DNA of 64,000 nucleotides from Candidatus Margulisiibacteriota bacterium (GTDB lineage: Bacteria; Margulisbacteria; WOR-1; O2-12-FULL-45-9; XYB2-FULL-48-7): assembly GCA_041661965.1 (NCBI GenBank), contig JBAZTH010000001.1:226710-290709 (forward strand), given 5' to 3'. How positions within the stretch are numbered: the stretch's first letter is position 1; each line of letters begins with the position of its first letter. This document shows, piece after piece, positions 1 through 64,000 of the stretch. Both the position numbers and the translations under genes were made by a program. A model generated the notes under the pieces. That model worked only from the letters and a program-made list of their open reading frames with translations, had not been told where the DNA came from and did no database searches.

Positions 1-114
1 CAATAAATTATATACCCCTAGGGGGGAAAGTCAACTTAACCGTCCGCCTAGGCGGATTAAGTCGCGCAAATAATTGCTGTACTAAGAAGCATCTTTGATT
101 TAAAATAATCTAAT

Positions 115-1284
115 ATGAAAGCCAAAATTCCGGCGAACGTGGTCTGGCTCGGATTTGTCAGTCTTTTTAATGATATCGCTTCGGAAATGATCTATCCGAT
201 CGTTCCGATCTTCCTGACCGCCGTCTTGGGGGCGCCGATGGCGGTCATTGGTTTGATCGAAGGAGTGGCGGAATCGACCGCCAGCCTGCTCAAGGTCTTT
301 TCCGGTTGGTTTTCCGATCTGATCGGCAAGCGCAAACCGTTGACTGTTTTCGGCTATTCTTTTTCTACTATCTCCAAGCTTTTTCTGGCTCTGGCTTATG
401 CCTGGCCGATGGTCCTTCTGGCCCGCTTTATCGACCGCTTCGGCAAGGGGATTCGGGTCGCGGCCCGCGACGCCCTGATCGCCGATTCGACCGAGCCGGG
501 AAGTCGGGGGGCGGTCTTTGGCTTTCACCGGGCGATGGATACCTTGGGCGCGGTTGGCGGACCGTTATTGGCGATGGGGTTAATGGCGCTCTTTCATGAC
601 CGCTTCCGGCTGATCTTTGTGATCTCTTTTATTCCCGCTTTGATCGGGGTCATAATTCTCCAACTTTTCGTTAAAGAGGTCAGAAAGCCGACCCCGCCAA
701 AAGAACGGCTCAAGGTCGGCTGGCGGGATTTTGGGGCGAGATATAATTGGTTCTTACTGATCAGCCTGATTTTTTCCTTGGGGAACAGCTCCGATGTTTT
801 TCTGATCCTGCGGTCCAAAGACCTGGGGTTATCGACTTTTTTGGTGGTTTTTGCTTATGTCATATACAATGTAACTTACGCCGGGCTGTCATACCCGGCC
901 GGTTTAATGGCCGATAAGATCGGTTACCGGAAAGTCATTTTTGCCGGATTTTTTATCTTCGCGCTGGTTTATGCCGGTTTTGCCCTGACCACTTCGGCGG
1001 TTTCCGTTTGGGTCCTTTTCGCGGTTTATGGTTTTTATATTGCTTTTACTGAAGGGGTCAGCAAAGCCTATATTGCCGATTTGGCGCCCAAGGACCAAGT
1101 CGGGACGGCAATTGGTCTTTATTATACCGTGACCGGCGTGGCGGTCCTCTTTGCCAGTTTGGCGGCTGGTTGGTTATGGGGAACGTACGGTCCGGCCGGT
1201 CCTTTTTATTACGGCGCGGTAATGGCGCTCCTTGCTTGCGCCTTGTTTGTTGTTTCGTTGCCGATCTTAAAAGGAGTCAAATGA
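115..1284 (+). CDS. MFS-type transporter, about 12 TM segments
   Basis: 389-aa hydrophobic ORF with MFS-like N-terminal motifs (GxxxDRxGxR-like DRFGKG). Its stop overlaps the next start as ATGA. Confidence 0.6.
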   Translation: MKAKIPANVVWLGFVSLFNDIASEMIYPIVPIFLTAVLGAPMAVIGLIEGVAESTASLLKVFSGWFSDLIGKRKPLTVFGYSFSTISKLFLALAYAWPMVLLARFIDRFGKGIRVAARDALIADSTEPGSRGAVFGFHRAMDTLGAVGGPLLAMGLMALFHDRFRLIFVISFIPALIGVIILQLFVKEVRKPTPPKERLKVGWRDFGARYNWFLLISLIFSLGNSSDVFLILRSKDLGLSTFLVVFAYVIYNVTYAGLSYPAGLMADKIGYRKVIFAGFFIFALVYAGFALTTSAVSVWVLFAVYGFYIAFTEGVSKAYIADLAPKDQVGTAIGLYYTVTGVAVLFASLAAGWLWGTYGPAGPFYYGAVMALLACALFVVSLPILKGVK

Positions 1285-2177
1285 CCAATCGGTTGATGAT
1301 CGCGCTGGCAATTACGGTTATGATAATGTTGGCCGAATTTATTGGCGGCTACCTGGCCAATAGTCTCGCCTTGATCTCCGATGCCGGCCATATGCTGACC
1401 GATTCGATGGTCCTGGTCTTTTCCCTGCTGGCGGCGCTGATCGCCGGGCGCGCGGCCGATAAAGAGCGGACCTTCGGCTATTACCGGGTCGAGATCCTCT
1501 CGGCTTTACTTAACGGGACCTTATTGATCGTCCTCGCCGGTTTTATTTTCTACCAGGCGATCGGCCGGTTTACGGCGCCGGAGCCGGTCAACAGCACTTT
1601 AATGATGGTCGTGGCGGCGATCGGGCTGGTTGCAAACCTGGCCTCGGCTTTGATCCTGTCGGGGTCGGGACACAATCTGAATGTCAGAGGCGCTTTGCTG
1701 CACGTTATTTCGGACGCTCTTTCTTCGGTCGCGGTGGTTGGGGGCGGCCTGCTGATCGCTTTTACCGGGTGGCTGTTTGTCGATCCGCTCCTTGGGATCT
1801 TGATCGCTTGCGTCGTCCTTTATGGGGCGATCCGGCTGGTGATCGATTCGGTCAATATTTTACTGGAGTCGGCCCCCAAAGGGGTCGACCCCCACCTGGT
1901 GGCGAAAGCGATTAGCCGGGTCAAGGGGATCAAAGGGTTGCACGATCTTCATATTTGGACCATTTCTTCGGGGTTGAATGCGATCTCGGCCCATCTGGAG
2001 ATCGAACCGAAAGCGGTCAAAAAGGCTCCCCAGATCATCCATGAAGTGGAGCATATGCTTAAAGATAAATATGAGATCAGCCACTCGACCTTTCAGACCG
2101 AATGCCAATCGTGCGGTGATGAGTTGTTTTGCATAATGGAGAGAGCAGGCGAAGGGGCGGGGCGCCACCATCATTAG
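1281..2177 (+). CDS. czcD: Cation diffusion facilitator (CzcD-like Zn/Co/Cd exporter)
   Basis: Six TM segments, an HxxxD-like motif (GHMLTDS) and a His-rich C-terminus. I place the start at ATG 1281 (MTNRLMIALAI) rather than the longer track ORF. Confidence 0.75.
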   Translation: MTNRLMIALAITVMIMLAEFIGGYLANSLALISDAGHMLTDSMVLVFSLLAALIAGRAADKERTFGYYRVEILSALLNGTLLIVLAGFIFYQAIGRFTAPEPVNSTLMMVVAAIGLVANLASALILSGSGHNLNVRGALLHVISDALSSVAVVGGGLLIAFTGWLFVDPLLGILIACVVLYGAIRLVIDSVNILLESAPKGVDPHLVAKAISRVKGIKGLHDLHIWTISSGLNAISAHLEIEPKAVKKAPQIIHEVEHMLKDKYEISHSTFQTECQSCGDELFCIMERAGEGAGRHHH

Positions 2178-2392
2178 ACGACGGCGTCGACTGTCCGGCC
2201 GATATTGGTCATTTCTTTTTCGGCCTTCTTGATGATGGCCAGGATCTGGGCGGAAAGATTGAAGCTGGTGTTCAGCGTCCGTTCGGTATCGAGTAATGCC
2301 GAGGCGTTCTGCTCCCGGGTCGATTTACCGAGGGCTTGAGCGACCCGGTTTTGCAATCCATTTAATTTATTGGCAGCATTGTTAATGTTCAT
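2174..2392 (-). CDS. Small 72-aa helical protein with a flagellin C-terminal-like motif
   Basis: GAGGAA lies 6 nt upstream of the ATG. The sequence NGLQNRVAQA...LSAQILA resembles the GALQNR...QILQQA segment of flagellin D0/D1. It sits downstream of the GGDEF gene on the same strand. Confidence 0.3.
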   Translation of the reverse strand: MNINNAANKLNGLQNRVAQALGKSTREQNASALLDTERTLNTSFNLSAQILAIIKKAEKEMTNIGRTVDAVV

Positions 2393-2447
2393 AACTATTC
2401 CTCTTCCATATATATATCGTTAACTTTCAGCCGAAATTTCACTTTTT

Positions 2448-3083
2448 TTATTGCCGGCCGCGAATTCGGTCGCGACCGGAATTTTTCGCTTCATAGAGAG
2501 CGCTATCCGCTTTTTCGTAAAGCAGCTTTTGCAGGCCTGATTTTGCTTCCGGCGACAAAAAATTAGGTTTGACGTCAGGAGTGTAAGCGGCATAGCCGCC
2601 GCTGATCGTAACGCTGAAAACTCTGCCGCCGATCGAAAATTTTTCCGCCGCGATTTTTTGCCTTATCCTTTCGAGCGGAATAGGGGCGTCTTGATAAGGA
2701 GTTTCATCCAGAAAGACGAAGAATTCTTCTCCGCCGGAGCGGGCGACGATATCGGTGTTCCTTAAATTGCTTTTTATTATTTGCGCGACCCGTTTTAGCA
2801 CCACGTCGCCGGCTAAATGTCCGTAGGTGTCATTGACCGTCTTGAAATGGTCGATGTCGAATTCGGCGATGGTTAAATGTCGTCCGTAGCGCAACGCCCC
2901 GGAAAGCATGCGGTCAAATTCATCTTCCAAACCAAATCGGTTCAAAATCCCCGTTAACTGGTCGGTCTTGACAAGTTTGGACAAAGTCTTGACCTTCTCT
3001 GTTAAAAACCGGACCGTTTTTCGTAAATAGACGTTTTCAACGGCCAGACCGAGAAATGATCTTGGGGTCAGACTAGTTTTCAC
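2448..3083 (-). CDS. Diguanylate cyclase (GGDEF domain)
   Basis: GGEEF active-site motif, RxGGEEF context, N-terminal coiled coil. Confidence 0.8.
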   Translation of the reverse strand: MKTSLTPRSFLGLAVENVYLRKTVRFLTEKVKTLSKLVKTDQLTGILNRFGLEDEFDRMLSGALRYGRHLTIAEFDIDHFKTVNDTYGHLAGDVVLKRVAQIIKSNLRNTDIVARSGGEEFFVFLDETPYQDAPIPLERIRQKIAAEKFSIGGRVFSVTISGGYAAYTPDVKPNFLSPEAKSGLQKLLYEKADSALYEAKNSGRDRIRGRQ

Positions 3084-3128
3084 TTTTGCTCTCCATGCTC
3101 TGCCTTGTTTTCCGCGATTAATTCGCTG

Positions 3129-3168
3129 AATTTCACCTTATTATTTACAATTTCAGCGTGCTATAATC
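3129..3168 (+). promoter_or_regulatory. Promoter region with extended -10 (TGcTATAAT) preceded by motif AATTTCACnnnATTATTTACAATTT
   Basis: TATAAT at 3163-3168 with TG two nt upstream. The same 25-nt upstream motif recurs before feoA at 37673-37697. Confidence 0.4.
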
Positions 3169-3174
3169 AGGGAA

Positions 3175-5154
3175 ATGAGAAAGGTGATGGTCGCCGGGTT
3201 TTGCCTGGCCCTCCTATGCGGATGCGCTATGAATAATAAAGCTCTCGATCTTAATAACCTCGACACCTCCGTTAAACCGGGGGCCGATTTTTATCGCTAT
3301 GCCATCGGCAACTGGCAGAAAAACAACCCGATCCCGGCCGAGTACAGCAGTTGGGGGAGCTTTGTCATCCTGGGAGAAGAGAACCTTATAACCCTGCGGG
3401 AGATTATGGAGACGGGCAAAGGACAAGTCGGCGATTTCTACGCCAGCGGGATGGACGAGAAAAAGATCGAAAAGGCGGGGATCAAGCCGCTGGCCGATGA
3501 ACTCGCCCGGATCGAAGCGATCAATGATCTGAAGGGATTAACTCTGGCGGTGGCGCATCTCCACCAGTACAGCGCCGATCCGCTCTTCCATATCTTTGTT
3601 GGTCCCGATTATGCCAATAGCGATCTCAATATTGCCGAATTATACCAAGGAGGACTCAATCTCCCTGACCGGGACTACTACCTCAAAGATGATAAATACT
3701 CGAAAGAAATTCGGGCCAAATACCAGCAGTACGTGACTAAGATGTTTATGTTAATGGGAGCGGTAAAGGCGGAGGCAGAGGCGAAAGCCAAGGTGGTCTT
3801 GAAGATCGAAACCGGTTTGGCGAAGATCTCCCGTGATAAAGTCGCCCTCCGCGATCCCCGGAAAAACTACAACCCGCTCTCGTTAAAGACCCTGGCGAAG
3901 CTCGCTAATAAGTTCGATTGGCCCCTCTATTTTCAGACGATCGGCCTGAAAAAACCGGGGAAGATCAATGTCGGCCAGCCGGAATTTTTTGCCGGGCTCA
4001 ATCAGCTTATGGCGACGGTCACGATTGCCGACTGGCGGACCTATTTAACCTTCACCCTGGTCAACGATAACGCCGAGTTCTTGAGCTCGGCATTTGTTAA
4101 TGAAGAGTTTAACTTTTACGGCCGGACCCTGAACGGCAACAAGGTCCTGATGCCCCGCTGGAAACGGGTGGTGGGGACGGTCAACGCCTATCTCGATCAG
4201 GCGGTTGGCCGCTTGTTTGTGAAAGAGCGGTTTTCTCCCCAGGCTAAGAGCCGGGCGGGAGAGATGGTGCGCAACATCCGGGCCGCTTTTAAGAAACGGC
4301 TGGCGGCTCTCGATTGGATGACCGATAAAACTAAAAAAGAGGCCTTTAAGAAGTTGGCGGCGATGACCTTTAAGATCGGCTATCCGGGGAAATGGCGGGA
4401 ATACAAGTTTAAAGTTGAGCGGGGAGAATACCTGGCCAATGTTTTCCGGGGAAATTATTTCGATTTTCATTACGAGCTGAATAAGGTGGGGAAGAAGGTT
4501 GACCGCAACGAGTGGGGGATGCCGGTCCAGATCGTTAATGCCGGTTACATGCCAACTCGTAACGAGATGCTTTTCCCGGCCGGGATCCTCCAACCCCCGT
4601 TCTTTAACGCCGCGGCCGACGATCCGGTCAATTACGGTGCGATCGGGATGGTGATCGCCCACGAAATGACCCACGGCTTTGACGACCAGGGGAGGAAGTT
4701 TGATAAGCGGGGGAACCTGAAGGATTGGTGGACCAAGCAGGACGAGGTTAATTTTAAGGCCAAGGCGAAGGCGGTTGTCGAGCAGGCCGAAGCTTTTGAA
4801 CAATTCCCCGGAATGCCGCTCAACGGGGAGCTGACTTTAGGTGAGAATATAGCTGACCTTGGCGGGGTGAGCATTTCCCATGATGCCCTCCAGTTTGCTT
4901 TAGGGAAGAAAAAACAACCGCTCCTCGACGGTCTGACCCCGGAACGGCGCTTTTTCTTGTCATATGCCGAGGTCTGGAAGACCAATATGCGCGACGAGCG
5001 GGCCAAGCTTTTAGTGAAGGTCGATCCCCATGCCCCGGCGAAATACCGGGTCAACGGCCCCTTAAGCAATCTCCCAGAATTCTACGCCGCCTTCAATATC
5101 GCCTCGAATGAAGCGATGTTCCGTCCGGAAGCGAAACGGGCCAAGGTTTGGTAG
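3175..5154 (+). CDS. pepO: M13-family zinc metallopeptidase (PepO/neprilysin-like), probably a lipoprotein
   Basis: HEMTHGFD (HExxH), GENIADLGG and ExxxD motifs. The N-terminus has an LLCGC lipobox-like signal. Confidence 0.85.
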   Translation: MRKVMVAGFCLALLCGCAMNNKALDLNNLDTSVKPGADFYRYAIGNWQKNNPIPAEYSSWGSFVILGEENLITLREIMETGKGQVGDFYASGMDEKKIEKAGIKPLADELARIEAINDLKGLTLAVAHLHQYSADPLFHIFVGPDYANSDLNIAELYQGGLNLPDRDYYLKDDKYSKEIRAKYQQYVTKMFMLMGAVKAEAEAKAKVVLKIETGLAKISRDKVALRDPRKNYNPLSLKTLAKLANKFDWPLYFQTIGLKKPGKINVGQPEFFAGLNQLMATVTIADWRTYLTFTLVNDNAEFLSSAFVNEEFNFYGRTLNGNKVLMPRWKRVVGTVNAYLDQAVGRLFVKERFSPQAKSRAGEMVRNIRAAFKKRLAALDWMTDKTKKEAFKKLAAMTFKIGYPGKWREYKFKVERGEYLANVFRGNYFDFHYELNKVGKKVDRNEWGMPVQIVNAGYMPTRNEMLFPAGILQPPFFNAAADDPVNYGAIGMVIAHEMTHGFDDQGRKFDKRGNLKDWWTKQDEVNFKAKAKAVVEQAEAFEQFPGMPLNGELTLGENIADLGGVSISHDALQFALGKKKQPLLDGLTPERRFFLSYAEVWKTNMRDERAKLLVKVDPHAPAKYRVNGPLSNLPEFYAAFNIASNEAMFRPEAKRAKVW

Positions 5155-5155
5155 A

Positions 5156-6859
5156 TCAGCGCCAGGTCATATAGCTGTTGATAATCGTTGAGCTCAAAGA
5201 GTAAATTTGCTCTCGTCTGGTAAGCGCTGCCAAGGTTTTTTGGGTTTCTTCCGGGAATTCTCCTTTGGCCTTGAAAATGTTTTCCATAATAGTGCCGAGC
5301 AGCTCAAAATTGCCGCCAAAGTTGTTTTGGTTGAGACCGGCGGCTTCCGTTACTTTAAAAAAATCTTCCAGCCAGCAAGCAATGATTGCGCCAGCGTCAC
5401 CAAGTTTATCGGCCGGGATCAATTCGGTCGAGTCGAAAATCGCTCCTTCGGGCGACAAATTGTTGCTGGTGTTCGGCCGCTTGAAATGGCCGTCGACTAA
5501 CGGGAATTTGCAGGTCAGACGGCAATCAAGGACCGCCCTGATATTCTTGCCGAGGTTGGCGGCCAGATTTGCCAGATGTTTCTCCCGTCCGGCGTCGAAA
5601 CTCTCTTCGGGGAACGAGTCTCTAATGAAGAGCTGATAACTAGCGGCGTTTTCCAGGAAGGCCAATCTTCTGGTGTCGTTCCCCACCGCCCGGGCAAGAA
5701 CAAATAGGTCGCCGCTGTCGTAATCAGGCAAGAACTTCCGGATGGCCGTTTGGTCGAGCAGTCTGATCCTGGAAAGAGAGATTCCTCCCACCTCGGCTCC
5801 GCTGGCGAGCAGCTGCCGGTCGCGGTCGATCGCTTCGGTATCGGCTTCGATCATCCCGCCGACCGGGTCGGCCGTGGCGGGCGGAGGCTGGTGGAACTGG
5901 TCAAGGAAAAGGCCGAACTTTTCGAATAAATTGGGATAACCGACCATCACCATTTCCTTGCCCCGCCATTCATCCGCCTGATAGAATGGCATCACTGCTT
6001 CGCCGGGCAAGAGCGGGAGTCGGCCGTCTTGCCCCGGCTTGACGGCATGACCGACGTAATTGGCGCCGGCACCTTTAAACTGCAGGCAGCAGCCGGTGTA
6101 AAGCGCGGCGTGGCCGAGCGGAGCAAAATGACGGAGCATCATCCTGGCGAAGGCAGGCCAGCGGAACCGCTCTGAAAAAATCGGCCAAGCAATTTTTTCT
6201 TCGTCAGTTGGAATATTCTGCCAAATGTTTTCTAATTGTTGTTCCAGGCTGGCGAGCGTTGTTGTTGTGTTCTGTCCGGTCTCATTTAAAAATGAGCTTA
6301 TATACAGCTCCAGATCTTTCATCGATTTCGGGATAAAAGGTTCGTCTTCAATCCTGGCAAGAGAAAATTGTTTGCCTAAATCCTTGATGGCGCCGTAGAC
6401 CGGGAAGAAATTGTGATGGGGATCGGACAGGACCCTAGTTCCCCAAACGCAGAAATAAGGGAAAGTTATCTTTTCTCCTTTATTATTTCTGACCGGGGTG
6501 AGGCCCAACGTCTCTAATTCCTGGTCGGATAAACGGCGATTTTTTATGTAGAGGCCGCCGGTCAAAGGGACGATATTCCCTTCCTTATGATCGAGGCGGA
6601 GAGAGAAGTTGGGGAGGGCGGTTAAGGGGTCAGGCTCCCATTTCGCACCGCGGACAAAATAAAAGGCGGTCTCCGCCAGCAGTAGTTTTTGCGGGGCGTA
6701 AGCCAGTCTCGGCCCATCTTTGGTCGAGCAAAAGCCGCCGACGCCGGCTAGCGGGGTGTTTCGCCTCTCTCTAGCGCGCTCTTCGACCTGGTTAGCGGTG
6801 TGTCCCCTGAAGACAGGATGTTCAGCCGCGATGATGCCGGCTGAACTTTTGTTAAACAT
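5156..6859 (-). CDS. Large hypothetical protein of 567 aa with no recognised domain; last gene of the rSAM operon
   Basis: Long intact ORF. The likely start, ATG at 6859 (MFNKSSAGII), overlaps the stop of the upstream 65-aa ORF as ATGTTTAA. The track ORF extends to a TTG at 7045. Confidence 0.5.
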   Translation of the reverse strand: MFNKSSAGIIAAEHPVFRGHTANQVEERARERRNTPLAGVGGFCSTKDGPRLAYAPQKLLLAETAFYFVRGAKWEPDPLTALPNFSLRLDHKEGNIVPLTGGLYIKNRRLSDQELETLGLTPVRNNKGEKITFPYFCVWGTRVLSDPHHNFFPVYGAIKDLGKQFSLARIEDEPFIPKSMKDLELYISSFLNETGQNTTTTLASLEQQLENIWQNIPTDEEKIAWPIFSERFRWPAFARMMLRHFAPLGHAALYTGCCLQFKGAGANYVGHAVKPGQDGRLPLLPGEAVMPFYQADEWRGKEMVMVGYPNLFEKFGLFLDQFHQPPPATADPVGGMIEADTEAIDRDRQLLASGAEVGGISLSRIRLLDQTAIRKFLPDYDSGDLFVLARAVGNDTRRLAFLENAASYQLFIRDSFPEESFDAGREKHLANLAANLGKNIRAVLDCRLTCKFPLVDGHFKRPNTSNNLSPEGAIFDSTELIPADKLGDAGAIIACWLEDFFKVTEAAGLNQNNFGGNFELLGTIMENIFKAKGEFPEETQKTLAALTRREQIYSLSSTIINSYMTWR

Positions 6860-7049
6860 TGGGCAGCCTATGAGCGTATTTTTCCATAGCCTCAGCTCTC
6901 TCGGGGTCCATGTGCATGGGTATGCCGATATATACTTCTTCAATGGATGCGACCGGATTTTCCTGATCGGTCGGCTTCCTGCCGTCTTTTTCAGGATAGA
7001 CCCATAAAGGGGCTTTCCATTTATCCAGAGGTTTAAACCTGACAAGCAT
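6852..7049 (-). CDS. Small 65-aa hypothetical protein
   Basis: Strong SD (AAAGGGGAAG) lies 5-7 nt before the ATG at 7049. It is translationally coupled to the downstream large ORF. Confidence 0.4.
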   Translation of the reverse strand: MLVRFKPLDKWKAPLWVYPEKDGRKPTDQENPVASIEEVYIGIPMHMDPERAEAMEKYAHRLPNV

Positions 7050-7079
7050 TTTCTTCCCCTTTAGTTAAAAGATTCTCTT

Positions 7080-7898
7080 CTATGGGAACAACCGATTCAA
7101 AATAGACAACGCGTCCCGGATCAAATTAGGATAGTAATCAGGGTTGCGCGAACCATTTAGTCCGTCTTGATATTCCCGATATTCGAAGGCCAGTCTGGCG
7201 CCGCCCCCAGAATTAAGGTACTCCAGCCATGGTCTGATATCCTCACCGGCCAACCAAGCTTCTATCCGTATTTTCCTTTCAGGGTTATGTCCGATCTCAA
7301 ATATTTTTGCGCAGGTTCCCCTTAAATATTCCAGCCGATCGCAGCTAAGCGGGCGCACTGGCTTGGGCGGGATCTCGATCTCTTCGACCGGCAGGCCAAG
7401 CACCCGCTGGAAATTGATGATAGTTTCGGCCACTTTACAAAACGCATCCCGCCTCACAAGTAAATCTTTCCAGCTGCTCCCATCCGGCCCGCTTTGAGCG
7501 TTATATCTTTCTATTTCGGCTTTTGCGAACGCGATCCAGGTTTCGGCCTCCTTTTGTACGGCGAACCAATTATCAAGGGCAAGCCCTTTTCTCCATAAAT
7601 TCTTGCCCTCGACCAGCAGCGTCATAGGAGCAAAGGCCATCGACGAGGGAGTGATTGGTTCGGGCGAACTTTCTCGCAAGCCGCAGAAGGTGAAAGTTCC
7701 TCTGGTCCTGCCGGGAGTCACGTCCACAAGCTGATTGAGCTCTAAGGCAGGACGTTGTCCCGAGAGCGGTCCGGTCCGGGCTACGCCGCTTTGTCTTTCC
7801 ACCAGGGAGACGCTGACTATTCTGCGATTCTGGTCGATATACGAAACCCGGGCCAAAAAATGCGGGGCTCCCGGTCCTGTTCTGGATATGCCGCTCAT
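7080..7898 (-). CDS. Hypothetical 272-aa protein
   Basis: SD GGAGA lies 7 nt upstream of the ATG at 7898. No recognised motifs. Confidence 0.45.
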   Translation of the reverse strand: MSGISRTGPGAPHFLARVSYIDQNRRIVSVSLVERQSGVARTGPLSGQRPALELNQLVDVTPGRTRGTFTFCGLRESSPEPITPSSMAFAPMTLLVEGKNLWRKGLALDNWFAVQKEAETWIAFAKAEIERYNAQSGPDGSSWKDLLVRRDAFCKVAETIINFQRVLGLPVEEIEIPPKPVRPLSCDRLEYLRGTCAKIFEIGHNPERKIRIEAWLAGEDIRPWLEYLNSGGGARLAFEYREYQDGLNGSRNPDYYPNLIRDALSILNRLFP

Positions 7899-7962
7899 AA
7901 ATTATCTCCTTTTATGCCGAATTCTTGTGACAAATAGTTATCCTTTGATAGAAGCCGGAATT

Positions 7963-9606
7963 TCAACGATTTTGGTCCCTGGCCGCCTTCAGCCCATCCA
8001 AAAAAAGGCCGAGCGCGGTCATGTAAATAATCGACGGATAAAACCGGCTAATTGCCTCGTAAATCGAAAGTTTTTCCGGCAGGCGGCGCCGCGCTTTGAG
8101 CAGTTTTGCTATGCCGAGGTTATGGCCTTTCCCGCAAACCCGCATGAATCTTTTGAGATCGCGGACAGAGAAGTAGCTGCTGCCCAGGATTTCATTTAAC
8201 AATTTATTTAACCGAGCGTCGACGATTGGCAGATTTACCGGCAATTGTTTCACCGCGCCGGCGGGACTGACGACCTTATGACAGTTGCGCGGATCGATCA
8301 AGGCGGCAAGGCGGCTGTTCTCAAAGGCGGAGAGATTGACGTTTACGGAAAGCGACATCGTTTTGAATTGCCGCATAGTTCGCTTAATGTTTTCCAACTG
8401 GTCGATCAGAATATCGAGCGTGATATCCGGAAAGGTCAGGATGGAGTAATGGACCTGTTTTATGCCGCGGCGGTCGAGAGCCTGCATCAGTTTTTCCGCC
8501 ATCTCAAAGGTGTAGCCTCCCTTGCCTAAATATTTTAAGACGGCGGGATGGAAGCCGTCGGTCCCGATCTTGACGCTCAATGGCTTAACGGCGGCCAGCA
8601 GATCGAGCAGTTGTTTATCCAGTTTGCCGCGCCGGAAAAAAGAGCCGACGCCTCCCTGGAAATCGAAGCGGAAAGAGTGCGACAGGGCCGGGTCGGCGGC
8701 GACCGCCCGCAGGAAAGAGACCGCCCGGGCGCGGTCCTGGAAGAAATCGTCGTCGTCGAAGGTCACCTCTCTGGCGGCGGGCGGGAGGATCCCTTTTTTA
8801 ACCATCAGGTCGATCCGTTTGAGTTCCTGGACGATCCGCTCCGCCGTCCAGGCGATCGGCTGGAGGTGATACTTGTGCGAGCAGAATACGCAGCGGTAGC
8901 GGCAGCCGCGCCTGGTGTTGAGCCGCAGGGCGCCGACCATTTTTATTTCAGCGACCAGTTCCGGATAGCCGACTAGCGCTGGCTGGGCATTGAGCTCCTC
9001 GACGCTCAATATGTTTGGCCGTTCGTCCCAATGCTCGAAATTCCCGGCTTTGACGTAGGTGCCGCGCAGTTCCATGATCGCCGCTTGGTCGACAGTTTGG
9101 CCGATCAGGGCGGAGACCAAAATGGGGAGCGCTTTTTCGCCGTCCCCTTTGACCAGGGCAGTCCCTGCCGGAAAAAATGTCGCCAGGTCTTTTAAGTTGG
9201 CGCAGGTGTTGACCGCCGGGCCCCCGACAATGATCTTGGCCTCGGGGAGCAATTTCCTGATCCAATGGGCTTACTTGAGAGTCTCTCCAAACAGGTCGTC
9301 ATATAATGATAAGGCGAAGACGAGTGGGCGCCCTTCGCCGGCCAGCCGGCCGGACAACGCTTTCTTTTCGCCTTCACCCATTTTAATAAAGGGGAGCCGC
9401 TGAAACTCGACTCTTCCCGCGCCGGCTTCCCTTACGGCCAGGGCCAAGGCGAGGGCGGCATTGGTGATCGAGGAGTATTCTTTGTCCGGGATGGAGCTTT
9501 TGTCGATAAAACGCATATCGAAGACAACAATTGGCTTTCCGCTCCGACGGACGGCCCGGACAGCTGACGGAAAGACCGGCAGGAATTTTCTGATAGCTAG
9601 TTCCAT
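7963..9606 (-). pseudogene. B12-binding (class B) radical SAM enzyme, interrupted by an in-frame TAA at 9271-9273
   Basis: The N-terminal 111-aa ORF (9606-9274) is a cobalamin-binding Rossmann-like domain. After the TAA the same frame continues AHWIRKLLPEAKIIVGGP (B12-domain signature) into the CRYRCVFCSHKY CxxxCxxC radical-SAM core. The track lists the second part from a TTG at 9252. Confidence 0.7.
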
Positions 9607-9657
9607 ATAATTGCTTATCTGGTCCTGGCGGTGGTAATTTCAACCGAAAATTACCCC

Positions 9658-9687
9658 TTGACAAAATATAGTGAAATACCATATAAT
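9658..9687 (+). promoter_or_regulatory. Sigma70-type promoter (TTGACA-18-TATAAT) for the Rrf2-cysK-met operon
   Basis: TTGACA at 9658-9663 and TATAAT at 9682-9687. Downstream ATATAGT-type repeats are possible Rrf2 operator half-sites. Confidence 0.5.
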
Positions 9688-9722
9688 CCCTATCGATATA
9701 GTAGAGTATAGGGAGGTGGGCG

Positions 9723-10175
9723 ATGAAGATAACGTTTAAAGGTGATTACGCGCTAAAGGCGGTCCTGGACTTGAGCGCCCATTTTGGTACGGCCCAGCGG
9801 ATCGAGGAGATCGCCAAGCGGCAGGATATCCCGGTGAAATTTCTGGAGCAGATCCTCCTTTCATTAAAGAAGGGGGGCTTTGTCCGTAGCCTCCGGGGGC
9901 GGAGCGGCGGGTATGAACTAGCCCGTTCGCCGGAGAAGATCACCCTCGGGCAGGTTATTCGTTACGTGGAGGGACCGATCGAGCCGATCAGCTGTGTTTT
10001 GAAAAAGGGTAGGACCCGCTGTGACTTTGCCGACCGCTGCGCCCTGTACGATGTCTTTGACGAGATCGGCGTCTATCTGGCCAAGAAGGTCGATTCGCTG
10101 ACCTTCGCCGAACTGCGCGACCGGCAAAAGAAGAAAGAGATCCAGGGGAAGAAGTACCTGGATTATTCAATATAA
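9723..10175 (+). CDS. Rrf2-family transcriptional regulator (CymR/IscR-like)
   Basis: N-terminal wHTH typical of Rrf2 ([13 protein letters not shown]...SGGYELAR). Its position upstream of cysK and met genes suggests a CymR role. Confidence 0.8.
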
Positions 10176-10192
10176 TTAAGGAGGAAAAGAAA

Positions 10193-12417
<2,225 letters not shown>

Positions 12418-12428
12418 GAGGGGTCCTT

Positions 12429-13532
12429 ATTTTACTGGTAGAGACCAAATATTTTGAGTTCCCGGAGCTGTCACTGGAGAGCGGCGAGAAGCTCGGGCCG
12501 GTTACGGTCGCTTACGAGGCCTATGGTTCTCTAAACGACGATAAAAGTAACGCGATCCTGATCTTTCACGCCCTCTCCGGTGACGCCCACGTTGCCGGCC
12601 GCCATTCGCCCGAAGATAAAAAGCCGGGCTGGTGGGATAACATGGTCGGTTCCGGTAAAGCTTTTGACACGGATAAATATTTCGTGCTTTGCGCCAATGT
12701 CCTGGGGGGATGCACCGGTTCGACCGGCCCTTCGTCGGTTAATTCAAAGACTAGCAAGCCCTACGGTCTTGCTTTTCCTTTAATCACCGTCAAAGACATG
12801 GTCAATTGCCAGCTTAAACTGCTCGATTACCTGGGGATCAGAACGCTCCTGGCGGCGACCGGCGGCTCAATGGGGGGGATGCTCGCGCTGCAATTGGCGG
12901 TCAGTGCTCCGGACCGGGTCAAGAACATTATCGGCGTGGCGACCTCGGCTCACGTCTCGGCGCAGAACATCGCTTTCAATGAAGTTGGCCGGCGGGCAAT
13001 TATTAGCGATCCTCACTGGTACGGCGGTTCATATTATGATAAAACGCCGCCAAACGATGGCTTGACCATCGCCCGGATGATCGGGCACATTACCTATCTA
13101 AGCGATAAGACGATGCGCGAGAAGTTCGGCCGTAAAGTCCAGCCGGGGAAGGGTTTCGCCGCCAAGTTTGGCGATCCCCAGTTCGAGGTTGAAAGCTATC
13201 TCAAGTACAAGGGGACGACCTTTACCGAACGGTTCGACGCCAACAGCTATCTTTACATCACCAAAGCGATCGACCTTTTTAACCTGGAAGACGAAGGCGG
13301 GGGCTCGCTGGTTGAAGCTTTCAAGAAGGCGACCAGCCGGTTCCTGCTTATTCATTTTACTTCCGACTGGCTCTTTCCGGAATACCAGGCGCTGGAAGTT
13401 GTCGACGCGCTGAAAGAGACGGCTAACGTTTCTTACCGGGTGATCGATTCCAGCTACGGGCACGACGCCTTCCTGCTGGAAGAAGAAGCCTTGACCAAGA
13501 CGATCGTCAGTTTTCTTGAAGGAGCGAAATAA
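12429..13532 (+). CDS. metX: Homoserine O-acetyltransferase
   Basis: Alpha/beta-hydrolase MetX motifs (GGSMGG, HDAFL). The track ORF starts at 12642, but the same frame encodes the conserved N-terminus (VETKYFEFPEL...AILIFHALSGDAHVAG) back to 12378 with no ATG/GTG/TTG. I propose an AUU at 12429 as the start; it lies 7 nt after AGGAGGG. Confidence 0.75.
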   Translation: MLLVETKYFEFPELSLESGEKLGPVTVAYEAYGSLNDDKSNAILIFHALSGDAHVAGRHSPEDKKPGWWDNMVGSGKAFDTDKYFVLCANVLGGCTGSTGPSSVNSKTSKPYGLAFPLITVKDMVNCQLKLLDYLGIRTLLAATGGSMGGMLALQLAVSAPDRVKNIIGVATSAHVSAQNIAFNEVGRRAIISDPHWYGGSYYDKTPPNDGLTIARMIGHITYLSDKTMREKFGRKVQPGKGFAAKFGDPQFEVESYLKYKGTTFTERFDANSYLYITKAIDLFNLEDEGGGSLVEAFKKATSRFLLIHFTSDWLFPEYQALEVVDALKETANVSYRVIDSSYGHDAFLLEEEALTKTIVSFLEGAK

Positions 13533-14134
13533 TGGGTTACCGGACCAAGATCAAACCCGATTACAATATCATCGAAAGCCTGATCCCGGCCGGGGCCAAG
13601 GTCCTCGATTTGGGGTGCGGCGACGGGACCCTTCTTTCCCTGCTGACCGAACGCAAAAAAGTGCAGGGGATGGGGGTCGATATTTACGCCGATGGTTTGA
13701 ATGCCTGTCTTAAAAAGGGACTGCCGGTCCTCCAGCTCGACTTGAACAAGGGGCTCTCTATCTTTAAGGCCGGATCGTTCGATTATGTCGTCTTGAACAT
13801 GACCTTGCAGGCAACTTATAATCCGTTGCAGTTGATCCAGGAGATGGTCCGGGTCGGCCGCAAAGCGATCGTCGGCTTTCCGAATTTCGGGCATTGGAAG
13901 CTGGTCCTGAATCTTTTGCTTAGCGAGCGGATGCCGAAAAACAAAACGCTCCCTTACGAGTGGTACAACACGCCCAACATTCGCCTGATGACGATCAAGG
14001 ATTTCCGGGTCCTTTGCCGGGATAACGGGATCAAGATCATCGGCGAAACCTATCTGGGCGAAGATGGTGAAAAGATCGGCGGCCGCCTGACCAGTTGGCG
14101 CGCCTCCGAAGGGATTTTCCTCCTTTCCCAATAG
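13532..14134 (+). CDS. metW: Methionine biosynthesis protein MetW
   Basis: LDLGCGDG methyltransferase-fold motif and typical MetW length. Its start overlaps the metX stop as TAATG. Confidence 0.8.
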   Translation: MGYRTKIKPDYNIIESLIPAGAKVLDLGCGDGTLLSLLTERKKVQGMGVDIYADGLNACLKKGLPVLQLDLNKGLSIFKAGSFDYVVLNMTLQATYNPLQLIQEMVRVGRKAIVGFPNFGHWKLVLNLLLSERMPKNKTLPYEWYNTPNIRLMTIKDFRVLCRDNGIKIIGETYLGEDGEKIGGRLTSWRASEGIFLLSQ

Positions 14135-14161
14135 CCGGATTTTAGTTATAATAACTCCATC

Positions 14162-15658
14162 ATGCCAAAAAGAGAGAGCGGAGTTCTGCTCCATATCACG
14201 TCGCTCCCGTCCGCCTACGGAATAGGGGACTTAGGCCCCAGCGCCCGCGAATTCGTCGATTTTCTGGCCGAGAGCAAACAGCGTTACTGGCAGGTCCTGC
14301 CGCTTAACCCGACCAATTCCGCTTGCGGCAATTCGCCGTACAGCAGTTTTTCCTCGTACGCGGCGAATCCGTATCTAATTAGCCCCGGGCTCCTCTTGCG
14401 CGACGGTTTGATCACCCGCGAAGATATTGTCCCGTTTCCCCGGCACGCCGAGGATAAGGTCGATTTTGAAGCGGTCCGGCTCTATAAGAACCGGATCTTC
14501 AAGCTGGCTTTTGAACGTTTTAAGGTTGGCCGCGATAAATGGACCTATGACCTTTTCTGTTCCAACAACAAGCATTGGCTTGATGATTTTGCTCTGTTCG
14601 TCGTCTTGAAAGATCATTTCCAGGGTAAAATGTGGAACACCTGGCCGAAAGAACTGCGCGACCGGGACCATCAGGCTTTAGCCGAAGCGCGGCGCAACTT
14701 CCAGGAAGAGATCGAGCGGGAAAAATTCCAACAATATCTCTTCTTTACCCAATGGGAAGAGTTGAAAAAGTACTGCGCGGAAAAAGGGGTCAAGATCTTC
14801 GGCGATATCCCGATCTACGTCAGCTTTGACAGCGCCGATGTCTGGACCAACCCCCAACTCTTCAAGCTTGATGACGATAAAAATCCGACCTTTGTAGCGG
14901 GCGTGCCGCCGGATTATTTCAGCCAGACCGGCCAACGCTGGGGAAACCCGGTCTATGATTGGGATAAGCTTCGGCAGACCGGTTATGAGTGGTGGATCAA
15001 GCGCTTAACGCATAATCTAGCCTTGTTTGACCTGATCCGGATCGATCACTTTCGCGGGCTGGTCGGTTTCTGGCAGATCCCGGCGGCCGAAGAGACCGCC
15101 GTCAACGGTTCCTGGGTGAGCGTTCCGGCCGAGGACTTTTTCTTCCGCCTGACCAAACATTTCAAACACCTGCCGGTCGTGGCCGAAGACCTGGGGATCA
15201 TTACCGATGATGTTCGGGAGACGATGCGCCGCTTCGGTTTCTGGGGGATGAAGGTCCTCCTCTTTGCTTTTGGCGAAGAGAACTCCCATCATCCGTATCT
15301 CCCTCATAACTTTACGCCGGAGTGCGTTGTTTATACTGGGACTCATGATAACAACACTACGCGCGGCTGGTTCGACCACGAGGCGCGGCATGACGAAAAG
15401 GAGCGTCTGGCCCGTTATTTGGGCCGGGCGGTACACGGTCACGAGGTTAACTGGGATATGATCCGGCTGGCGCTGGAATCGGTCGCCGCGCTGGCAATCT
15501 TGCCGATGCAGGATCTTCTGGGATTAGGGGAGAAAGCGCGGATGAACAAGCCGGGGACCCCGAAGGGGAATTGGGATTGGCGGATGATCCCGCACCAAAT
15601 CACCCCGCAATTAACCTTGAAGCTCTGGAAAATGACCGACGAATACGGCCGGGGCTAA
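14162..15658 (+). CDS. malQ: 4-alpha-glucanotransferase (amylomaltase, GH77)
   Basis: N-terminal GVLLHITSLPS...GIGDLG motif and GH77 catalytic-region signatures. Confidence 0.85.
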   Translation: MPKRESGVLLHITSLPSAYGIGDLGPSAREFVDFLAESKQRYWQVLPLNPTNSACGNSPYSSFSSYAANPYLISPGLLLRDGLITREDIVPFPRHAEDKVDFEAVRLYKNRIFKLAFERFKVGRDKWTYDLFCSNNKHWLDDFALFVVLKDHFQGKMWNTWPKELRDRDHQALAEARRNFQEEIEREKFQQYLFFTQWEELKKYCAEKGVKIFGDIPIYVSFDSADVWTNPQLFKLDDDKNPTFVAGVPPDYFSQTGQRWGNPVYDWDKLRQTGYEWWIKRLTHNLALFDLIRIDHFRGLVGFWQIPAAEETAVNGSWVSVPAEDFFFRLTKHFKHLPVVAEDLGIITDDVRETMRRFGFWGMKVLLFAFGEENSHHPYLPHNFTPECVVYTGTHDNNTTRGWFDHEARHDEKERLARYLGRAVHGHEVNWDMIRLALESVAALAILPMQDLLGLGEKARMNKPGTPKGNWDWRMIPHQITPQLTLKLWKMTDEYGRG

Positions 15659-16153
15659 TTAGCGGTAGTTGTTGAATTGAAGGGCGATCGGTAAATTAGC
15701 GGCGTTGACCTTCTGCATGACAGCTTGCAAATCATCGATTTTCTTGGCAATCACCCTAACGCTGTCCCCCTGAATTTGCGCTTGAACTTTTAACCCTGAA
15801 GCTTTGATTAATTTAGTGATCTCTTTGGCCTGCTCCTGCTCGATCCCGTTTTTGATCTTGATCGTTTGTTTGACTGTCCCGCCGAGAGCCGTCTCAATTT
15901 TACCAAACTCAAAAAACTTGAGGGAGAGCTGACGGCGGGCCAGTTTTTCCTGCAAAATATTGACGACGTTCTTCAATTTGAACTCGTCTTCCGAGATTAA
16001 AACGATCTTGTCGTCCCCTTGTTTCTCGATGGAGCTGACGCTCCCTTTGAAATCGAAACGGTTGGCCAATTCCTTGACCGCCATTTGCACGGCGTTATCG
16101 AGCTCCTGCAGGTTCGGTTTGGAGACGATGTCAAAGGTATGGTCTTGTGCCAT
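15659..16153 (-). CDS. yajQ: YajQ-family (UPF0234) nucleotide/c-di-GMP-binding protein
   Basis: N-terminus (SFDIVSK...ELDNAVQMAxKE) and ~160 aa length match the YajQ family. Confidence 0.8.
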   Translation of the reverse strand: MAQDHTFDIVSKPNLQELDNAVQMAVKELANRFDFKGSVSSIEKQGDDKIVLISEDEFKLKNVVNILQEKLARRQLSLKFFEFGKIETALGGTVKQTIKIKNGIEQEQAKEITKLIKASGLKVQAQIQGDSVRVIAKKIDDLQAVMQKVNAANLPIALQFNNYR

Positions 16154-16155
16154 GA

Positions 16156-16827
16156 TTACTCCTGAAGGGCCGTGATGACCGCTTGGGCGAACTCTTCGGC
16201 CGCTTCAGCTCCGCTGCCGGTTACAACCTTGCCATCAGTTTCGACCGCCCGGCCGGTAACGTTAACGCCGACACCTTTAAGCGCCCGCTTGCCGTAAAGC
16301 GAAACCGCCGCTTTCTTCCCTTTACCGAGCGCGCCGCCGTTCACCAAGGCGATGGGGGCGAGGGAGAGGCCGCCGATGACCTTATCTTCTTTGACCGCTT
16401 TAGCGATCAGGCCGGTCGCTGTTTCGCTATGGTTATAAACGGTTACCCCTGGTCCGCCGATGAAAATAAGGGCGTCATAATCGGCCGCTTTGGCGTTCTT
16501 CAGGAGCCCGCAATTGACTTTAGCGCCAAACACGCCGTAAGCGGTTTTCGTGGTTGAGGCAACGGAGACCAGCAGGCCGGCCTCTTCAAAGGTCTTTTTA
16601 ACCGCGGCAAATTCTTTATCGTCAAATTTACTGGGAGCGACAACGAGCAGGACCTTTTTCCCTTCAACGGACGAACCCGCTTCCGCGGTCGCTTCTCCGG
16701 AGACGAGCTCAACTTTTAAGATCTCGAGCTTATAGTCATCCTTGGGAGCGGGACCGCCCATCGCGGAGACCGGACCGGCAATCAACAAAGCACAGAAACA
16801 AAGAGACAGCGCAGCAATTCTTTTCAT
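16156..16827 (-). CDS. DJ-1/PfpI-family protein with signal peptide
   Basis: Signal peptide, then a class I glutamine amidotransferase-like fold (VLLVVAP, DALIFIGGPG). Confidence 0.5.
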   Translation of the reverse strand: MKRIAALSLCFCALLIAGPVSAMGGPAPKDDYKLEILKVELVSGEATAEAGSSVEGKKVLLVVAPSKFDDKEFAAVKKTFEEAGLLVSVASTTKTAYGVFGAKVNCGLLKNAKAADYDALIFIGGPGVTVYNHSETATGLIAKAVKEDKVIGGLSLAPIALVNGGALGKGKKAAVSLYGKRALKGVGVNVTGRAVETDGKVVTGSGAEAAEEFAQAVITALQE

Positions 16828-17165
16828 TTTACTTCATTCCTCCCGTTTACTTTTACTATCTTGGCCTTCAAGGCCTTTGCTTCCTTTAGCGTTGCCAGGG
16901 CGTAGGCGATAATGACGACTTTTTCCCCCTTATGTCCGAGCTTGGCGGCCGGACCGCGGAGCGAGATCTCGCCCGGCCGGCCTTCGATCACGTAAGTCTC
17001 GAAGCGGTGGCTGTTGTCGAAATTAAGGACGTGGACCTTTTCCCCCGGGACCAGGCCGGCCGCTTTGATCAGCTTTTTGTCGATGGCGATGCTCCCCTCG
17101 TAATAGGGGTGAGTGTCGGTCACGGTCGCCATATGAATCTTTGATTTTAAAACGGAAATCAGCAT
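16824..17165 (-). CDS. panD: Aspartate 1-decarboxylase
   Basis: MLISVLKSKIHMATVT...YEGSIAID matches the PanD N-terminus and pyruvoyl-processing Gly-Ser site. I place the start at ATG 17165 (the track ORF extends to 17279). Confidence 0.8.
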   Translation of the reverse strand: MLISVLKSKIHMATVTDTHPYYEGSIAIDKKLIKAAGLVPGEKVHVLNFDNSHRFETYVIEGRPGEISLRGPAAKLGHKGEKVVIIAYALATLKEAKALKAKIVKVNGRNEVK

Positions 17166-17245
17166 CTCTTTGAGTATAGCGAAAAAGCCTTGATATTTCA
17201 AGGAATAAGCTGAAAGCTTAAAGCAATAAGCGGAAACCGTCCTCT

Positions 17246-17279
17246 TGGAAGCCAGCGACAGTATCGTCGCGGCTTCCAA
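17246..17279. repeat. Hairpin A-family element (GGAAGCC-a-GCGAC-agtatc-GTCGC-g-GCTTCC) in the panD / 17302 divergent intergenic region
   Basis: Same nested two-stem architecture as hairpins at 22358, 24006 and 32944, with compensatory base changes. A TATAAT -10 follows at about 17291. Confidence 0.45.
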
Positions 17280-17301
17280 AAAATATCGTGATATAATTTA
17301 G

Positions 17302-17634
17302 ATGGACATGAGATTAATAACGATTGGCCTGATATGTTTGCTTGCGATTTCTCCAGTCTTGGCGACTACGGCTGAAGTGGCCGCTGCCGTGCCGGCTCCT
17401 GTCGTGGCCAGCACTGAAGCCAAGCCGGCCAATTTTTTGACCGAATTTGATATTGTTTTTTGGCAAACTGCTCCTTTTGCCGCTCTCTGGACCTATGTGT
17501 TCGATCGGCTCATTTTTTCTTCTCAACCGGTTCATTGGGACGCGATCGGTATTTTAGGGACGGTGATCTCGGTCGGCAACGCTTCTATCCGGGCGAATAA
17601 GGCAACGCATGATCGAAATTGGCGAAGTTATTAA
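17302..17634 (+). CDS. Hypothetical secreted or membrane protein
   Basis: N-terminal signal-like hydrophobic segment. TATAAT lies immediately upstream, so the transcript may be leaderless. Confidence 0.3.
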   Translation: MDMRLITIGLICLLAISPVLATTAEVAAAVPAPVVASTEAKPANFLTEFDIVFWQTAPFAALWTYVFDRLIFSSQPVHWDAIGILGTVISVGNASIRANKATHDRNWRSY

Positions 17635-17986
17635 GCTTGATGGCGGGCAAGCTGAAGTCCTTTTTCAGCGGAATCCGGCTTGCGGGAACTGCACCGCCTG
17701 CCGGGCCCAGGCGGACGGCACGCTAAAAACAATGGCCGACAACGCGATCGGCGCCAAACTTGGCGAGCGGGTCGAAGTGGAGTTTTCCAGCCGCTCCTTT
17801 GCCCGGGCGGCCCTAATCGTTTTTGGCCTGCCGGTGGTTTTGTTGTTCCTCGGATATTATCTGGGGGGGGTTCTTGGCGCGCTGCTTTTTCTCCTGGCCA
17901 GTTTTGGCCTGATCCTGATCCTGGACCGCTTTTTTTCGAAAAATAACGCACCGAGGATAATTGCCTTATGCACGAAGCGACCGTAG
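17609..17986 (+). CDS. RseC/MucC-family (SoxR-reducing system) protein
   Basis: CGNCTAC cysteine motif followed by two TM helices. Confidence 0.55.
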   Translation: MIEIGEVIKLDGGQAEVLFQRNPACGNCTACRAQADGTLKTMADNAIGAKLGERVEVEFSSRSFARAALIVFGLPVVLLFLGYYLGGVLGALLFLLASFGLILILDRFFSKNNAPRIIALCTKRP

Positions 17987-18321
17987 CTGAAGCGATTTTG
18001 AGTCTGGTCCTCCGCTCGATCCCGGAAGAGGTTGTTCGGGTCAAGCGGGTCAATCTGGTCGTTGGCGCTTTCGGCGGGGTGGAGAAAGAATCGCTCGACC
18101 TTTACTTTAACGCTTTAAGCCAGGGAACGAAAGCCGAAGGGGCGACGTTGGTTATGACGGTCAAGCCGGCCAAACTGACCTGCCGGAGCTGCGGGGAGCT
18201 CTCCTTCTACGATGGCCGGGAAAAACTCCGGGAGACCTGCCTTAAATGCGGCGGACCGAACCGGGTGGAAAAAGAAAAGCTGTTCTATATCGATAATATT
18301 GAGGTAGAAAATGAAAATTGA
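17968..18321 (+). CDS. hypA: Hydrogenase/nickel metallochaperone HypA
   Basis: MHE N-terminus and CxxC...CxxC zinc motif. Confidence 0.8.
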   Translation: MHEATVAEAILSLVLRSIPEEVVRVKRVNLVVGAFGGVEKESLDLYFNALSQGTKAEGATLVMTVKPAKLTCRSCGELSFYDGREKLRETCLKCGGPNRVEKEKLFYIDNIEVENEN

Positions 18322-18964
18322 AATTAAAAGATCTATCTTCGCGACCAACGATCAAGAAGCCGAAGCGGTCAGAAAGAAGCTGGCCGGGTTAGAATTGGCG
18401 GCGGTTAACCTCCTTGCTTCGCCGGGAGCGGGGAAGACCAGCCTCCTCCTTCGTCTGCTTGCTCTTCTCGCGCCGAAGATGGCGGTAGGGGTGATCGAAG
18501 GGGATGTTGCTTCGTCGATCGACGCTGAAAAGATCAAGGCGGCCGGTTACCCGGTCGTTCAGCTTAATACCGACGGCGGCTGTCACTTGAGCGCCGCCAT
18601 GATCGGTCCCGCCCTCGACCAATTGGGGCTCAAAGGACCGGGGATCGTCTTTATCGAGAATATCGGTAACCTGATCTGTCCGGCCGAGTTCGACCTGGGG
18701 GAGAGCCTCCGGCTGGTCGAAGCGAGCGTCCCGGAAGGGGACGATAAGCCGGTGAAGTACCCGGGGATTTTCCAGACCGCCGACGCGATCGTCGTTAACA
18801 AGATCGACCTCTTGGGGCAGGTCGAGTTCGATCCGGAGCTTTTTAACTCCCGGGTGAAGGTCTTAAACGACCGGGCACCGGTTTTTTCCGTCTCCTGCCG
18901 GGCCAATACCGGGCTCGAACCGCTGGCCGACTGGCTGATAAAGCAATTGACAAGAGGGCTCTAA
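18311..18964 (+). CDS. hypB: Nickel-incorporation GTPase HypB
   Basis: P-loop GSPGAGKT, CH motif and NKIDL G4 motif. Confidence 0.85.
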   Translation: MKIEIKRSIFATNDQEAEAVRKKLAGLELAAVNLLASPGAGKTSLLLRLLALLAPKMAVGVIEGDVASSIDAEKIKAAGYPVVQLNTDGGCHLSAAMIGPALDQLGLKGPGIVFIENIGNLICPAEFDLGESLRLVEASVPEGDDKPVKYPGIFQTADAIVVNKIDLLGQVEFDPELFNSRVKVLNDRAPVFSVSCRANTGLEPLADWLIKQLTRGL

Positions 18965-18980
18965 ATGTTAATATGGCCTC

Positions 18981-20324
18981 GTGAGAAGCTTTAATGGCGG
19001 CCTCCATCTTTCATATTATAAAGAGCTGACCAAAGAACGGCCGATCAAAGAAGCGGTCGCTCCGCGCCGGGTCATTCTCCCTTTGCAACAGAATTTAGGC
19101 TGTCCCTGCGATCCGCTGGTCGCGGTCGGCGACCTCGTTACCGAAGGTCAAAAGATCGCCGATTCCAAGCTCCTGATCTCCGCGCCGATCCACGCGCCGA
19201 TCTCCGGCCGGATCGCGGCCATTCAATACTATCCTAACGCCTGCGATTACGACGTGCCGTCGATTGTGATCGAAGCGACCGACTCGATCGACAAGGTAAC
19301 CCGTCCCGGGAGCCGCTGGACCTTTGACGAACTTTCCCCCGAACAGATCAAGAAGATCGTCCGCGAAGCCGGGATCGTCGGGCTTGGCGGCGCCGCTTTT
19401 CCGACCCACGTGAAGCTGACCCCCCCGGTCGGCAAGGCGATCGACGTGGTAATTATAAACGGCTGCGAATGCGAGCCCTATATTACCGCCGATTACCGGC
19501 TGATGGTCGAAAAAGCTTCGACCTTGATCCTGGGGGCTAAGGCGATCGCCAAAGCGGTCGGCGCCCGCCGGATCGTTTTCGGGATTGAGAACAATAAACC
19601 GGAGGCTCTCAAAGCGATCGACTTCGAGCGGTTGAAAACGCGGCAGATCTTCGCGATCACCGTTGCCGCTCTCCAGACGAAATATCCCCAGGGGGGCGAG
19701 AAAATGCTGATCAAAGCCCTTCTTAATCGAGAAGTTCCGACTGGCGGCTTGCCGTCCGATGTCGGCGCGGTCGTCAGCAATGTCGCCACCGCGATCGCCG
19801 TGGCCGAAGCGGTGACCCAAGGGGTCCCGCTGACCCGCCGGGTGGTGACCGTGACCGGTTCCGGCATTAAAGATCCGCAAAATCTGCTGGTCCGTTTGGG
19901 GACGACCTTTGCCGAAGTGATCGAGCAATGCCGCGGCTTGAACGATAACGTTGAAAAAGTCCTCATGGGAGGGCCGATGATGGGGCTGACCGTCCCGACC
20001 TTGGAGGTTCCCGTCGTTAAAGCGACGACCTGCATCCTGGCTTTAACCGATCAAGACATTTGCCGTTATCCGGAAGGGAACTGTATTCGCTGCGGCCGCT
20101 GCATCAAGGCCTGTCCGGTTGGGCTGACCCCGAACTTCCTGGCGGAGTTTGCCAAGACCGGAAATTGGTCGGAAGCCAACAACTACAATATCAGCGACTG
20201 TATCGAATGCGGTTGCTGTTCTTACATTTGTCCCAGCCGGATCCCGCTGGTCCAATATTTTAAGTTAGCCAAGAACGCCGTCCGATTGTTAAAATTAGCG
20301 GAGAAAAAAGCGGTATGCCGATAA
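18981..20324 (+). CDS. rnfC: Rnf complex subunit C
   Basis: Two 4Fe-4S ferredoxin motifs (CIRCGRCIKACP, CIECGCCSYICP), RnfC N-domain, GTG start. Confidence 0.85.
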   Translation: MRSFNGGLHLSYYKELTKERPIKEAVAPRRVILPLQQNLGCPCDPLVAVGDLVTEGQKIADSKLLISAPIHAPISGRIAAIQYYPNACDYDVPSIVIEATDSIDKVTRPGSRWTFDELSPEQIKKIVREAGIVGLGGAAFPTHVKLTPPVGKAIDVVIINGCECEPYITADYRLMVEKASTLILGAKAIAKAVGARRIVFGIENNKPEALKAIDFERLKTRQIFAITVAALQTKYPQGGEKMLIKALLNREVPTGGLPSDVGAVVSNVATAIAVAEAVTQGVPLTRRVVTVTGSGIKDPQNLLVRLGTTFAEVIEQCRGLNDNVEKVLMGGPMMGLTVPTLEVPVVKATTCILALTDQDICRYPEGNCIRCGRCIKACPVGLTPNFLAEFAKTGNWSEANNYNISDCIECGCCSYICPSRIPLVQYFKLAKNAVRLLKLAEKKAVCR

Positions 20325-21268
20325 ACAAATTGATCGTCCAGGTTGGTCCTCATATCAGGAGTAAAGAGGGGACCGATTACTTGATGCGGGCCTTTGCCTT
20401 TTCTTTGCTTTTCCCAACTATTGCCGGGACCTATTTCTTTGGCCTCAACGCCTTGGCCTTAGTCCTCTTTACCGGTTTCATGGCGGTCGCGGCGGAAGCC
20501 GTTTTCCAGCGGCTGGCCAAGCAACCGATCACGGTCCGGGACGGGAGCGCTTTTATTACCGGCGTTCTTTTAGGCCTGGTCCTGCCGCCTGGTTTTCCTT
20601 TCTGGATGGCCGGGATCGGCGCCATCTTTTCGATTGTCGTTGTCAAATGCTTGTTCGGCGGTTTGGGCTTTAATATTTTTAATCCCGCTTTGGCCGGCCG
20701 GGCCTTTCTGATGGCCTCCTGGCCGGTCGCCATGACCAGCTGGCTCCGGCCATTTGATGCTGTGACGACCGCGTCGCCGTTGTACCTGGCGAAGATCGGC
20801 GAGGCGGTCCCCGACTATTGGGCTCTTTTCCTGGGAAATCGGGCCGGTTCGATCGGGGAGACCTCGATTTTAATGATCCTGATCGCCGCCGCGTTTCTTT
20901 TCTGGAAAAAGATCATCGACTGGCCGGCTCCTGTCGCTTTTGTTGGAACCGTTTTTGTTTTATCCTATTTCCTCGGTCAGGACCCGCTCTTTCAGATCCT
21001 GACCGGCGGGCTTTTCTTCGGCGCGGTCTTTATGGCGACCGATTACGTGACCGGTCCGGTCACGCCGAAAGGTCGTTTTATTTTTGGTCTGGGTTGCGGT
21101 GTTTTTACGGTTTTGATCCGGTTTTACGGCGGGTTTCCTGAAGGGGTTAACTACGCGATCCTGCTGATGAATATTCTAACCCCGGTGATCGACAAATATA
21201 GCCTGCCTAAAATATATGGCAGCTTGCCTGCCGGGAGGCAGGCGAAAAAAAATGAAAAAAAACATTAA
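20315..21268 (+). CDS. rnfD: Rnf complex subunit D
   Basis: NqrB/RnfD-type polytopic membrane protein. Gene order CDGEAB is conserved. Confidence 0.85.
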   Translation: MPINKLIVQVGPHIRSKEGTDYLMRAFAFSLLFPTIAGTYFFGLNALALVLFTGFMAVAAEAVFQRLAKQPITVRDGSAFITGVLLGLVLPPGFPFWMAGIGAIFSIVVVKCLFGGLGFNIFNPALAGRAFLMASWPVAMTSWLRPFDAVTTASPLYLAKIGEAVPDYWALFLGNRAGSIGETSILMILIAAAFLFWKKIIDWPAPVAFVGTVFVLSYFLGQDPLFQILTGGLFFGAVFMATDYVTGPVTPKGRFIFGLGCGVFTVLIRFYGGFPEGVNYAILLMNILTPVIDKYSLPKIYGSLPAGRQAKKNEKKH

Positions 21269-21758
21269 AATGGCGGCGGTCCTGGCCCTCTTCTGCGTTA
21301 TTTCCGCCGGGTTGCTGGCCTACGTTTATAACGTGACCCAGCCATTGATCGTCCAAAATGCCAAGCGATCGTTTGATCTTTCATTAAAGAGGTTGATCCC
21401 GGCCGAGTCGTTCAAGCAAGAAAAAAATGCTTTTGTCGCGACCAAAGGGAAAGAGGTCGTCGGCTACGCTTTTGCCGTTAAACCGCAAGGTTACGGCGGC
21501 CCGGTCGAAATGCTGGTCGGTTTGGATAAAGAAGGGCGGGTCCTGGCCGTTAAGGTCTTAAGCCATAAAGAGACTGCCGGACTCGGCTCCAACATTGAAA
21601 ATCAGAAGTTTCTCCAACAATTCGTCGGTAAAACGGCACAAGATAAGATCGAGCCCAAACAAGATATTGATGCTTTGACCGGAGCGACGATCTCCACCCG
21701 GGCGGTCTGCTACGGCGTTCGGGAAGCGATCGACCAATGCTGGGAAATAATTAAATGA
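21252..21758 (+). CDS. rnfG: Rnf complex subunit G (FMN-binding)
   Basis: FMN-binding motif with a Thr acceptor (LTGATIST). Start placed at MKKNIKM. Confidence 0.8.
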   Translation: MKKNIKMAAVLALFCVISAGLLAYVYNVTQPLIVQNAKRSFDLSLKRLIPAESFKQEKNAFVATKGKEVVGYAFAVKPQGYGGPVEMLVGLDKEGRVLAVKVLSHKETAGLGSNIENQKFLQQFVGKTAQDKIEPKQDIDALTGATISTRAVCYGVREAIDQCWEIIK

Positions 21759-22345
21759 GCTTTTGGCAGGATTTTAATCGCGGGATAGTTTCGGAAAACC
21801 CGGTCCTCCGGCTGATGATCGGGCTTTGCCCGACTCTTGCCGTTTCGACCAGCGCCGTTAACGCCCTTGGGATGGCGGCGGCGACCTCCTTTGTCCTGAT
21901 CTTTTCTAATTTAGTCGTCGCCCTGATCCGCAAGATCGTTCCCGACCAGATCCGGATCCCAATCTTTATTATCGTCATCTCGACCTTTGTAACGATCATC
22001 GATTACGTCATGCAAGCTTATACCCCCGACCTGCACCATGCTCTCGGGGTCTTCATTCCGCTGATTGTCGTCAATTGCATTATCCTCGGCCGAGCGGAGG
22101 CCTTTGCCTACAAAAACCCGGTCCTCGCTTCGACCCTTGACGGGATCGGCATGAGCCTTGGTTTTACCCTGGCCCTTTTGGCAATCGGTTTGATCCGGGA
22201 ATTATTGGGAGCGGGAGCTGTTTTTGGCGTCTCGCTGTATAATCCGGCGGTCGCGGCGACGATCATGATTTTGCCGCCCGGCGCCTTCATAACCATCGGT
22301 TTCCTGATGGCCTTACTTAATAAACTGGAGAACAAAGTCCAATGA
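21755..22345 (+). CDS. rnfE: Rnf complex subunit E
   Basis: RnfE/NqrD-family membrane protein. Confidence 0.85.
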   Translation: MSFWQDFNRGIVSENPVLRLMIGLCPTLAVSTSAVNALGMAAATSFVLIFSNLVVALIRKIVPDQIRIPIFIIVISTFVTIIDYVMQAYTPDLHHALGVFIPLIVVNCIILGRAEAFAYKNPVLASTLDGIGMSLGFTLALLAIGLIRELLGAGAVFGVSLYNPAVAATIMILPPGAFITIGFLMALLNKLENKVQ

Positions 22346-22448
22346 GAAAATTTTACTGGAAACCTGCGGCAATATCGCCGCGGTTTCCAAGTTTTAAAGA
22401 GAAGGAGAGGATAACCGCGACGTTTAGTCGCAGGTTATCCGTCAGCCA
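22346..22448 (+). promoter_or_regulatory. Structured intergenic RNA element inside the rnf operon: hairpin A (22358-22388), AAGGAGAG, hairpin B (22409-22440), then the rnfA ATG
   Basis: Hairpin A is GGAAACC-t-GCGGC-aatatc-GCCGC-GGTTTCC. Hairpin B is GGATAACC-GCGAC-gttta-GTCGC-a-GGTTATCC. The same arrangement with compensatory substitutions precedes trpB2 at 32944-33038. Confidence 0.5.
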
Positions 22449-23030
22449 ATGAGTCAACTCTTAGGCATATTTTTTGCCGCTTTCCTGATCAACAACATTC
22501 TGCTGATCAGGTTCATTGCCTTATGTTCGTTCTTTGGGGTTTCGACCAAGCTGGAAACTTCACTGGGAATGAGCTCGGCGGTGATCTTTGTCATGACGAT
22601 CTCCTCTGCCGTTTCCTGGGTTGCGTACCATTCGGTCCTGGTTCCGTTCCACCTGGAATTTCTCCGGACGGCGGTCTTTATCCTGACGATCGCTTCGCTC
22701 GTCCAGCTGGAAGAGCTTTACCTGAAAAAGATGATCCCGTCGCTTTATCGGGCGATGGGGATCTATCTCCCGCTCATTACTACTAATTGCGCCATTTTGG
22801 CGGTCGCTTTTCTGGCGATCGATTACCGTTACACTTTTATCCAGTCGCTGGTTTATTCGCTCGGGGTTTCCGGTGGTTATTCACTGGCGATAATTTTATT
22901 CGCTTATCTCCGGGAGCGGACCGCCCTGGCGCCGGTCCCGAAATGGTTCCAGGGGTATCCGATCGCTTTTCTGACGGCGGCGCTGATGTCGCTCGCCTTC
23001 CTGGGCTTTACGAGGATGTTCGGGCTATGA
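22449..23030 (+). CDS. rnfA: Rnf complex subunit A
   Basis: RnfA/NqrE-family membrane protein. Confidence 0.85.
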   Translation: MSQLLGIFFAAFLINNILLIRFIALCSFFGVSTKLETSLGMSSAVIFVMTISSAVSWVAYHSVLVPFHLEFLRTAVFILTIASLVQLEELYLKKMIPSLYRAMGIYLPLITTNCAILAVAFLAIDYRYTFIQSLVYSLGVSGGYSLAIILFAYLRERTALAPVPKWFQGYPIAFLTAALMSLAFLGFTRMFGL

Positions 23031-23812
23031 CGATATTTTTAACTTCAATCATAATTTTAGGCGTTTTGGGATTTATCTTTGCCGCACTGCTGGCCCTGGC
23101 GGCCGATTATTTCCAGGTCAAGACCGATCCGAAGATCGAAGCGATCTTGGCGATCCTGCCGGGGGCCAATTGCGGCGCCTGCGGCGCGGCCGGCTGTCAT
23201 AATTTCGCGGAAAAAGTCGTGAACGGCGAGATCGCCGTCAGCGGTTGCGTGGTAGGGGGAAAAGATGTCGCCGAAAAGGTCGGCGCGATCATGGGAATTG
23301 CGCTCCCGACCGACTATCGGAAAACGATCGCCGCCGTCCATTGCGGCGCCACGGAAAAAATCCGCCGGCGGGTCAACCGCTATGAAGGGGTCGCCAAGTG
23401 CGCCGCCGCTAATTTGGTGAACGGGGGAGGCTTAGCTTGCTCTTACGGCTGCCTCGGCTTCGGCGATTGCGACTGCATTTGTCCCTTTGACGCGATCAAG
23501 ATGATTGACGGGTTGCCGCAGATCGATCCTGACAAATGCACCTCTTGCGGTAAGTGCGTGGCTGTTTGCCCGCGCCGGATCATCTCCATTATTCCTCATG
23601 ATTTTGGCGCGGTGATCGCCTGTTCCTCAAAGGATCCTGGAGCGGTCGTCCGTAAGATCTGTCCGGTCGGTTGTATCGCTTGTAAGATCTGCGAAAAGGC
23701 GGTTCCCGAGGTTTATAAGGTCGTCGACAATTTGGCGGTCATCGATTATACGGTCAAGGGGGTTGATCCGGCTCCGGCGATCGAAAAATGTCCGACGAAG
23801 TGTATTAAATAG
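23027..23812 (+). CDS. rnfB: Rnf complex subunit B (ferredoxin-like)
   Basis: N-terminal TM helix plus multiple Cys clusters (CGACGAAGC, CxxCxxC). Start at MTIFLTS overlaps the rnfA stop as ATGA. Confidence 0.85.
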   Translation: MTIFLTSIIILGVLGFIFAALLALAADYFQVKTDPKIEAILAILPGANCGACGAAGCHNFAEKVVNGEIAVSGCVVGGKDVAEKVGAIMGIALPTDYRKTIAAVHCGATEKIRRRVNRYEGVAKCAAANLVNGGGLACSYGCLGFGDCDCICPFDAIKMIDGLPQIDPDKCTSCGKCVAVCPRRIISIIPHDFGAVIACSSKDPGAVVRKICPVGCIACKICEKAVPEVYKVVDNLAVIDYTVKGVDPAPAIEKCPTKCIK

Positions 23813-23824
23813 GAGGGGTTAATT

Positions 23825-23989
23825 ATGAAGTGTGACAATGGCGCGGTTTATGGATTGGGTGTCATCGGGGCTTTGGTCTATTATATTCAGCATTCGACCA
23901 GTTTTTGGGGTGGGGTCATCGGAATATTAAAGGCGATCGTCTGGCCGGCGATGCTGATCTATCGTCTCCTTGAATCGTTGAAGATGTAG
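23825..23989 (+). CDS. Small 54-aa hydrophobic protein downstream of rnfB
   Basis: AGGAGG SD 7 nt upstream of the ATG. Two predicted TM helices. Absent from the track because it is under 60 aa. Confidence 0.35.
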   Translation: MKCDNGAVYGLGVIGALVYYIQHSTSFWGGVIGILKAIVWPAMLIYRLLESLKM

Positions 23990-24005
23990 TGGCGATTTGC
24001 TTAGA

Positions 24006-24078
24006 CTAGGAAACCTGCGGCAATATCGCCGCGGTTTCCTAGTTTTATTTTAACCGCCCCGATCGGATCGGGGCGGTT
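24006..24078 (+). terminator. Rho-independent terminator of the rnf operon (hairpin A-family copy plus U-tract), followed by a second perfect 13-bp palindrome
   Basis: CTAGGAAACCTGCGGCAATATCGCCGCGGTTTCCTAG then GTTTTATTTT; then AACCGCCCCGATC-g-GATCGGGGCGGTT. Confidence 0.55.
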
Positions 24079-24125
24079 AAATTGGAAGCCAAAACGATCT
24101 TTCCCTCAAAGTAGTAGAATATTAT

Positions 24126-24761
24126 ATGAAAACAACTTGCCCCTTATGCTCTTCAACTGCCGAAACATTCCAAGAACACCGCGGGACCATATTCTATAAA
24201 TGTAGCGGCTGTCGGTCCGTCTTCCGTGATCCGGGAAATGACCTCTCACCAGCCGAAGAGAAAAAACGTTATGAAGCCCACCACAACGACCCAGCCGACC
24301 CTGGTTATCAGGCGTATGTCTCGCCGATTGTGAAGGCGGTGACCCAACGCTTTAAGCCGGGCGATCAGGGACTTGATTTTGGGGCCGGTCCCGGTGCGAT
24401 CATTACTACTTTATTGCGTGAACAAGGGTATCAGGTGGAGTCGTATGATCCGTTTTTTCACGACAATCGAGAGAGTTTAAAGCAAGCCTACGATTATATC
24501 GTTTGTTCCGAGGTGGTTGAGCATTTTCGCTCCCCGGCCAAAGAGTTTGCCCTGCTTCGTTCGCGGCTTAAACCGGGCAGCGCCCTTTTTTGTCTGACGA
24601 GATTGTACGAAGAGGGGCTGGATTTTTCGACCTGGTTTTACAAGAATGACCCGACCCATCGGTTTTTTTATAGCCGCCAGGCGTTGGAGTGGATCAAAAC
24701 AAAATTTGATTTTTCTTCATTGGAGATCGAAGGGCGGCTGATCAGTCTTGCCGTTCTTTAA
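24126..24761 (+). CDS. Class I SAM-dependent methyltransferase with N-terminal zinc-ribbon-like CxxC...CxxC
   Basis: Motif I LDFGAGPG and a post-I acidic residue. N-terminus has CPLCSS...CSGC. Confidence 0.55.
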   Translation: MKTTCPLCSSTAETFQEHRGTIFYKCSGCRSVFRDPGNDLSPAEEKKRYEAHHNDPADPGYQAYVSPIVKAVTQRFKPGDQGLDFGAGPGAIITTLLREQGYQVESYDPFFHDNRESLKQAYDYIVCSEVVEHFRSPAKEFALLRSRLKPGSALFCLTRLYEEGLDFSTWFYKNDPTHRFFYSRQALEWIKTKFDFSSLEIEGRLISLAVL

Positions 24762-24764
24762 TTC

Positions 24765-25295
24765 TCATTCCCCAGCCCCCAGTCCATCCATGACCTTATA
24801 ATCTTTGCCCAAATATTTTTCCATGATGAAACCGATGACGATAAAAACCGGTATCGAAATGATGGTGCGGAGGAGGGAAAATTTTAAACCGAGAAAACCG
24901 ATCTCAAAAGTGAGCAGGGGGATCTTCAGTCCGCTGAAGGCTCCAAGATAGATAAAAACATTGCGCGGGCTGGCCCCTTTTTTGCTCAAGATATACGCGA
25001 CCGGAAAAGCGCCGTAGAGCGGGCCGGCCTGAAGGGTCGCCAGGAGAATTATCCAAAAAGTGCCGATCAAGCCGCTTTCCGTCCCGATATGCCGTTCGAT
25101 CTTTTCTTTGGGGACCCAGACGTCAAACAGGCCGATCAGCAGGAACATCAGCGGCAGGAAAGAGGCCATTTCCCAAAAAAATTGTTGGAAATTACCGTAG
25201 ATCTGTTCTCCGGGCTTATAACCGATAAACAGCGAGCCGCCGATGAAAATGGCGAAGAGAATTGTCCAAAAGTAAGCTTTGAGGTTTTTTTTCAT
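24765..25295 (-). CDS. Membrane protein, probable permease component
   Basis: Polytopic hydrophobic ORF. It overlaps the upstream gene and lies in the ars-associated gene string. Confidence 0.4.
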   Translation of the reverse strand: MKKNLKAYFWTILFAIFIGGSLFIGYKPGEQIYGNFQQFFWEMASFLPLMFLLIGLFDVWVPKEKIERHIGTESGLIGTFWIILLATLQAGPLYGAFPVAYILSKKGASPRNVFIYLGAFSGLKIPLLTFEIGFLGLKFSLLRTIISIPVFIVIGFIMEKYLGKDYKVMDGLGAGE

Positions 25296-25762
25296 AGGAA
25301 TAATCCCATCAGCAGGCCGATCGCGAAAGCGCCGATGAAGCTTAGCCCGTTTCTCATGAAAGCCGCTTTCCGGCCGAAGAACTTGATTTCCAGCGGCAAG
25401 GTCAGGATCCCGACCATCATTAGTGTCGTGATGAAGACCGCGACCGTGATTACCGGGACGCCGAGGCTTAAAAATATTCTGGCCAGCGGGAAGGCGATAA
25501 ATCCCGGGATAAGGGCGATCGAGCCGAGAAGCGCGGCAATGATTACCCCCAGGAACCCGCTGCGCGCTCCAAGGATTGCCGATAAAGCCTCTCCCGGGGT
25601 CAGATAAAGAAAAATGCTGATCAGGGCGATGATCAGCAAAAGGGTCGGCAAGAGAGTTAAGAACATTTTTAGTCCTCGCTGGCAGCCGTCATAGGTCTTT
25701 TGGCGGTCGACCGCCAGAGATAAAAGCAAACATAAGAGCGTGGCAACAACAAGAATAATCAT
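25292..25762 (-). CDS. Membrane protein, probable permease component
   Basis: Four or five TM helices. Translationally coupled to neighbours. Confidence 0.4.
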   Translation of the reverse strand: MIILVVATLLCLLLSLAVDRQKTYDGCQRGLKMFLTLLPTLLLIIALISIFLYLTPGEALSAILGARSGFLGVIIAALLGSIALIPGFIAFPLARIFLSLGVPVITVAVFITTLMMVGILTLPLEIKFFGRKAAFMRNGLSFIGAFAIGLLMGLFL

Positions 25763-25770
25763 TTTTTTCC

Positions 25771-26727
25771 TTAAAACACAAAATTAAACAAGTAACCGAT
25801 AACAACTATCCCAATAGTCACGATGCCAAAATAAGTATACAGCAATCTCGGCTTTAAAACTGTGCGCAGGATCAAAAATTCCGGGAGCGATAAGCCCGAG
25901 ACTGCCATCAGGAAGGCGAGGGATGTCCCCAGGGGGAGGCCTTTATCCATCAAGGCTTGCGCGACCGGGATCGCGCCCGCCGCGTTCGCGTAAAGAGGGA
26001 CCCCGATCAAGACCGCGACGATCACCGCGATTGGATTCGTTTTCCCCGCGTATTGGATCAATAAGTCACCGGGGATATAGCCGTGGATCAGGGCGCCGAG
26101 CCCGACCCCGACCATGACGTATGGCCAGACATATTTGAAGACCTCAAACGAATATTTCCAGGAATAACCGAGCCTTTCTTTTAAGTTCGTGCTCTTGGCG
26201 ATCGCCTGACTGTTGAATTTCGAGGCGGCGATATATTCCGAGACATATTTTTCCATCTTCAACCGGCCGATCAAGTAACCGGAAAAGGTGGCGATAATTA
26301 GGCCGCTGGTTATATAAATTAATGATACCTGCCAGCCAAAAAGTCCCCAGAGCATGACGACCGCTATTTCGTTGATCATTGGGGAGGAGACCAAAAACGA
26401 CATCGTTACACCCAGCGGGATACCCGATTGGACCATTCCCATGAACATCGGGATGGCGGAGCAGGTGCAAAACGGCATGAAGATCCCGAATATCGAGGCC
26501 AAAATGTTGCCCATAAATTCGGACTTGCCCGAGACTATCGCCCTGATCTTTTCAGGCGGCAGATAGGTCCTGATGAAGGCCACGGCAAAAATAATAATGA
26601 TCAATAAGAAATATATTTTTGGAACATCATAAAGGAAAAAATTCAAGCTGTCGGAGAAATGGGTTCCCCTGGTCAGTTTCAACAAGTCGTAAGTAATAAG
26701 GTCGGCAAACCATTTAAACATTTTCAA
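25771..26727 (-). CDS. Permease of the DUF318/ArsP-like family
   Basis: Eight or more TM helices with a CTC motif ([10 protein letters not shown]), typical of ArsP-like permeases found in ars operons. Confidence 0.5.
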
Positions 26728-27148
26728 TCTCTTTAACCCAGGATTCGATCTTCCGCTTTATTTCATCCCTGACCACTCTGGTTTGCGCCAGGCGCTCGGC
26801 CTGGTCTCCTTTAAATGACGAAGGGTCGGCAAAGCTCCAGCCAAGCTGGGCTCTGGCCCCGGGAAAGATCGGGCACTTTTCACTGCCGGCCGCGTCGCAG
26901 ACGGTAATGACGTAATGGTATTTTTTCCCCTGTTTATAAAAATCAAAGGCGCTCTTAGTTTGATTGCGTGAAATATCGATTCCGATCTCTTTCATTACAT
27001 CAACGGCTAAAGGGTTTAGCGTTCCCGGTTCCAGTCCGGCGCTTTCCACCTCGAACCGGTCGCCGCCGATCTTTTTTAGGAACGCTTCGGCTATTTGGCT
27101 CCTGGCGGAATTGTGGACGCAGATAAAGAGAACTTTTATTTTTTCCAT
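26714..27148 (-). CDS. arsC: Arsenate reductase, LMW-PTP/thioredoxin-coupled type
   Basis: CVHNSARS P-loop (CX5R) and downstream Cys residues. Start placed at [10 protein letters not shown]. Confidence 0.8.
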
Positions 27149-27150
27149 TT

Positions 27151-27519
27151 CTATCCTTCCTGGGCGGCGACCAGCGCCGCTTTGATTATCAGCTCGGCCG
27201 GGATCGTTTCGTAAACCCGGTCGGCATATTCGATCGTCCGGCATTCCGCGTCGCCGCAGGCGTCACAGCAACAACTTTTTCCGGTTTTAGCCGTTAGCCA
27301 AGATTCGATCGTCCGACCGTTAATCAGCAAGCGGTTCGATTCCTGGGGGAGCTGATCGAACTCCGCTTTACTAAGTTCTTTCTTGATCAGCGCGACCGAT
27401 AACCCGTCTTCGGCCAGTTTTTTTATCGCTTGCTCGATCTCTTGCTCCGTGCTGCCGCACCGGGGACAAGTTTCATTATCAACGACTAGTCTTTGCCATT
27501 CTATTATTAGCTCTTTCAT
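27151..27519 (-). CDS. Cysteine-rich ars-operon-associated protein (CPRC ... [11 protein letters not shown])
   Basis: 122 aa with CxxC and CCCxxCxxxxC clusters, located between the arsenite pump and arsC. This resembles metallochaperone-like proteins but I do not recognise the family. Confidence 0.4.
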
Positions 27520-28538
27520 TTTTCTCTTCCTCCTTTTAAGCGTCGCATGACGTTGACCAGGCCGATCATGACCGGGACTTCGATCAAGGGACCAATGACC
27601 GCCGCAAAAGCCTGGCCGGAGCCAAGGCCGAAGACCGAGATGGCGACGGCGATCGCCAGTTCAAAGTTGTTACTGGCGGCGGTGAAGGAGAGGGTGGTCG
27701 ATTTTTTGAAAGAGGCGCCGACCACCCGGCTTAAATAGAAGCTGATGAAGAACATTAGCACAAAGTAAATGACCAGCGGGATAGCGATCCTAAATACGTC
27801 GGTTGGAATCTGGAGGATCAGTTCCCCCTTTAAGCTAAACATGGCCAGGATGGTGAACAGCAGGGCGATCAGAGTGAGCGGGCTGATCCGCGGGATAAAT
27901 ATCTGATTATACCAAGCTTCGCCTTTCAACCTGACCAGAGAGAACCGGGTCATGATCCCGGCCAGGAAGGGGATTCCGAGATAAATAAAGACGCTTTGCG
28001 CGACCGAGGCGATCGAAATATTAACGGCAAGCCCTTTTAAACCAAAAAGAGGCGGGAGGTAAGTAATGAAGACCCAGGCATAAAAGCCGTAGAAGAAGAG
28101 CTGGAAGAGACTGTTGAAAGCTACGAGTCCGGCGGCGTATTCGGTGTCCCCATCGGCCAGGTCGTTCCAGACGATCACCATGGCGATACAGCGGGCCAGG
28201 CCGATTAGGATCAGCCCGATCATGTATTCCGGAAAGTTTTGGAGAAAGATCAGAGCGAGGCCAAACATCAGAAGCGGACCGATCAGCCAGTTTTGGATCA
28301 GGGAAAGAAGCAGAACTTTGGTATCCTTGAAGACCCGCAATTCTTCATATTTAACTTTGGCCAGGGGCGGGTACATCATCAGGATCAGACCGATGGCAAT
28401 CGGGATGGAGGTCGATCCAACCTGCCAGCCGGCGACCAGTTTCGTGAAGCCGGGCTGCAAGTAGCCGATGATGACGCCGATCGCCATGGCCAGAAAGATC
28501 CAAAGGGTCAGGTAACGGTCGAGAAAAGGGAGCTTCAT
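27516..28538 (-). CDS. acr3: Arsenite efflux transporter, ACR3 family
   Basis: Ten TM helices and N-terminal [15 protein letters not shown] typical of Acr3/ArsB (bile acid:sodium symporter fold). Confidence 0.85.
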
Positions 28539-28840
28539 TTTTCTCCTTCAAACAATAGCGCTAATTGTTTTTTGAATTTGGTGAAAACCGGCTTATTTAA
28601 ACTATAATATGAATATTTTCCGGCAGATCTTTTTATTATCAGCCTTCTTTCAGTCAGAGCTTTTAAGTGATGGAGGAGGAGATTGTGCGGCAGGCCGAGC
28701 GCTTCGGTCAGTTCGCAAACGCACAGTTCGTTCTTTAACAGTAAGCAGATGATGCGGAGACGGGTGTCTTCGGCGATAGTCTTAAGCGTCACCGCGACCG
28801 TTTTTAACTTCTTTTTGACGCAGGGGCAGGCCTTCTTCAT
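28535..28840 (-). CDS. arsR: ArsR/SmtB-family metalloregulator
   Basis: ELCVCEL metal-binding motif within an HTH. Confidence 0.8.
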
Positions 28841-28866
28841 AGCGCGATTATAACCCGACCGGCTTT

Positions 28867-28889
28867 ACATGTCAACGACGATTGACATG
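28867..28889. promoter_or_regulatory. Putative ArsR operator palindrome ACATGTCAA-n6-TTGACATG
   Basis: Inverted repeat 27 nt upstream of the arsR start, overlapping the divergent promoter region. Confidence 0.4.
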
Positions 28890-28982
28890 GGGAGGGTGTT
28901 TTCCTGTTGACAGCAGGGAAAAATTAAAGGATTGCATTTTCCAGATACTATGTTAAACTGGCCGCCAAAGGAGGTGAAATGA

Positions 28983-29777
28983 ATGAAGAAAGTAATCGTA
29001 TTTATTATTACAGCGGTGTTTATCGTCTCTGCCGCAGGCCTAGTCTTGGCCCAGCGTTCTCTGGAAGAAGAAAGGGACGCGGTCAGGGCCTACCTGAAAG
29101 TTGTTGACGCGAAGATCATCAATTACCGGAAGGCCGGCAACAAAAGTAAGGTTAGCCTCCTGCAGACCGAAAAACAGGCGACTTTGGCGCGCTGGTACAA
29201 ATTGAAAAATTTGATGGAAAAACCGGCGGTCGTTACACCGACTCCGCCCCCACCTGTTGTTGTTAATCAGCCTGCTCCGGTCGTGAATATTCCGCCACCG
29301 CCACCCGGGCTGTTTGGCATCGGGGTTCCCACGGCGTTGACCGGATTGTACATCAACACCGGTAAAGGAAATTATAGCGGCACAGGCGGCGTCAAAGGTG
29401 AGGTCATCTTGGATGATTTTACCGGTCTGGACAATCTGCTTGGGCTCTCCCCCAAGGCGATCAAATATAAGATCGGGGTTGGGGTAGTTTACGGTGGCGG
29501 GGGGATGAAGGGTATTCCTGTTTACGGTGGGGGGACAATCACCCTGCCGATGATGGGAGGGGTTGAGCCCTACCTGGTCGGCGGACTGAACTATGTCGTT
29601 TACGGAAACGGCAAGACGAGCGGCAAGATCGGCGGCGATGCCGGCATTGGGTTCAAAGTCGATTTCGGCTTTGGCCTCGGCAAAACCGGCCTCGAACTGG
29701 GTTGGGGTGTGGTCAGGTCCGATACCGTTACATCTAAAGGCTTTATGTTCTCCGTTTCTCAACCGATCATGTTGTAA
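28983..29777 (+). CDS. Secreted hypothetical protein with Pro-rich linker and Gly-rich C-terminal region
   Basis: Signal peptide, PTPPPPVVVNQPAPVVNIPPPPPG linker, Gly/Val/Tyr-rich beta-like C-terminus. Confidence 0.4.
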   Translation: MKKVIVFIITAVFIVSAAGLVLAQRSLEEERDAVRAYLKVVDAKIINYRKAGNKSKVSLLQTEKQATLARWYKLKNLMEKPAVVTPTPPPPVVVNQPAPVVNIPPPPPGLFGIGVPTALTGLYINTGKGNYSGTGGVKGEVILDDFTGLDNLLGLSPKAIKYKIGVGVVYGGGGMKGIPVYGGGTITLPMMGGVEPYLVGGLNYVVYGNGKTSGKIGGDAGIGFKVDFGFGLGKTGLELGWGVVRSDTVTSKGFMFSVSQPIML

Positions 29778-29823
29778 AAAGCGGGGGCCGTATCAGACGC
29801 GCGATCGGCCCCGCTTTTCTTGG
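29777..29823 (+). terminator. Rho-independent terminator
   Basis: AAAAGCGGGGGCCG-loop-CGGCCCCCGCTTTTCTT. Confidence 0.6.
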
Positions 29824-29836
29824 GAGTGAATTAACA

Positions 29837-30253
29837 ATGAAAATTAATGCCATGTTGATCGTTTTTTGTCTGCTTTTTTCTTCCTCGGTCTTTGCCCTTT
29901 CGCCGGCTGTTATAGGCGGGGTGCGGGGCGGAGTGGCGTTGGGGATGATGGCCGATGAGGAGGTCGGGCAGAAGGTCGGCTTAAGGTTCGGCGCCGAGGC
30001 CAACACGGGGAAAAAACCTCTCATTCTCTTTTTTGGCGGTAAATTCTATCTGACAAATATTTCCGGCCGCTATCCACTCTCCTTTGGTCTAGGTCTGGTT
30101 GTCTATTCCGGCGGTGACGGCAACGCCGCTTTCGGCCCGTCGGTCTCGCTCATTTTTGACCGGCCTTTCGACATCAGCCGGTTATTCTTTGAAGCGGGGA
30201 TCGATGTCGCCGACTCCGGCAAGCTCCAGCTCCAGGCCGGTTATAGGCTTTAG
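29837..30253 (+). CDS. Small secreted beta-rich protein (putative small OMP); paralog of 49509..49943
   Basis: Signal peptide. Shares AVIGGVRGG, FFGGK and LQ(A)GYRL-terminal blocks with the ORF at 49509. Confidence 0.4.
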   Translation: MKINAMLIVFCLLFSSSVFALSPAVIGGVRGGVALGMMADEEVGQKVGLRFGAEANTGKKPLILFFGGKFYLTNISGRYPLSFGLGLVVYSGGDGNAAFGPSVSLIFDRPFDISRLFFEAGIDVADSGKLQLQAGYRL

Positions 30254-30261
30254 CCGCTGGG

Positions 30262-31029
30262 TTAAAAGCCGAACAATCTTCTGGCGTTTTTGGTTGTGGC
30301 GATGGCGACGTCGGCGAGGGGGAGTCCTTTGATCTCGGCGATCTTTTCGGCGACCTTAACGACATACGCCGGTTCGTTCCTTTTGCCGCGGCTGACCTGC
30401 GGCGCCAGGAAGGGACAATCGGTCTCGATCAGAAGCCTCTCCAATGGGACCCGGGCGGCCGATTCTCTAATGATCGTCGCTTTCGGGTAAGTGATATTAG
30501 CGGTATAGCCTATGAAGAGCCCGGCTTCAAGAGCGGTTTGTTCCAACTGCGGATCACCGGCGAAACAGTGAAGGACCCCTTTAAGCTTCCCTTGGTTTTC
30601 CTCGCGGATGATCGTGATCGTCTCCTGGACCGCGTCACGGGAGTGAATGATCGCCGGGAGATCAAGCTCCTGCGCGAGCTGGAGCTGGCGGCGGAAAACC
30701 GCTTGCTGTTTCTCGGGCGGGGAGAGCTTGTAATGGTAGTCCAGCCCCATTTCACCGAACCCGACCAGCTTGTGTTCCTTGGCGTAGGCTAACAGGTCGG
30801 CTTCCGTCTGGTCGGTCCATTCGGAGGCTTCGTGGGGATGGATCCCGACGGCGGTGAAAACATAGCCGGGATAGTCGGCGGCGATCAGCTTGGCTTTCCG
30901 CCTGGCATCCGCGTCGAGGGCGATGTTGACGATCGCTTCCAGCCCGGCTTCTTTCGCCCGGGCGATGACTTCGCTGATATCGATGTCGAATTCCGGGAAG
31001 GTCAGGTGGGCGTGGGTGTCGATAAACAT
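30262..31029 (-). CDS. tatD: TatD-family metal-dependent hydrolase
   Basis: MFIDTHAHL N-terminus and conserved His/Glu/Asp positions. Confidence 0.85.
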   Translation of the reverse strand: MFIDTHAHLTFPEFDIDISEVIARAKEAGLEAIVNIALDADARRKAKLIAADYPGYVFTAVGIHPHEASEWTDQTEADLLAYAKEHKLVGFGEMGLDYHYKLSPPEKQQAVFRRQLQLAQELDLPAIIHSRDAVQETITIIREENQGKLKGVLHCFAGDPQLEQTALEAGLFIGYTANITYPKATIIRESAARVPLERLLIETDCPFLAPQVSRGKRNEPAYVVKVAEKIAEIKGLPLADVAIATTKNARRLFGF

Positions 31030-31931
31030 TATTCTTTGAAGGCGCCGATCAGTTCGCGGTAGTCGCCGAGCTCATGCTTTTTCAGGTAGTCGTTGATCTC
31101 TCCCCAAATCCGCAGGGGAGCGGCGGTGTCGACGAAGTTGGCGGTCCCGACTTCAATGGCCGAGGCGCCCGCCAGGAAAAACTCGACTGCGTCAGAGCCG
31201 GTCATGATCCCGCCGATCCCGATGACCGGGATCTTAACGGCGTGGCTTGCTTCATAGACCATCCGGACCGCGATCGGTCTGATCGCCGGGCCAGAGAGTC
31301 CGCCGGTTTTGCGGCCGATCCGGGAGCGCCGGGTCTCGATATCGATCGCCATGGCGACGACGGTGTTGATCAGGGAGATTGCGTTCGCGCCGGCGCTTTC
31401 CGCCGCTTTCGCGGTCAGAGTGATATCGGTAACATTAGGTGAGAGTTTGGCAATGACTGGCAGTGTTGTTGCTTTCCGGACAGCGGCAATCACTTCTTTC
31501 GTCGCGGCTGGGTCGATCCCGAAAGCCATGCCGCCTTTTTTGACGTTGGGACAGGAGATGTTTACTTCTAGTCCCTTGACCGTTTTTTCTTTGCTAAGCT
31601 GTTTGGCCAGTTCGGCGTATTCGTCGATGGTCTCGCCGGCGATGTTGACGATGACCGGGATCTCGAGCTTGGCCAGGAAGGGGATGGCGTTTTTTAAGAA
31701 AGCTTCCAGCCCTTCGTTCTGCAGGCCGATCGAGTTTATCATCCCGGAAGGGGTTTCGACTATCCGGGGCGGGGGATTTCCTTCTTTGGCTTTCAGAGTG
31801 ACGCTTTTGGTGATGATCCCGCCTAGCTTATTTAGGTCGAGATAATCGGCGAATTCTTTCCCGTAGCCAAAGGTCCCGGAGGCGACCAGGATCGGGTTTT
31901 TCAGCTTTATGCCTGCGAGATCAGTGTTCAT
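31029..31931 (-). CDS. pyrD: Dihydroorotate dehydrogenase catalytic subunit (class 1B)
   Basis: NPILVASGTFGYG and the FMN-binding region. Start placed at MNTDLAGIKL. Confidence 0.85.
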   Translation of the reverse strand: MNTDLAGIKLKNPILVASGTFGYGKEFADYLDLNKLGGIITKSVTLKAKEGNPPPRIVETPSGMINSIGLQNEGLEAFLKNAIPFLAKLEIPVIVNIAGETIDEYAELAKQLSKEKTVKGLEVNISCPNVKKGGMAFGIDPAATKEVIAAVRKATTLPVIAKLSPNVTDITLTAKAAESAGANAISLINTVVAMAIDIETRRSRIGRKTGGLSGPAIRPIAVRMVYEASHAVKIPVIGIGGIMTGSDAVEFFLAGASAIEVGTANFVDTAAPLRIWGEINDYLKKHELGDYRELIGAFKE

Positions 31932-31977
31932 ATAACCCTCACCCCAGTTTGATTTTGATAACAGTTGGTGCTTACTA

Positions 31978-32047
31978 CCCTCTCCCAGGGGGAGAGGGAG
32001 TGGTTCTTTTCCGGTAAGCAATAAGTCCCTCTCCCTTTGGGAGAGGG
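31978..32047. repeat. Two tandem hairpins with identical 9-bp stems (CCCTCTCCC-n3-GGGAGAGGG) in the pyrK-pyrD spacer
   Basis: Copies at 31978-31998 (loop AGG) and 32027-32047 (loop TTT), separated by 28 nt. Confidence 0.5.
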
Positions 32048-32100
32048 CTGAAAAGTATAACTAAGCAAGTGGCTCGAGCTTGGGTGAGGGTTATTAATGC

Positions 32101-32895
32101 TTACCATGATATCTCCTTAGCGTCGAAGACCGGTCCGTCTTTGCAAACCATCTTGTAGCCGCTGCGGGTCGCGACGGCACAGCCGAGACAGGCGCCGATC
32201 CCGCAGGCCATCTTTTCTTCCATGGAGACCTGGCAGTCGATCTGCCGCTCCTGGGCGATCTCGGCGACCGCTTTAAGCATCCCCTTCGGGCCGCAGGCGT
32301 AGATCGCCGTTTCCGGATAGTGGCGCGTCTCCAGCGTGTTGTTTAGCAGGTTGAGGAGGAGGTCGGAGACGTAACCTTTGCGGCCATAACTTCCGTCGTC
32401 GGTGGCGATGACTTTTTCATTGGCCAGGTCGGCGAAGTCGGTTTCGCAGAGGAGAGAGCTTTTATCGCGGGCGCCGGCCAGGGCGTAGACCGCCCGTCCG
32501 CCGAGTGTTTTTAATTGTTGGGCGAGGGAGAGGAGTGGGGCGACCCCCATCCCGCCGCCGACCAGGACGGCGATCTTTTTCTCCGGGTCGAGCTTAAAGC
32601 CGCTGCCGAGCGGCCCCAGGATATCGAGCTTGGCGCCGACGGTGACTTTGGAGAGGAGTTCTGTCCCCTGGCCGAGGACTTCGTAAAGAAGTTCAAAGGT
32701 CTGGTGTTCCCGGTTGATCTTGTGGAGGCTGATCGGCCGTCGCAGCAGCGGTTCAGTCCCGCTATCAACCCGGACATTGACGAATTGGCCCGGTTCGGCG
32801 TTAGTGGTTATGTATAGGGATTTGATCGTCAGCTTGTAATATCGAGGGCCAACTTGCTTATGGTCGAGGACTTGGCACTGTTCTTGTGTCGCCAT
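32101..32895 (-). CDS. pyrK: Dihydroorotate dehydrogenase electron-transfer subunit (FAD/2Fe-2S)
   Basis: FNR-like fold with a C-terminal CGIGACLGC cluster motif. Confidence 0.85.
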   Translation of the reverse strand: MATQEQCQVLDHKQVGPRYYKLTIKSLYITTNAEPGQFVNVRVDSGTEPLLRRPISLHKINREHQTFELLYEVLGQGTELLSKVTVGAKLDILGPLGSGFKLDPEKKIAVLVGGGMGVAPLLSLAQQLKTLGGRAVYALAGARDKSSLLCETDFADLANEKVIATDDGSYGRKGYVSDLLLNLLNNTLETRHYPETAIYACGPKGMLKAVAEIAQERQIDCQVSMEEKMACGIGACLGCAVATRSGYKMVCKDGPVFDAKEISW

Positions 32896-32943
32896 TACTA
32901 TTATTATAGCAAAAAAGTAGCGACAGAGGTAGCTGTTTTGTGT

Positions 32944-33110
32944 GCCAGGAAACCGGCGAATAAACTTCGCGGTTTCCTGGCAAAAGGAGAGAATAAACGG
33001 TAACCGCGACGTTTAGTCGCAGGTTACCGTTAGCAATGAATGGCTTTCCTGGCATTATTTTGCTAAAATAACTTTTAACCGCTGAATTTATTCGCGGGAT
33101 ATGGAGGAAA
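32944..33110 (+). promoter_or_regulatory. Structured 5-prime leader of trpB2: hairpin A', AAAAGGAGAG, hairpin B, an 11-codon mini-ORF, then segments complementary to hairpin A'
   Basis: Hairpin A' at 32944-32981 (GCCAGGAAACC...GGTTTCCTGGC with inner GCGAA/TTCGC). Hairpin B at 32998-33029. Mini-ORF MNGFPGIILLK at 33036-33071. GGCTTTCCTGGCA at 33042-33054 and TTTATTCGCGG at 33085-33097 can pair back with hairpin A' 5-prime sequences. Confidence 0.45.
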
Positions 33111-33114
33111 TCCG

Positions 33115-34464
33115 ATGACAGATAGAAAGATCCTACTAAGTGAAAAAGATATCCCGACACGCTGGTACAACATTGCTCCTGATCTAAAAACCCCATTAGC
33201 GCCGCCTCTCCATCCCGGAACTCATCAGCCGCTGGGACCGCAGGATTTGGCGCCGCTTTTTCCGATGGAGATCATCAAGCAGGAAGTTTCCATGGATCCC
33301 TGGATCGATATTCCGCAAGAAGTTCTCGATATCCTCAAGATTTGGCGGCCGACGCCGCTGGTTCGGGCTTTGAGCCTGGAAAAAGCGTTGGGGACCAAAG
33401 CCAGAATCTATTACAAAAACGAAAGCGTCTCCCCGGCCGGTTCGCATAAGACCAATACTTCGGTCGCGCAGGCTTATTACAACAAAAAAGAGGGGGTCAA
33501 ACGGATCGCCACCGAGACTGGCGCCGGTCAGTGGGGCTCGGCCCTTTCCTTTGCTTGCGCTCTTTTTAATATTGAATGTCAGGTTTATATGGTCCGGGTC
33601 AGTTACGACCAGAAACCTTACCGCCGACTGTTAATGCAGACCTGGGGTGGGAAGGTTGTCGCTTCGCCCAGCAATTTAACGGAATACGGCCGGTCGGTCC
33701 TGGCCAAAGACCCGGATAATAAGGGGAGCTTAGGGCTGGCGATCTCCGAAGCGGTCGAGGATACGGTGAAGCATGATGATACCAAATACTCGCTCGGATC
33801 GGTCTTAAATCATGTGCTACTTCACCAGACGATCATCGGCCTGGAAGCGATCGAGCAGTTGAAGTCGATCGGTGAGAAAATGCCGGATGTGGTCATTGGC
33901 TGCGTTGGCGGCGGGAGCAACTTTGGCGGGATCGCTTTCCCATTCCTTAAGGACAAGCTGAAGGGGAAGACCAACCCGAAAGCGATCGCGGTTGAGCCGA
34001 TGTGTTGCCCGACCTTGACCAAAGGGGAGTTCCGCTACGACTATGGCGATACCGCCGGGATGGCGCCGATCGTTCAGATGTACACTTTAGGCCATGATTT
34101 TATGCCTCCCGGTATCCACGCGGGCGGTTTGCGTTACCACGGGATGTCGCCGTTGGTCAGCAATCTAGCGAAAGATAAAGTTATTGAAGCCCGGGCTTAC
34201 CATCAAACCGAATGTTTTGCTTCAGCCGTTCTTTTTGCCCGGACCGAAGGGATCTTGCCGGCGCCGGAAAGCTCCCACGCTATTCATTGCGCGGTCGACG
34301 AAGCGAAGAAGGCGAAAGAAGGGGATGTGATCATTTTCAATTTGAGCGGTCATGGTCATTTTGACTTAACGTCTTACGATTCTTATTTGTCCGGCAAACT
34401 GGAAGATTACGAATATCCGGTCGAGCTGGTCAAAGAAGCGCTGAAAAAAGTACCTAAGATTTAA
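33115..34464 (+). CDS. trpB2: Tryptophan synthase beta-like protein, TrpB2 clade
   Basis: PLP-lysine context (PAGSHKTN) and a long N-terminal extension typical of TrpB2. No trpA nearby. Confidence 0.8.
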
Positions 34465-34466
34465 AA

Positions 34467-34540
34467 TGGAGCCGAGGGGGATCGAACCCCTGACCTCTAG
34501 AATGCAAATCTAGCGTTCTCCCAGCTGAACTACGGCCCCA
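34467..34540 (-). tRNA. tRNA-Cys (GCA)
   Basis: Reverse complement folds as a cloverleaf: acceptor GGGGCCG/CGGCTCC, D-arm TAGTTCAGCTGGGAGAACG, anticodon stem CTAGA/TCTAG with loop TTTGCAT, T-arm GGGGTTCGATCCCC. CCA is not encoded. Confidence 0.85.
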
Positions 34541-34560
34541 TATTAAAATTAAAAAGATCG

Positions 34561-34682
34561 AACTTTTCGAATTGATCTAAACATTCTCCCAGTCCCGACG
34601 ATCCACCGCAGGTGGATGTCGGGATCCCGATGATTCCATAATTATTAAAAATAATGATCATCGGGACTGAACTACGGCCCCA
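34561..34682 (-). pseudogene. Degenerate second tRNA-Cys copy with two palindromic insertions in the D-loop
   Basis: Reverse complement reads GGGGCCGTAGTTCAG, then [TCCCGATGAT...ATCATCGGGA], then [TCCCGACATCCACC-tgc-GGTGGATcGTCGGGA], then CTGGGAGAA, followed by a degenerated anticodon/T region (..AGTTCGATC). Confidence 0.4.
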
Positions 34683-34748
34683 TTTGAGAATTGATTATAG
34701 CTTATTTTTAGAGTCAGAGGCAAGAATGGTGGCGAATCCAACCATTTA

Positions 34749-35771
34749 TTATCTTTCCACGATCGGGATTTCCTGGGCGGTAGAATAGAGCGTTGCCAGT
34801 CGGGAATAGAGCTCGGAGATCGGCGGCCGGGCTTCCGGTTTCTTATTAGTTGCCACCGCGATCGCTTTTCCCAACCCTTCATGTAATAAGTTGAGCTCGT
34901 CGCTATACCTCTCTCGGTTTTTTGGGGCCAAATGCCTGGCGATCGCTTCCTTTTTTAAAGGTGGAATTTCCCAAGCCAGTTGGCGGCGGCGGATTTCTCC
35001 TGGTTCACAGCAATTATCAGGCGTAAAAGGGTTTTTTCTGGCTAAAAGCTCGTGGAGGACGATCCCCCAGGAATAAATATCACTGCTTGGAAAGATCCTG
35101 CCGTTTTTAATCTGTTCCGGAGACATATACCCCGGCGTTCCGGCGATCATTCCCGCGTTTTCACTGAAGCCGATCGGGCAGACCAGGCCGAAATCAAACA
35201 TCCGTAGGCCGGTAAGATTGTTGATCAGGTTGGTTGGTTTAACGTCCCGATGGACGACCTCGGCCTGCTGATGGAGCTTTTCCAGCCCGTAAAGGACCTG
35301 CATGCCGATCTCGATTATCTCGTGTAATGAAAAGAGCTTCCCGCCATCAACTAGGGCGGCCAGGGTGTATCCGGCGATCATTTCCATGGCGATGTACCTG
35401 GTCCCGTGGAAAGTGCTGTATTCAACAAAATGCGGGAAGATCGGGTCGATCTGTCTTCTTAAAATGTCGGCCTCGCGGTCAAAGAACGGGAAGATCGATT
35501 CGGTGATCGTTGTCTTAAGGGCCAAGGGGGTGGGATCATGCCGGTCGGTCGCTTCAAAGATGGTCGTGTAAGTTGTTGCGGCCCGGACCGCGGTCAAATA
35601 GAAGCGGTCGCTGATGGTTAGTCCAGGAGCGAAGCAGGTCGGTATTTTTTGGTTGCTGATATGCTGCGGTTCCGTGCTGGGGAGTTCGTCGTCCCCGGCT
35701 AAACGCGGTTTTTTTATCGCCAGGAAATTAAGATTGCTTAATTTTCGGTGCGGGGGTTTGATCGGCTCCAC
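34749..35771 (-). CDS. Hanks-type Ser/Thr protein kinase
   Basis: HRDVKPTN catalytic loop, DFG and GTPGYMSPE activation segment. Confidence 0.8.
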   Translation of the reverse strand: MEPIKPPHRKLSNLNFLAIKKPRLAGDDELPSTEPQHISNQKIPTCFAPGLTISDRFYLTAVRAATTYTTIFEATDRHDPTPLALKTTITESIFPFFDREADILRRQIDPIFPHFVEYSTFHGTRYIAMEMIAGYTLAALVDGGKLFSLHEIIEIGMQVLYGLEKLHQQAEVVHRDVKPTNLINNLTGLRMFDFGLVCPIGFSENAGMIAGTPGYMSPEQIKNGRIFPSSDIYSWGIVLHELLARKNPFTPDNCCEPGEIRRRQLAWEIPPLKKEAIARHLAPKNRERYSDELNLLHEGLGKAIAVATNKKPEARPPISELYSRLATLYSTAQEIPIVER

Positions 35772-35773
35772 AT

Positions 35774-37576
35774 TTAATCTTTCTTATGCCGGTCCCGCTC
35801 GTTTTCGGTGAGATATTTTTTTCGCAAGCGGATGTGTTTCGGCGTAATTTCCACCAGTTCGTCGTCATCAATGAACTCGAGCGCTTGTTCCAGCGTCAGG
35901 ATGATCGGCGGGGTCAGCCGGATTGCTTCGTCGGCGCTGGCCGCCCGGATGTTGGTCTGTTTTTTCTCTTTGCACGGATTGACCGTCATGTCCATCGCGC
36001 GGGAATTTTCCCCGATGATCATTCCTTCGTACACTTCGATCCCGGGACTTAGGAAAAGTTTGGCGCGCGCTTGTAAGTTGTCGAGGGCGTAAGAAGCGGT
36101 CTTGCCGGTGTTGCCGGAGATCAGCACCCCATTCTGCCGCTTGGAAATTTCACCTTTGAAACGTTCGTATTTGGCGAAAGCGTGGTTCAGGATCCCTTCG
36201 CCTTTGGTGTCCATGATGAACTCGGCCCGGAAGCCGAGGAGCCCGCGGGTCGGGACCATGTAGGTCAGGGTGGTTGTCCCGTTCTTGTTCGACATGTCGA
36301 GCATTTCCCCCCGGCGTTTGCCGAGTTTTTCAATTACCGCGCCGGCATGCTGTTCCGGGACCGCAACGATCGCTTGTTCAATCGGTTCCATCTTTTCGTT
36401 GTTGATGGTTTTGAAGATTACTTTCGGCTGGGAGACCTGGATCTCGTAGCTTTCCCGCCGCATCTCTTCCAGCAGGATCGAAAGATGGAGCTCGCCGCGG
36501 CCGGAAACCTTGAACCCTTCGCCGTTCTCGAGCGGTTCGAGCCGCAGGCCGACATTAGTTTCCAGTTCCCGTTCCAGCCGTTCCTTGATCTGGCGGGTGG
36601 TGACGTATTTTCCTTCCCGGCCGGCAAAAGGAGAGTTATTGACGATGAATTCCATCGTCATGGTCGGTTCGTCGATGACCAGCAGCGGCAGGGGCTGGGG
36701 ATTATCGGCGGTCGAGATCGTTTCGCCAATCGTGATATCGGGCATTCCGGCGACGGAGACGATATCGCCGCAGTCGGCTTCGTCGACTTCGATTTGCTTA
36801 AGCCCTTCGAAAATATTTAGTTTAGCGATCTTACCCGGCTTGACCGTGCCATCCCGTTTACAGACGACGATATTAGCCCCTTTATTGAGCTTGCCGCTTA
36901 AAACCCGGCCGATGGCGATCCGGCCGACGTAATCGTCATAAGCCAGATTGGTAACCTGCATCTGAAGCGGTTCGGCGCTCTTGTCAGGGTAGGGCTTAAC
37001 GTGTTTAAGGATGGTTTCAAAAAGCGGAGTCAGGTCGGCGCTCTTATCTTCCAGGTTGTATTTAGCCAACCCTTCGCGGGAGATAGTATAGACGATCGGG
37101 AAGTCGAGCTGTTCGTCGGTCGCGTCGAGCTTGACGAAGAGATCAAAAATATCGTCAACGACCTTATGCGCCTGGTGCCCCTTTTTATCGATTTTGTTAA
37201 TGATGACGATCGGCCGCAGACCGAGCTTCAGCGATTTGGAAAGGACGAACTTGGTCTGGGGCATGGGGCCTTCGCGGGCGTCGACCAGGAGCAAGACGCT
37301 GTCGACCATCTTCAGGACCCGTTCGACTTCGGAACCGAAGTCGGCGTGGCCGGGAGTGTCGACGATGTTGATTTTAAAATCTTTGTAGTGGATCGAGCAA
37401 TTTTTGGAAAAAATGGTGATTCCGCGCTCTTTTTCGAGATCGTTGGAATCCATGACGAGCTCGGTCACCACGTCCCGTTCGCCGTACGCTCCTCCCTGGC
37501 GGAGCAAGTGGTCGGTCAACGTCGTTTTGCCGTGATCGACGTGAGCAATGATCGCGATATTAATTATTTTTCTCAT
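35774..37576 (-). CDS. typA: Translational GTPase TypA/BipA
   Basis: [10 protein letters not shown]1 motif, DTPGHADF and EF-G-like domain order. Confidence 0.9.
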
Positions 37577-37672
37577 TATTACTCTATTATAGCAGATTGA
37601 TTGCCGGGGTCGTGATGTGGAATCCGACGAAAGCGGATGAACATCTCTTATCTATCGGGCCGGCGCGAAGTT

Positions 37673-37707
37673 AATTTCACTCAATTATTTACAATTTGGA
37701 GTATAAT
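37673..37707 (+). promoter_or_regulatory. feoAB promoter region: shared motif AATTTCACnnnATTATTTACAATTT followed by TATAAT (37702-37707)
   Basis: Near-identical to 3129-3153 upstream of pepO. The feoA ATG is only 7 nt past the -10, so the transcript may be leaderless. Confidence 0.4.
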
Positions 37708-37713
37708 TAAAGC

Positions 37714-37944
37714 ATGTTGTTGCCTTTAACTAAAATGAAGAATGGGGAAGAGGGGTATGTTCAGGAGATAACCGGCGGGGATGAGTTGAAAAACCGTCTG
37801 GCCGCGCTTGGTTTACGGATCAGTCTGAAAGTCGCTAAAGTCAGCGGCCTGTTCCTCGGTCCGATCACCGTCCGGGTCGGCCAGACCCAGATCGCTATCG
37901 GCCACGGGATGGCGGGCAAGATAATCCTGGAGGTTCAGCGGTGA
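37714..37944 (+). CDS. feoA: Ferrous iron transport protein A
   Basis: 76-aa SH3-like FeoA protein (G..G.V..I.G...RL..LGL). Confidence 0.8.
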   Translation: MLLPLTKMKNGEEGYVQEITGGDELKNRLAALGLRISLKVAKVSGLFLGPITVRVGQTQIAIGHGMAGKIILEVQR

Positions 37945-39683
37945 GAAAGATCCTGTTGATCGGCAATCCCAATGTCGGGAAAAGCGCGGTTTTCTCCCGT
38001 TTGACCGGCCTGCAAGTCGTGACCTCCAATTACCCCGGGACCACGGTTGAGTTTCGCAAAGGGTACATGCTGCTGGGGACCGAGAAGGTCGAAGTGATCG
38101 ACGTTCCCGGGACCTACACCTTGGAGCCGACCTGCAAAGCGGAAGAAGTGACCTGCGATATCCTCAAAGCGGCGACCAAAGAAGCGCTCAAGACCGGAGA
38201 TGTGGTCATCAACGTGGTGGACGCGACCAACCTGGAGCGGAACCTCTACCTGACTCTGGAATTAATGGAACTGAAGATCCCGGTCATTGTCGCGCTGAAC
38301 ATGTGGGACGATACCAAACACCGGGGGATCCATCTCGATCTCAACCAACTTGCCGAGTGGCTTGGCGTGCCGGTGGTGCCGACGGTGGCGGTGACCGGGG
38401 AAGGTTTTGCCCGTTTGATCGGGCAGATCTATAAGGCCAAGCCGCCGAAAGTTCGAAAACATACTCGTGACGAGCGCTGGGAAGATATCGGCCGGATTAT
38501 CGGCCTGGCCCAACGGTTGGAACACCGCCATCATACTTTCCTGGAATGGCTGCAAGACCTGACTATTAAACCGGAGACCGGGCTCCCCTTCGCGGGGTTG
38601 ATCGCCCTGGTTGCCTTTTTCGTGATCCGTTTTATTGGTGAAAGCCTGATCGGTTATTTGGCCGATCCCTTTTTCGATTATTTATGGGCGCCGGTCCTGC
38701 ATTCGCTTAGTAATTTGATGGGGAACGGCGGCTTGCTTCACGACATCCTTATTGGCAATCTGATCGCCGGCCGGATCGACTATGTCCAATCTTTCGGGGT
38801 CTTAAGCACCGCTTTATACGTTGAGTTCGCCATGGTCCTCCCATATATCATCGCTTTTTACCTGGTCATCGGGCTTTTGGAGGATTCCGGCTATCTGCCG
38901 CGTTTGGCGGTCCTGATGGATAATTTGATGCACAACATCGGTTTGCATGGATTCGCCATCGTGCCGACTTTGCTTTCTTTTGGCTGCAACGTTCCCGGCA
39001 TCCTGGCGACCAGGGTCTTAGAGAGCAAGCGGGAGCGGTTTATTGCTTCGACCCTGATCTCGATCGGGATCCCTTGTGCCGCTCTGCAGGCGATGATCAT
39101 CGGTCTTTTGGGAAAGCATGGAATTTTTCCTTTGTTGATCGTTTACGGGACGTTGGCTTTGACCTGGCTGGCCCTCGGCATGATCCTGAACCGGCTGACC
39201 CCCGGTTTTAGCCCCGAGCTATTGCTGGAGATCCCGCCGTATCGCTTTCCGCCGGCGCCGATTCTCCTGCGAAAAACCTGGTGGCGGATCAGGGAATTCA
39301 TTACCGAAGCGCTGCCGTTGATAATTATCGGGGTGCTGGTCGTTAATTTGCTTTATCGCTTGAATATTTTTGACGCGATCGCCAATGTGACGGCGCCGGT
39401 CGTCAGCGGTCTGTTTGGTCTTCCCAAAGAAGCGATCGTGGCGATCGTGATCGGTTTTCTGCGTAAAGATGTCGCGGTCGGCATGCTTGTGCCGCTGGCG
39501 TTAAGCGTTAAACAGCTGATCGTCGCTTCGGTGGTCCTGGCGACTTTTTTCCCCTGTATCGCGACCTTTGTCATATTCATTAGGGAATTAGGGATAGTCG
39601 ATATGCTTAAGGCGACCGCGATCATGCTGGCGACTTCTTTGACCGTCGGCGGCTTGCTGAATTTTATTTTAAGCCGCTTTTGA
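37941..39683 (+). CDS. feoB: Ferrous iron transporter FeoB
   Basis: N-terminal G-protein (GNPNVGKS, DVPGTY, NMWD) plus a polytopic membrane domain. Overlaps feoA. Confidence 0.9.
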   Translation: MRKILLIGNPNVGKSAVFSRLTGLQVVTSNYPGTTVEFRKGYMLLGTEKVEVIDVPGTYTLEPTCKAEEVTCDILKAATKEALKTGDVVINVVDATNLERNLYLTLELMELKIPVIVALNMWDDTKHRGIHLDLNQLAEWLGVPVVPTVAVTGEGFARLIGQIYKAKPPKVRKHTRDERWEDIGRIIGLAQRLEHRHHTFLEWLQDLTIKPETGLPFAGLIALVAFFVIRFIGESLIGYLADPFFDYLWAPVLHSLSNLMGNGGLLHDILIGNLIAGRIDYVQSFGVLSTALYVEFAMVLPYIIAFYLVIGLLEDSGYLPRLAVLMDNLMHNIGLHGFAIVPTLLSFGCNVPGILATRVLESKRERFIASTLISIGIPCAALQAMIIGLLGKHGIFPLLIVYGTLALTWLALGMILNRLTPGFSPELLLEIPPYRFPPAPILLRKTWWRIREFITEALPLIIIGVLVVNLLYRLNIFDAIANVTAPVVSGLFGLPKEAIVAIVIGFLRKDVAVGMLVPLALSVKQLIVASVVLATFFPCIATFVIFIRELGIVDMLKATAIMLATSLTVGGLLNFILSRF

Positions 39684-39743
39684 TCGATTTTTTCTGAGAT
39701 TTGCTATACTATAATGGTAAGCAGAAATAGAAGGGAGTATGTT

Positions 39744-40208
39744 ATGGGAGAACTAATAACTAAAGAGAATTTTGAGAAGTTACAGCAGAAACTGGACGAG
39801 CTGAAAAAACGCCGGGTCAAGATCTCGAAAACGATCGGCGAAGCCCGCGAACACGGCGATCTCCGCGAAAATTCCGCTTATCATGCTGCCAAGGACGAGC
39901 AGGGGCTCAACGAAATGCGGATCCGAGAACTCGAAGCCCGGGTCGCCAACGTGACCGTCGTTGATAAGAACGACCTGCCGAAAGGGGATGGCGTCACCTT
40001 GGGTTCGACCGTCAAGGTCAAAGCGCTCGATAACGGAAGCGAATTCGAATTTACCCTAGTTTCCGATATGGAAGCCGATCCGCTGGAGAGCAAAATATCG
40101 ACCGATTCCCCGCTCGGCGGGGCGGTTTTTAACCACAAGATCGGCGACGAGGTCGAGGTTGAACTGCCGCGCGGCCAAGTCACCTACAAGATCATCGAGG
40201 TTCAATAA
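39744..40208 (+). CDS. greA: Transcription elongation factor GreA
   Basis: Coiled-coil N-domain with DLRENSAYHAAK and an FKBP-like C-domain. GGGAG SD 6 nt before ATG 39744. Confidence 0.85.
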   Translation: MGELITKENFEKLQQKLDELKKRRVKISKTIGEAREHGDLRENSAYHAAKDEQGLNEMRIRELEARVANVTVVDKNDLPKGDGVTLGSTVKVKALDNGSEFEFTLVSDMEADPLESKISTDSPLGGAVFNHKIGDEVEVELPRGQVTYKIIEVQ

Positions 40209-42438
40209 TTTGTTAAGATCCGAGCTTAATGTCGCTTTTGTTGGTAATTATTCCCCGCGTATTTGCGGGATTGCTACTTTTACGACCGATCTTTGCGAGG
40301 CGACCGCTAAACTTCTTTCTCCCCGCTCAAATGTCTTTGCGCTTGCCGTCAACGACACCGAGCGGGGGTATTCTTATCCGCGCCGGGTGGAATTTACCCT
40401 GCAAAGAAACCAGCAGAGCGATTATTACGAAGCGGCAAATTTTATCAATGCCAGTAATGCCGATGTGGCCTGCGTTCAGCATGAATACGGGATTTATGGG
40501 GGCTGGGATGGGATCTATATCCTTTCACTGATCTCCAGCTTGAGCGTGCCGGTGGTTGTGGTCCTGCACACGGTGCTTAAAAATCCCACACCCAACCAGA
40601 AAAAGATCGTCCAGGAGATGGCCCAGCGGGCCAATCAGCTGGTGGTGATGAGCGAGCTGGCCGTGACCTTGTTGCAGGAAGTTTATGCTGTCCCGGCCGA
40701 TAAGATCAGGCTGCTCTATCACGGGACTCCCGATTTTACCTCGCTGGATAATGGCCACTACAAAAAACGGTTTCAGGTGGAAGGGAAGCAGACGCTCTTG
40801 ACCTTTGGCTTGCTTAGCCCAAATAAGGGGATTGAAACGGTCATTAAATCGTTGCCCGCCATTGTCAAAGAATTTCCCAAGCTGATCTATGTGGTTTTGG
40901 GAAAAACCCATCCTAATGTCATCAAGGAATACGGCGAAAAATATCGGGCCGGCCTGGTCGCGCTGGTCGATGAGCTGGGATTGGCAGAGCAGGTGATTTT
41001 TGAGGACCGCTTTGTCAGTCTGGAAGAGCTCTACGCCTGGTTGATGGCGGCGGATATCTATATTACTCCCTATTTGAATGAGGCGCAGATCGTCAGCGGG
41101 ACCCTGTCTTACGCGATCGGGGCGGGGAATGCTATTATTTCCACTCCTTACTGGTATGCGAAAGAAATGCTGGCTGAAGGCCGGGGACGGCTGATTGATT
41201 TTGCCGACTCCGACGCTTTGGCCGGTACATTGCGCGAGCTTTTGTCGGACAAAGCCAAATTAAAGCAGCTGCGCGCCAAGACTTATGAATTTGGCCGACA
41301 GATGCGCTGGAGCAAAGTCGCGGAAAAGTACCTGGAAATGTTCCGGCAGACAAAAACGATCGCGACCAGGACTTTGGCGCTGAAAACTCCCGCGCTCCTG
41401 CGCGAGCCGATGTTTGACCTGGCGCACTTAAAGCGGTTGACCGACGACACCGGTCTGATCCAGCACGCCAAATATATTGTTCCCGATCGGCATACCGGTT
41501 ATTGCCTGGACGACAACTCCCGGGCGCTGATGTTATGCGCCTGGGCGTTTTTTCTGGTGCAGAGCGACGAGGCCAAGGCGCTGATCTCCACTTATTTCAG
41601 CTTTACCCATTTTATGCAGAACCCTGACGGGAGCTTCCGGAATTTTATCGATTACCAGCGTCACTTTCTGGATGAGACCGGCTCGGACGATGCTTGCGGC
41701 CGGGCGCTCTGGGCGCTTGGCTATCTTATCTGGCGGCCGCCGCGTAACGCCTATCGCTCCCTGGCCTGCGAATGTTTCCGCAAAGCTTTGCCCCAGGTGC
41801 GCAAGTTAAACCTGCGCGGGAAGGCCTTGGCGATGCTCGGTTTGGCTTCTTATTTGCGCTGCTATCAGGGGGATGAAAGCGCCGCCGCCTTGTTGCGCGA
41901 ATGCGCCGACCATCTTTTAGCTTTATATCAAGAGGTGGCGACCGATGATTGGCGCTGGTTTGAAAATATCCTTTGTTATGACAACGGGATCCTGCCGATG
42001 GCTCTCTTTCAGTCTTATTCCATTCTTCGCGATGAGAAATATTTGAAGGTTGCCAGGGAAACGCTGGGATTTTTAGAGAAAACCACCAGCCAAAACGGGC
42101 GGCTTTCTATTGTCGGAAGCCGTGGCTGGTATAAAAGAGGCGGGGAGAAAGCCCAGTATGACCAGCAGCCGATCGATGCCACGGCGATGGTTCTGGCATA
42201 TCAGTCCGCCTACCGGGTGACCCGGGAGAAAGAATATCTTAAGAAGATGCGCTGGGCGTTCGGTTGGTTTCTCGGCGAGAACGACATGGGGATGTCTTTG
42301 TACGATCACGAGACCAAAGGCTGTGCCGACGGCCTGTTGCCGGAAGGGGTCAGTTTGAACCAGGGCGGGGAGAGCACCGTTTCTTTCCTGATGGCGCTTT
42401 TGGCGATGATCGAAGAGTATGAGATCGAAGGGGCTTAG
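40159..42438 (+). CDS. Two-domain protein: N-terminal GT4 glycosyltransferase plus C-terminal ~350-aa domain of unknown type, possibly an alpha/alpha-toroid glycosidase-like fold
   Basis: GT4 features (NVAFVGNY..., E-x7-E region ENRFVSLEEL). The C-terminal half lacks GT motifs. The start could be 40159 or the TTG at 40210. Confidence 0.55.
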   Translation: MNCRAAKSPTRSSRFNNLLRSELNVAFVGNYSPRICGIATFTTDLCEATAKLLSPRSNVFALAVNDTERGYSYPRRVEFTLQRNQQSDYYEAANFINASNADVACVQHEYGIYGGWDGIYILSLISSLSVPVVVVLHTVLKNPTPNQKKIVQEMAQRANQLVVMSELAVTLLQEVYAVPADKIRLLYHGTPDFTSLDNGHYKKRFQVEGKQTLLTFGLLSPNKGIETVIKSLPAIVKEFPKLIYVVLGKTHPNVIKEYGEKYRAGLVALVDELGLAEQVIFEDRFVSLEELYAWLMAADIYITPYLNEAQIVSGTLSYAIGAGNAIISTPYWYAKEMLAEGRGRLIDFADSDALAGTLRELLSDKAKLKQLRAKTYEFGRQMRWSKVAEKYLEMFRQTKTIATRTLALKTPALLREPMFDLAHLKRLTDDTGLIQHAKYIVPDRHTGYCLDDNSRALMLCAWAFFLVQSDEAKALISTYFSFTHFMQNPDGSFRNFIDYQRHFLDETGSDDACGRALWALGYLIWRPPRNAYRSLACECFRKALPQVRKLNLRGKALAMLGLASYLRCYQGDESAAALLRECADHLLALYQEVATDDWRWFENILCYDNGILPMALFQSYSILRDEKYLKVARETLGFLEKTTSQNGRLSIVGSRGWYKRGGEKAQYDQQPIDATAMVLAYQSAYRVTREKEYLKKMRWAFGWFLGENDMGMSLYDHETKGCADGLLPEGVSLNQGGESTVSFLMALLAMIEEYEIEGA

Positions 42439-44000
42439 CCCTTTTTCAACAGTTTTTCGAGCAGTTCGTTGACCGGAATGCTGGCCACGTGCGATTCCGA
42501 GTCGGAAATAGCGTAAGGGATGATCAGTTCGCCGTTGAGGATTATCGCGCCGCAACTGTAGACGACGTTCGGCACGTAACCGGCGCGTTCTTCTTCCCGC
42601 GGCGCCAGCAGCGGCTCGGCCAGCCGCCCGATCACTTTTGCCGGGTCTTTCAGGTTGAGCAGCGAAACTCCGATGCAGTATTTGCGCATCGGCCCCACGC
42701 CGTGGGTCAGCAGGAGCCACCCTTTTTTGGTTTCGAGCGGCGAGCCGCAGTTGCCGATCTGGACCAGTTCCCAGCTATTGGCCGGCTCTTCTATTTTAAC
42801 CCCGTCGAACCAAAAATGAATATTATCGGAATAGCTTAGGTAGAGGCTTTCCCCGTCGATCCGGGTGATCATGGCGTAGCGGCCGTTGATCTTGCGGGGG
42901 AAAAGGGCCATCCCCTTATTGCGCGCCATCGGTCCGTTCAGGGTGGAGATCTTGAAATGGTGGAAATCTTTTGTCTCGATCAGTTGCGGCAGTATTTCCC
43001 GGCCGTTATAAGCGGTATAGGTTGCGTAGTAGGTGACACTGCCGTCGTCGTCGACAAAACGGACAAAGCGGGCGTCTTCCACCCCGTTGCTTTCGTTCTG
43101 CGAGATGGGGAAAATGACCCGTTCCGAGATCAGCTGGCCTTGCGGGAAAAAGATCTCATAGTTTGATTCGGCCAGCCACCGGATGTGGACAATTGTGTCG
43201 TCCAGGTCGGCCGGCGTAAAAAGATTGCCGTCGCGCACAACGCCGATCGCCTGGTCCAGGTCGGCGGGCGTAAAACTGGCCGGCAGGCGCTGGTCGATCG
43301 CCTTGGCCGCTTCGCTAAAGTAGCCCAGCTCCTCGAGTTTGGCCTTGAACAGTTCCCGGTCGTAGGTCGCGTTCAAAACGATCTCGGGGGTGCCCAAAAA
43401 AGGGCTGATCGGCTCCAAAAAGATCGAGTTGTCCTGGTCGATTATGGCGCTGCGAAAAACGATCGACGAAATGTGTCCCTCGCCGGTCGCGCGAAAGCTG
43501 AAAATAACGCGGGTCTGTCCCTTCTTCATCTGGTTTTGCTTGGGATAGATAACGACCGAGGGGTTGAAGAGGGCGGCCGATTCGATGGAATATTCCATGG
43601 TAAAACAGGCGCCGAGCAAAAGGCGTCTCTCTTCCGACAGCGCTGCCGGATCCGGGGCGTATTTGACGATCCGCTGGTAATTGTTTTTCAAGACGGGGAG
43701 AATATCCTTGTGGCGATGCGCGAAATCCTGAAGCGTTTGCTTTAAGACGATTTTGACTCTTGTCTCATCCAGCGCCAAAATCCGGTTGACGATATTGGCG
43801 ATATGGGACTCGCTGGCGGGGCGGAAAGGGCGGGTAATGATCCGGCGCTGGTCCGGGCGGATATTCTTCAAGGTTTTATTAGTGATCCGCTTGAACAAGC
43901 GTGAAATAACGACCGGGTCATGGAGGGCGGGTTTGCCCAGGTGCTTGTTGGCGATCAAAACCTCGGTGTTTCTCCCGAAAGGTGTTTTTTGTTTAGCCAC
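42435..44000 (-). CDS. GH130-family glycoside phosphorylase-like protein with ~200-aa N-terminal extension
   Basis: C-terminal beta-propeller GH130/DUF377 signatures (DARFVRF.DDGS..YATYTAYNG, GWLLLTHGVGP..YCIGVSLL, VPNVVYSCG). Convergent with the GT4 fusion; the stops overlap. Confidence 0.6.
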   Translation of the reverse strand: MAKQKTPFGRNTEVLIANKHLGKPALHDPVVISRLFKRITNKTLKNIRPDQRRIITRPFRPASESHIANIVNRILALDETRVKIVLKQTLQDFAHRHKDILPVLKNNYQRIVKYAPDPAALSEERRLLLGACFTMEYSIESAALFNPSVVIYPKQNQMKKGQTRVIFSFRATGEGHISSIVFRSAIIDQDNSIFLEPISPFLGTPEIVLNATYDRELFKAKLEELGYFSEAAKAIDQRLPASFTPADLDQAIGVVRDGNLFTPADLDDTIVHIRWLAESNYEIFFPQGQLISERVIFPISQNESNGVEDARFVRFVDDDGSVTYYATYTAYNGREILPQLIETKDFHHFKISTLNGPMARNKGMALFPRKINGRYAMITRIDGESLYLSYSDNIHFWFDGVKIEEPANSWELVQIGNCGSPLETKKGWLLLTHGVGPMRKYCIGVSLLNLKDPAKVIGRLAEPLLAPREEERAGYVPNVVYSCGAIILNGELIIPYAISDSESHVASIPVNELLEKLLKKG

Positions 44001-44201
44001 GATGCCTAATCCTAATCTTTATGCGACAAAAAAGCAATGAGATTGATCTCGCCGCTTCCAGGGTCATCGAAGTGCGATTGCCGGTTGATTTTTCCCGTCC
44101 GATATAGTAATCTCCACCTGTCCGCTCCGCCAGAAAAGCGGCCGCAAGGGCGGGGAACAACAATTACTTTTACGATTCCGAAATAAAGAGGAGGGTTTTT
44201 A

Positions 44202-45788
44202 ATGAAAAACAGGTTCTTGGTCGGATCGATTGTCGTTCTAGCATTGGCTTTTGAGGTTTTTAGTATTCCTAATTTGCTTTCATTTGAAGGCCGGTTGACC
44301 GATACTGCCGGCACCCCGGTAACCGCTTCAACCACCGTGCAAATATCGATTTATGATTCTTTGTCGGGCGGAAGTCTGATCTGGGGACCAGAGAGCCATA
44401 CTGTAACCCCGGACAACCAGGGAGTATTCAGTGTTTTACTTGGAGAAACTACGGCCTTAGCCGCAACTGTTTTTGACAGTTCCTCAAGATACGCGCAAAT
44501 CGTTGTCGGCAGTGAGATTTTAAGTCCCAGGGTCAGGATCGTTTCGGTTGGTTATGCTTATAAAGCCGCATCCGCGCAAGGGGTCGAGGCCGGCTCGATT
44601 TCCAGAAGCAGTGTCGCTACCGGCCAGTTCGTTAAGCAAATCGTTGCCGGCTCCGGGATCGGCGTTTCCGGCGATGAGGGGAGCGGGACCGGGGTCGTGA
44701 CTTTAACGGCAACCGGGACCGGCGGGGGAACCGTCACTTCGGTTAACAGCGGAACCGGTTTAACCGGCGGGCCGATAACAGAGACGGGGACAATCTCTCT
44801 GGCAATCCCGGTTGTTGAAATTAACGGCGGCACCAGCCAATCGACCTACACGACCGGCGATATTCTTTATTCTTCGGCCTCCAACACGCTTTCCAAATTG
44901 CCGATCGGCTCCGCCGGACAAATCCTGAAGGTGAGCGGCGGGATCCCTTCGTGGGGAGCGGCCGGCGGGACCGGCACGGTGACGGAGGTCAATACCGGAA
45001 CCGGTCTGACCGGCGGGCCGATAACCGGGATAGGGACAATTTCCGTTGACTCTTCCGTTGTGACTTTGACCGGGGTTCAGACGCTGACCAACAAGACCTT
45101 CACCGATACACTAACAACATTCCAAAACAATGCCGACAACACTAAAAAAGTAGCGCTTGACGCGTCGGGGGTTACGACCGCGCAAACCAGGAGCTGGACC
45201 GTCGGCTCCGGTATCCCGCAGAATATTCAGGTCTTTACGTCAGGCGGAACCTGGGTAAAACCGGCGGGAGTGTCGGTTGTTTATGTGGAGATTTGGGGGG
45301 GGGGCGGCGGCGCCAGGAACGCTTCAAATAACCAATCCGGCGGCGGCGGTGGTGGTGGTGGATATTGCGCGGGATTGGTTTCCGTTTCGGGCAACGTGAC
45401 GGTAACGGTCGGCTCCGGCGGCGCAAACGGCAATCCGGCTTCTGCCGGCGGCGCCAGCAGTTTCGCGGGCGATATCACGCTGACCGCTAATGGCGGCTCG
45501 GACGGCTCTACCCTTGGCGGCGCCGGAGGGACCGCTACCGGCGGAACCATTAATCTTACGGGCGCCACCGGGGTGAGCGGTAAAAATTCCGATGGAGCTG
45601 GCGGCGGCGGTGGTGGCGGCAGTCCGAGAGGAGGAAGCGGCGGTGCGGGTGGGGTAGGGGCAAATGCGGCTAATCCCAGCGTGAATGGAGGAGAAGGCAC
45701 CCAGCCCGGCGGTGGTGGCGGCGGTGGAAGCGAAAATGGTGGAACTGGCGGAAATGGCGGGGCCGGACTGGTTATTGTAAGTTATTAA
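44202..45788 (+). CDS. Secreted repeat protein with a Gly-rich C-terminal region
   Basis: Signal peptide. Internal repeats NxGTGLTGGPITxxGTIS. C-terminal poly-Gly/Ala/Asn tract (GGGGGGGY..., GGGGGGGSPRGGSGGAGG). Confidence 0.4.
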   Translation: MKNRFLVGSIVVLALAFEVFSIPNLLSFEGRLTDTAGTPVTASTTVQISIYDSLSGGSLIWGPESHTVTPDNQGVFSVLLGETTALAATVFDSSSRYAQIVVGSEILSPRVRIVSVGYAYKAASAQGVEAGSISRSSVATGQFVKQIVAGSGIGVSGDEGSGTGVVTLTATGTGGGTVTSVNSGTGLTGGPITETGTISLAIPVVEINGGTSQSTYTTGDILYSSASNTLSKLPIGSAGQILKVSGGIPSWGAAGGTGTVTEVNTGTGLTGGPITGIGTISVDSSVVTLTGVQTLTNKTFTDTLTTFQNNADNTKKVALDASGVTTAQTRSWTVGSGIPQNIQVFTSGGTWVKPAGVSVVYVEIWGGGGGARNASNNQSGGGGGGGGYCAGLVSVSGNVTVTVGSGGANGNPASAGGASSFAGDITLTANGGSDGSTLGGAGGTATGGTINLTGATGVSGKNSDGAGGGGGGGSPRGGSGGAGGVGANAANPSVNGGEGTQPGGGGGGGSENGGTGGNGGAGLVIVSY

Positions 45789-45794
45789 AGAAAT

Positions 45795-46931
45795 ATGGCA
45801 AAGTTAGCGATATTAATTATTCTTATACTGATTGGAGGGACCGCGCAGGGGGCAAGCTCCAGCGCGAATTATAGGTTGACCGCCGAAGTATTTGATTCCG
45901 GCGGATCCGTGGCAGGATCGTCATCATACGCTTTGCGGGGGAAAATTCGTGAAAGGGCGCTGCCCGTCAATATTGGGACTTCTTTTGCATTTAACGGAGG
46001 TTTTTTAAGGAGCGTTTATTTTTCCGCGCCGACCCCCCCCGCGCTGGCGCCGATCGTAATCTCAATTGCCCCGTCCAGTGGACTAAACAGCGGTCCGGTC
46101 AATATAACCGGCCTGGTCGGCGCCAATTTCCGATCGGGAGCGGCGGTTAAATTATCAAAGAGCGGGGAGTCCGACATAAATGCCGTTAATGTCGTAGTCG
46201 TGAATTCCGGGCAGATCACCTGCTCGTTTGATATTGCCGGCGCCGCCGCCGGCTTATGGAACGTATCCGTGATAAATCCTGACGGCGGATCAGGCTCGCT
46301 CCCTTCGGCGTTCACGATCGGTTTCCCCGCGCCGACCGTTGCTTCCATAACCCCTGCCCGCGGGACCAATGACGGGGTCGTTGAGATCATCGATCTGGCC
46401 GGCGGGAACTTCCGTTCAGGGGCGACGGTCAGCTTGTCGAAAGCGGGTCAAAGCGCGATCGCGGGTGAAAATGTCGTCGTTATTTCTTCCGCGAAGATAA
46501 ACTGCCGGTTCAATCTTGCGGGAAAGGAGATCGGTATTTGGGACCTCTCCGTTACCAACGACGACGGTCAATTTGCCTCATTGCCTCTCGGGTTTAAAGT
46601 GGAAGCCGCGTCGATCGGCGTGGTCGGCACGGTCGTCAGTACCTCCAATCCTTTCAATCCCGCCGCCGGCCCGACCACTTTGAAGTATACTTTAACTAAA
46701 GACGCGGATATTACTTTGTATATTTACAATATCAGGGGCGAGCGGGTTTGGCAGCGGTTTTTTTCAGCCGGCACGGCTGGCGGCCAGGTCGGCGTCAACG
46801 AGATCAACTGGGACGGACTGACCGACTTTAAGAGCCTGGTCAGTTTCGGTGTTTACATTCTGGACGTGACTACGAAGGAGGATGGCAAGATCAAGGGGTT
46901 GAGCCGGACGAAAATTGCCATAGTTAAATGA
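45795..46931 (+). CDS. Secreted IPT/TIG-repeat protein with C-terminal FlgD-Ig-like domain
   Basis: Signal peptide. Two IPT/TIG-like repeats (ISIAPSSG...GANF, ITPARGTNDG...GGNF). C-terminus (ITLYIYNIRGERV...WDGL...GVYILDV) matches the FlgD Ig-like fold seen in sorting domains. Confidence 0.5.
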   Translation: MAKLAILIILILIGGTAQGASSSANYRLTAEVFDSGGSVAGSSSYALRGKIRERALPVNIGTSFAFNGGFLRSVYFSAPTPPALAPIVISIAPSSGLNSGPVNITGLVGANFRSGAAVKLSKSGESDINAVNVVVVNSGQITCSFDIAGAAAGLWNVSVINPDGGSGSLPSAFTIGFPAPTVASITPARGTNDGVVEIIDLAGGNFRSGATVSLSKAGQSAIAGENVVVISSAKINCRFNLAGKEIGIWDLSVTNDDGQFASLPLGFKVEAASIGVVGTVVSTSNPFNPAAGPTTLKYTLTKDADITLYIYNIRGERVWQRFFSAGTAGGQVGVNEINWDGLTDFKSLVSFGVYILDVTTKEDGKIKGLSRTKIAIVK

Positions 46932-47905
46932 AAAAAACAATTGTTTTATTGGCCATCTTATTTGTCGGCGGTCAATTTTCCCAGGCCGCGGTGATCGGCA
47001 CCACGGACGATGCCTTGACCATCGGCGGCGGAGCCAGACCGATCGGGATGGGCCGCGCTTTTACCGCGATCGTTGACGATGCCGATGCTCCTTTCATCAA
47101 TCCGGCCGGTTTGGCCGGTATCAAAGGGCCGCAGGCGATGTCGATGTACACTAACTTATTGGGGGAGGTTTATTATCAAGAGTTCAGCGGCGCGGTCCCG
47201 ACGCCGAACGGCACTGTGGGGCTCGGTTATATTACGACCGGCGTGAACAATATTCCGACGACGCCGATCCCGACTGATTATTACGATTCGCTTTTTCTGG
47301 TTTCTTACTCGGTTCCCATCGCCAGGTTCTTTGATTACGGCAAAAATGTTTTTATCGGACTGAATTATAAAATATTCAACCGGGGATATACCGGCGGGAT
47401 CGGCCAGTTCGCGACCGGGACCAGCGCCGATGCCGGACTGCTTGTGATCGTCAATCCCAATCTTTCCTTGGGGCTGTGCCGGCAGAATATTTTGCCGGTT
47501 TCGATGGGCGGGGTGCTCCGTTTGGACGGCGGCGCCGAAGAGGCCCTGGCCGGAATAACCAAAGCGGGCGTCGCGATCAAACCAATCCCCCAGCCGAAGC
47601 TGACAGTGGCGGTGGATGTCGATCTGCCGGCCCAAAGCGCCAGGCCTTTAACCTCGCATCTTGGCCTGGAATGGAAAGAGAATAATTATCTGATGCTTCG
47701 GGCCGGGATCGATCAAAGCGTCGATCCGGGGACCGCGACCCAGACGAGCTGGAACCCATCCTTCGGCACTTCGTTGACCGTCGGAAATTTCCGTGTTGAC
47801 TATGCCTATCACCAATACTATAATGACCCCGGCTTGGCGACAACCTACGTATCGATGTCATATACCGGCGAACCATGGTTCGCCCTTAAGGGGAGGGCCG
47901 AATAA
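46928..47905 (+). CDS. Outer-membrane beta-barrel protein, PorV/FadL-like
   Basis: Signal peptide, then GARPIGMGRAFTAIVDDADAPFINPAGLAG, the hallmark N-terminal motif of PorV-like barrels. C-terminal aromatic-rich region. Confidence 0.4.
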   Translation: MKKTIVLLAILFVGGQFSQAAVIGTTDDALTIGGGARPIGMGRAFTAIVDDADAPFINPAGLAGIKGPQAMSMYTNLLGEVYYQEFSGAVPTPNGTVGLGYITTGVNNIPTTPIPTDYYDSLFLVSYSVPIARFFDYGKNVFIGLNYKIFNRGYTGGIGQFATGTSADAGLLVIVNPNLSLGLCRQNILPVSMGGVLRLDGGAEEALAGITKAGVAIKPIPQPKLTVAVDVDLPAQSARPLTSHLGLEWKENNYLMLRAGIDQSVDPGTATQTSWNPSFGTSLTVGNFRVDYAYHQYYNDPGLATTYVSMSYTGEPWFALKGRAE

Positions 47906-49441
47906 TTGAGGTGTAACCGGTCGATTTTTATTGCGCTTATTTTTTGCCTGCTTATTTTTGGGGTCAGCGCCCAAGTTTCAACGTCGGTCGACCAAAAAGT
48001 TTATCTCCCGGGCGATTTTGTCCATGTGATTGTCGACGCGCCGGTCGATACGACCCAGATTTCAGCCGTTATGCCCGATGGGACCATCGTCAATCTGATC
48101 CAGGGACGGCGGGCCAATCTTTGGCGCGGCATTTGGCAGGTCCCGGTCGATTTCGGGAAGGGGACTTACCGGGCAAAATTAAGCGCCGTCGATGTCAGGG
48201 GGAATATTTTTGACGGCGAAACCAATCCCTTCGCCATCGGAGAATTAGCGGTAATTGCCATCACCAGAAGAGTGACCCCGGAGATCGTTGAAAGACCGCC
48301 GCTGCGTGAAAAGATCGAGGTCAAAACCCAGCCGGCCGCCAAACAGCCCGGCGTGGAAGAGATCGTCAGTCGAATATTGAAGGTTATCCCGATTGTCTCC
48401 GCCGAGCCGGCCCCCTCGCTGGAAAAAGAACAAAAAAAACAATTGATCGCAAAGAACCTGGGAACAGGCCGAGAATTGTTCGATCAGGGAAAATATCTTG
48501 AAGCCTCGGCGTATTTTAAGATCGTTCTTTATCTTGATCCCAAAAACGGCGAAGCGAACTTATATTTATTGCAAACAAAAGAATTCATGAAAACGCAGCA
48601 AACCGGCGCCGCCAGATTTTATATTTTGCTGGCTGTTATCGTTTCGATCGGCGGCGCGCTGATCGCTGCTATTGTTTACTATTTCGGGCGCATGTTGTGG
48701 TGCCGTTTTCCCCGTTGGGCCGCCAAGCCGGCCGCGCCGGCCGCGGTTTCGGATCAAGAAACGATCCCTCTTTCGTTCGGCAAGCTCGGCTGGACAAAAA
48801 ATCCGTTTACGCCCGGCGCTTCCAGTCAAATGTTTAATGAAAACAATGCCCTGGCCAGGCCGGGGTTGATTGGGTTTATCAAGGCTCGAATTGAAGAAGC
48901 CGGAGGAAAAGGGCTTACTCCTTTTACCGATTCGGCGTTGGATAAGATATTTGAGCTCTCCAAAGGAAGGCCGAAAGAAGCGTTGAAGATTTGCGAATGG
49001 ACGGTTGACCTGGCGATCCGGCGGAATAGCGGGCAGGTCACGGCCGAATCGGTCAAAGAATATGAAAAGATCGGCTTGAAAAGGATCTTGATCGCCGATG
49101 ACGATGAGATAGTGCGGATCAGCCTTGACGCGATTTTGAGATCGGGCGGCGGTTATGAGACCGACTTTGCCGTTGACGGCGAAGAAGCCGTAAAAAAGAT
49201 AAAAAGCAGCCTTTACGGACTGGTTTTGCTGGATATCGACATGCCGAAAATGAACGGCTATGAAGTCTTGGAGCAGATCAGGCCAATATTGCCGACCTTG
49301 CCGGTCATTTTTGTTACGGGCAAAGGGACCCCGGCCCGAACGCTGGAAAGCCTTACAAAACAAAACCTGACCGGCTATATTGAAAAGCCTTTTACCCCGG
49401 AAAAAATACTCGATATTATTGCCAGGAATTTAAAAACCTAA
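47906..49441 (+). CDS. Single-pass membrane protein: periplasmic domain with TPR-like segment, cytoplasmic GspA/ExeA-like helical module, C-terminal receiver domain
   Basis: Signal peptide, TM helix at about residues 240-262, REC domain with DDDE...D...K signature. The REC domain is ~55% identical by eye to the stand-alone regulator at 52479-52847. Confidence 0.55.
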   Translation: MRCNRSIFIALIFCLLIFGVSAQVSTSVDQKVYLPGDFVHVIVDAPVDTTQISAVMPDGTIVNLIQGRRANLWRGIWQVPVDFGKGTYRAKLSAVDVRGNIFDGETNPFAIGELAVIAITRRVTPEIVERPPLREKIEVKTQPAAKQPGVEEIVSRILKVIPIVSAEPAPSLEKEQKKQLIAKNLGTGRELFDQGKYLEASAYFKIVLYLDPKNGEANLYLLQTKEFMKTQQTGAARFYILLAVIVSIGGALIAAIVYYFGRMLWCRFPRWAAKPAAPAAVSDQETIPLSFGKLGWTKNPFTPGASSQMFNENNALARPGLIGFIKARIEEAGGKGLTPFTDSALDKIFELSKGRPKEALKICEWTVDLAIRRNSGQVTAESVKEYEKIGLKRILIADDDEIVRISLDAILRSGGGYETDFAVDGEEAVKKIKSSLYGLVLLDIDMPKMNGYEVLEQIRPILPTLPVIFVTGKGTPARTLESLTKQNLTGYIEKPFTPEKILDIIARNLKT

Positions 49442-49508
49442 AAGTGTTTTTTCAGCCTTTGCCGGTTTCGTTGATTTGTCGCCGCGGACGAATCAAGGGG
49501 AGGACGAA

Positions 49509-49943
49509 ATGAGAAAAAAAATTATTATTTTATTGGTTTTGGCGATTACCGGCCAGGCTTCCTGGGCGATACATACCGCGGTCCTGGGCGGGGTGCGCGG
49601 CGGCGCGGCCTTTGGCCTGCAGCTGGAAGAAAATTTAACGAGGAACTTAAAATACCGCCTGGGGCTTGAGGCGACTACCGGCAATAATCCGCTGATCTTT
49701 TTTGGCGGCGGTAAAATCGGCCTGACCGAGATCGACCGTATGCCGCTTTCTCTAAGTTTGGGCTTGGTGGCCTATGCCGGGCAAAATTCCAGCCTGGGAG
49801 CGGCCGTTGCGCTTGTGCTGGATAGGGTTTTCTCGGTTGATCCTTTATTTATTGAAGTCGGGAGCGATGTTGGGGGGGAGGCCAGGTTGGTGGCTCAAAT
49901 CGGCTACCGGATCCTGACGCCGCGTACCGAGAGCCTTCATTAA
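49509..49943 (+). CDS. Small secreted beta-rich protein (putative small OMP); paralog of 29837..30253
   Basis: Start at [10 protein letters not shown]. Shares [16 protein letters not shown] and QIGYRIL blocks with its paralog. Lies directly upstream of copA. Confidence 0.4.
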
Positions 49944-49968
49944 CCACCAGACTATTTTAACAACAGGG

Positions 49969-52437
49969 GTGAAAGCAATGGAAAAGATCAGTTTCTCTAT
50001 CTCCGGGATGACGTGTGCGTCCTGCGTCAGCGCGATCGAGAACGGATTAAGAAGCTTTAAAGGGGTTGTTTCCGCGAATGTTAACTACGCTTCCGAAAAA
50101 GCCTGGGTGGAATATGATCCGGCGGTAACGGACATCGCGGCGATTGAAAAAGTTATTGCGGCGACCGGTTACTCGGTTATAAAACCAAGCGCGGCGGCGG
50201 CGCCGGCGTCCGCAGGGAAAATCCTCCTGAAAGTGGTTGGGATGGACAATCCGCACTGTGTGGGAACGATTGGCGGGGCGGTGGGCAGTTTGCCGGGTAT
50301 CTTATCAAAAGATTTGCGGGTAAATGAAAAAGCCGTTATTCAGTATGACCCGGCCAAGGTTTCTGTCCAACAGATAAAAGCGGTCATTACGGAGGCCGGC
50401 TATATCCCGATCGAAGAGGCGGACGTTACGGAAGATGTCGAGAAGCAAGCGCGGGAAAAAGAGATCAGAAATGTTTGGACCCGCTTTCTCGGCTCCCTGA
50501 TCTTAAGCCTCCCCTTGTTTTACTACATGCTGATGGTTGCGGGCTTCCCAATGCCGGAATTCTTTATGAAGAACGGTCCCGCGATCGAACTTTTACTGAC
50601 CACCCCGATCATGTTTTTTGGCAGCCTATTTTTCACGCGGGGCATTCTCTCCCTGGTAAAAACCAGGACCGCCAATATGGATACGCTGGTGGCAATCGGC
50701 GTCGGAGCGGCCTATCTCTACAGCTTATATGTCACAGTCGCGATCTGGCTGGGGAATAGCGCTTTCGGCGTCGCCGACCTTTATTACGAAGTGGCCGGCA
50801 TACTGATCACCTTTATTCTGTTGGGCAAATACCTTGAAGCAGTGGCCAAAGGGAGAACTTCCGAAGCGATCAAAAAGTTGATCGGTTTGCAGGCCAAGAC
50901 CGCCCTGGTAATCAGGGCCGGAAAAGAGGTCGAGATCAGGATCGAAGAGGTCCAGGTCGGCGACATAATTGTGGTCAAGCCAGGTGGGAAGATCCCTGTT
51001 GACGGAACGGTGACCGACGGCCATTCGAGTGTCGATGAGTCGATGGTGACGGGAGAAAGCCTCCCGGTCGAAAAAAAGGCCGGCGATAAAGTTGTCGGGG
51101 CGACGATCAACAAAACCGGCTCCTTCAAGTTCAAGGCCGAGAAGATCGGGAAAGACACTTTCCTGGCCCAGGTAATAAAATTTGTCGAAGAAGCACAGGG
51201 GAGCAAGGCTCCGATCGAAGAGCTGGCCGACCGAATTTCCGCTTATTTTGTCCCGACGGTTGTTTTGATCGGCGCGGCTTCTTTTATTGTTTGGCTTTTG
51301 GCGGGGTTGGGGTTTGCCTTTGCCTTGACTACCTTTATTACCGTTCTGATAATCGCCTGTCCCTGCGCTCTTGGCCTGGCCACCCCGACGGCTGTCATGG
51401 TCGCTACCGGTCTGGGTGCGGAGCACGGCATCCTGATAAAAAATGCGGCCGCTCTGCAGAAAGCGGGTGGGTTAAAATGCGTCGTTTTTGACAAAACGGG
51501 AACCTTAACTAAGGGTGAGCCGGAAGTGACGGACACGGTGCTTGCCGGCGGGGGGACCGAAAAGGAGATACTTTTTTACGCCGGTGTTGCTGAAAAGAAG
51601 TCGGAACATCCGTTGGCGGAAGCGATCCTGAAAAAAGCAAAAGAAAAGGGGGTCGAACTCCCCGATCCGCAAAAATTCAGTTCAATCTCCGGCAAAGGGG
51701 TTGAGATAACGCTTAATAACGAGATCATTTTACTCGGCAATCGCAAGCTTTTGACCGATAAGAATATCGCGGTCGCCGACCTTGAGCCTAAAATACAGGA
51801 ACTGGAATCCCAAGGGAAAACAGTAATGATCGTCGCTAAAAACAATTCGGTCGTCGGCCTGATCGCTGTCGCGGATACCCTGAAGGAGCATTCAAAGGCG
51901 GCGGTCAAAGAATTGCGTCGGAGCGGCATTGAGGTCGTGATGATGACCGGCGACAATAAAAGAACGGGTGAAGCGATCGCCAGGCAGGTGGGTATCGATA
52001 GGGTTTTGGCCGAGGTCCTGCCTCAAGATAAAGCGGAGAATATAAAAAAATTGCAGGCCGAAGGCAAGAAGGTGGCAATGGTCGGCGACGGCATTAATGA
52101 CGCTCCCGCGCTCGCGCAGGCCGATATTGGGATCGCTCTTGGATCGGGGACTGATGTCGCCATCGAAACGGGGGAGATCGTGCTGGTGAAAGAAGACCTG
52201 CGCGATGTGGTCATGGCGATTGACTTAAGCGCCTATTCAATGAAAAAGATCAGGCAGAACCTTTTCTGGGCGTTCATTTATAACGTGCTGGGCTTACCCA
52301 TCGCGGCCGGGATCTTGTATCCTTTTACCGGTTTTCTTTTGAATCCGATAATCGCCGGCGCGGCCATGGCCTTCAGCTCGGTTTCAGTGGTGACAAACTC
52401 GCTTTTGATGCGGCGGTTTAAACCGAGGATCAATTAA
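49969..52437 (+). CDS. copA: Copper-translocating P1B-type ATPase with two N-terminal HMA domains
   Basis: GMTCASC in HMA1, degenerate HMA2 (GMDNPHC), CPC transmembrane motif, DKTGT phosphorylation site, GDGINDAP hinge. Confidence 0.9.
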
Positions 52438-52478
52438 AAGAAGCTGCGCAAACCAAGTTGATCGGTCAGACTTAGCAA

Positions 52479-52847
52479 TTACCCCTTTTTTCTGGTTGCT
52501 TTAATGACCACATCCAGCACCTCGTTCGGAGTAAAAGGCTTTTCGATAAAACCGCTCAACCCGTTTTTGGCGATCGACGCGACGACCTTCTTAACGTCGG
52601 CTTTGCCGGTAATAAAGATTACCGGCAGGTCGGGATGGATCACTCTGGCTTGGGCCAGCACGTCGTAGCCGCTGATCTTGGGCATCTCGAGATCGAGCAG
52701 GACGGCGTCGTAAAAGGCGGTTTTAATTTTATTGACGGCTTCTTCCCCGTCATAAGCGAAATCGGCCTCGAAACCACCGGCTTTTTTCAGGATTTCCTCA
52801 AGCGATGTCCTCACGATCTCCTCGTCGTCGGCAATTAATATTTTCAT
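52479..52847 (-). CDS. Stand-alone response regulator receiver protein
   Basis: MKILIADDEE...D...K REC signature with no output domain. GAGGTGG SD. Start placed at 52847. Confidence 0.8.
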   Translation of the reverse strand: MKILIADDEEIVRTSLEEILKKAGGFEADFAYDGEEAVNKIKTAFYDAVLLDLEMPKISGYDVLAQARVIHPDLPVIFITGKADVKKVVASIAKNGLSGFIEKPFTPNEVLDVVIKATRKKG

Positions 52848-52884
52848 AAGCCACCTCTTTATCCAATATTTTATATGTTTATTG

Positions 52885-53553
52885 CTATTGAGGCAAGCCC
52901 TGCCTGCCGGCAGGCAGGGAGAAATAGAATCGGGCGCCTTCGACGCCGATCCGGCCGCCCTGTGCCCCCAGGGCAAGTTTGCAAAAATAGAGGCCCAGGC
53001 CGGCGCTGGTTTTTAATTTTAATTCCGGATGTTCGGCCCGAAAGTCCTTGTCAAATACTTTTGACGCGTAGGCCTGCGGGATGCCGTCGCCGGCGGTCGT
53101 TATTTCGAACAGCGCGCCGTCCTTTTCTTTTTTAATGTTAAACGATACCTGTCCTCCGCGATCGACTTGCTTGACGGCGTTTAGCAGCAGGTCCTCTATT
53201 GCCATCAAGGTGAGCTCTTTGTCGGCCCTCACGGTCAGATTGTTATCGATAGCGACGGCAATTGTCTTGTCCTCTTTTCCCGCCAGTTGCCGGATCCAGA
53301 CCAGTTCTTTCTCGAATTCCCGGGCCGGGAATGAAGTTTTGTTAATGATAAGCTCGCCCTGCTCCGCGTTGTTAATAGAGCTTAGTTCCATCAGGAGCAG
53401 GGCGAGCTTTCTTGCGCTGAAATCGATATTGATCAGATATTTTTGCTGTTCCTCGCTGATTGGCCCGAGCGTGCCGTCCAGGAACAGTCCGATCGAGCCG
53501 GTGATGCCGGAGAGAGGATTTTTAAGGTCGTGCAGGATCAGATCGTCAAGCAT
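52885..53553 (-). CDS. Cytoplasmic histidine kinase (HisKA plus HATPase_c only)
   Basis: H-box HDLKNPLSGI, then N, G1 and G2 boxes. No sensor domain. Paralog of 58080-58907. Confidence 0.8.
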   Translation of the reverse strand: MLDDLILHDLKNPLSGITGSIGLFLDGTLGPISEEQQKYLINIDFSARKLALLLMELSSINNAEQGELIINKTSFPAREFEKELVWIRQLAGKEDKTIAVAIDNNLTVRADKELTLMAIEDLLLNAVKQVDRGGQVSFNIKKEKDGALFEITTAGDGIPQAYASKVFDKDFRAEHPELKLKTSAGLGLYFCKLALGAQGGRIGVEGARFYFSLPAGRQGLPQ

Positions 53554-53923
53554 TTTTTTTCTCTAGGGCGGCCTTGATCTTGGCCATCATGACGGTAGGC
53601 TCGAACGGCTTCAGGATATAATCGGCGGCGCCGGCCGCTTTGATCTTGGCCAGGGTCTGGGGCAGGGTGCTGGCGGTGAGAATGATCACCGGAATGAGGG
53701 CGGTTCCCTCCGAACTTTTCAATTCCTTGATGACCTGGTAGCCGTCTTTTTTTGGCATCCAGATGTCAAGGATGATCAGGTCGGGATGTCCGGCGCGGGC
53801 TTTCTGCAGGCCCTCTTCGCCGTCGTAGGCCGACTCCACCTCGTAGCCGCCGGCTTTGGCCAGCCGGAAGGCGAGCATTTCGACAAATTCTGTTTCGTCG
53901 TCAACGAGCAGTATTTTAGCCAT
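53546..53923 (-). CDS. Stand-alone response regulator receiver protein
   Basis: MAKILLVDDE REC signature. Start placed at 53923. Confidence 0.8.
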   Translation of the reverse strand: MAKILLVDDETEFVEMLAFRLAKAGGYEVESAYDGEEGLQKARAGHPDLIILDIWMPKKDGYQVIKELKSSEGTALIPVIILTASTLPQTLAKIKAAGAADYILKPFEPTVMMAKIKAALEKKNA

Positions 53924-53936
53924 TTTGCCTCTCCTT

Positions 53937-56734
53937 TTAAGCGGGATTTTTCGGGAGCGTGAAAGTGAATTTTGACCCGACGTTCTCCTGCGATTCGACC
54001 TGGATCCGCCCGCCATGGAGCTCGATCAGCGACTTGACGATCGCCAGTCCCAGGCCGTCCCTTTCTCCCCGCCGCCCGCGACCCGGCCGAATTGCGTGAA
54101 TTTTTCAAATAATTTGGGCAGATTGGCAGCGGCAATGCCCCGGCCGGTATCGGCGACGCTACATCCGACCTCCTTGTCGTTTTCCTCGCAGGATATTTCG
54201 ATCCGGCCTTTGTCCGTGAATTTCAACGCGTTGCCGATCAGGTTGGTCAAGACTTCGGTGATCTCGTCGCGGTCGGCGTTCAAGATGACCGGAGCGGCGG
54301 GCAGCCGTTCGATCAGTTCCAGCCCTTTCTTCTCCGCCTGCGGACGGAAAGCCGCTAAGGTCTCCCTCATCAGTTGTGCAATATCAAGCGGCTCCTTTTT
54401 GGCTTCCATCCGGCCCGATTCCAGGCGGGAAATATCGAGCAGATCGTTGACGATACGGGCCAGGCGGTCAATGCTCCGAAGGGTCGTCGATAGAAATCTG
54501 GTTTGCCCTTCATTGATCGGCCCATGAATTCCCTCCAGCACTTGCGCCACTCCTTCGTGGATGATCGCCATCGGGGTGCGTAGTTCGTGTGAAACGGTAT
54601 TGACGAAATCGTCTCTGATGTTGACCAGCCGCTTGAAATCGGTGATGTCGACAACGGCGCCGATGCAGCGGACGGCCTTGCCCTGTTTATCAGACTGCAG
54701 TTCGGCTTTCTCCCGGACCCATTTGACCCGGCCATCGACAATGATCCGGTGTTCTATGTCATATTGCTTGCTGACCAGCGCGGCTTGCCAGGCACTGATT
54801 ACGGCGGCCCTGTCGTCAGGATGAACAAAACCGACGAATTTATCGTAACTTACCGGCGCGCCGGCCGGAACGTTAAAAATCTTATAAGTTTCATCGGTCC
54901 AGGTCAGAATGTCGTTTGTGATATCGAAGTCCCAGCTCCCGACCAGGGCCAGTTCCTGCGATTTTTGAAGGCGGTAGCTCTCGATTGCCAGTTTTTCTTC
55001 AGCCTGTTTGCGCTGGGTTATATCGTCGTAAACGGCGACGACCTCGCCGGTCGGCAATTTATAGATATAATTTTCCCGCCAGCCGCTGATCCGCTGATCT
55101 TGATAAAGACCGATCGGGAAATGTTCCGGCTGTCCCGTCCGCCAGACCCGCAGCAGGATATCGAACAAACCGAATGACTTGACTCCCGGGAAGACTTCCA
55201 GCACGCCCCGGCCGACCACCGCTTGCCTGTTAACTTTTTCGATCTGCTCTGCCGCCCGGTTAATGTCCGAAATGATAAAATCTTCGCTGCCGTTTTGTCG
55301 GTAGAGATAAATGACGACGCCGCTGCTCATATTGTCAAAAAGCGACTGGAATTTTACGGCGCTGTCTTTAACGATGCGCTCCAAGGCTTTTTTATAAGTG
55401 ATATCGTTGACCGTTATAATGACGCCCTGGGGTTTTTCAGTGGCGTTTTTGGTAAGGGCCGCGTTGATCGAACCGACAAATTGACTGCCGTCCCGGCGCA
55501 GCAGCGAGTATTCGAGTTCCTTGATCAGGCCGGTCTCCACCGTTTGCTGAAAACTCTTGCGCGCGGCGTTCCGTTGCTCCGGCGTGACCAACTCGAAAAT
55601 GTTTCGGCCGATCATCTCTTCAAGATTTTTTATTCCGTTCATTTTAAGCGCTTCAGCGGATGCGTAGGTGATCTTGCCTTCGAGATCGGCCGCGACAACA
55701 GCGTCGGGGGAAGCGCTGACCAGCCGTTCGAAATTTTCCTTACTTTCTATCAATTCTATCTCGCCCTGGCGCCTGATGATCAAATAAAACCCGAAGCCGA
55801 GCAGTCCCAAGCTTAACAGCCCGATCGCGGCGGCGCGCAGCCCGATCCAAAGCATGGGCGAATAAATTTCCCGGGCGTCGACTTTTGAAATAATGAACCA
55901 GCTTGTGCCGGGAATAGGACGGCCGACCGCCAGGACCGGCACGCCCCGGTAATCGATACCGGTCAGCAGGCGGCTGACGCCTCTGACGGCCATGGCAGCG
56001 GGCAGATATTTCGTGCCGACCGGGAAATGAAGATTGAGAGCGGCGTCCTTTTTGTGGCGAAGTTCGTTCAAAAACACGACCTCGCCGCTTTGTTGCCTGA
56101 CGAGCAGGGTTTCGGCGGAATCGCTCGGCACCGGCCAGATCTGGATCAGGGGAAAGAGGAAAAGCTCGGGATCGATGCGCAGGATCAACACCCCGGCTGC
56201 GTCCCCGTCGTTCATGATCGGCACGCCAATATCCAGCTTGATCCTGCCGTTAGCGCCCCGATGAAAGTCGCAGAGCGTCGATTGTTTTGACCGCAATGTA
56301 TCCAAAATCAATTTTTGTTCATCAACGATATTGATCGGACTATTTTTGTTCTCCGACAGCAGGACAAGGCCGGCCCGGTTGACCAGGCACAGGTTCTCGT
56401 ATTTATGGTGTTTCTTCAATATCCTCATCCAGGTCAAGACTTCCTGCTTTAATTCAGCTGAGCGGCCGCCCTCGAGCCACAACAAAAACGGTTTCGTGAC
56501 TAAGGGAATTTCATTAATGAACGCGGCGTCTTCCATTTGTTTCTGATGCCAATTCTCGATCTGATCGACTTTCAGGTTGGTTATGGCGGTCAGGTTATTG
56601 CGGGCCAATATCTTTAATTGGTCGCGCTGGTTATTAAAATAAGTAAGTCCGATCAGGCAAACTGCCAGCAGGGTAAGCACGACAAAAATGAAAAACCAAA
56701 GGCCGCCGGCGATCCCGGACTTTGACCGCGTCAT
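53937..56734 (-). pseudogene. Multi-PAS sensor histidine kinase with a 1-nt frameshift in the G2 box
   Basis: N-terminal TM plus periplasmic sensor region, second TM, three PAS-like repeats, HisKA (VSHELRTPMA), then N/G1/F boxes. The track ORF ends at 54026 as ...[16 protein letters not shown]. Shifting one nt near 54051-54061 (ACGGCC where ACGGGCC is expected) restores [41 protein letters not shown] with a stop at 53937. Confidence 0.7.
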
Positions 56735-58083
56735 TGGTTTATTTTCCCTCCCCGGCGCTCCAGTTCGATTAGGAGCGAATCGATCTCTTTTTCCTGATCG
56801 ATCATTTTAAGTTCCCGGCCGATCGCCGCCTCTTTGAAGAGTTCCAGTTCTCCGAGCTTTTTCTTCAGATCGGCTTCCGTTTGCCGCTGGGCGGAAATAT
56901 CGGTAATGACGCCGAGGATGGCGCGGTCATTCTCGTAATCGATCAGTTTTGTCGAGATGATAGCGGCGAACTTTTCGCCGTTTTTCTTGACCAGCTCGCA
57001 TTCATAAGGTTCGACGTCTTCGCCCTGGAGATGCTTTTTGAGCGCCGCTTCGAACACGGACAGCGAAGTCGGGGCGGTTAGCGAACGGAAATCGAAATCC
57101 GGCGAAAGGAGCTCTCCCGGAGAATAGCCGGTGACCTCCGAACAGCATTGATTGGCGTAAACGATCTTGCCCCGATAGTTGATAAAGATCATGTTCGGCG
57201 ACTGTTCGGAGAGGGTCCGGAACCTGGCCTCGGACTTTTGTCGGTCCTGGTGGAACCTGGTTTCCGATTCAATGGCCAAAGCCTGGGTCCGGTCAAGCTC
57301 GGAACCGATCAGCCGGGAAATATAAGTTACGCCGGCGGCCAGCACGGCTATGATCAATAAGGCCAGAATAAATGAATTGAGCGCGAAATTGATCGTCCCG
57401 AAAGGGAGACGCGTATAAAGGTAACCTTGCAGAATGACGGTGAAAAAAAGGATCGGCGCGAACCAGCGCAGGACGAGAGGCCGCGCGCCGGTGCCGGCCA
57501 GATAGCTTAGGGGGAAATCGGCCGGACCGATCGCCAGGATCGCGGCTGATGCGAGACAGATCAAAGCCAGCGCGGTGTTAAGGGCCATCGGAATAGAGGC
57601 CCCTCCGTAAAAGAAGGGGAGGCCGTACAGGTAACCGGTCAGGACGGCGGCGTTGATCAGGAAGCCCGAAACAAACAGCACCCCTTCGGCCCGGCGATTT
57701 TTTCTTTTCAGGCCGAACAAGAAAAGCCCGAGGCCGAGCAGGATGAAATTTAGTTCGGTCAGCGGCGCCAGCCGGCCGACGGGAGCGGCGCCCAGCATTT
57801 CCGGACTGGACACCAGAAACCGTTCCAGGTCGAATAGCCGGTTCAGCGCCAAAAAAAGCAGGACCGCGGTCGAGGCTGATATTTTGACGGCCGCCCCGAT
57901 CTTGGTCCGCTCGAATAGCAAAGCCGCGGAAAAAATGATAAGTATGACCGCTGTGGACGGTGCCATCGGGATGTAGGCGGAATCAAAGCGCGCGAGTATC
58001 TGAAAGCCGGAGAGCCAGCCGAAGAGCGCCAGAACGGCCAGGGCCATTGCCGCCAGAGAAAGCGGCGCCACCAATCTGTTCAA
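56731..58083 (-). CDS. Membrane sensor protein: ~8 TM helices plus cytoplasmic PAS domain and coiled coil, no kinase domain
   Basis: Hydrophobic N-terminal half, PAS after residue ~270, C-terminal coiled coil. Overlaps flanking genes as in an operon. Confidence 0.55.
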   Translation of the reverse strand: MNRLVAPLSLAAMALAVLALFGWLSGFQILARFDSAYIPMAPSTAVILIIFSAALLFERTKIGAAVKISASTAVLLFLALNRLFDLERFLVSSPEMLGAAPVGRLAPLTELNFILLGLGLFLFGLKRKNRRAEGVLFVSGFLINAAVLTGYLYGLPFFYGGASIPMALNTALALICLASAAILAIGPADFPLSYLAGTGARPLVLRWFAPILFFTVILQGYLYTRLPFGTINFALNSFILALLIIAVLAAGVTYISRLIGSELDRTQALAIESETRFHQDRQKSEARFRTLSEQSPNMIFINYRGKIVYANQCCSEVTGYSPGELLSPDFDFRSLTAPTSLSVFEAALKKHLQGEDVEPYECELVKKNGEKFAAIISTKLIDYENDRAILGVITDISAQRQTEADLKKKLGELELFKEAAIGRELKMIDQEKEIDSLLIELERRGGKINQ

Positions 58084-58907
58084 GTGTTTTCTCCTTTGGT
58101 CGGCAGCGTGAAGTAAAATTTCGATCCCTTGCCGACCGCACTCTCGACTCCAATTTTTCCCCCGTGGGCCTCGACCGCCATTTTGCAGAAATAGAGCCCG
58201 AGTCCGGTATCGATTTTGGTCTTTAAATTTTGGGTTTCAACTTTGAAAAAGCGGTTAAAGAGCTTGTTCAGATATTCTTGGGGGATGCCTTCGCCGGTAT
58301 CGGAGGCTTCAAACAAAATTTCGTTGTGTAATGTGTCATGTGTTATGCGTAACGCGATCCGGCCGCCGGCGGGGGTGTGTTTTACGGCATTTGAAACAAG
58401 GTTTTCGATCACCCGGACCAGTAGCCTCCGGTCGGCGGAGATAGCCAATCCTTTATCAATCTGCAAAGTGAACGACTTTTTTCCCTGATCGGCCAGCAGT
58501 TCCAGCCAGGCGAGCTCTTGGGCAAGCTCATCAAGCTTGAATGAAGACCGATTCAAGGTCATTTTGTCCTCTTCCATCTTCCGGGTTTCCAGCAGATCCA
58601 TGATCAGGTTAAGCAGCTGTTTAGATCCGGTCCGTGATAGCTCCAGGGATTTCTTTTGGTCGCCGGTCAGCGGGCCGAGCAGCCCGGCCAGCATCAGCTC
58701 GGTCGAAGAAACAATGCCGGTCAGCGGATTCTTCAGGTCGTGGACGATCAGGTTGGTCAGATCGTCGCGCAGCTTTTCCAGGTTGACTATCCGCTCGCGG
58801 TTTTTTTCGATCTGGGCCATGGTTTGGGAGAGGAGCGATTCTTTGGTGCGGGCGAGGTGTTTAAGCTGAAAGTTCTCTAAATTACGTTCGATCAGCTCTT
58901 TATCCAT
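58080..58907 (-). CDS. Cytoplasmic histidine kinase with N-terminal coiled coil
   Basis: H-box HDLKNPLTGI plus N, G1 and G2 boxes. Paralog of 52885-53553. Confidence 0.8.
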   Translation of the reverse strand: MDKELIERNLENFQLKHLARTKESLLSQTMAQIEKNRERIVNLEKLRDDLTNLIVHDLKNPLTGIVSSTELMLAGLLGPLTGDQKKSLELSRTGSKQLLNLIMDLLETRKMEEDKMTLNRSSFKLDELAQELAWLELLADQGKKSFTLQIDKGLAISADRRLLVRVIENLVSNAVKHTPAGGRIALRITHDTLHNEILFEASDTGEGIPQEYLNKLFNRFFKVETQNLKTKIDTGLGLYFCKMAVEAHGGKIGVESAVGKGSKFYFTLPTKGENT

Positions 58908-58908
58908 T

Positions 58909-59637
58909 TTACAATAGCTTTAGGTATGTCCCGCATTCGAGTCCTTTCAGGAAATCGATCGCGGGCTTAACCTGCTCTTTTTTGATGATCGAGCCGTGCT
59001 GGGAGGCGATCATCTCGATATCGTATTGTTCTATTTTTTCCAGCACCAGCTTCATGATCTCGCGGGAAGGCATGTAGGGCTTATGGAACAGGCTCATCTG
59101 GTCATGATAGTTGGCTTTCGCGAACAGGTCCCAATCGTCGGAAAATGCGCCGAAGAGGTCGCCGGAAAAAAATATTTTTGACTTAGTGTCGTAGGTGGCG
59201 AAAGCTCCGGGCGTATGCAGGTAGGGGGTGGGCTGAAAGACCAGTTCCCGGCCGCTTTTCAATTTGAGCCGATTGTTGTTTTTTTCAAAGAAATAAAAAG
59301 GTGAGCGCACCCCGTAATGCAAAATGAGAAACGACACCCGCTCAAAGGTGGCGATCTTCAGCTCCGGATTATTGATCAGGTCTTCAAACACGGGCAGGGA
59401 ACCGGCAAGATCGGGGTCCTGGTGGCTGACGATGATGGTCGAGATCTTTTTCGGATCGATCAGTGAAATGACTTTGCGCGCGACGATCGGGAAATGGGGA
59501 GCGGAGCCGGGGTCGATCAGGACCGCCTCATCGCCGTCAACGATCAAATATGGATTGCAATGAAAATTGGCGACCTGGTCGTAAAAGCCGACCCAGTAGA
59601 TGCCTTCCGCGATTTCGATCGCTTCATCGTAATTCAC
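58909..59637 (-). CDS. Metallo-beta-lactamase-fold protein resembling the diiron domain of flavodiiron / oxygen-binding diiron (ODP) proteins
   Basis: IYWVG..D....FH N-terminus, SHQDPDLAGS (HxHxDH-like replaced by HxD...) and C-terminal His/Asp ligands. No flavodoxin domain. Confidence 0.5.
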   Translation of the reverse strand: MNYDEAIEIAEGIYWVGFYDQVANFHCNPYLIVDGDEAVLIDPGSAPHFPIVARKVISLIDPKKISTIIVSHQDPDLAGSLPVFEDLINNPELKIATFERVSFLILHYGVRSPFYFFEKNNNRLKLKSGRELVFQPTPYLHTPGAFATYDTKSKIFFSGDLFGAFSDDWDLFAKANYHDQMSLFHKPYMPSREIMKLVLEKIEQYDIEMIASQHGSIIKKEQVKPAIDFLKGLECGTYLKLL

Positions 59638-59696
59638 TATGCGGAAATTATAACGTATAAAATTCGCGGATTCAACAAAATATTTCTGGACAAGTA

Positions 59697-59722
59697 ATCA
59701 GCGCGAGCCTATAATTTTGCAT
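59697..59722 (+). promoter_or_regulatory. Sigma70-like promoter TGGACA-17-TATAAT for the PAS kinase gene
   Basis: TGGACAagtaatcagcgcgagccTATAAT, 10 nt upstream of the ATG at 59731. Confidence 0.4.
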
Positions 59723-59730
59723 AGAATATC

Positions 59731-61509
59731 ATGGGACCAGGCGTTTATATCGTTATAATATCTTTGGCGCTCGGCATTTTATCGATCCCCATCGACTTGC
59801 TCTTCCATGCCGTCTTTTTGCATGAAGCCCCGTCGCTAGCCGCCCTTACCGAGCCGGAAAATATTTTCCACTGGTCCATGCTGCTCTTCTCGTTCGTCGT
59901 TTTCGGGCTGGTGATGGCGTCGATCTCAAGGCGCCGTGAAGCGGCGGCACAAGAGCACCGGCGGCTGATCGACGAAATGACCAAGCTCAAGCTGGGGGTC
60001 GAGCGCTCATACGAGGCGATCTTTATTACGGATACCGACGGGAAAATAAATTATGTCAATCCCGGATTTGAAAAATTGTACGGCTTTTCCCGCGCTGAAG
60101 CGATCGGCCAAACGCCCAGGCTGATCAAGTCCGGGACGCTTTCGCCCGACGTTTACAATGATTTTTGGAAAACGCTGTTAAGTAAAAAGGTCATAAGCGG
60201 TGAAATTGTCAACAAAACAAAAGCGGGAAAGCTGCTCAATATTGACGGCACGGCGCTCTCAATCCTGAACGATCGGGGCGAGATCATCGGATTTATGGGC
60301 ATTCAGCATGATATTACCGAACATAAGCAGCTGGATGAAGCCCTGCGCCGGTCCAAGGAAGACTGCGAAAAAGAAGTTATCGCGCGGACTGCCGAACTGG
60401 AACAGCTGCGGCGGCGGTACGAACTGGTCTTGAATTCCGCGGCCGAAGGGATCTTTGGCCTGGATCTCAATGGCAATCACACTTTTGTCAATCCGGCGGG
60501 GGCAAAACTGCTCGGCTACGAAGTGACGGAGCTGATCGGCCGGCCCAGCCATTCAACCTGGCATTACAAGCGGCTCGACGGCCGCCCGTATCCCAAAGAA
60601 GAATGCCCGATCTACGCTGCTTTCATGGAGGGGAAGGTACACCATGGCTCCGATGAAGTCTTCTGGAAAAAAGACGGCGCCAGCTTCCCGGTCGAATATA
60701 TGAGCGTGCCGATCCTGGAGTCGGGCAAGATTGTCGGCGCGGTCGTGACTTTCAGCGATATTACCGAACGCAAGCAGGCGGAAGAGGAAAAGATAAAAGA
60801 CGTGGAGCTGCACGAACGCGACCGGATGAAGACGGAGTTCCTCTCGATGGTCTCTCACGAGATGCGGACACCGATCACGCCGATCAACGGCTACCTACAA
60901 CTGCTATTGTCCGGCAAAATTGGTCCGTTAACGCCCGAACAAAAACAGACGATGCTGCTGATGCAGAGACAGTCAAAACATTTGTTAATCCTGATCGACA
61001 GCATTATCGATGTTTCACGGATCGAAACCGGCCGGACGCTGGTGCTTTCGAAAACGCCGGTGTTCCTGGACGATTTGTTGAAGCGGGTGATCGAGGCCAT
61101 GGGCGACCAGTTCGAGGAAAAAGGGATCGAGCTTAAGGCAGAGCTATCCGCGCACCTGCCGATCCTGGCCGATGAGGCCAAACTGGAGCGGGTGATCACG
61201 AATATACTGGGCAACGCGCTCAAATTTGTCCCCCGCGGCGGCTCGGTCGCGGTCGGCGCCCGGGTCGAAGCTGGGGCCGCCCGGGTCTCGTTCGCCGACA
61301 ACGGCATCGGGATCGATCGGGAAAACCTCGAGAAAATATTTGAAAAGTTCTATCAGGTCGACAGCTCCAACACCCGGGCGGCCGGCGGGATCGGCATGGG
61401 GCTGACGATCGCCAGGGAGATCGTCGAAGCGCACGGCGGCAAGATTTGGGCCGAATCGGACGGTCTGGGCAAGGGTGCCGCCTTGATCTTCACGCTACCG
61501 GAGGAATAA
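59731..61509 (+). CDS. PAS/PAC sensor histidine kinase (2 TM, 2 PAS, HisKA, HATPase_c)
   Basis: Two PAS repeats, H-box VSHEMRTPIT, then N, G1 and G2 boxes. Confidence 0.85.
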   Translation: MGPGVYIVIISLALGILSIPIDLLFHAVFLHEAPSLAALTEPENIFHWSMLLFSFVVFGLVMASISRRREAAAQEHRRLIDEMTKLKLGVERSYEAIFITDTDGKINYVNPGFEKLYGFSRAEAIGQTPRLIKSGTLSPDVYNDFWKTLLSKKVISGEIVNKTKAGKLLNIDGTALSILNDRGEIIGFMGIQHDITEHKQLDEALRRSKEDCEKEVIARTAELEQLRRRYELVLNSAAEGIFGLDLNGNHTFVNPAGAKLLGYEVTELIGRPSHSTWHYKRLDGRPYPKEECPIYAAFMEGKVHHGSDEVFWKKDGASFPVEYMSVPILESGKIVGAVVTFSDITERKQAEEEKIKDVELHERDRMKTEFLSMVSHEMRTPITPINGYLQLLLSGKIGPLTPEQKQTMLLMQRQSKHLLILIDSIIDVSRIETGRTLVLSKTPVFLDDLLKRVIEAMGDQFEEKGIELKAELSAHLPILADEAKLERVITNILGNALKFVPRGGSVAVGARVEAGAARVSFADNGIGIDRENLEKIFEKFYQVDSSNTRAAGGIGMGLTIAREIVEAHGGKIWAESDGLGKGAALIFTLPEE

Positions 61510-62341
61510 GCCATAAAGCGCGCCTATTTCATCAAGACTTACGGCTGGCCACTTGGCCTGAAGTTTACCATAAGCTAAAAGCCGCCCTGGAATTAATTTT
61601 TAAGCTCTCATTAATTGACCAAGCTACCGGCTAAGATCGCAACATCCCTATATATTTTTACCTTGCGCGCTGCTGCTGCCTGCTATAAAGCGCTAATAAC
61701 TCATTATTGCTTTTATTTGCTGAACAGCATCCGTTCTCCTTCCTTAGCAAACAAAACCAGCGTACAGCTCATTTATTCAGCCTTTGAGAAGAAGTCTCAA
61801 GCTCTTTGCGCCATGATTAATGATCAGCGTTCCTGCCCCTTCAGTTTGATTTAACGCTCATATTAAGCAGGAGGTAAAAAATAGCGGTCGTTAATTGATT
61901 TTATTAAAAATCACGCTTCCCATAGTTGGCCTTTTACCGTCGGGAGAACTCCCGCCCGCCGCCTCTTCGAGGCATTGTCCGCCGGAGGCGGACAATCTCC
62001 GCCAAAGGCGGGATGGCGGGCTTAGCTGGCCATTTTCCCCACTAACCGCAAACCGCTCCGTCACCTTTCAAGCCACGAACCATTTGCTAGCCGCTCCCTC
62101 CATCTTTACCCCCTCCCTTTCCCTCCGCTTTGAAAAACCCCGCCCCCCGGGAACAAGACAAGAGGAGTGGGAGAGTGACGGAAAGTCGGCAATATCCCTG
62201 GGGGTATTTCGCCATATCGACCGAAAAGTTCGCATAATCCCCTAAAAATAGCTTGATATTATAAGAAATAGTTGGTTCCAATAGTTTCTGGCAAGGATTT
62301 TGCTTTCTACTTTAGCGGAGCCAAACAAGAGGGGATAAACA

Positions 62342-63799
62342 ATGCCAGGGAATGTTGAATACTTAACGTCTAACGAAATTAACGCGCTATTGTCCGCGAT
62401 CGATGATACTCGCGATCTGGCGATTGTCCTTCTCTTTTTGAATACCGGGATATTTCTCAACGAGCTGGTTAGTTTAAAAACCGATTCAATTAATTGGGAA
62501 AAGAAGATACTCGCGGTTGCCGGTAATAGGGGGCGAGAGATTCAATTAAACGATCAACTCTTTGAGGCTTTGGCCAAATGGTCCAAAGTTAGAGTGAATA
62601 CTCAAATCACCGCGTTGTTTACGACCACCAAAGGAGAGGTCAACGCTCTCTCTGCCCGAACGGTCGATCACCTTATCCGCAAATATGCCGCCCAGGCCGG
62701 GATCGGCAAAAAGGTTAATGCCAAGATGCTCCGGCATACTTTCGCGGCCAGGCTCTGCCGGGAAGAGGTCTCGATCGACCGGGCGGCCGCCATTCTTGGG
62801 ATTACCGACGCTGAATCGATCAGCCGCTATATTAAAGTGGCAAAAGAGCCGCCGAAAGTCAACCTCGTTCCAGAAGAGGTCGATACTCGCCCAATATTAG
62901 TTAAATTCCTAACCAAACTCTTTCCAACCAAGCCGAAGATTGCCAAGCCGCTTACCACTATCAAAGGAGCGATTCTCCCTAGCCCAACCGAAGTTGCTTT
63001 TGGGCGGGAGGGGGTAATTGAGGATATCAAGGGACATCTCAAGAAAGGGCAGTCGGTTCTTTTGACCGGCCAGGTGGGGATTGGGAAAACGCATCTCCTT
63101 AAAAATATTGCCGGATCATTTGGCGCCACCACTTTTTACTTTTCCTCTCCTTCGCCGATGCGTGATCTGCTCAAACAATTGCATGAAAAGCTAAATTGTC
63201 CGGGCGATAAGCTAAACGGCCGCTCTTCTTCAAAGGAGATCGTTGGTCAGATTACCTCTGCTCTCGAAGCCCCAAAAACCATTCTGATCATCGATAACCT
63301 GGATAGTTTGAAAGCGTCGGATATCGAGACTTTTCTTACGCTTCTCGAGAAGTTTACTATCCTGGGGGCGGTTGAAGAGCCGAAACCGAAGCTCAAGTCG
63401 GTTTGGTGGAAGTTCAAGCGGATCGACCTGAAACCATTGAGCGAAGAGGCGGCCAAAGAGTTGATCCGCTACTTGACCCAGAATCTTTCCATCACCGATT
63501 ACGAGATGCTCGAGACCAGGATTCTTTCTTTGTCCAACCATCTGCCGGTCGCTATTGTCGATATGATCCACCAGGTCAGCCACCGGCCGGTGGTCAATAA
63601 AGAGGTTATTCGCGATGTTTATCATGAGGCGGGAGTTTATTTTCGCGACTGGACCCCCGTCATCATCATTCTTTGGGGGATGGTGATAGCCTTCCGGTTT
63701 GTGGCTCTTGGCATGCACAGCTTTGAAGGGTACATCTTGGCCGGCTTTGGTACCGCTCTGCTCGCGACGGTGCGGGTTTTTATGTTCAAGATGAAATAG
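62342..63799 (+). CDS. Fusion protein: tyrosine-recombinase-like catalytic domain with degenerate active site, plus AAA+/P-loop ATPase, plus C-terminal TM helices
   Basis: Residues 1-170 align to the integrase catalytic fold (LRHTFA box II, ISRYIKV Tyr box), but box I Arg is replaced (TGIFLNEL) and two His positions are substituted. Walker [12 protein letters not shown] and Walker B ILIIDNLD follow. Two C-terminal hydrophobic helices. Confidence 0.55.
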
Positions 63800-63851
63800 C
63801 AACTGTCCGACGTCAAGGAAGTCCGATGTCCGAGGTCAAAGGATGGGAATT

Positions 63852-64000
63852 GTGAAAATAGAAAAATTTGAAGATATTAAAGCCTGGCATGAAGCTAGAG
63901 AATTAACAAAAAGCATTTATGCTCTGACCTCAAAGGGAAATTTTGACAAAGATTTCCGCTTAAAAGATCAGATTAGAAGCGCGGCCGCTTCCATAATGGC
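63852..64000 (+). CDS. Four-helix-bundle protein (TIGR02436-like), 5-prime partial at window end
   Basis: [26 protein letters not shown]...[12 protein letters not shown] matches the conserved N-terminus of this family. GTG start with AAGGA SD. Lower GC than the rest of the window. Confidence 0.6.

Follow-up and report, generated by a model that had tools for sequence, protein, structure and literature searches.

An in-frame TAA interrupts a cobalamin-type radical SAM gene of a Margulisiibacteriota bacterium, probably through a recent nonsense mutation

Introduction

Among the radical SAM enzymes of the cobalamin (B12) type, TsrM (6wtf), OxsB (5ul3), TokK (7kdx), CysS (9n1b), MgmA (9ccb) and AprD4 (6fd2) have in common with the gene described here a three-part architecture, in which a Rossmann-like domain is followed by a radical SAM core and this in turn by a helical domain at the C-terminus. 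AprD4 shares this fold with the others, yet it is not known to use cobalamin, and its place among the fold matches therefore means that fold alone is no proof of B12 dependence. In glutamate mutase (GlmS/MutS with GlmE) the cobalamin-binding Rossmann domain is carried on a separate polypeptide, so that the B12-type Rossmann module and the catalytic module reside on different chains, as they would if the present gene were read as a split enzyme. In such two-subunit B12 enzymes the division lies at a domain boundary and is conserved across species. Ordinary nonsense pseudogenes, finally, combine a one-base change at a conserved codon and a normal stop with intact homologues, and are called as two ORFs.

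Here we describe a class-B-like radical SAM gene with an in-frame TAA in a Margulisiibacteriota genome. All coordinates refer to the window, which is the whole 64-kb stretch of DNA analysed. The top Foldseek matches of the gene product in the PDB were all B12-type radical SAM enzymes, aligned over 570-640 columns, and the structures named above were matched with E values of 3e-18 to 3e-13, a probability of 1.0 and TM scores of ~0.55-0.60; OxsB and TokK were also reached by sequence profile. In contrast to these enzymes, the gene is confined to Margulisbacteria and interrupted, and the identity to them is 12-17 %. Unlike the division in two-subunit B12 enzymes, its break falls between beta3 and beta4 and occurs in one genome only. 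It resembles ordinary nonsense pseudogenes in all the features listed, but it shows no secondary decay yet, and its loss of function is something that we infer.

Results

Structure of the interrupted gene

On the minus strand the frame reads ...LSLYDDLFGETLK, followed by TAA at 9273-9271 and then by AHWIRKLLPEAKIIVGGPAVN..., and the same frame continues past the TAA as AHWIRK-LLPEAKIIVGGPAVN... as far as the stop at 7965-7963. Minus-strand translation thus reproduced the in-frame TAA, the coordinates and the amino-acid strings that the first-pass annotation had given. The parts of the gene are the following.

7963..9606, minus strand: whole interrupted gene, 547 codons (single-frame translation, end-to-end homologue alignment, AlphaFold, Foldseek)
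9274..9606, minus strand: N-terminal fragment ORF, 111 codons (plus the stop, to 9271), starting at ATG 9606 and covering beta1-beta3 and the first half of helix alpha3
9271..9273, minus strand: premature TAA at codon 112, in place of a conserved Glu (GAA>TAA, G>T on the coding strand)
9253..9270, minus strand: six homologous codons, AHWIRK, forming the second half of helix alpha3 and including the near-invariant I116
9250..9252, minus strand: TTG, the sole candidate restart codon, exactly 18 nt past the stop
7963..9252, minus strand: C-terminal fragment ORF, 429 codons plus stop (stop at 7965-7963)
9097..9534, minus strand: Rossmann-like (cobalamin-binding-like) domain, residues ~25-170, which contains the stop (weak PF02310 match and model secondary structure)
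8413..8916, minus strand: radical SAM core PF04055, residues 231-398 (E 9e-11, 42.6 bits against a cut-off of 29.5)
8881..8904, minus strand: CX3CX2C [4Fe-4S] cluster motif CRYRCVFC, residues 235-242, intact, with C235, C239 and C242 invariant in the family

Among 5.8 billion proteins searched, an exact match to the 429-aa product was present, together with nine relatives that are 38-49 % identical and each far longer than either half. The fused 547-aa sequence aligned end to end with all nine full-length homologues in one frame on both sides of the stop, and in an enlarged alignment with 27 family members in all; the full-length homologues measure 479-600 aa. Furthermore, six out of six related genomic or metagenomic loci free of lesions are single ORFs across the stop site. 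Neither half alone was matched by a B12-binding model, whereas with the two fused (X at the stop) several NCBIfam B12-radical-SAM models start at residues 77-97, upstream of the stop. Because the homologues follow the fused sequence collinearly before and after the stop and, in undamaged copies, are single ORFs at this site, the 111-codon and 429-codon ORFs are, as judged from these alignments, halves of one B12-type radical SAM gene; this is what the first-pass annotation had proposed, and the fold matches agree with it.

Orthologues naturally split at the same point, which would have spoken against that proposal, were looked for, and no split at codon 112 was found among the other family members. 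A naturally split enzyme should display the same split in its orthologues and a proper start signal for its second gene, and we found neither.

Four shorter sequences were considered as natural short or split forms and rejected. For P0009 (479 aa) the public start call is 68 codons late, and an in-frame ATG at 7798 of its locus (L003, 7798-8003) restores the conserved N-terminus (…RRPLVVFDMALKD…). P0028 is cut by the end of its contig, and P0015 and P0022 are the C-terminal fragments of two damaged loci described below, L012 and L010, respectively.

Protein architecture and position of the break

The AlphaFold model of the fused sequence, with the family alignment as input, reached a pLDDT of 83 and a pTM of 0.80. 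Its secondary structure runs through beta 26-29, alpha 49-60, beta 65-68, alpha 78-90, beta 95-100, alpha 103-119, beta 124-128, beta 150-152 and alpha 156-167, which puts residue 112 halfway along helix alpha3, the helix that links beta3 to beta4 in the Rossmann-like domain. The radical SAM core sets in near residue 225-231, about 110 residues past the stop. The stop had been described as lying exactly at the junction of B12 domain and core, with its continuation as the canonical end of the cobalamin-binding domain; the model instead places it inside the domain, where IIVGGP forms beta4 and is still followed by beta5 and alpha5. PF02310 matched the fused sequence weakly (E 0.008, 16.4 bits against a cut-off of 32.1), with residues 91-162 aligned to profile positions 49-119 of 121; this alignment spans the stop, which falls at about position 70 of the profile.

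The CX3CX2C motif and a PF04055 match above the gathering score place the gene in the radical SAM superfamily, and the Rossmann-like domain ahead of the core, weak by sequence and clear by fold, corresponds to class B. None of the named NCBIfam B12-radical-SAM equivalogs (ladderane lipid radical SAM TIGR04072, PhpK, ArsL, HpnJ, BchE, etc.) was reached, the best NCBIfam score for the fused gene being 52.3 bits against a cut-off of 360. The assignment to the B12-type radical SAM enzymes is hence one supported at the level of the modelled fold, and the use of cobalamin is putative.

Origin and authenticity of the stop codon

The alignment column of the stop holds Glu in all nine of the first homologues and in 23 of the 27 members of the enlarged alignment (R in two, A in two), and none of the homologues has a stop there. 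Where codons were read they were GAA (n=4) or GAG (n=4). Since this is a Glu column with GAA and GAG codons and GAA is one base from TAA, a single G>T nonsense change accounts for the stop. The premature stop thus stands at a sense position of intact homologues, as in a pseudogene. A recent nonsense mutation was one of four options raised by the first-pass annotation, and it is the one that we favour.

Decay elsewhere in the gene was not seen. At columns conserved in at least 90 % of the family the window sequence keeps 48 out of 49 residues, the one difference being I for V, which ranks it among the least deviant members, and neither a second lesion nor a loss of conserved residues points to relaxed selection. 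With no other decay in the gene, the mutation either happened recently or has left two pieces on which selection still acts, and on sequence grounds the intact state would fit a recent event and, equally, a two-piece gene under selection. Among the 5.8 billion proteins there is no intact near-identical allele; the next relative is 49 % identical.

We considered whether the TAA could be a sequencing or assembly error, the true codon being GAA. The great length of the contig (614 kb) may point to long-read assembly, and the window contains another lesion of the technical-error type, in the gene of a 902-aa histidine kinase with PAS/dCache domains (56734-54026, minus strand), where the loss of one nucleotide from a run of G near 54,075 shifts the frame within the G2 box of HATPase_c (region 53950-54120). 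The lesion of the radical SAM gene, in contrast, is a substitution and not an indel, and the Logan assembly of run SRR6484324 agrees with the window without a mismatch over 6,336 nt, TAA included. The 111-aa product was found in about six contig blocks and two NCBI MAG accessions, the two MAGs being represented by the proteins MFA6169337.1 and MFA6418343.1, and the lack of a full-length near-identical allele among the searched proteins also speaks against an error. Even the histidine kinase frameshift recurs, its truncated product being present in the Logan assembly of a different run (SRR18595301), which matches the window without a difference over 5,709 nt. In NCBI the 111-aa half is recorded as 'hypothetical protein WCW67_04275' and the 429-aa half as 'radical SAM protein', each under two accessions. 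Since the substitution recurs in different assemblers and records, a base-call or assembly error, which the first-pass annotation had left as an option, is very unlikely, and we give it hardly any credence.

Readthrough and translational restart

Low-level readthrough or suppression could keep some full-length enzyme, either from a leaky nonsense allele or by programmed recoding, and it would benefit from the frame being kept across the stop and from the remaining gene being intact. However, TAA is the commonest genuine stop of the window, terminating 31 of the 59 longest ORFs, and the stop is unique to the window gene, so there is nothing conserved or programmed about it. The only tRNA in the 64-kb window is a tRNA-Ala, and no suppressor tRNA was found there. 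Folding of the 150 nt of RNA that surround the stop was not better than that of shuffled sequences (z = 0.34). UAA followed by G is an efficient terminator in bacteria, and to our knowledge UAA has not been reassigned in any bacterium. The marks of programmed readthrough or of a reassigned TAA were accordingly not found, the earlier suggestion of readthrough gains no support from stop usage, tRNA content or RNA folding, and we see only a slim chance for it. Frameshifting was dismissed as irrelevant because the frame is the same on both sides of the stop.

A further explanation is that both the 111-aa and the 429-aa proteins are made, the latter by a terminating ribosome that reinitiates at TTG 9252, and that the enzyme is reassembled non-covalently or works as the C-terminal fragment alone. 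The TTG is present 18 nt past the stop, as the first-pass annotation had stated, and its use as a start by the JGI and NCBI gene callers speaks for this possibility, as does the undecayed state of both halves. In an exact look-up of the 429-aa product, the form starting with L (P0001) was found on no contig and the form starting with M was matched. Against a split enzyme, the break is in the middle of a helix of the Rossmann fold and not at a domain boundary. Restart at the TTG would moreover leave the AHWIRK codons out of both products, so that, together with the position of the stop, seven residues (E112-K118) including the conserved E112 and I116 would be lacking from either fragment, and the C-terminal one would also lack beta1-beta3. 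The start context is poor as well: the sequence before the TTG is cAGGAaa, in which AGGA is a mere 2 nt away from the start codon, whereas several window genes have AGGAGG-like sites 7-9 nt upstream of their starts and many others look leaderless. Reinitiation after termination does not strictly require a Shine-Dalgarno site. Weighing these points together with the lesions of related genes given in the next section, we regard a functional split enzyme, the strongest of the rival readings, as unlikely.

Many genes of the window have a TATAAT box 6-10 nt before the ATG and no Shine-Dalgarno sequence (e.g., ATG 3175, 14162 and 59731 on the plus strand; 37576 and 32895 on the minus strand), which suggests that leaderless mRNAs may be frequent in this genome.

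Distribution of the family and lesions in relatives

Members of the family occur only in the Margulisbacteria lineage (MAGs of Margulisiibacteriota, WOR-1 and Saganbacteria), where they form about 20 clusters at 50 % identity. An exhaustive HMM search extended the core family to about 21 cluster representatives, and contig scans added DNA loci. No conserved gene neighbourhood was found among the family loci, whose contexts differ: P0005 is flanked by trmD and rplS, P0009 adjoins an MFS gene and a cluster of glycosyltransferase genes, and P0034 follows trpA and an HD gene. Our literature search found nothing specific on the family. Lesions were seen in three relatives:

L012 (= L020; JBAZPF010000044.1 / Ga0265296_1006203), 6214-6229: 7-nt tandem duplication ATTGTTT ATTGTTT, causing a frameshift
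L010 (CAYQVW010000014.1), 3760-3775: frame change at a G8 run near codon 80, called as 78 aa + 437 aa
L027, a P0006-type homologue, 3540-3560: 1-nt deletion GGG>GG near codon 184, giving 210 + 355 aa

The duplication in L012, which belongs to another Margulisiibacteriota MAG, is at codon ~103, between ALSLF and DDLF, about ten codons upstream of the position of the window's stop, and it leaves a TTG start overlapping the new TGA stop (TTGTTTGA). The frame change in L010 would be either a sequencing indel or the product of a slippage-prone tract. L027 is on a 455-kb contig of long-read style, and a 98 %-identical gene is intact (559 aa) in two short-read assemblies (L028 / L029).

Together with the window gene, L012 and L010 place three independent lesions within residues ~80-112 of ~547, which under a uniform model would occur by chance in roughly 1 % of cases, an estimate that is post hoc and drawn from few lesions, one of them at a homopolymer hot spot. 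This clustering, and the TTG overlapping the stop in L012, count in favour of a split enzyme, and they could mean that breaks in this region are tolerated. On that basis the N-terminal Rossmann domain might be a break-tolerant zone, with the enzyme working as two co-translated fragments or in N-terminally truncated form, or the lesions might be reversible on/off switches; we consider this rather doubtful. The three lesions differ in kind and in the secondary-structure element affected, they are singletons with none common by descent, and the fourth, in L027, is located elsewhere, all of which argues against a split enzyme. Considering the patchy distribution, the lack of conserved neighbours and the independent lesions in other members, the family appears dispensable, and its repeated breakage suggests that its function is accessory and readily given up.

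The HMM search also brought up very large proteins in which a domain akin to the B12-type radical SAM profile occurs between one and eight times, namely P0033 (5091 aa), P0041 (2526 aa), P0049 (2096 aa, with eight matched stretches), P0056 and P0094.

Gene neighbourhood

The flanking genes had been described as intact and using the standard code, and this holds for the immediate neighbours, which are full length with normal stops and encode an Rrf2 protein (150 aa), a PALP/CysK-type protein (309 aa) and a Cys_Met_Meta_PP (MetY-like) protein (425 aa); further away in the window, the histidine kinase gene is frameshifted. This kinase is also the exception among the other same-frame ORF pairs of the window, which are adjacent genes or antisense frames. 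The divergent rrf2-cysK-metY-type gene row (ATG 9723) is preceded by a perfect sigma-70 consensus promoter at 9658-9687 on the plus strand (TTGACA, 18 nt, TATAAT), and no comparable promoter was found for the minus-strand radical SAM gene. Downstream of the latter, at 5156-7898, there are three further minus-strand ORFs of 272 aa, 65 aa and 567-629 aa, which could be affected by polarity from the premature stop; they could be assigned to no family in Pfam or NCBIfam, and none of them has a homologue beside any relative of the radical SAM gene. The window contains no paralogue of the interrupted gene.

Discussion

In this study we traced two public ORFs of a Margulisiibacteriota genome to what is, by the alignments, one interrupted gene, and its interruption is probably a recent nonsense mutation, so that the gene would most likely be a null allele or a pseudogene of recent origin. 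In the course of events that we propose, a single G>T would have turned the GAA of Glu-112 into TAA in a Margulisbacteria-specific, cobalamin-type (class-B-like) radical SAM gene. Ribosomes now meet an ordinary stop after 111 residues, halfway along helix alpha3 in the N-terminal Rossmann-like domain, and the released fragment would comprise beta1-beta3 only, while restart at TTG 9252 would yield a 429-aa protein devoid of these three strands and of half of alpha3. Since both fragments would be incomplete, the full-length enzyme would no longer be made, and the null allele would have become fixed in the sampled population, with further damage not yet accumulated. The mid-helix position of the break, the poor restart context, the lesions elsewhere in the family and the second lesion in the genome were all counted in favour of a nonsense mutation.

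Genes disrupted by a nonsense codon and called as two ORFs are familiar, and this one belongs to an uncharacterised subfamily of a known superfamily and class. For genome annotation it means that the public 111-aa and 429-aa entries stand for a single interrupted gene, to which a pseudogene or disrupted-gene flag should be attached. If instead, as seems improbable, the gene did work in two pieces, its Rossmann-type cofactor domain would be unusual in tolerating fragmentation. Overall, the analysis sets out the extent of a small and so far uncharacterised family of class-B-like radical SAM enzymes.

What the first reader, a model, noticed from the sequence alone, without database searches (positions are those of the whole stretch)
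17246..24078. Hairpin A-family copies also act as an intra-operon structure and as the rnf terminator
Four copies of the nested hairpin A architecture exist, at 17246-17279, 22358-22388, 24006-24042 and 32944-32981. Copy 24006 is followed by GTTTTATTTT and is a plausible intrinsic terminator for rnfCDGEAB plus the 54-aa ORF. Copy 22358 has a weaker U-tract (AAGTTTTAAAG) inside the operon, which suggests partial termination or differential expression of rnfAB versus rnfCDGE. Copy 17246 (GGAAGCC/GCGAC variants, again compensatory) sits in a divergent promoter region. One structural module is reused in different contexts, like a REP-type element with regulatory roles.
Basis: seen in the sequence. 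Interest (0 to 1): 0.5.

Follow-up and report, generated by a model that had tools for sequence, protein, structure and literature searches.

The report
Mobile palindromic repeats in Saganbacteria
The four hairpins are copies of a short mobile palindromic DNA repeat (REP-like) found across genomes of the uncultivated Saganbacteria, probably spread by an IS200-type transposase; only one copy looks usable as a transcription terminator, so this is an ordinary kind of element in a lineage where I found no description of it.

Summary
Four hairpin-A copies sit at the stated places (0 of 100 shuffles give four), each folding at -23 to -30 kcal/mol.

The module is a clade-wide repeat of Candidatus Saganbacteria/Margulisiibacteriota. 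I found 211 strict copies in 872 kb of their MAG loci, with covarying outer stems, a conserved bulged T, conserved loops, and 70 inverted doublets against 2 of the opposite arrangement.

Ten loci carry a Y1 (IS200-type, HUH/Y intact) transposase gene bracketed by these hairpins, apparently low-copy and partly syntenic. This is REP/REPIN-RAYT-like behaviour.

The rnfE-rnfA doublet is a lineage-specific 107-nt insertion into an otherwise overlapping ATGA junction. It is absent from the closest relatives and from 77 of 80 related rnf loci. It is not a conserved rnf regulator.

Only copy 24006 has a U-tract (TTTTATTTT). Across the family, T-tails occur in 17% of copies against a 10% background.

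Verdict: a REP-type mobile element. The regulatory roles are unproven, and a terminator role is plausible for one copy only. It is a new member of a known kind.

The parts
17244..17280 (+). REP-like hairpin, copy 1. A singleton of the GGAAGCC/GCGAC variant with a 6-nt loop AGTATC. It lies in the divergent panD / orf110 intergenic region, just upstream of a conserved extended -10 (TGATATAAT, 17289-17297).
   Evidence: R1 scores 44.5 bits, E=1e-10. The fold is -24 kcal/mol. The hairpin is absent at the orthologous site of close relative L215, which keeps the same -10 box.
22355..22391 (+). REP-like hairpin, copy 2. It is the left half of an inverted doublet inserted between the rnfE stop (22343-22345) and the rnfA start (22449).
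   Evidence: R1 scores 44.1 bits. The fold is -22.8 kcal/mol. The core 31-mer is identical to that of copy 3.
22402..22409 (+). Shine-Dalgarno-like AAGGAGAG in the doublet spacer. It is the only SD-like sequence upstream of rnfA and is separated from the ATG by hairpin B.
   Evidence: Read directly from the sequence. The same motif sits in the spacer of the second doublet (32984-32991) and in the L125 and L137 inserts.
22407..22442 (-). It is the same module on the opposite strand and forms the right half of the rnfE-rnfA doublet.
   Evidence: R1 scores 43.7 bits on the - strand against 8.9 on the + strand. The fold is -22.3 kcal/mol.
22339..22346 (+). First copy of the 8-bp direct repeat CCAATGAG that flanks the 99-nt insert. 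The second copy is at 22446-22453. The first keeps the rnfE stop codon and the second supplies the rnfA start codon.
   Evidence: Filled versus empty site comparison with L209, L213 and L215. Longest shared flank word is 8 nt.
24006..24042 (+). REP-like hairpin, copy 3, lying 16 nt after the stop of the 54-aa ORF that ends the rnf cluster. Flanking bases extend the stem to 24003-24045, and TTTTATTTT follows at 24043-24051. It is a plausible co-opted intrinsic terminator.
   Evidence: R1 scores 47 bits. The fold is -29.8 kcal/mol. It passes the T-tail criterion. It is present in L215 and absent in L213 and L214.
24049..24081 (.). Hairpin C, a perfect palindrome TTTAACCGCCCCGATC-G-GATCGGGGCGGTTAAA. 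It is a variant partner of copy 3 and has no T-tail on either strand.
   Evidence: The fold is -25.8 kcal/mol. R1 does not recognise it. One analogous TTAACCGC...GCGGTTAA palindrome lies next to a 6-nt-loop hairpin in L090.
32945..32980 (+). REP-like hairpin, copy 4. It is the left half of a doublet in the divergent intergenic region between the pyrK-like gene (32101-32895, -) and the PALP gene (33115, +).
   Evidence: R1 scores 53.1 bits. The fold is -28.6 kcal/mol.
32996..33031 (-). REP-like hairpin forming the right half of the second doublet. An ATG at 33036, four nucleotides downstream, opens an 11-codon mini-ORF.
   Evidence: R1 scores 54.9 bits on the - strand. The fold is -24.8 kcal/mol.
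33076..33101 (-). Probable decayed third copy (TAACCGCTGAATTTATTCGCGGGATA).
   Evidence: It is 73% identical to the hairpin B core (family D13). The fold is weak, at -8.4 kcal/mol and z = -1.85. R1 does not detect it.

Best explanation
**What it is.** The hairpins are members of a REP-like (repetitive extragenic palindrome) family specific to Candidatus Saganbacteria/Margulisiibacteriota.

**The unit.** It is about 30-36 nt long: GGAAACC, a bulged T, GCGAC, a loop TRAAC or ARTATC, GTCGC, then GGTTTCC. It usually occurs as an inverted doublet, with one copy followed 0-25 nt later by its reverse complement. This matches the BIME/REPIN arrangement.

**How it spreads (inferred).** The units are probably propagated as single-stranded DNA hairpins by an IS200-type Y1 (HUH) transposase. 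That gene looks low-copy, and in every examined genome it is bracketed by a sense hairpin upstream and an antisense hairpin immediately after its stop codon. This parallels how RAYT enzymes are thought to act on REPs.

**What is shown:**
- family membership
- stem covariation
- the doublet architecture
- the transposase association
- insertion polymorphism

**What is inferred:**
- that this transposase mobilises the hairpins
- every effect on RNA

**In this window.**
- One doublet was inserted into the formerly overlapping rnfE/rnfA stop-start junction.
- One copy, with a variant partner, lies downstream of the rnf cluster.
- One copy and one doublet lie in divergent promoter regions.

**Expected effects on expression.** These would be by-products of position.
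- The rnfE-rnfA doublet is transcribed inside the operon. It would form two stable stem-loops that uncouple rnfA translation from rnfE. The only SD-like sequence sits in the doublet spacer, about 10 nt from the ATG once hairpin B folds.
- Copy 24006 happens to be followed by a U-tract and can plausibly terminate rnf transcription.
For: **Observation.** Searches confirm the four copies and their folds.

**Distribution across the clade.**
- About 107 of these are from Saganbacteria/Margulisiibacteriota/WOR-1 MAGs, including 19 stretches from one MAG.
- All but one of the hits from other phyla lack the inner-stem complementarity, so they look like chance matches.

**Family features.**
- 211 strict copies in 872 kb of those loci.
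- The bulge is T in 79% of copies.
- The loops are TRAAY or ARTATC.
- Outer-stem pairs that my selection did not constrain still covary, for example AU 60 / GC 17 at one pair and AU 54 / GC 19 / UA 4 at another.
- Three further variable flank pairs are paired in 57-79% of copies.
- There are 70 '+-' doublets against 2 '-+'.

**Transposase.**
- Pfam Y1_Tnp matches at E = 1e-21 to 1e-27.
- NCBIfam IS200/IS605 scores 67-79 bits against a cut-off of 55.
- The gene lies in six loci of six different MAGs captured only by the hairpin pattern.
- Four further metagenomic loci carry it too.
- All ten have an antisense hairpin 3-15 nt after the stop and a sense hairpin or doublet upstream.
- HUH and Y/Q residues are invariant in 20 homologues. 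At least 12 annotated ORFs read through the downstream hairpin, giving 'KPRRLVAGFQ' tails.
- Each 90%-identity cluster is seen on only 1-2 contigs.
- ligA-x-tnpA-spoU synteny holds in three genomes. tnpA identity there is 79-81%, against 65-81% for SpoU and 79% for LigA.

**Mobility.**
- A 139-bp unit containing a doublet occurs at least 8 times at 100% identity in one MAG.
- The rnfE-rnfA gap is -4 to 20 nt in most of 26 close relatives. It is an ATGA overlap in the closest ones: L209, L213, L214 and L215.
- The window, L125 and L137 carry the 93-103 nt insert, and they do not cluster in an RnfA tree.
- The copy-3 site is filled in L215 and empty in L213 and L214, although all three share an identical RnfA.
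- Short-read contigs break inside the copies: both ends of L002 and the end of L215.
Against: - No transposase gene lies in this window.
- No experiment links the enzyme to the hairpins.
- By HMM the enzyme is IS200-type and falls below the curated RAYT cut-off (42-56 bits against 80).
- The hairpins lack the unpaired GTAG or CGTC tag that defines most described REPs.
- At four of the transposase loci the nearest upstream hairpin has the same orientation as the downstream one. That is IS200/IS605-like rather than RAYT-like.
- The rnfE-rnfA insert is flanked by an 8-bp direct repeat. IS200/IS605-type transposition does not produce such repeats.
- Copy number per complete genome could not be counted.
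- 20.5 kb of the complete relative genome MEUD01 around rnf holds no copy, so density is uneven.
- Gene-context statistics rest on crude ORF calls.
Confidence: 0.75

Rival explanations
1. Dedicated regulatory terminators or attenuators. The module would be a family of intrinsic terminators or partial terminators. The host would use it to set rnfCDGE versus rnfAB stoichiometry and to end the operon.
For: - The stems are strong.
- Copy 24006 has a proper U-tract.
- Copy 22358 is followed by UUUU.
- Both lie on the sense strand of the operon.
Against: - T-tails occur in 17% (sense) and 15% (antisense) of 209 copies, against a 10% background.
- Singletons show no strand bias, 7 sense against 10 antisense.
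- The rnfE-rnfA copy is absent from the closest relatives, where the genes overlap, and from 77 of 80 related rnf loci.
- No hairpin follows rnfB in the 80 related loci scanned. Among the four closest relatives only L215 has one there.
- Two of the four copies lie in divergent promoter regions with A-rich tails.
- The consensus terminator scan flagged none of the copies. That tool does not allow a bulged stem, so this point is weak.
Confidence: 0.08
2. A host-beneficial structured cassette acting at the RNA level. The doublets would be kept because they act in mRNA in one of two ways:
- as 3'-exonuclease barriers or processing sites, like E. coli REPs in malEFG
- as a portable translation-initiation module of hairpin, SD, hairpin, then start codon, in which folding of the second hairpin brings the SD to the right distance from the AUG
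For: - The SD-like AAGGAGA(G) lies in the spacer of both window doublets and of the L125 and L137 inserts. No SD lies between hairpin B and the ATG.
- With the hairpin folded, the SD-AUG spacing is about 7-13 nt in the window, L112, L046, L077 and L137.
- An SD-like tetramer in the spacer is co-oriented with the adjacent gene start in 12 cases and anti-oriented in 3, out of 28.
- Stems are maintained by compensatory change, including outside the conserved core.
Against: - The numbers are small and the gene calls crude.
- Many doublets have an ordinary SD after the second hairpin, or none at all.
- The SD-like motif could be a relic of the transposase gene's own ribosome-binding site.
- The doublets are polymorphic among near-identical strains.
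- No expression data exist.
Confidence: 0.15
3. Double-stranded DNA operator sites. The palindromes would be binding sites of a dimeric transcription factor or nucleoid protein that controls neighbouring promoters.
For: - The half-sites are palindromic with a conserved centre.
- Two window copies lie in divergent promoter regions.
- The 139-bp unit in one MAG lies 9 nt upstream of a TTGAC(A) -35-like box in 5 of 8 copies.
Against: - The conserved asymmetric bulge and the strand-specific model scores (44-55 bits against 9-22) point to a folded single strand.
- Doublet spacing varies from -5 to 25 nt, which is incompatible with phased operators.
- Copies sit inside operons and after genes.
- Variable flanks covary to extend the stem.
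- Identical dispersed copies and insertion polymorphism indicate mobility.
- The hairpins bracket a transposase gene.
Confidence: 0.03

Closest known systems
E. coli REP/BIME elements and their RAYT (TnpA_REP, RayT/YafM)
   Same: - Short imperfect palindromes with an obligatory irregularity in the stem.
- Pairs in inverted orientation.
- Location between genes, including inside operons.
- A Y1 HUH transposase gene bracketed by the repeats.

In E. coli the bulge is required for TnpA_REP binding (PMC3479197). Classical REP effects on mRNA stability and termination are the precedent for any RNA-level effect here. That last point rests on my own knowledge and on PMC3733652.
   Different: - There is no conserved unpaired GTAG tetranucleotide.
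- The irregularity is a single bulged T rather than a 2x2 mismatch.
- The enzyme scores as IS200-type, not RAYT, by NCBIfam. E. coli RayT detects it only at E about 3 by tblastn.
- The same consensus is shared by genomes whose transposases are only 40-60% identical.
[quoted passage not shown] 2017
   Same: - Inverted REP doublets as the dominant unit.
- Identical dispersed copies in a genome.
- A transposase that looks low-copy and vertically inherited, diverging at about the rate of neighbouring housekeeping genes.

Bertels et al. describe an IS200-clade group with abundant flanking 16-mers and no duplication (PMC5581495).
   Different: - Membership of that particular IS200 group was not tested.
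- The two halves of a doublet each fold on their own as strong hairpins, rather than needing each other.
- Spacers are very short, 0-25 nt.
IS200/IS605 family (IS608, ISDra2) subterminal hairpins and their ORF-less derivatives (PATEs)
   Same: - The transposase belongs to this family by Pfam and NCBIfam.
- Recognition of imperfect hairpins with an extrahelical base on one DNA strand is the family's hallmark. This point rests on my own knowledge and on PMC3479197.
- At four loci the hairpins nearest the gene on either side share one orientation, like LE and RE.
   Different: - The dispersed units are inverted doublets or single hairpins, not LE...RE pairs in direct orientation.
- There is no conserved guide or target tetranucleotide next to the hairpin foot.
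- The transposase gene does not appear multi-copy.
Rho-independent (intrinsic) terminators
   Same: Copy 24006 has a GC-rich stem-loop followed directly by TTTTATTTT.
   Different: - The family as a whole has no U-tract.
- The stem is long (18 bp with a bulge).
- The loop and bulge are sequence-conserved, which terminators do not need.

Membership tests
REP / BIME / REPIN (repetitive extragenic palindromes) | Short (20-40 nt) imperfect palindrome able to form a stable stem-loop | tested here: met
   The unit is 30-36 nt with a 12-bp stem and a 1-nt bulge. Folds are -23 to -30 kcal/mol, z about -7. 91% of cells are paired across 81 distinct copies.
REP / BIME / REPIN (repetitive extragenic palindromes) | Many dispersed copies per genome, mostly extragenic | tested here: inconclusive
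   There are 6 copies in this 64-kb window, all intergenic. No whole genome could be counted. 20.5 kb of the complete relative genome around rnf holds none. My crude ORF calls put 91 of 213 copies outside called intergenic regions. Part of this comes from spurious or over-extended ORFs.
REP / BIME / REPIN (repetitive extragenic palindromes) | Units paired in inverted orientation with a short spacer | tested here: met
   There are 70 '+-' doublets against 2 '-+', with spacers of -5 to 25 nt. Two such doublets lie in the window.
REP / BIME / REPIN (repetitive extragenic palindromes) | Unpaired GTAG or CGTC tag at one end (Di Nocera et al. 2013 super-families) | tested here: not met
   Information content in the flanks is at most 0.36 bit per position. 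GTAG or CGTC lies within 10 nt in at most 4 of 194 copies. The definition comes from PMC3733652.
REP / BIME / REPIN (repetitive extragenic palindromes) | A Y1 tyrosine transposase gene flanked by the repeats | tested here: met
   Ten loci carry the gene. Each has an antisense hairpin 3-15 nt after the stop and a sense hairpin or doublet upstream. At least 12 of 20 homologues have ORF tails that translate the hairpin.
RAYT (REP-associated tyrosine transposase) protein family | Sequence membership (NCBIfam NF047646, cut-off 80 bits) | tested here: not met
   Scores are 42-56 bits, below the cut-off, while E. coli RayT scores 179 bits. The proteins pass the IS200/IS605 model NF033573 instead, at 67-79 bits against 55.
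RAYT (REP-associated tyrosine transposase) protein family | Single copy per genome, vertically inherited | tested here: inconclusive
   Each 90% cluster is seen on 1-2 contigs. One copy was found per MAG among the captured loci. Synteny with spoU and ligA holds in 3 genomes with housekeeping-like divergence. Other homologues sit in different neighbourhoods. No complete genome was surveyed.
IS200/IS605 family Y1 transposase | Y1_Tnp domain with an HUH motif and a catalytic Tyr | tested here: met
   Pfam PF01797 matches at E = 1e-21 to 1e-27. H50-V51-H52, Y114 and Q118 are invariant in 20 homologues.
Intrinsic (Rho-independent) terminator | GC-rich stem-loop followed directly by a U-rich tract (at least 5 T in 8 nt, starting 0-2 nt after the stem) | tested here: inconclusive
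   Copy 24006 meets it. Copies 17246, 22358 and 32944 do not. Across the family the rate is 17% against a 10% background. Whether termination actually occurs cannot be tested with these tools.
Known RNA families (Rfam 15) | Match to a curated covariance model | tested here: not met
   At gathering thresholds the only hit in the window is a tRNA. At E <= 1 across 22300-24150 nothing overlaps the hairpins.

The most novel reading that the evidence does not exclude
The doublet would be more than a passive REP. It would be a mobile "operon-splitting" cassette that lands in overlapping stop/start junctions (ATGA) and keeps both genes alive.

**How it would work:**
- The junction sequence is present on both sides of the insert (CCAATGAG here, AAATGA in L047).
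- The cassette brings its own Shine-Dalgarno sequence between the two hairpins.
- Folding of the second hairpin places the SD next to the regenerated start codon.

**Consequence.** Translational coupling would be replaced by structure-dependent initiation. Either this IS200-type system creates target duplications, or it carries a start-codon-containing end that matches its target.
Probability: 0.12. Interest if true: 0.6.

Novelty: new member of a known kind. Interest (0 to 1): 0.35.

Why it matters
**For the window.** The repeated hairpins are explained, and they should not be read as a conserved rnf regulatory device.

**For the field.**
- It would add a REP/REPIN-like system from an uncultivated sister lineage of Cyanobacteria. 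My two literature searches found no paper describing one there.
- The transposase is IS200-type by sequence. Its genomic behaviour is RAYT-like: bracketed by abundant palindromes, apparently low-copy, partly syntenic.
- The palindrome lacks the GTAG/CGTC tags and is conserved across widely diverged genomes.
- This bears on whether domestication of Y1 transposases happened more than once.

**Practical points.**
- The repeat breaks short-read assemblies of these MAGs.
- It makes gene callers extend ORFs through hairpins, giving 'KPRRLVAGFQ' tails and an over-long panD.

Tried and rejected
It found nothing. The true spacing is 16-17 nt.
2. **Rfam.** There was no family at gathering thresholds or at E <= 1.
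3. **Association with gene starts.** I first thought the elements avoided convergent intergenic regions. Against a baseline from the same loci, hairpins occupy 10% of tandem, 9% of convergent and 18% of divergent regions (p = 0.09), so I dropped the idea.
4. **Orientation relative to transcription.** Singletons split 7 sense to 10 antisense, which is not significant. Doublets are symmetric under reverse complement and carry no information.
5. **A general target-site duplication.** The longest shared word between left and right flanks averages 4.96 nt against 4.74 in the null. There is no family-wide signal, only outliers: the window (8 nt), L082 (12 nt) and L047 (6 nt).
6. **A conserved target or guide motif next to the hairpin.** None was found.
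7. **E. coli RayT as a probe.** It gave only E = 2.6-8 hits. These were still the lead to the real Y1 genes.
8. **Genes lying between the upstream hairpin and tnpA.** They are unrelated to one another, apart from a weak NucS_C match in one, so I did not treat them as part of the system.
9. **The consensus terminator scan.** It flagged none of the copies. It cannot handle a bulged stem, so I applied the T-tail criterion by script instead.
10. **One orthologous ancient insert at rnfE-rnfA in the window, L125 and L137.** The RnfA tree does not group them. A 193-aa protein resolves poorly, so independent insertion versus repeated loss stays open.

Full report
**1.

With the spacing left free, the motif GGAANCC...GGNTTCC occurs exactly four times in the 64 kb. 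All four are on the + strand: 17247-17277, 22358-22388, 24009-24039 and 32948-32977. Dinucleotide-preserving shuffles give a mean of 0.22 and never reach four. My first try with a fixed 18-nt spacing found nothing, because the real spacing is 16-17 nt.

Each copy folds into four elements:
- a 7-bp outer stem
- a single bulged base on the 5' side
- a 5-bp inner stem
- a 5-6 nt loop

Free energies run from -22.8 to -29.8 kcal/mol, with z-scores of -6.6 to -7.9. Copies 2 and 3 share an identical 31-mer.

**2. "Hairpin B" is the same module on the other strand**

The hairpins at 22409-22440 and 32999-33030 have the bulge on the 3' side. Reverse-complemented, they read GGATAACC-T-GCGAC-TAAAC-GTCGC-GGTTATCC. 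That is the hairpin-A architecture, with the loop of copy 4.

A covariance model built from relatives (R1) finds six strong members in the window. Four are on + at 44-53 bits and two on - at 44-55 bits. The wrong strand of each scores only 9-22 bits, and nothing else exceeds 19 bits.

The window therefore holds:
- two inverted doublets, at rnfE-rnfA and upstream of the PALP gene
- two singletons, copy 1 and copy 3

Copy 3 is followed by a different perfect palindrome, hairpin C at 24049-24081. A decayed third copy probably lies at 33076-33101.

**3. It is a repeat family spread across the clade**

The window is a metagenome contig. NCBI holds its exact RnfA and RnfC sequences under Candidatus Margulisiibacteriota MAGs. 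The RnfA 90%-identity cluster includes the complete WOR-1 (Saganbacteria) genome MEUD01.

- About 107 are from Saganbacteria/Margulisiibacteriota/WOR-1 MAGs, up to 19 stretches from a single MAG.
- All but one of the hits from other phyla lack inner-stem complementarity and look like chance.

In 872 kb of those loci a strict scan finds 211 hairpins:
- The bulge is T in 79%.
- The loops are almost always TRAAY or ARTATC.

Outer-stem positions that my selection did not constrain covary cleanly, for example AU 60 / GC 17 and AU 54 / GC 19 / UA 4. Three further base pairs outside the conserved core are paired in 57-79% of copies, using all four pair types. The inner-stem pairing was imposed by my filter and is not evidence.

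The dominant arrangement is an inverted doublet. There are 70 with a 5'-bulge hairpin followed by its reverse-complement type, against 2 in the opposite order. Spacers run from -5 to 25 nt.

**4. A Y1 transposase gene is bracketed by the hairpins**

E. coli RayT as a tblastn probe gave only marginal hits, but three of them lay next to hairpins. The ORFs there are 128-148-aa proteins with a clear Y1_Tnp domain (E = 1e-21 to 1e-27).

| Evidence | Result |
|---|---|
| Loci captured purely by the hairpin pattern | 6 loci from 6 MAGs carry a homologue |
| Antisense hairpin after the stop | within 3-15 nt in all six |
| Upstream of the gene | a sense hairpin, a doublet, or a B-type hairpin |
| Independent metagenomic loci | 4 more with sense hairpin ... 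tnpA ... antisense hairpin, sometimes with an unrelated gene in between |
| Homologues in the large protein database | 34; every one that carries an organism name is from Margulisiibacteriota/Saganbacteria |
| Contigs per 90% cluster | 1-2 |
| Catalytic residues | HUH, Tyr and Gln invariant in 20 homologues |
| ORFs reading through the downstream hairpin | at least 12 of 20, giving 'KPRRLVAGFQ' tails |

In three genomes the gene sits in the same ligA-x-tnpA-spoU neighbourhood. Its identity there is 79-81%, similar to its neighbours (SpoU 65-81%, LigA 79%), which fits vertical inheritance.

By curated HMMs the protein is IS200/IS605-type (67-79 bits, cut-off 55). It falls below the RAYT cut-off (42-56 bits against 80). 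No copy lies in the window.

**5. The hairpins are mobile, or at least polymorphic**

- One MAG carries a 139-bp unit containing a doublet at least eight times at 100% identity, with unrelated flanks.
- In 26 close relatives (RnfA at least 82% identical) the rnfE-rnfA gap is -4 to 20 nt in most.
- In the closest relatives (RnfA at least 90%: L209, L213, L214, L215) the genes overlap as ATGA and there is no hairpin.
- Only the window, L125 and L137 carry the 93-103 nt doublet, and they do not group in an RnfA tree.
- The copy-1 site is empty in L215, although the adjacent extended -10 box is conserved.
- The copy-3 site is filled in L215 and empty in L213 and L214. Those two carry a different hairpin there, although all three encode an identical RnfA.
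- Short-read contigs end inside the copies, at both ends of L002 and at the end of L215.

**6. The terminator and regulator claims**

*Copy 24006.* It has an 18-bp bulged stem (-29.8 kcal/mol) followed at once by TTTTATTTT. It meets the usual sequence criteria for an intrinsic terminator and sits 16 nt after the last ORF of the cluster. That role is plausible but untested.

*Copy 22358.* It has only four T in the relevant window. Copies 1 and 4 have A-rich tails.

*The family.*
- 17% of copies have a T-rich tail on the hairpin strand and 15% on the other strand, against 10% at random positions.
- Singletons show no strand preference relative to flanking genes, 7 against 10.
- No intergenic class is significantly preferred.

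The module is therefore not built as a terminator, and the rnf operon of relatives does without it.

*The rnfE-rnfA insert.* It must be transcribed with the operon. It replaces translational coupling with about 100 nt containing two stable hairpins (-46.5 kcal/mol for the region). Any effect on the rnfAB to rnfCDGE ratio is a consequence of an insertion, not a conserved design.

**7. Most likely mechanism**

Shown:
- a palindromic repeat family
- stems maintained by covariation
- a conserved bulged T and conserved loops, which argue for sequence-specific recognition of a folded single strand
- the inverted-doublet organisation
- bracketing of an intact Y1 transposase gene
- presence/absence polymorphism, and identical dispersed copies

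Inferred: the Y1 enzyme binds the hairpins in single-stranded DNA and moves or copies them.
- This is the mechanism proposed for RAYT and REP, and demonstrated for IS608-type elements.
- In E. coli the stem irregularity is required for binding (PMC3479197).
- Doublets may be internal-deletion derivatives of the hairpin-tnpA-hairpin unit.
- That origin would also explain the SD-like motif in their spacers.

**8. Comparison with known systems**

It works like REP/BIME/REPIN-RAYT systems. It meets the palindrome, doublet and flanked-transposase features.

It differs in three ways:
- It fails the GTAG/CGTC tag that defines most described REPs. Flank information is at most 0.36 bit, and tags occur in at most 4 of 194 copies (PMC3733652).
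- Its enzyme is not a RAYT by sequence.
[quoted passage not shown] (PMC5581495). I did not test this.

No paper in the searchable library combines Saganbacteria with palindromic repeats. A second search returned no paper with both Margulisbacteria and RAYT or REPIN among those it listed.

I classify it as a new member of a known kind.

**9. Loose ends**

*A direct repeat at the insert.* An 8-bp direct repeat, CCAATGAG, flanks the rnfE-rnfA insert. It preserves the stop codon on one side and provides the start codon on the other.
- L047 shows AAATGA at a similar junction and L082 shows a 12-bp repeat. There is no family-wide duplication signal.
- The right flank of the second window doublet also reads AGCAATGA. 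The motif could therefore be an element end matching its target rather than a duplication.

*An SD-like motif in the spacers.* SD-like motifs in doublet spacers are co-oriented with the adjacent gene start in 12 cases and anti-oriented in 3. Several genes have no other SD. This hints at hairpin-bridged ribosome binding. The numbers are small and the gene calls crude.

Noticed in passing
window 22339-22346 and 22446-22453; also L047 about 6027 and L082 about 5386: The 99-nt doublet insert between rnfE and rnfA is flanked by an 8-bp direct repeat, CCAATGAG. The repeat keeps the rnfE stop codon and supplies the rnfA start codon. L047 has AAATGA duplicated at another stop/start junction, and L082 has a 12-bp flanking repeat. 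IS200/IS605-type transposition is not expected to make target duplications, and there is no family-wide signal.
   Followed up: partly
window 22402-22409 and 32984-32991; mini-ORF 33036-33071: Both doublets carry AAGGAGAG in the spacer, and an ATG lies 8 nt (rnfA) or 4 nt (an 11-codon mini-ORF, MNGFPGIILLK) after the second hairpin. rnfA has no other SD. Once the hairpin folds, the SD-AUG spacing becomes about 10 nt.
   Followed up: partly
L026, L036, L052 (two copies), L054, L066, L094, L110 (MAG JACRPM01): A 139-bp unit containing a doublet is 100% identical in at least 8 places. In 5 of 8 copies a TTGAC(A) -35-like box lies exactly 9 nt beyond its right end, often with a TATAAT further on. 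The element sits immediately upstream of promoters, or targets them.
   Followed up: partly
window 24049-24081; L090 about 4997-5022: A perfect palindrome of a different type, TTTAACCGC...GCGGTTAAA, lies next to a 6-nt-loop hairpin in two genomes. It may be a second, rarer partner type. The model does not recognise it.
   Followed up: partly
window 17289-17302 and 24113-24128: A -10-like box ends 4-5 nt before the annotated ATG in two places: the extended TGATATAAT before orf110, and TAGAAT before the methyltransferase gene. Both are conserved in relatives L215 and L213. This suggests leaderless or near-leaderless transcripts.
   Followed up: no
window 16824-17279 (-): The panD ORF as called (151 aa, TTG start) runs through hairpin copy 1. 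The Pfam domain starts at residue 39, and the N-terminus MLISVLKS begins at 17165, so the real gene is probably 16824-17165. Gene callers similarly extend the tnpA ORFs through the downstream hairpin, giving 'KPRRLVAGFQ' tails.
   Followed up: partly
window 34466-34540 (-) and 34667-34712: There is a tRNA-Ala(TGC) gene here. About 140 nt away, a 46-nt direct repeat at 74% identity starts with the same 17 nt as the 5' end of the tRNA. No second tRNA is detected there. It could be a partial tRNA duplication such as an integration scar.
   Followed up: partly
L016 5524-6618 (-), L205 3299-3943, L206 340-708: Unrelated genes lie between the upstream hairpin and tnpA in several genomes. One has a NucS_C-like nuclease domain. 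The bracketed segment seems to accept cargo.
   Followed up: partly
L018, L019, L006/L106: Some hairpin copies have a second GC-rich palindrome (CCTGCCGGCAGG-type) inserted in their loop. This suggests nested insertion of another small palindromic element.
   Followed up: no

What the first reader, a model, noticed from the sequence alone, without database searches (positions are those of the whole stretch)
22346..22448. Conserved two-hairpin RNA element with covariation immediately upstream of start codons (rnfA and trpB2)
Between rnfE and rnfA, and again upstream of trpB2 (32944-33038), the same arrangement occurs: hairpin A (GGAAACC-n-5bp-loop-5bp-GGTTTCC), then AAAGGAGAG, then hairpin B (8 bp plus GCGAC-gttta-GTCGC), then ..AGC(C)AATG start codon. 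Between the two sites the stems keep pairing through compensatory changes. In hairpin B, GGATAACC/GGTTATCC becomes CGGTAACC/GGTTACCG. In the hairpin A inner stem, GCGGC/GCCGC becomes GCGAA/TTCGC. This argues for selection on RNA structure. The SD-like AAGGAGAG sits about 45 nt from the ATG, and hairpin B could bring it into proper spacing. This is a cis-regulatory or processing element I cannot assign to a known class.
Basis: seen in the sequence. Interest (0 to 1): 0.7.

Follow-up and report, generated by a model that had tools for sequence, protein, structure and literature searches.

The report
Mobile hairpin-pair repeat inside rnf operon
The two-hairpin element is not a gene-specific RNA switch but an inverted pair of a 30-base palindromic repeat that is scattered through Margulisbacteria genomes, sits next to a hairpin-recognising transposase gene in related genomes, and here was inserted between two formerly overlapping rnf genes.

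Summary
The sequence observation is real, but hairpin B is hairpin A on the opposite strand. The element is an inverted doublet of one 30-31 nt imperfect palindrome, consensus GGAAACC-T-GCGAC-TAAAC-GTCGC-GGTTTCC. The window holds six units.

The same unit occurs many times in Margulisiibacteriota/Saganbacteria/WOR-1 MAGs, mostly as '+ then -' doublets. Some copies lie in frame inside LeuRS, ValRS and SucC genes.

In at least ten loci from other MAGs and metagenome contigs, units in that orientation flank a low-copy IS200-like Y1 (HUH) transposase gene. This is the REP/REPIN-RAYT ("REPtron") layout. No such gene was found in the window.

In the closest syntenic relatives, rnfE and rnfA overlap (ATGA) and no unit is present. 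The window carries a 99-nt insert flanked by an 8-bp duplication, CCAATGAG, which preserves the rnfE stop and the rnfA start.

The rnfA Shine-Dalgarno sequence lies in the doublet spacer. Folding hairpin B would cut its spacing to the AUG from 41 to about 9 nt, as in the phage T4 gene 25/38 split ribosome-binding sites. This step is inferred.

The site-2 ATG is not the trpB2 start.

Verdict: an atypical REPIN-like mobile repeat, not a new riboregulator. It lacks the GTAG tag, and its transposase fails the curated RAYT model.

The parts
22358..22388 (+). Unit A of the site-1 doublet: GGAAACC-T-GCGGC-AATATC-GCCGC-GGTTTCC (31-nt variant)
   Evidence: 47.5 bits on +. With its 3' flank it is 97% identical to 24009-24047.
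22389..22409 (+). Doublet spacer containing the Shine-Dalgarno-like AAGGAGAG (22402-22409). No other SD-like sequence lies upstream of the rnfA AUG.
   Evidence: An AGGAGA-containing spacer is shared only with site 2, L124 and L136 among 53 doublets.
22410..22439 (-). Unit B of the site-1 doublet. It is the same unit on the minus strand: GATAACC-T-GCGAC-TAAAC-GTCGC-GGTTATC.
   Evidence: 48.4 bits on -, 13.1 on +. In RNA it folds as a hairpin over 22409-22440.
22347..22445 (+). The 99-nt inserted segment (doublet plus short ends) between rnfE and rnfA
   Evidence: Comparison with the empty site in the closest syntenic relatives L209-L213, where rnfE and rnfA overlap by ATGA.
22339..22346 (+). 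Left copy of the 8-bp direct duplication CCAATGAG. It contains the rnfE stop TGA at 22343-22345.
   Evidence: The sequence is single-copy in L209 (GGGTCCAATGAGCGAA).
22446..22453 (+). Right copy of the duplication CCAATGAG. It contains the rnfA start ATG at 22449-22451.
32948..32977 (+). Unit A of the site-2 doublet: GGAAACC-G-GCGAA-TAAAC-TTCGC-GGTTTCC
   Evidence: 55.5 bits
32978..32998 (+). Site-2 spacer with AAGGAGAG (32984-32991)
32999..33028 (-). Unit B of the site-2 doublet: GGTAACC-T-GCGAC-TAAAC-GTCGC-GGTTACC
   Evidence: 56.3 bits on -
33036..33071 (+). 11-codon ORF (MNGFPGIILLK*) that follows the site-2 doublet. It is not trpB2. It may be a decayed copy of the rnfA 5' end carried along with the doublet.
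   Evidence: The similarity beyond unit B is only weakly significant (82/2000 shuffles reach it). trpB2 itself starts at 33115.
24009..24039 (+). Single unit after the 54-aa ORF downstream of rnfB, identical to unit A of site 1. It is followed by a GC-rich hairpin at 24052-24078.
   Evidence: 51.2 bits. No unit is detected in the syntenic stretch of L209-L213. The intergenic DNA there is too diverged to align, so the insertion boundaries are not defined.
17247..17277 (+). Single unit GGAAGCC-A-GCGAC-AGTATC-GTCGC-GGCTTCC, in the divergent region between panD (-) and the RseC/HypA/rnf cluster (+)
   Evidence: 48.9 bits. The Asp_decarbox domain starts at residue 39 of ORF 16824-17279, so the unit probably lies upstream of the true panD start.

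Best explanation
The element is a REPIN-like inverted doublet of a REP-like repeat.

The repeat unit. The unit is a 30-31 nt imperfect palindrome. It has a 7-bp outer stem, one extrahelical base (usually T), a 5-bp inner stem and a 5-6 nt loop. It is dispersed through genomes of the candidate phylum Margulisiibacteriota (WOR-1/Saganbacteria), to which the window belongs.

DNA-level mechanism (shown in part, inferred in part).
- Shown: in related genomes the same units, in the same '+ then -' orientation, bracket a low-copy IS200-like Y1 (HUH) transposase gene.
- Inferred, by analogy with IS608 TnpA and E. coli TnpA-REP: the unit is recognised as a single-stranded DNA hairpin by that enzyme, and this recognition is what keeps the stem paired.
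- Inferred: doublets are its non-autonomous passengers.

History at this locus.
- Shown: a 99-nt doublet-containing segment is present between rnfE and rnfA, flanked by an 8-bp duplication of the ancestral overlapping stop/start (CCAATGAG). Both genes therefore stayed intact.
- Shown: at this site the closest syntenic relatives have an ATGA stop/start overlap and no insert. An overlap of this kind normally allows translational coupling (inference).

RNA-level consequence (inferred).
- The doublet is transcribed within the rnf mRNA.
- rnfA now starts from a Shine-Dalgarno located in the doublet spacer.
- Hairpin B (22409-22440) folds out and shortens the SD-AUG distance from 41 to about 9 nt. 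This is a 'split' ribosome-binding site like those of T4 genes 25 and 38.

Site 2. It is a second copy of the same SD-bearing doublet, lying 79 nt upstream of the true trpB2 start.
For: Identity and distribution.
- Hairpin B is the unit on the reverse strand.
- A genome-collection scan found the pattern overwhelmingly in Margulisiibacteriota/Saganbacteria/WOR-1 MAGs, with many hits per MAG. Hits in other phyla were single and mostly unpaired.
- Window proteins are annotated as Candidatus Margulisiibacteriota.
- 53 '+ then -' doublets were found, against a handful of other arrangements.
- One MAG carries a 139-bp doublet element in 6 identical copies.

Transposase link.
- Proteins of 128-130 aa match PF01797 Y1_Tnp at E 4e-24 and 1e-21.
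- They carry an HVH motif and a Y-x-x-x-Q motif.
- The genes abut units in L023, L042, L048, L060 and L097 and in L204-L208. A '+' unit lies upstream and a '-' unit lies at the 3' end.
- 12 of 16 database sequences of the family carry C-terminal tails that are read-through translations of the adjacent unit.
- Each protein cluster occurs on only 1-4 contigs.

Insertion.
- The closest relatives have RnfA 90.7% identical and the same gene order. Their rnfE and rnfA overlap by ATGA, and no unit is found in 12.5 kb.
- The 8-bp duplication is present in the window.
- Most of about 45 more distant rnf loci inspected (of 80 retrieved) also have no gap, and the covariance model finds units in only L124 and L136 among all 80.
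- L124 and L136 carry a doublet at the same junction with different duplications.

DNA-level rather than transcript-specific.
- Singletons show no orientation bias relative to transcription.
- In-frame copies lie inside LeuRS, ValRS, SucC, a DAO oxidoreductase and a PMT_2 glycosyltransferase.
- The units fold stably as single-stranded DNA, at -12 to -18 kcal/mol with z about -6 to -8.

Split ribosome-binding site.
- The geometry is seen. L136 has the same layout.
- The precedent is reviewed in PMC3014915.
Against: - No Y1 transposase gene lies in the 64-kb window. None of the best 120 family members sits on the window's own 162.8-kb or 613,994-bp contigs. A cognate enzyme in this genome is therefore unproven.
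- The protein passes NCBI's IS200/IS605 model (77.6 and 66.7 bits against a cutoff of 55). It fails the REP-associated tyrosine transposase model (42 and 53 bits against a cutoff of 80).
- The canonical GT[AG]G or CGTC tag of REPs is absent (2/115 each).
- IS200/IS605-type transposition is not known to make target duplications. Here there is an 8-bp one.
- Direct repeats of 7 nt or more flank 7 of 51 doublets, against about 6% in the null. This is only a weak enrichment.
- No binding, cleavage or transposition has been shown for this system.
- The split-SD step is untested. L124 has a second weak SD-like AAGGT after hairpin B.
Confidence: 0.78

Rival explanations
1. A dedicated cis-regulatory or processing RNA. 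Under this reading the two hairpins are selected at the RNA level to control translation or processing of rnfA and trpB2.
For: - Strong predicted RNA folds.
- A Shine-Dalgarno sequence sits in the spacer at both window sites and in L124 and L136.
- Many doublets elsewhere lie 10-25 nt upstream of start codons.
Against: - The closest relatives with the same operon have no such element, and their rnfE and rnfA overlap.
- Units occur in both orientations relative to transcription, inside ORFs and next to unrelated genes across a phylum.
- The site-2 ATG is not trpB2's start.
- There is no Rfam match.
- The spacer sequence is not conserved among the 53 doublets.
Confidence: 0.04
2. A MITE mobilised by a cut-and-paste (DDE-type) transposase. 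The two inverted units act as terminal inverted repeats and the 8-bp duplication is a classical target-site duplication. The Y1 gene is merely another passenger or target between such repeats.
For: - The layout is inverted repeat, short spacer, inverted repeat, with an 8-bp direct duplication at the rnf site.
- Duplications of 7-12 nt flank several other doublets.
- One MAG has a 139-bp element in 6 identical copies.
- IS200-type enzymes are not known to make duplications (established knowledge).
Against: - The duplications vary in length (about 5 to 12 nt). They are not adjacent to the units: 11 nt and 6 nt intervene in the window.
- Single units are common.
- No DDE transposase gene was noticed among the ORFs inspected next to units. 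No systematic search for one was made.
- The only gene recurrently bracketed by units is the Y1 gene, in at least 10 loci.
- Each 'inverted repeat' is itself a bulged hairpin, which is the substrate type of HUH enzymes.
Confidence: 0.1
3. A host-selected structural motif that spreads by recombination or gene conversion rather than by a dedicated transposase. It could act as an mRNA 3'-end protector, a partial terminator, or a binding site for a nucleoid or RNA-binding protein.
For: - The 30-mers are near-identical in MAGs whose names indicate roughly 42-53% G+C.
- Pairing is maintained in the variable lower stem.
- A 39-nt tract is shared by 22358 and 24009, which suggests local conversion.
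- REPs in E. coli are reported to have context-dependent 3'UTR effects (bioRxiv 10.64898/2026.03.23.713779, abstract only, seen).
Against: - This does not explain the constant bracketing of the Y1 gene, the presence/absence polymorphism with a target duplication, or the in-frame copies inside essential genes.
- No T-run follows the units, and the simple terminator scan does not flag them.
- There is no orientation bias.
Confidence: 0.08

Closest known systems
REP / REPIN elements with RAYT (TnpA-REP) transposases, in the 'REPtron' arrangement (E. coli, Pseudomonas; Bertels & Rainey 2011, PMC3116915; Quentin et al. 2018, PMC6006769)
   Same: - A short bulged palindrome with many dispersed copies.
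- A predominant inverted-doublet form.
- Units in inverted orientation flanking a low-copy Y1 HUH gene.
- Occasional in-frame intragenic copies. These are reported for REPs in PMC3733652 and PMC6006769.
   Different: - There is no GT[AG]G or CGTC tag.
- The transposase has the IS200-type Y-x-x-x-Q motif and fails the curated RAYT model.
- Units are not depleted from divergent intergenic regions.
- A target duplication is seen.
- The host phylum (Margulisiibacteriota) does not appear with 'palindromic' in any relevant paper of the held library.
IS200/IS605 insertion sequences (IS608, ISDra2) and their palindrome-associated miniature derivatives
   Same: - The TnpA core (PF01797, NF033573) with HUH and Y-x-x-x-Q motifs.
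- The closest solved structures are IS200-family transposases 2f4f, 2fyx, 2xm3 and 2a6m.
- The substrate is a subterminal imperfect hairpin with an extrahelical base.
   Different: - The gene is low-copy and sits at different chromosomal sites in different MAGs. It is not a multi-copy identical IS.
- The flanking hairpins are inverted, not co-oriented.
- No tnpB lies next to the Y1 gene in the five contigs with gene calls.
- Hundreds of gene-less hairpins are inferred per genome, by extrapolation from six units in 64 kb.
[quoted passage not shown] 2017 (PMC5581495). Membership in that group was not tested.
Rickettsia palindromic elements and intragenic REPs
   Same: Palindromic repeats tolerated in frame inside conserved protein genes. 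Here the hosts are LeuRS, ValRS, SucC, BioF (named by eye from its translation), a DAO oxidoreductase and a PMT_2 glycosyltransferase.
   Different: - These units are much shorter: 10 codons per unit, against roughly 35-50 codons for the Rickettsia elements as I recall them.
- They are associated with a Y1 transposase.
- The LeuRS copy occupies a variable loop and adds only about 2 residues relative to T. thermophilus LeuRS.
Split ribosome-binding sites of phage T4 genes 25 and 38
   Same: A hairpin between the Shine-Dalgarno and the AUG brings an over-long spacing to a functional one. In T4 the spacing drops from 27 to 11 nt and from 22 to 5 nt (PMC3014915). Here it drops from 41 to about 9 nt.
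   Different: Here the intervening hairpin is a copy of a mobile repeat and the arrangement arose by insertion. Function is inferred and not tested.

Membership tests
REP/REPIN-RAYT system | Short (20-40 nt) imperfect palindrome present in many dispersed copies per genome | tested here: met
   Six units lie in 64 kb. There are many hits per MAG across the phylum. The single-stranded DNA hairpin is stable at -12 to -18 kcal/mol.
REP/REPIN-RAYT system | Units mostly organised as inverted pairs (REPINs) | tested here: met
   53 '+ then -' doublets with spacers of 1-27 nt. Other arrangements occur only in two arrays.
REP/REPIN-RAYT system | Units in inverted orientation flank a low-copy Y1 transposase gene (REPtron) | tested here: met
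   At least ten loci in other MAGs and metagenome contigs. Each protein cluster occurs on 1-4 contigs. This was not shown for the window's own genome: none is in the window.
REP/REPIN-RAYT system | Conserved 5' GT[AG]G (or CGTC) tetranucleotide at the foot of the hairpin | tested here: not met
   GT[AG]G occurs in 2/115 and CGTC in 2/115 of the 8-nt 5' flanks. Flank information content is at most 0.33 bit.
REP/REPIN-RAYT system | Transposase belongs to the RAYT/TnpA-REP family (NF047646; Y motif Y-I-x-x-N-P) | tested here: not met
   42.2 and 52.7 bits against a cutoff of 80. The Y motif is Y-I-x-x-Q, which is class 1 in PMC6006769 Table 1.
REP/REPIN-RAYT system | Transposase binds and cleaves the single-stranded hairpin | not testable with these tools
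   Needs biochemistry.
IS200/IS605 insertion sequence | TnpA with an HUH motif and a Y-x-x-x-Q motif | tested here: met
   PF01797 at E 4e-24. NF033573 at 77.6 and 66.7 bits, cutoff 55. HVH and Y..Q columns are invariant.
IS200/IS605 insertion sequence | Multiple near-identical full copies per genome | tested here: not met
   Every cluster occurs on 1-4 contigs. At most one gene was seen per MAG among the fetched loci.
IS200/IS605 insertion sequence | Left and right subterminal hairpins on the same strand, and insertion without target duplication | tested here: not met
   Flanking units are inverted. An 8-bp duplication is present at the rnf site.
Known structured cis-regulatory RNA (Rfam) | Match to a curated covariance model | tested here: not met
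   There is no match at the gathering threshold. At E up to 10 nothing overlaps the element.
Split ribosome-binding site (T4 gene 25/38 type) | The SD is too far from the AUG in linear sequence, and a stable intervening hairpin restores 5-11 nt spacing | tested here: met
   GGAG ends at 22407 and the AUG is at 22449, a spacing of 41 nt. The hairpin at 22409-22440 is present in both the MFE and the centroid fold, leaving about 9 nt.
Split ribosome-binding site (T4 gene 25/38 type) | Destabilising the hairpin lowers translation | not testable with these tools
   Needs reporter assays.
Intrinsic terminator | GC-rich hairpin followed by a T-run | tested here: not met
   The units are not flagged by the terminator scan. 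The 3' flanks are not T-rich overall.

The most novel reading that the evidence does not exclude
Margulisbacteria carry an independently domesticated IS200-type (class-1, Y-x-x-x-Q) Y1 transposase. It maintains a phylum-wide population of tag-less REPIN-like doublets. One doublet subfamily carries its own Shine-Dalgarno and works as a portable translation-initiation cassette. This lets it insert repeatedly, with a target duplication, exactly at overlapping stop/start junctions such as rnfE/rnfA, and uncouple the genes without killing them.
Probability: 0.3. Interest if true: 0.6.

Novelty: new variant of a known kind. Interest (0 to 1): 0.42.

Why it matters
- It removes a false lead. The 'covarying two-hairpin RNA' is a mobile repeat, so similar hits in this phylum should be masked before searching for riboregulators.
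- It documents, apparently for the first time, a REP/REPIN-like system in the candidate phylum Margulisiibacteriota, the sister lineage of Cyanobacteria.
- The associated transposase falls on the IS200 side of the IS200/RAYT divide. This bears on whether RAYT-type domestication happened more than once.
- The rnfE/rnfA site is a clean natural example of how an insertion between overlapping genes can be survived. The stop/start is duplicated, and the insert supplies a Shine-Dalgarno whose spacing depends on the repeat's own hairpin.
- In-frame copies inside aminoacyl-tRNA synthetase genes show how far such elements can be tolerated.

Tried and rejected
- **Rfam.** At the gathering threshold, and at E up to 10 over 17-34 kb, there was only a tRNA plus chance microRNA-like hits on a different palindrome.
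- **Promoter and terminator scan.** The units are not flagged, and promoter-like counts equal the shuffled expectation.
- **Single ancestral insertion.** I tested whether W, L124 and L136 share one ancestral insertion. They do not cluster on an RnfA neighbour-joining tree. All JGI relatives are about equally distant, with RnfG 45-50% identical. The duplications differ. W's matches the junction variant of its empty closest relative, so at least W is independent.
- **Site 2 as a copy of site 1.** I tested whether site 2 is a copy of site 1 that includes rnfA's 5' end. Similarity past unit B is only marginal: 82/2000 shuffles and 52/2000 random 50-mers reach it. There is no similarity upstream of unit A.
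- **General target duplication.** Direct repeats of 7 nt or more flank 7 of 51 doublets, against about 6% in the null. This is suggestive and not conclusive.
- **Transposase in the window or its contigs.** A tblastn search of the window found nothing. None of the best 120 of 391 profile hits lies on a 162,803-bp or 613,994-bp contig.
- **Phage origin.** There are only 2 pattern hits in 2.9 million viral contigs.
- **A pairing with B as one long hairpin.** Both MFE and centroid folds prefer two local hairpins.
- **LeuRS copy as a clean 10-residue insertion.** It sits in a variable loop with a net difference of about +2 residues relative to T. thermophilus LeuRS.
- **Caveat on my own statistics.** My strict unit filter required pairing. 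Stem statistics inside the unit are therefore circular, except at the positions the original scan pattern left free and in the flanks.
Full report
**1. The observation**

| Feature | Site 1 | Site 2 |
|---|---|---|
| Hairpin A | 22358-22388, GGAAACC-T-GCGGC-AATATC-GCCGC-GGTTTCC | 32948-32977 |
| AAGGAGAG | 22402-22409 | 32984-32991 |
| Hairpin B | 22410-22439 | 32999-33028 |
| Following ATG | 22449 (rnfA) | 33036 |

- The 25-mer core of hairpin B occurs exactly twice in the window, against none in 100 shuffles.
- RNA folding gives two local hairpins at each site, with z-scores of -6.9 and -7.4.
- Rfam has nothing at either site.

Two corrections are needed.
- The ATG at 33036 opens an 11-codon ORF. 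The 449-aa PALP-domain ORF, which NCBI names a TrpB-like enzyme, starts at 33115 behind its own GGAGG. So only the rnfA copy is 'immediately upstream of a start codon'.
- Hairpin B is not a different hairpin. Read on the minus strand it is GGTAACC-T-GCGAC-TAAAC-GTCGC-GGTTACC. This has the same architecture, bulge position and loop as hairpin A.

**2. One unit, six copies in the window**

- Repeat finding and a pattern scan turned up two further single copies, at 17247-17277 and 24009-24039.
- A covariance model built from 80 distinct units (A1/R1) was run over the whole window without filters.
- It finds exactly six units at 47-56 bits. Four are on the plus strand and two (the 'B' hairpins) are on the minus strand.
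- There is a discrimination of at least 24 bits between strands, and the next best hit scores 13 bits.
- The 'two-hairpin element' is therefore an inverted doublet of one unit.

**3. A phylum-wide dispersed repeat**

- The window is part of a metagenome contig. Its proteins are annotated by NCBI as Candidatus Margulisiibacteriota.
- I scanned one genome per species for GGAARCCNGCGN{9,10}CGCGGYTTCC.
- The large majority are in Margulisiibacteriota/Saganbacteria/WOR-1 MAGs, often with ten or more per MAG. Hits in other phyla are single.
- Non-circular test: at positions the pattern left free, the inner stem pairs in 91/91 distinct Margulis hits. The pair types are AC/GT 54, AA/TT 29, GC/GC 7 and AG/CT 1.
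- The R/Y position is A-T 74, G-C 16, G-T 1 and A-C 0. In hits from other phyla only 9/37 pair.
- The unconstrained flanks extend the stem in about 70% of copies, with 4-6 pair types per position.
- A relaxed scan finds 53 '+ then -' doublets with spacers of 1-27 nt. Other arrangements occur only in two arrays.
- One MAG carries a 139-bp doublet-containing element in six identical copies.
- Singletons show no orientation preference relative to the flanking genes: 11 same and 10 opposite.
- Only 2 hits occur in 2.9 million viral contigs.

**4. Copies inside genes**

- Units lie in frame within long ORFs. Pfam confirms the hosts as LeuRS, ValRS, succinyl-CoA synthetase beta, a DAO-family oxidoreductase and a PMT_2 glycosyltransferase.
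- The oxidoreductase carries its unit at the same site in three MAGs, with one or two units.
- The glycosyltransferase carries its unit at the same site in three loci, in both orientations.
- The LeuRS copy sits in a variable loop, with a net difference of about +2 residues relative to T. thermophilus LeuRS.
- Intragenic REPs have been reported before (PMC3733652, PMC6006769).

**5. The associated gene**

- ORFs bracketed by units led to a 128-130 aa protein that matches PF01797 Y1_Tnp at E 4e-24 and 1e-21.
- A tblastn search finds it in five different MAGs, always abutting units.
- Five more contigs, fetched through its homologues, all show a '+' unit upstream and a '-' unit at the 3' end of the gene.
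- This is the same orientation as in the gene-less doublets.
- In 12 of 16 aligned database sequences, the C-terminal tail (WKPRRxVSGFQ, GSRDV) is a read-through translation of the adjacent unit.
- Every protein cluster is seen on only 1-4 contigs.
- The gene sits in different neighbourhoods in different MAGs: LigA/SpoU, MurB, a Mg-chelatase-like gene, and once between rnfC and rnfD.
- This is the REPtron layout described for RAYTs (PMC6006769).
- By sequence, however, the protein is on the IS200 side. It passes NF033573 and fails the RAYT model NF047646. It has HVH and Y-x-x-x-Q motifs. Its nearest solved relatives are IS200-family transposases.
- The canonical GT[AG]G/CGTC REP tag is absent.
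- Bertels et al. (PMC5581495) noted one 'RAYT-like' IS200 group with no duplicates and abundant flanking 16-mers. I did not test whether this clade is that group.

**6. The rnf site is an insertion**

- Relatives in JGI metagenomes have RnfA 59-87% identical. Among the roughly 45 closest I inspected, most have rnfE and rnfA overlapping or 1-4 nt apart, and a few have a 20-30 nt gap with its own SD.
- The covariance model finds units in only two of the 80 loci, L124 and L136. Both are doublets at this same junction with AGGAGA in the spacer.
- The closest relatives are the WOR-1 complete genome MEUD01 and four metagenome contigs. They have RnfA 90.7% and RnfE 81% identical and the same order: cobW, rnfCDGEAB, small ORF, methyltransferase, ArsP.
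- In these relatives rnfE and rnfA overlap by ATGA, and there is no unit in 12.5 kb.
- Empty site: GGGTCCAATGAGCGAATTATTAGGCAT.
- Filled site: AAGTCCAATGAG[99 nt]CCAATGAGTCAACTCTTAGGCAT.
- The 8-bp direct duplication contains the overlapping stop/start, so rnfE keeps TGA and rnfA keeps ATG.
- L136 and L124 show different duplications: about AATGG, and a degenerate 12-mer.
- W, L124 and L136 do not cluster on RnfA. W's duplication matches the junction variant of its empty closest relative.
- So the W insertion is independent of the other two. The junction has been hit at least twice.
- Across 51 doublets, flanking direct repeats of 7 nt or more are about twice as frequent as in mismatched controls, and several include the downstream start codon. 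The enrichment is weak.

**7. What the 'covariation' means**

- The site-1 A unit plus its 3' flank is 97% identical to the copy at 24009-24047. The unit itself is identical to copies in other MAGs.
- L124, L136 and site 2 all carry GCGAA-TAAAC-TTCGC in the A position. The A-stem difference between the two window sites is therefore a swap of unit subfamilies, not compensatory evolution in place.
- Among copies at the same rnfE-rnfA junction there are genuine pair-preserving double changes. Examples are GGAAACC/GGTTTCC versus GAAAACC/GGTTTTC, GCGAC/GTCGC versus GAGAC/GTCTC, and lower-stem TTT/AAA versus TCT/AGA.
- The hairpin is thus constrained. The data do not say whether that constraint acts on single-stranded DNA (transposase recognition), on RNA, or through intra-palindrome repair. 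The lack of orientation bias favours DNA.

**8. Consequence for rnfA (inferred)**

- No SD-like sequence lies within 15 nt of the rnfA AUG.
- AAGGAGAG sits in the spacer, 41 nt upstream in linear sequence.
- The hairpin at 22409-22440 is present in both the MFE and the centroid fold. With it folded, the spacing is about 9 nt.
- L136 has the same geometry (3 nt plus 8 nt). L124 also has a weak AAGGT after unit B, which derives from the duplicated rnfE end.
- T4 genes 25 and 38 are experimentally established cases of this 'split' arrangement (PMC3014915).
- The AGGAGA spacer is specific to these four doublets among the 53. This suggests an SD-carrying doublet subfamily that can survive insertion between coupled genes.
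- Site 2 may be a copy of site 1 that dragged along the junction and the first codons of rnfA. The statistical support is marginal, at p of about 0.03-0.04.

**9. Verdict**

- The sequence observation is real and non-random. It belongs to a REP/REPIN-like mobile repeat family with an IS200-like Y1 transposase partner, not to a new class of riboregulator.
- Two defining REP/RAYT features were tested and not met: the GTAG tag and the curated RAYT model. I therefore file it as a variant that works like a REPIN system, not as a canonical member.
- Three things remain unproven: a cognate transposase in this particular genome, any enzymatic activity, and the split-RBS function.

Noticed in passing
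window 31972-32053: An ~82-nt near-perfect palindrome built from CCCTCTCCC/GGGAGAGGG arms lies between two minus-strand genes of the dihydroorotate dehydrogenase pair. It is unrelated to the hairpin unit and gave only chance microRNA-like Rfam hits.
   Followed up: no
window 34525-34570 and 34667-34712: The part of tRNA-Ala(TGC) (34466-34540, minus strand) at its high-coordinate end, with adjacent sequence, is repeated 142 nt away, but only one tRNA is detected. This may be an attachment-site-like duplication next to ORF 34749-35771.
   Followed up: partly
window 24052-24078: A perfect GC-rich hairpin, AACCGCCCCGATC/GATCGGGGCGGTT, lies directly after the single unit at 24009. It has no T-run on either strand and its role is unknown.
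   Followed up: no
L205:3001-3429 (GCA_042562385.1, JBHPML010000005.1): In another Margulisiibacteriota genome the Y1 transposase gene itself sits inside the rnf operon, between rnfC and rnfD, with a unit at its 3' end. In that genome rnfE and rnfA are 1 nt apart.
   Followed up: partly
L037, L049, L073 (two copies), L075, L095 (MAG JACRPM01): A 139-bp element containing a doublet occurs in six 100% identical copies. In 5 of the 6, a TTGACT/TTGCAA/TTGCCT hexamer lies exactly 9 nt past its end.
   Followed up: partly
L083:636-3083, L123:1971-4619, L069:1677-2798, L026:4226-5722, L052:3727-4887, L077/L078/L102: Units lie in frame inside LeuRS, ValRS, SucC, a DAO oxidoreductase, BioF and a PMT_2 glycosyltransferase. 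They encode GNRDVQSQVS, GNLRLNVAVS or KPATKRRGF, depending on frame and orientation. Orthologous sites are occupied in several MAGs.
   Followed up: partly
L137/L138, about 70 nt upstream of position 3001 and 2020 respectively: The rnfE-rnfA gap of these relatives holds three copies of AAGGTTTC, which resembles the 3' arm of the unit. No unit is detected there by the model.
   Followed up: no
L002 and L003 (Logan contigs with an identical RnfA): Both short assemblies start about 40 nt before unit B, so no complete unit A is detected in them. This is consistent with assemblers breaking at this repeat.
   Followed up: no
window 33076-33101: TAACCGCTGAATTTATTCGCGGGATA, between the site-2 doublet and trpB2, resembles a decayed third unit (73% identical to the unit B core) but is not detected by the covariance model.
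   Followed up: partly

What the first reader, a model, noticed from the sequence alone, without database searches (positions are those of the whole stretch)
34467..34690. tRNA-Cys followed by a degenerate copy carrying two TCCCGA...TCGGGA palindromic insertions
The degenerate copy lies 45 nt upstream (in the tRNA's orientation) of the intact tRNA-Cys(GCA). It preserves GGGGCCGTAGTTCAG...CTGGGAGAA (acceptor 5-prime strand and D-arm) but is split by two tandem hairpins of 42 and 32 nt. Both hairpins begin TCCCGA and end TCGGGA. The copy continues into a decayed anticodon/T-arm region (TTTAGATCAATTCGAAAAGTTCGATC). No integrated DNA lies between the copies, so this is not an occupied att site. 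It could be a duplicated tRNA hit by a tiny palindromic insertion element, a scar of element excision, or a processed leader structure that influences tRNA maturation.
Basis: seen in the sequence. Interest (0 to 1): 0.5.

Follow-up and report, generated by a model that had tools for sequence, protein, structure and literature searches.

The report
Hairpin relic of tRNA-nested nuclease cassette
A tRNA-Ala gene (not tRNA-Cys) is preceded by a 142-base leftover of a selfish DNA cassette that nests in tRNA genes, made of a partial tRNA copy split by two hairpins, and tracing its relatives shows a small nuclease family of unknown function sitting in the same arrangement in several bacterial phyla.

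Summary
Upstream lie tRNA nt 1-15, two hairpins of 42 and 32 nt, tRNA nt 16-24, and a 44-nt spacer. Together these are 142 nt that a sister species lacks at the same promoter-tRNA junction.

The hairpins are not unique. A strict pattern found 30 metagenome loci, mostly Saganbacteria-like. There the same hairpin pair sits in D-loops, T-loops or anticodon stems of partial tRNA copies beside intact tRNAs. It also sits in a 23S-5S spacer.

In many loci an 80-95 aa GIY-YIG nuclease gene (UPF0213, bacterial Slx1-like) lies between the partial copy and the intact tRNA. All 16 nuclease loci examined, from at least five phylum-level groups, share this architecture. Their partial tRNA copies carry a CCCGAT...ATCGGG hairpin, usually in place of the anticodon arm.

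The window's own genome holds a second ORF-less copy at tRNA-Ala(GGC) and an intact nuclease cassette at tRNA-Pro(CGG). I read the window feature as a non-autonomous relic of this cassette family, now a passive pre-tRNA leader. The anatomy and associations are shown. The cut-and-repair mechanism is inferred. I found no description of this in the literature.

The parts
34467..34539 (-). Intact tRNA-Ala(UGC), 73 nt, G3:U70, no encoded CCA
   Evidence: ARAGORN; Rfam RF00005 at 67.7 bits; sequence read
34540..34583 (-). 44-nt spacer TGTTTAGATCAATTCGAAAAGTTCGATCTTTTTAATTTTAATAT, with a weak hairpin and a T-run. Homologous to the spacer of the second copy in the same genome (L090).
   Evidence: Alignment to L090 beats all 2000 shuffles. 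Similarity to the tRNA 3' part is only GTTCGATC (37 of 2000). Not called a terminator.
34584..34592 (-). Copy of tRNA nt 16-24 (CTGGGAGAA)
   Evidence: Direct repeat D8, 100% identical
34593..34624 (-). HP2: 32-nt GC-rich mini-hairpin TCCCGACATCCACCTGCGGTGGATCGTCGGGA
   Evidence: The inner stem has compensatory changes relative to L085 and L090 (TCCACC/GGTGGA versus TCCGC/GCGGA).
34625..34666 (-). HP1: 42-nt hairpin TCCCGATGATCATT..AATAATTATGGAATCATCGGGA with a conserved asymmetric AT-rich loop
   Evidence: I5. It is one of 32 aligned distinct family members out of 34 found. In those, 95% of the 13 stem pairs form, with 16 compensatory cells and 0 of 500 shuffles as high.
34667..34681 (-). Copy of tRNA nt 1-15 (GGGGCCGTAGTTCAG). 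Together with 34540-34666 it makes the 142 nt that are absent from the empty site in L084.
   Evidence: Direct repeat D1; alignment to L084
34694..34723 (-). Sigma-70-like promoter TTGCCT-18-TATAAT. It is the native tRNA promoter, with the same sequence and spacing as in L084, where it directly precedes the tRNA.
   Evidence: Promoter scan; L084 sequence

Best explanation
**What it is.** The feature is a non-autonomous, ORF-less member of a family of selfish cassettes that nest in tRNA genes.

**Full form of the cassette.** Read in the tRNA's direction, it contains:
- a partial copy of the resident tRNA, carrying hairpins with TCCCGA/TCGGGA stems;
- a minimal GIY-YIG nuclease gene of 80-95 aa (UPF0213, the bacterial Slx1-like family), whose 3' end runs into the tRNA;
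- the intact tRNA itself;
- often a further 5'-truncated tRNA copy.

**What the window has.** Only the hairpin-bearing 5' partial copy and a spacer, 142 nt in all. They sit between the native promoter and tRNA-Ala(UGC). The same genome carries a second such module at tRNA-Ala(GGC) and an intact nuclease cassette at tRNA-Pro(CGG).

**Proposed mechanism (inferred, not shown).**
1. The structure-specific nuclease, supplied in trans, cuts one of two targets. One is the hairpins extruded as single-stranded or cruciform DNA. The other is the short palindromes of tRNA genes where the hairpins sit: AG|CT in the D arm and GTTC|RA in the T loop.
2. Recombinational repair from a cassette-bearing template copies the hairpins, and the gene when present.
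3. The same repair creates partial tRNA duplications.
4. Selection keeps one intact tRNA.

**Present state in the window.** The relic is most likely passive. The tRNA is transcribed through it from the upstream promoter and is released by 5' processing.
For: **Shown: polymorphism and copies**
- Presence/absence at the orthologous site. L084 (flanks about 88% identical) joins the same promoter directly to the tRNA. L085 carries an ORF-bearing version.
- The same module, 90% identical over 216 nt, sits beside a different tRNA-Ala in unrelated flanks (L090). Protein accession series place L090, the window and nuclease locus L120 in the same MAG submissions.

**Shown: the hairpin family**
- A strict junction pattern found 30 metagenome loci, three of them in the complete WOR-1 genome.
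- Most sites lie inside partial tRNA copies beside intact tRNAs, at recurrent positions.
- Compensatory changes maintain the HP1 stem.
- L118 has three hairpin pairs where the orthologous L100 has one.

**Shown: the nuclease link**
- GIY-YIG ORFs are confirmed by Pfam (E 1e-10 to 1e-17). Their profile matches UPF0213 structures 1ZG2 and 1YWL, and weakly Slx1.
- In 16 of 16 distinct nuclease loci the ORF abuts or overlaps an intact tRNA on the same strand. In the 14 tabulated loci the gap ranges from -30 to +15 nt; in four loci the tRNA precedes the ORF.
- Those 16 loci come from Saganbacteria, Nomurabacteria, other Patescibacteria, Dehalococcoidia, Elusimicrobia and an IMG/VR contig.
- In all 16, partial copies of that tRNA flank the ORF, carrying CCGAT...ATCGG-type hairpins.
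- Such hairpins are rare in 490 kb of control loci (5 found).

**Precedent**
- Phage SegB, a GIY-YIG homing endonuclease in the T4/T6 tRNA cluster, cuts within tRNA-gene DNA. It drives recombination-dependent tandem amplification of tRNA segments (PMC2330249; PMC13096335).
Against: - No nuclease gene lies in the 64-kb window. Any action there must be in trans or in the past.
- The window's spacer shows no detectable remnant of an ORF. The ORF-less module may therefore be an independent form rather than a deletion derivative.
- About a third of the hairpin-pair sites are not in tRNA-like DNA. They lie in a 23S-5S spacer or in promoter-proximal intergenic sites. Most hairpin sites also lack a nuclease gene within the fetched DNA.
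- The hairpin order HP1 then HP2 follows the direction of transcription in about 12 of 13 asymmetric cases. This fits an RNA-level role or single-strand transposition equally well.
- No cleavage specificity is known for any bacterial UPF0213 protein.
- A homing model does not explain why the intact tRNA in the same cassette is not cut.
- The loci were sampled through searches seeded with the hairpin or the nuclease, not through whole-genome censuses.
Confidence: 0.6

Rival explanations
1. The hairpin pair is an independent miniature element, moved in trans by a single-strand (Y1/HUH) transposase. It would be REP/REPIN-like or a palindrome-associated derivative of IS200/IS605. It prefers single-stranded, palindrome-rich, highly transcribed DNA such as tRNA and rRNA operons. 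The GIY-YIG genes merely share the same safe havens.
For: - Two subterminal hairpins, no target-site duplication, and a 14-nt terminal inverted repeat (I1).
- A strong orientation bias relative to transcription, and hence probably to replication.
- Sites outside tRNA genes, including the 23S-5S spacer.
- Several HP2 loops are C(GAA)G-type triloops. From my own knowledge, these form very stable DNA mini-hairpins.
Against: - No such transposase was seen in any fetched locus, although this was not searched systematically.
- Copy number is low: one in 64 kb, and three strict-pattern hits in a complete 1.67-Mb genome.
- The same CCCGAT stem travels with the GIY-YIG gene across phyla, in 16 of 16 loci. 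Coincidence does not explain that.
- The left flanks show no single 4-5-nt target as in IS200/IS605.
Confidence: 0.2
2. The hairpins work at the RNA level. They would be processing, stabilising or attenuating structures in precursors of stable RNAs, and the window's copy would tune maturation or output of tRNA-Ala.
For: - The only promoter found lies upstream of the relic, so the hairpins must be in the pre-tRNA leader.
- Orientation follows transcription.
- A hairpin pair sits in a 23S-5S spacer.
- The stems are maintained by compensatory change.
- The RNA fold of leader plus tRNA has z = -4.6. The predicted minimum pairs the upstream pseudo-acceptor strand with the tRNA 3' end.
Against: - A sister species has the same promoter and tRNA without the relic, so it is dispensable.
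- The hairpins occupy decayed, truncated tRNA copies that cannot mature.
- Presence/absence and copy number vary between close relatives, as expected for mobile DNA.
- No Rfam family matches.
Confidence: 0.1
3. It is an ordinary local tandem duplication of the tRNA 5' region, or a scar of an integrase-type island at a tRNA att site, that then decayed. The palindromes would have arisen in place.
For: Two direct repeats of the tRNA 5' end lie 142 nt apart (D1). tRNA genes are classical integration sites.
Against: - The same hairpins, with a conserved loop, recur in other tRNA species and other genomes.
- The 5' end of the tRNA is duplicated, not the 3' end that integrases usually target.
- No integrase gene and no intervening element are present.
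- The partial copy is 24 of 24 identical to the tRNA while the rest is unrelated. That is not uniform decay.
Confidence: 0.04
4. The upstream copy is a functional tRNA gene with intron-like insertions that are removed from the RNA, or is half of a split tRNA.
For: The insertions sit precisely in loops (D-loop, T-loop) and leave the flanking tRNA sequence untouched. Archaeal introns can occupy such positions.
Against: - ARAGORN with introns allowed finds no second tRNA in the window.
- Deleting the hairpins in silico restores no complete tRNA in the window or in any of 31 related loci. The only new call is a truncated tRNA-Lys-like sequence in L118.
- The window copy lacks everything after nt 24.
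- The helix at the insertion is continuous, with no bulge-helix-bulge.
- The organism is a bacterium.
Confidence: 0.01

Closest known systems
SegB, the free-standing GIY-YIG homing endonuclease in the tRNA gene cluster of phages T4/T6 (PMC2330249; PMC13096335)
   Same: A GIY-YIG nuclease gene embedded among tRNA genes. Cleavage within tRNA-gene DNA. Recombination-dependent tandem amplification that yields partial tRNA and nuclease copies, helped by microhomology between the tRNA 5' end and the nuclease 3' end.
   Different: SegB is a phage protein, which to my knowledge is over 200 aa and has a DNA-binding part. Here the proteins are 80-95 aa, catalytic domain only, of the Slx1-like UPF0213 branch. 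They are chromosomal in uncultivated bacteria and are accompanied by a conserved hairpin. No activity has been shown.
REP/REPIN elements with RAYT transposases, and palindrome-associated elements derived from IS200/IS605
   Same: Short non-coding units built from one or two hairpins, with no target-site duplication, a strand and orientation bias, and a non-autonomous form moved in trans.
   Different: Those are moved by Y1 tyrosine transposases and are usually high-copy and intergenic. Here copy number is low, sites are concentrated in tRNA-like DNA, and the linked gene is a GIY-YIG nuclease. No Y1 transposase was seen, but it was not searched for systematically.
Double-hairpin elements and repetitive hairpin elements of fungal and sponge mitochondria (PMC2800124), and GC-rich palindromes flanking tRNA genes in Neurospora mitochondria (from my own knowledge)
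   Same: Small mobile two-hairpin units that insert into spacers and structural RNA genes, some with a tRNA-gene association.
   Different: Those are organellar, have no sequence relationship to these hairpins, and have no associated nuclease gene of this family.
Rickettsia palindromic elements and other bacterial MITEs (from my own knowledge)
   Same: Palindromic insertions that land inside genes, RNA genes included, without destroying the flanking sequence.
   Different: MITEs have target-site duplications and derive from DDE transposons. RPEs are tolerated inside functional genes. Here only non-functional tRNA copies carry the insertions.
Partial tRNA duplications at integrase att sites of genomic islands
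   Same: A partial tRNA copy beside an intact tRNA.
   Different: Those duplicate the 3' end, bracket kilobases of island DNA and need a tyrosine or serine integrase. Here the 5' end is duplicated, 44 nt away, and there is no integrase.
Archaeal non-canonical tRNA introns and split tRNAs (PMC3293823), and RNase III-excised intervening sequences of 23S rRNA (from my own knowledge)
   Same: Stem-loop insertions at loop positions of a structural RNA gene.
   Different: Those leave a functional RNA after processing. Here the carrier copies are truncated or decayed, and removing the insert restores no tRNA.

Membership tests
tRNA-Cys(GCA) | Anticodon GCA at positions 34-36 of the cloverleaf | tested here: not met
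   The anticodon is TGC on the minus strand (ARAGORN). GCA is the plus-strand reading.
tRNA-Ala | Anticodon NGC, a G3:U70 pair, and a cloverleaf scoring above threshold | tested here: met
   ARAGORN calls tRNA-Ala(tgc). Rfam scores 67.7 bits against a gathering score of 29. G3 and T70 are read directly.
Intron-containing or split tRNA gene | Removing the insert restores a complete cloverleaf; for archaeal introns, a bulge-helix-bulge at the junctions | tested here: not met
   ARAGORN -i and in-silico removal give no second tRNA in the window and no complete one in 31 related loci. The fold shows a continuous helix at the junction.
Integrase att-site duplication at a tRNA gene | Duplicated tRNA 3' segment, element DNA between the repeats, and an integrase gene | tested here: not met
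   The duplicated segment is nt 1-24. Only 44 nt plus the hairpins lie between the copies. The neighbours are trpB-like and kinase genes.
MITE | Terminal inverted repeats | tested here: met
   Arms of 14 nt, 93% complementary, spanning the 74-nt insert (I1)
MITE | Target-site duplication flanking the insert | tested here: not met
   The flanks are CAG|..|CTG, the two halves of a palindrome and not a direct repeat.
REP/REPIN or IS200/IS605-derived palindromic element | A cognate Y1 (HUH) transposase in the genome, with the hairpins as its ends | not tested
   No whole-genome scan was possible and none was noticed in the fetched loci. Left flanks end in YAG, TTG, ATG or TTC rather than one fixed 4-5-mer.
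Free-standing GIY-YIG endonuclease cassette in tRNA genes (the architecture defined here; SegB-like in concept) | GIY-YIG ORF abutting an intact tRNA | tested here: not met
   tblastn finds no GIY-YIG in the 64-kb window. The feature is met in L085, L092, L093, L097, L105, L109, L117, L120, L123 and L127-L131 and in L133-L134.
Free-standing GIY-YIG endonuclease cassette in tRNA genes (the architecture defined here) | Partial copy of the resident tRNA carrying TCCCGA/CCCGAT-stem hairpins next to the intact tRNA | tested here: met
   Window 34584-34681. It is homologous to the hairpin-bearing part of the ORF-carrying L085 cassette (88% over 99 nt).
Homing endonuclease (functional definition) | Site-specific cleavage of the cassette-free allele and gene conversion | not testable with these tools
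   Only presence/absence polymorphism is seen (L084 versus the window versus L085).
UPF0213 / bacterial Slx1-like GIY-YIG (the associated protein, encoded outside the window) | Profile similarity to the solved family members; catalytic domain only | tested here: met
   1ZG2 at E 7e-14, 1YWL at E 7e-9, Slx1 at E about 0.004-0.01. Pfam finds only PF01541, plus a weaker overlapping PF10544 hit, over 80-95 aa.

The most novel reading that the evidence does not exclude
Minimal UPF0213 (bacterial Slx1-like) GIY-YIG genes, together with tRNA pseudo-copies whose anticodon arm is replaced by a same-sized CCCGAT...ATCGGG hairpin, form a previously undescribed mobile element. It nests in tRNA genes and crosses phylum boundaries. 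A structure-specific nuclease would use hairpin DNA as its cis-acting site and would generate partial tRNA duplications during spread. The window's double hairpin would be its non-autonomous form.
Probability: 0.4. Interest if true: 0.8.

Novelty: new variant of a known kind. Interest (0 to 1): 0.6.

Why it matters
By itself the window feature is a dispensable relic in front of a tRNA gene. Its relatives matter more.

- **A function for an orphan family.** They give a concrete genomic context for a very large protein family, the stand-alone Slx1-like GIY-YIG proteins. One search returned more than 6,800 hits. Solved structures exist (1ZG2, 1YWL), but the bacterial function has stayed open since the family was described (PMC1564403).
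- **A testable hypothesis.** These are selfish nucleases nested in tRNA genes, and their cis partner is a conserved hairpin.
- **Practical consequences.** The architecture would explain arrays of pseudo-tRNAs and assembly breaks at tRNA genes in genomes of uncultivated bacteria. It also affects tRNA gene annotation and counts in such MAGs.
- **A cellular parallel.** It would be a cellular counterpart to SegB-driven amplification of tRNA genes in phages.

Tried and rejected
- **Hairpins elsewhere in the window.** The exact pattern and a 1-mismatch stem search found nothing convincing besides the two at the locus. One unrelated-context CCCGAT palindrome lies at 24048-24082.
- **Rfam.** Gathering thresholds on the window and E-value thresholds on five related loci matched only tRNAs. 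No family matches the hairpins or the pseudo-copies.
- **Cyanobacterial HIP1 idea.** GCGATCGC is only mildly enriched (10 observed, 3.3 expected). The organism is a Margulisiibacteriota/Saganbacteria relative.
- **Intron or split-tRNA reading.** Rejected by in-silico removal of the hairpins.
- **Deletion-derivative test.** The window's spacer has no significant similarity to the ORF-bearing L085 or L092 regions. The origin of the ORF-less form is therefore unresolved.
- **68-nt tandem-duplication model.** Comparing the spacer with the 44 nt upstream of the copy was not significant (146 of 2000 shuffles).
- **Viral collection.** The Saganbacteria-type junction pattern gave 0 hits. The arm-type pattern gave 2 loci, one of them a genuine cassette (L131). 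A protein-seeded scan returned nothing.
- **PADLOC and PHROGs.** Only weak generic GIY-YIG or homing-endonuclease matches, and no defence system.
- **Literature.** Nine searches found no description of this architecture. The library lacks most subscription journals, so absence is not proof.
- **Not done.** A scan for Y1 transposases, and whole-genome censuses.

Full report
**1. What is in the window**

The minus strand carries one tRNA at 34467-34539. ARAGORN calls it tRNA-Ala with anticodon TGC, and Rfam scores it at 67.7 bits. The sequence shows G3 and T70.

Reading the minus strand upstream of the tRNA gives, in order:
- a sigma-70-like promoter, TTGCCT-18-TATAAT, at 34723-34694;
- 12 nt of leader;
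- GGGGCCGTAGTTCAG, which is tRNA nt 1-15 (34681-34667);
- a 42-nt hairpin, HP1 (34666-34625);
- a 32-nt hairpin, HP2 (34624-34593);
- CTGGGAGAA, which is nt 16-24 (34592-34584);
- a 44-nt spacer (34583-34540);
- the intact tRNA.

The 24 copied bases are identical to the tRNA. The hairpins sit exactly in the centre of the D-loop palindrome CAG|CTG.

As single-stranded DNA the insert folds with z = -5.2. Two independent assemblies from other sequencing runs contain the promoter-copy-HP1 junction at 100% identity. They break inside the repeats, as expected.

Only GTTCGATC is shared with the tRNA 3' part (37 of 2000 shuffles).

**2. Organism and orthologous sites**

The window is part of a 162.8-kb metagenome contig. 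The nearest genome is the complete 'candidate division WOR-1' (Saganbacteria) MAG, with a TrpB-like protein 88% identical. NCBI names the identical kinase 'Candidatus Margulisiibacteriota'.

The neighbouring kinase has only two close homologues, and their loci are informative.
- **L084** has flanks about 88% identical. It has the same promoter and leader joined directly to the intact tRNA, so it is an empty site. The window therefore has exactly 142 extra bases: 15 + 74 + 9 + 44.
- **L085** has a much larger structure on the other strand. It reads: tRNA nt 1-15; homologous HP1 and HP2; a decayed remainder of the tRNA; a 95-aa ORF; the intact tRNA-Ala(UGC); a 73-aa ORF; then a 3' tRNA fragment whose T-loop (after GTTC) holds another hairpin pair.

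HP2 differs between the loci by compensatory changes (TCCACC/GGTGGA versus TCCGC/GCGGA).

**3. The hairpins are a dispersed family tied to tRNA genes**

Inside the 64-kb window the motif does not recur. A metagenome scan with the HP1-HP2 junction (ATTATGGAA N1-6 TCGGGATCCCGA) returned 30 loci. Three of them lie in the complete WOR-1 genome.

Annotated displays show the pair in these places:
- between nt 15 and 16 of Ala and Pro copies (YAG|CT);
- at TAG|CT of a Lys copy;
- after GTTC in T-loops;
- in or next to anticodon stems of Val, Thr and Arg copies.

In nearly every such case the carrier is a partial or decayed copy lying beside an intact tRNA of the same kind.

Of 23 distinct pair sites, 11 have a ..G|C.. 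junction (mostly YAG|CT) and 5 have GTTC|RA. These are the centres of short palindromes that tRNA genes conserve.

L118 carries three pairs in a pseudo-tRNA-Lys where the orthologous L100 carries one. The unit therefore keeps inserting.

About a third of the sites are elsewhere. One is a 23S-5S spacer, confirmed by Rfam. Others are promoter-proximal intergenic positions.

34 distinct HP1 units were found and 32 were aligned. They share an invariant stem base, an invariant CAT/ATG inner helix and a conserved asymmetric loop (..ATTATGGAAT). Three stem pairs show compensatory changes in 16 cells, and 0 of 500 shuffles reach this.

In about 12 of 13 asymmetric cases HP1 precedes HP2 in the direction of transcription.

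Deleting the hairpins in silico restores no complete tRNA in the window or in 31 related loci; the only new call is a truncated tRNA-Lys-like sequence in L118. ARAGORN with introns allowed sees nothing more. These are not introns.

**4. The link to a nuclease**

The ORFs between partial copy and intact tRNA are GIY-YIG catalytic domains of 80-95 aa (Pfam E 1e-10 to 1e-17). A profile of five of them matches the solved 'UPF0213' proteins 1ZG2 and 1YWL, and weakly Slx1. This is the bacterial Slx1-like branch, whose function is open (PMC1564403).

The family is very large: more than 6,800 hits, many on very short contigs.

I looked up members from other phyla, beside those already fetched:
- Nomurabacteria (L123);
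- another Patescibacteria member (L129);
- Dehalococcoidia (L127, and probably L130);
- Elusimicrobia (L128);
- an IMG/VR contig (L131);
- two of unknown affiliation (L133, L134).

In 16 of 16 distinct loci the ORF abuts or overlaps an intact tRNA on the same strand. Further partial copies of that tRNA flank it.

In most of these copies the 17-nt anticodon arm is replaced by a same-sized hairpin, (T)CCCGAT-N3-4-ATCGGG(A). L133 also has a long TCCCGA hairpin in the T-loop.

Such hairpins are rare in 490 kb of control loci from many phyla (5 found).

Saganbacterial Ala-type enzymes are closer to the Patescibacteria-type enzymes at Ala, Asp and Val genes (51-60% identity). They are more distant from Saganbacterial Pro-type enzymes (42-48%).

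No GIY-YIG gene lies in the window.

**5. The window's own genome**

NCBI protein accession series place three loci in the same two MAG submissions:
- the window's kinase;
- the GIY-YIG protein P0131 (locus L120, on the same 613,994-bp contig);
- the genes flanking L090.

L120 is a full cassette at tRNA-Pro(CGG).

L090 carries the same ORF-less module as the window, 90% identical over 216 nt with a homologous spacer. It sits in unrelated flanks, in front of tRNA-Ala(GGC).

So one genome holds two non-autonomous copies and at least one nuclease that could act in trans.

**6. Interpretation**

Shown:
- the anatomy;
- the presence/absence polymorphism;
- the paralogous copy;
- selection on the hairpin stems;
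- the tRNA-position preference;
- the two-way association between hairpins and nuclease genes.

Inferred: an Slx1-like, structure-specific nuclease cuts extruded hairpins or the palindromic tRNA sites. Recombinational repair then spreads the cassette and leaves partial tRNA duplications, and selection preserves one working tRNA.

The phage enzyme SegB is a precedent for GIY-YIG cleavage in tRNA-gene DNA that leads to recombination-dependent tandem amplification (PMC2330249; PMC13096335).

In the window the relic now lies between the only recognisable promoter and the tRNA. It must therefore be transcribed as a 5' leader and removed. The empty site in L084 shows that it is dispensable.

**7. 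Rivals and limits**

- A single-strand transposase could move the hairpins independently of the nuclease. I could not scan whole genomes for one.
- An RNA-level role is not excluded. Orientation bias and the rRNA-spacer site fit it.
- The homing model does not explain why the intact tRNA escapes cutting.
- It also does not explain why the anticodon-arm substitute keeps the arm's size.
- All loci were reached by seeded searches, so frequencies are not genome-wide estimates.
- Nine literature searches found no description of this architecture. The library is incomplete.

**8. Verdict**

- The window feature itself is an ordinary-looking relic.
- It belongs to what appears to be an undescribed variant of tRNA-associated selfish nuclease cassettes found in several phyla.

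Noticed in passing
window 24048-24082: A perfect 14-bp-stem palindrome, TTAACCGCCCCGAT-CGG-ATCGGGGCGGTTAA, lies in an intergenic region. It has the same CCCGAT core as the cassette hairpins but is not next to any tRNA.
   Followed up: partly
window 22359-22389, 24010-24040 and variant 17246-17278: A second palindromic repeat family, GGAAACCTGCGGCAATATCGCCGCGGTTTCC, is followed by T-runs and looks terminator-like. It is also present in L085 and L090.
   Followed up: partly
window 34467-34748 versus L004, L084, L085: The tRNA-Ala gene points away from trpB's direction in the window and L084, but is co-oriented with trpB in L085 and in the complete WOR-1 genome (L004). L004 also lacks the kinase gene. 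After the kinase stop, the window and L084 have a hairpin AAATGGTG..CCACCATT that contains a CCACCA string, while L085 has an inverted tRNA 3' end (TGGTGGAGCC) at that spot. This may be the footprint of an inversion.
   Followed up: no
L090 3057-3132 versus window 34467-34539: tRNA-Ala(GGC) and tRNA-Ala(UGC) of the same organism are identical outside the 17-nt anticodon arm, apart from an encoded CCA end in L090. This points to concerted evolution or arm exchange between isoacceptor genes.
   Followed up: no
L085 about 5150-5375 (minus strand): A 73-aa ORF with a good ribosome-binding site lies just downstream of the intact tRNA inside the cassette. It has no Pfam, NCBIfam or PHROGs match.
   Followed up: partly
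L085, L092, L093, L109, L117, L120, L128, L129, L131, L133: The nuclease ORF's stop codon lies 10-30 nt inside the intact tRNA. RNase P processing of the tRNA 5' end would therefore cut the mRNA before its stop codon, which could act as a built-in brake on nuclease expression.
   Followed up: no
L098 480-553: A hairpin pair of the same family sits in the 23S-5S rRNA spacer, in the transcribed orientation.
   Followed up: yes
L118 209-489 versus L100 830-930: A pseudo-tRNA-Lys downstream of the intact tRNA-Lys(CUU) carries three hairpin pairs plus a GC-rich T-loop hairpin in L118. The orthologous L100 has one pair, which shows stepwise accumulation.
   Followed up: partly
window, whole 64 kb: The octamer GCGATCGC (the cyanobacterial HIP1 palindrome) occurs 10 times against 3.3 expected (1 of 100 shuffles). 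This is a mild enrichment in a sister lineage of Cyanobacteria.
   Followed up: no
tRNA-Pro(CGG) genes in L109, L117, L120: TCGGGA, the 3' arm end of every hairpin, is also nt 33-38 of the tRNA-Pro(CGG) anticodon loop (TTCGGGA). Pro genes are among the commonest hosts. This may be coincidence or a clue to the origin of the stem.
   Followed up: no
L002, L003, L088, L089 and many hits: Short-read assemblies break at these repeats: contigs end at window 34496 and 34628. Many family members sit on contigs of 0.5-3 kb. tRNA and nuclease counts in such MAGs are therefore likely to be underestimates.
   Followed up: partly
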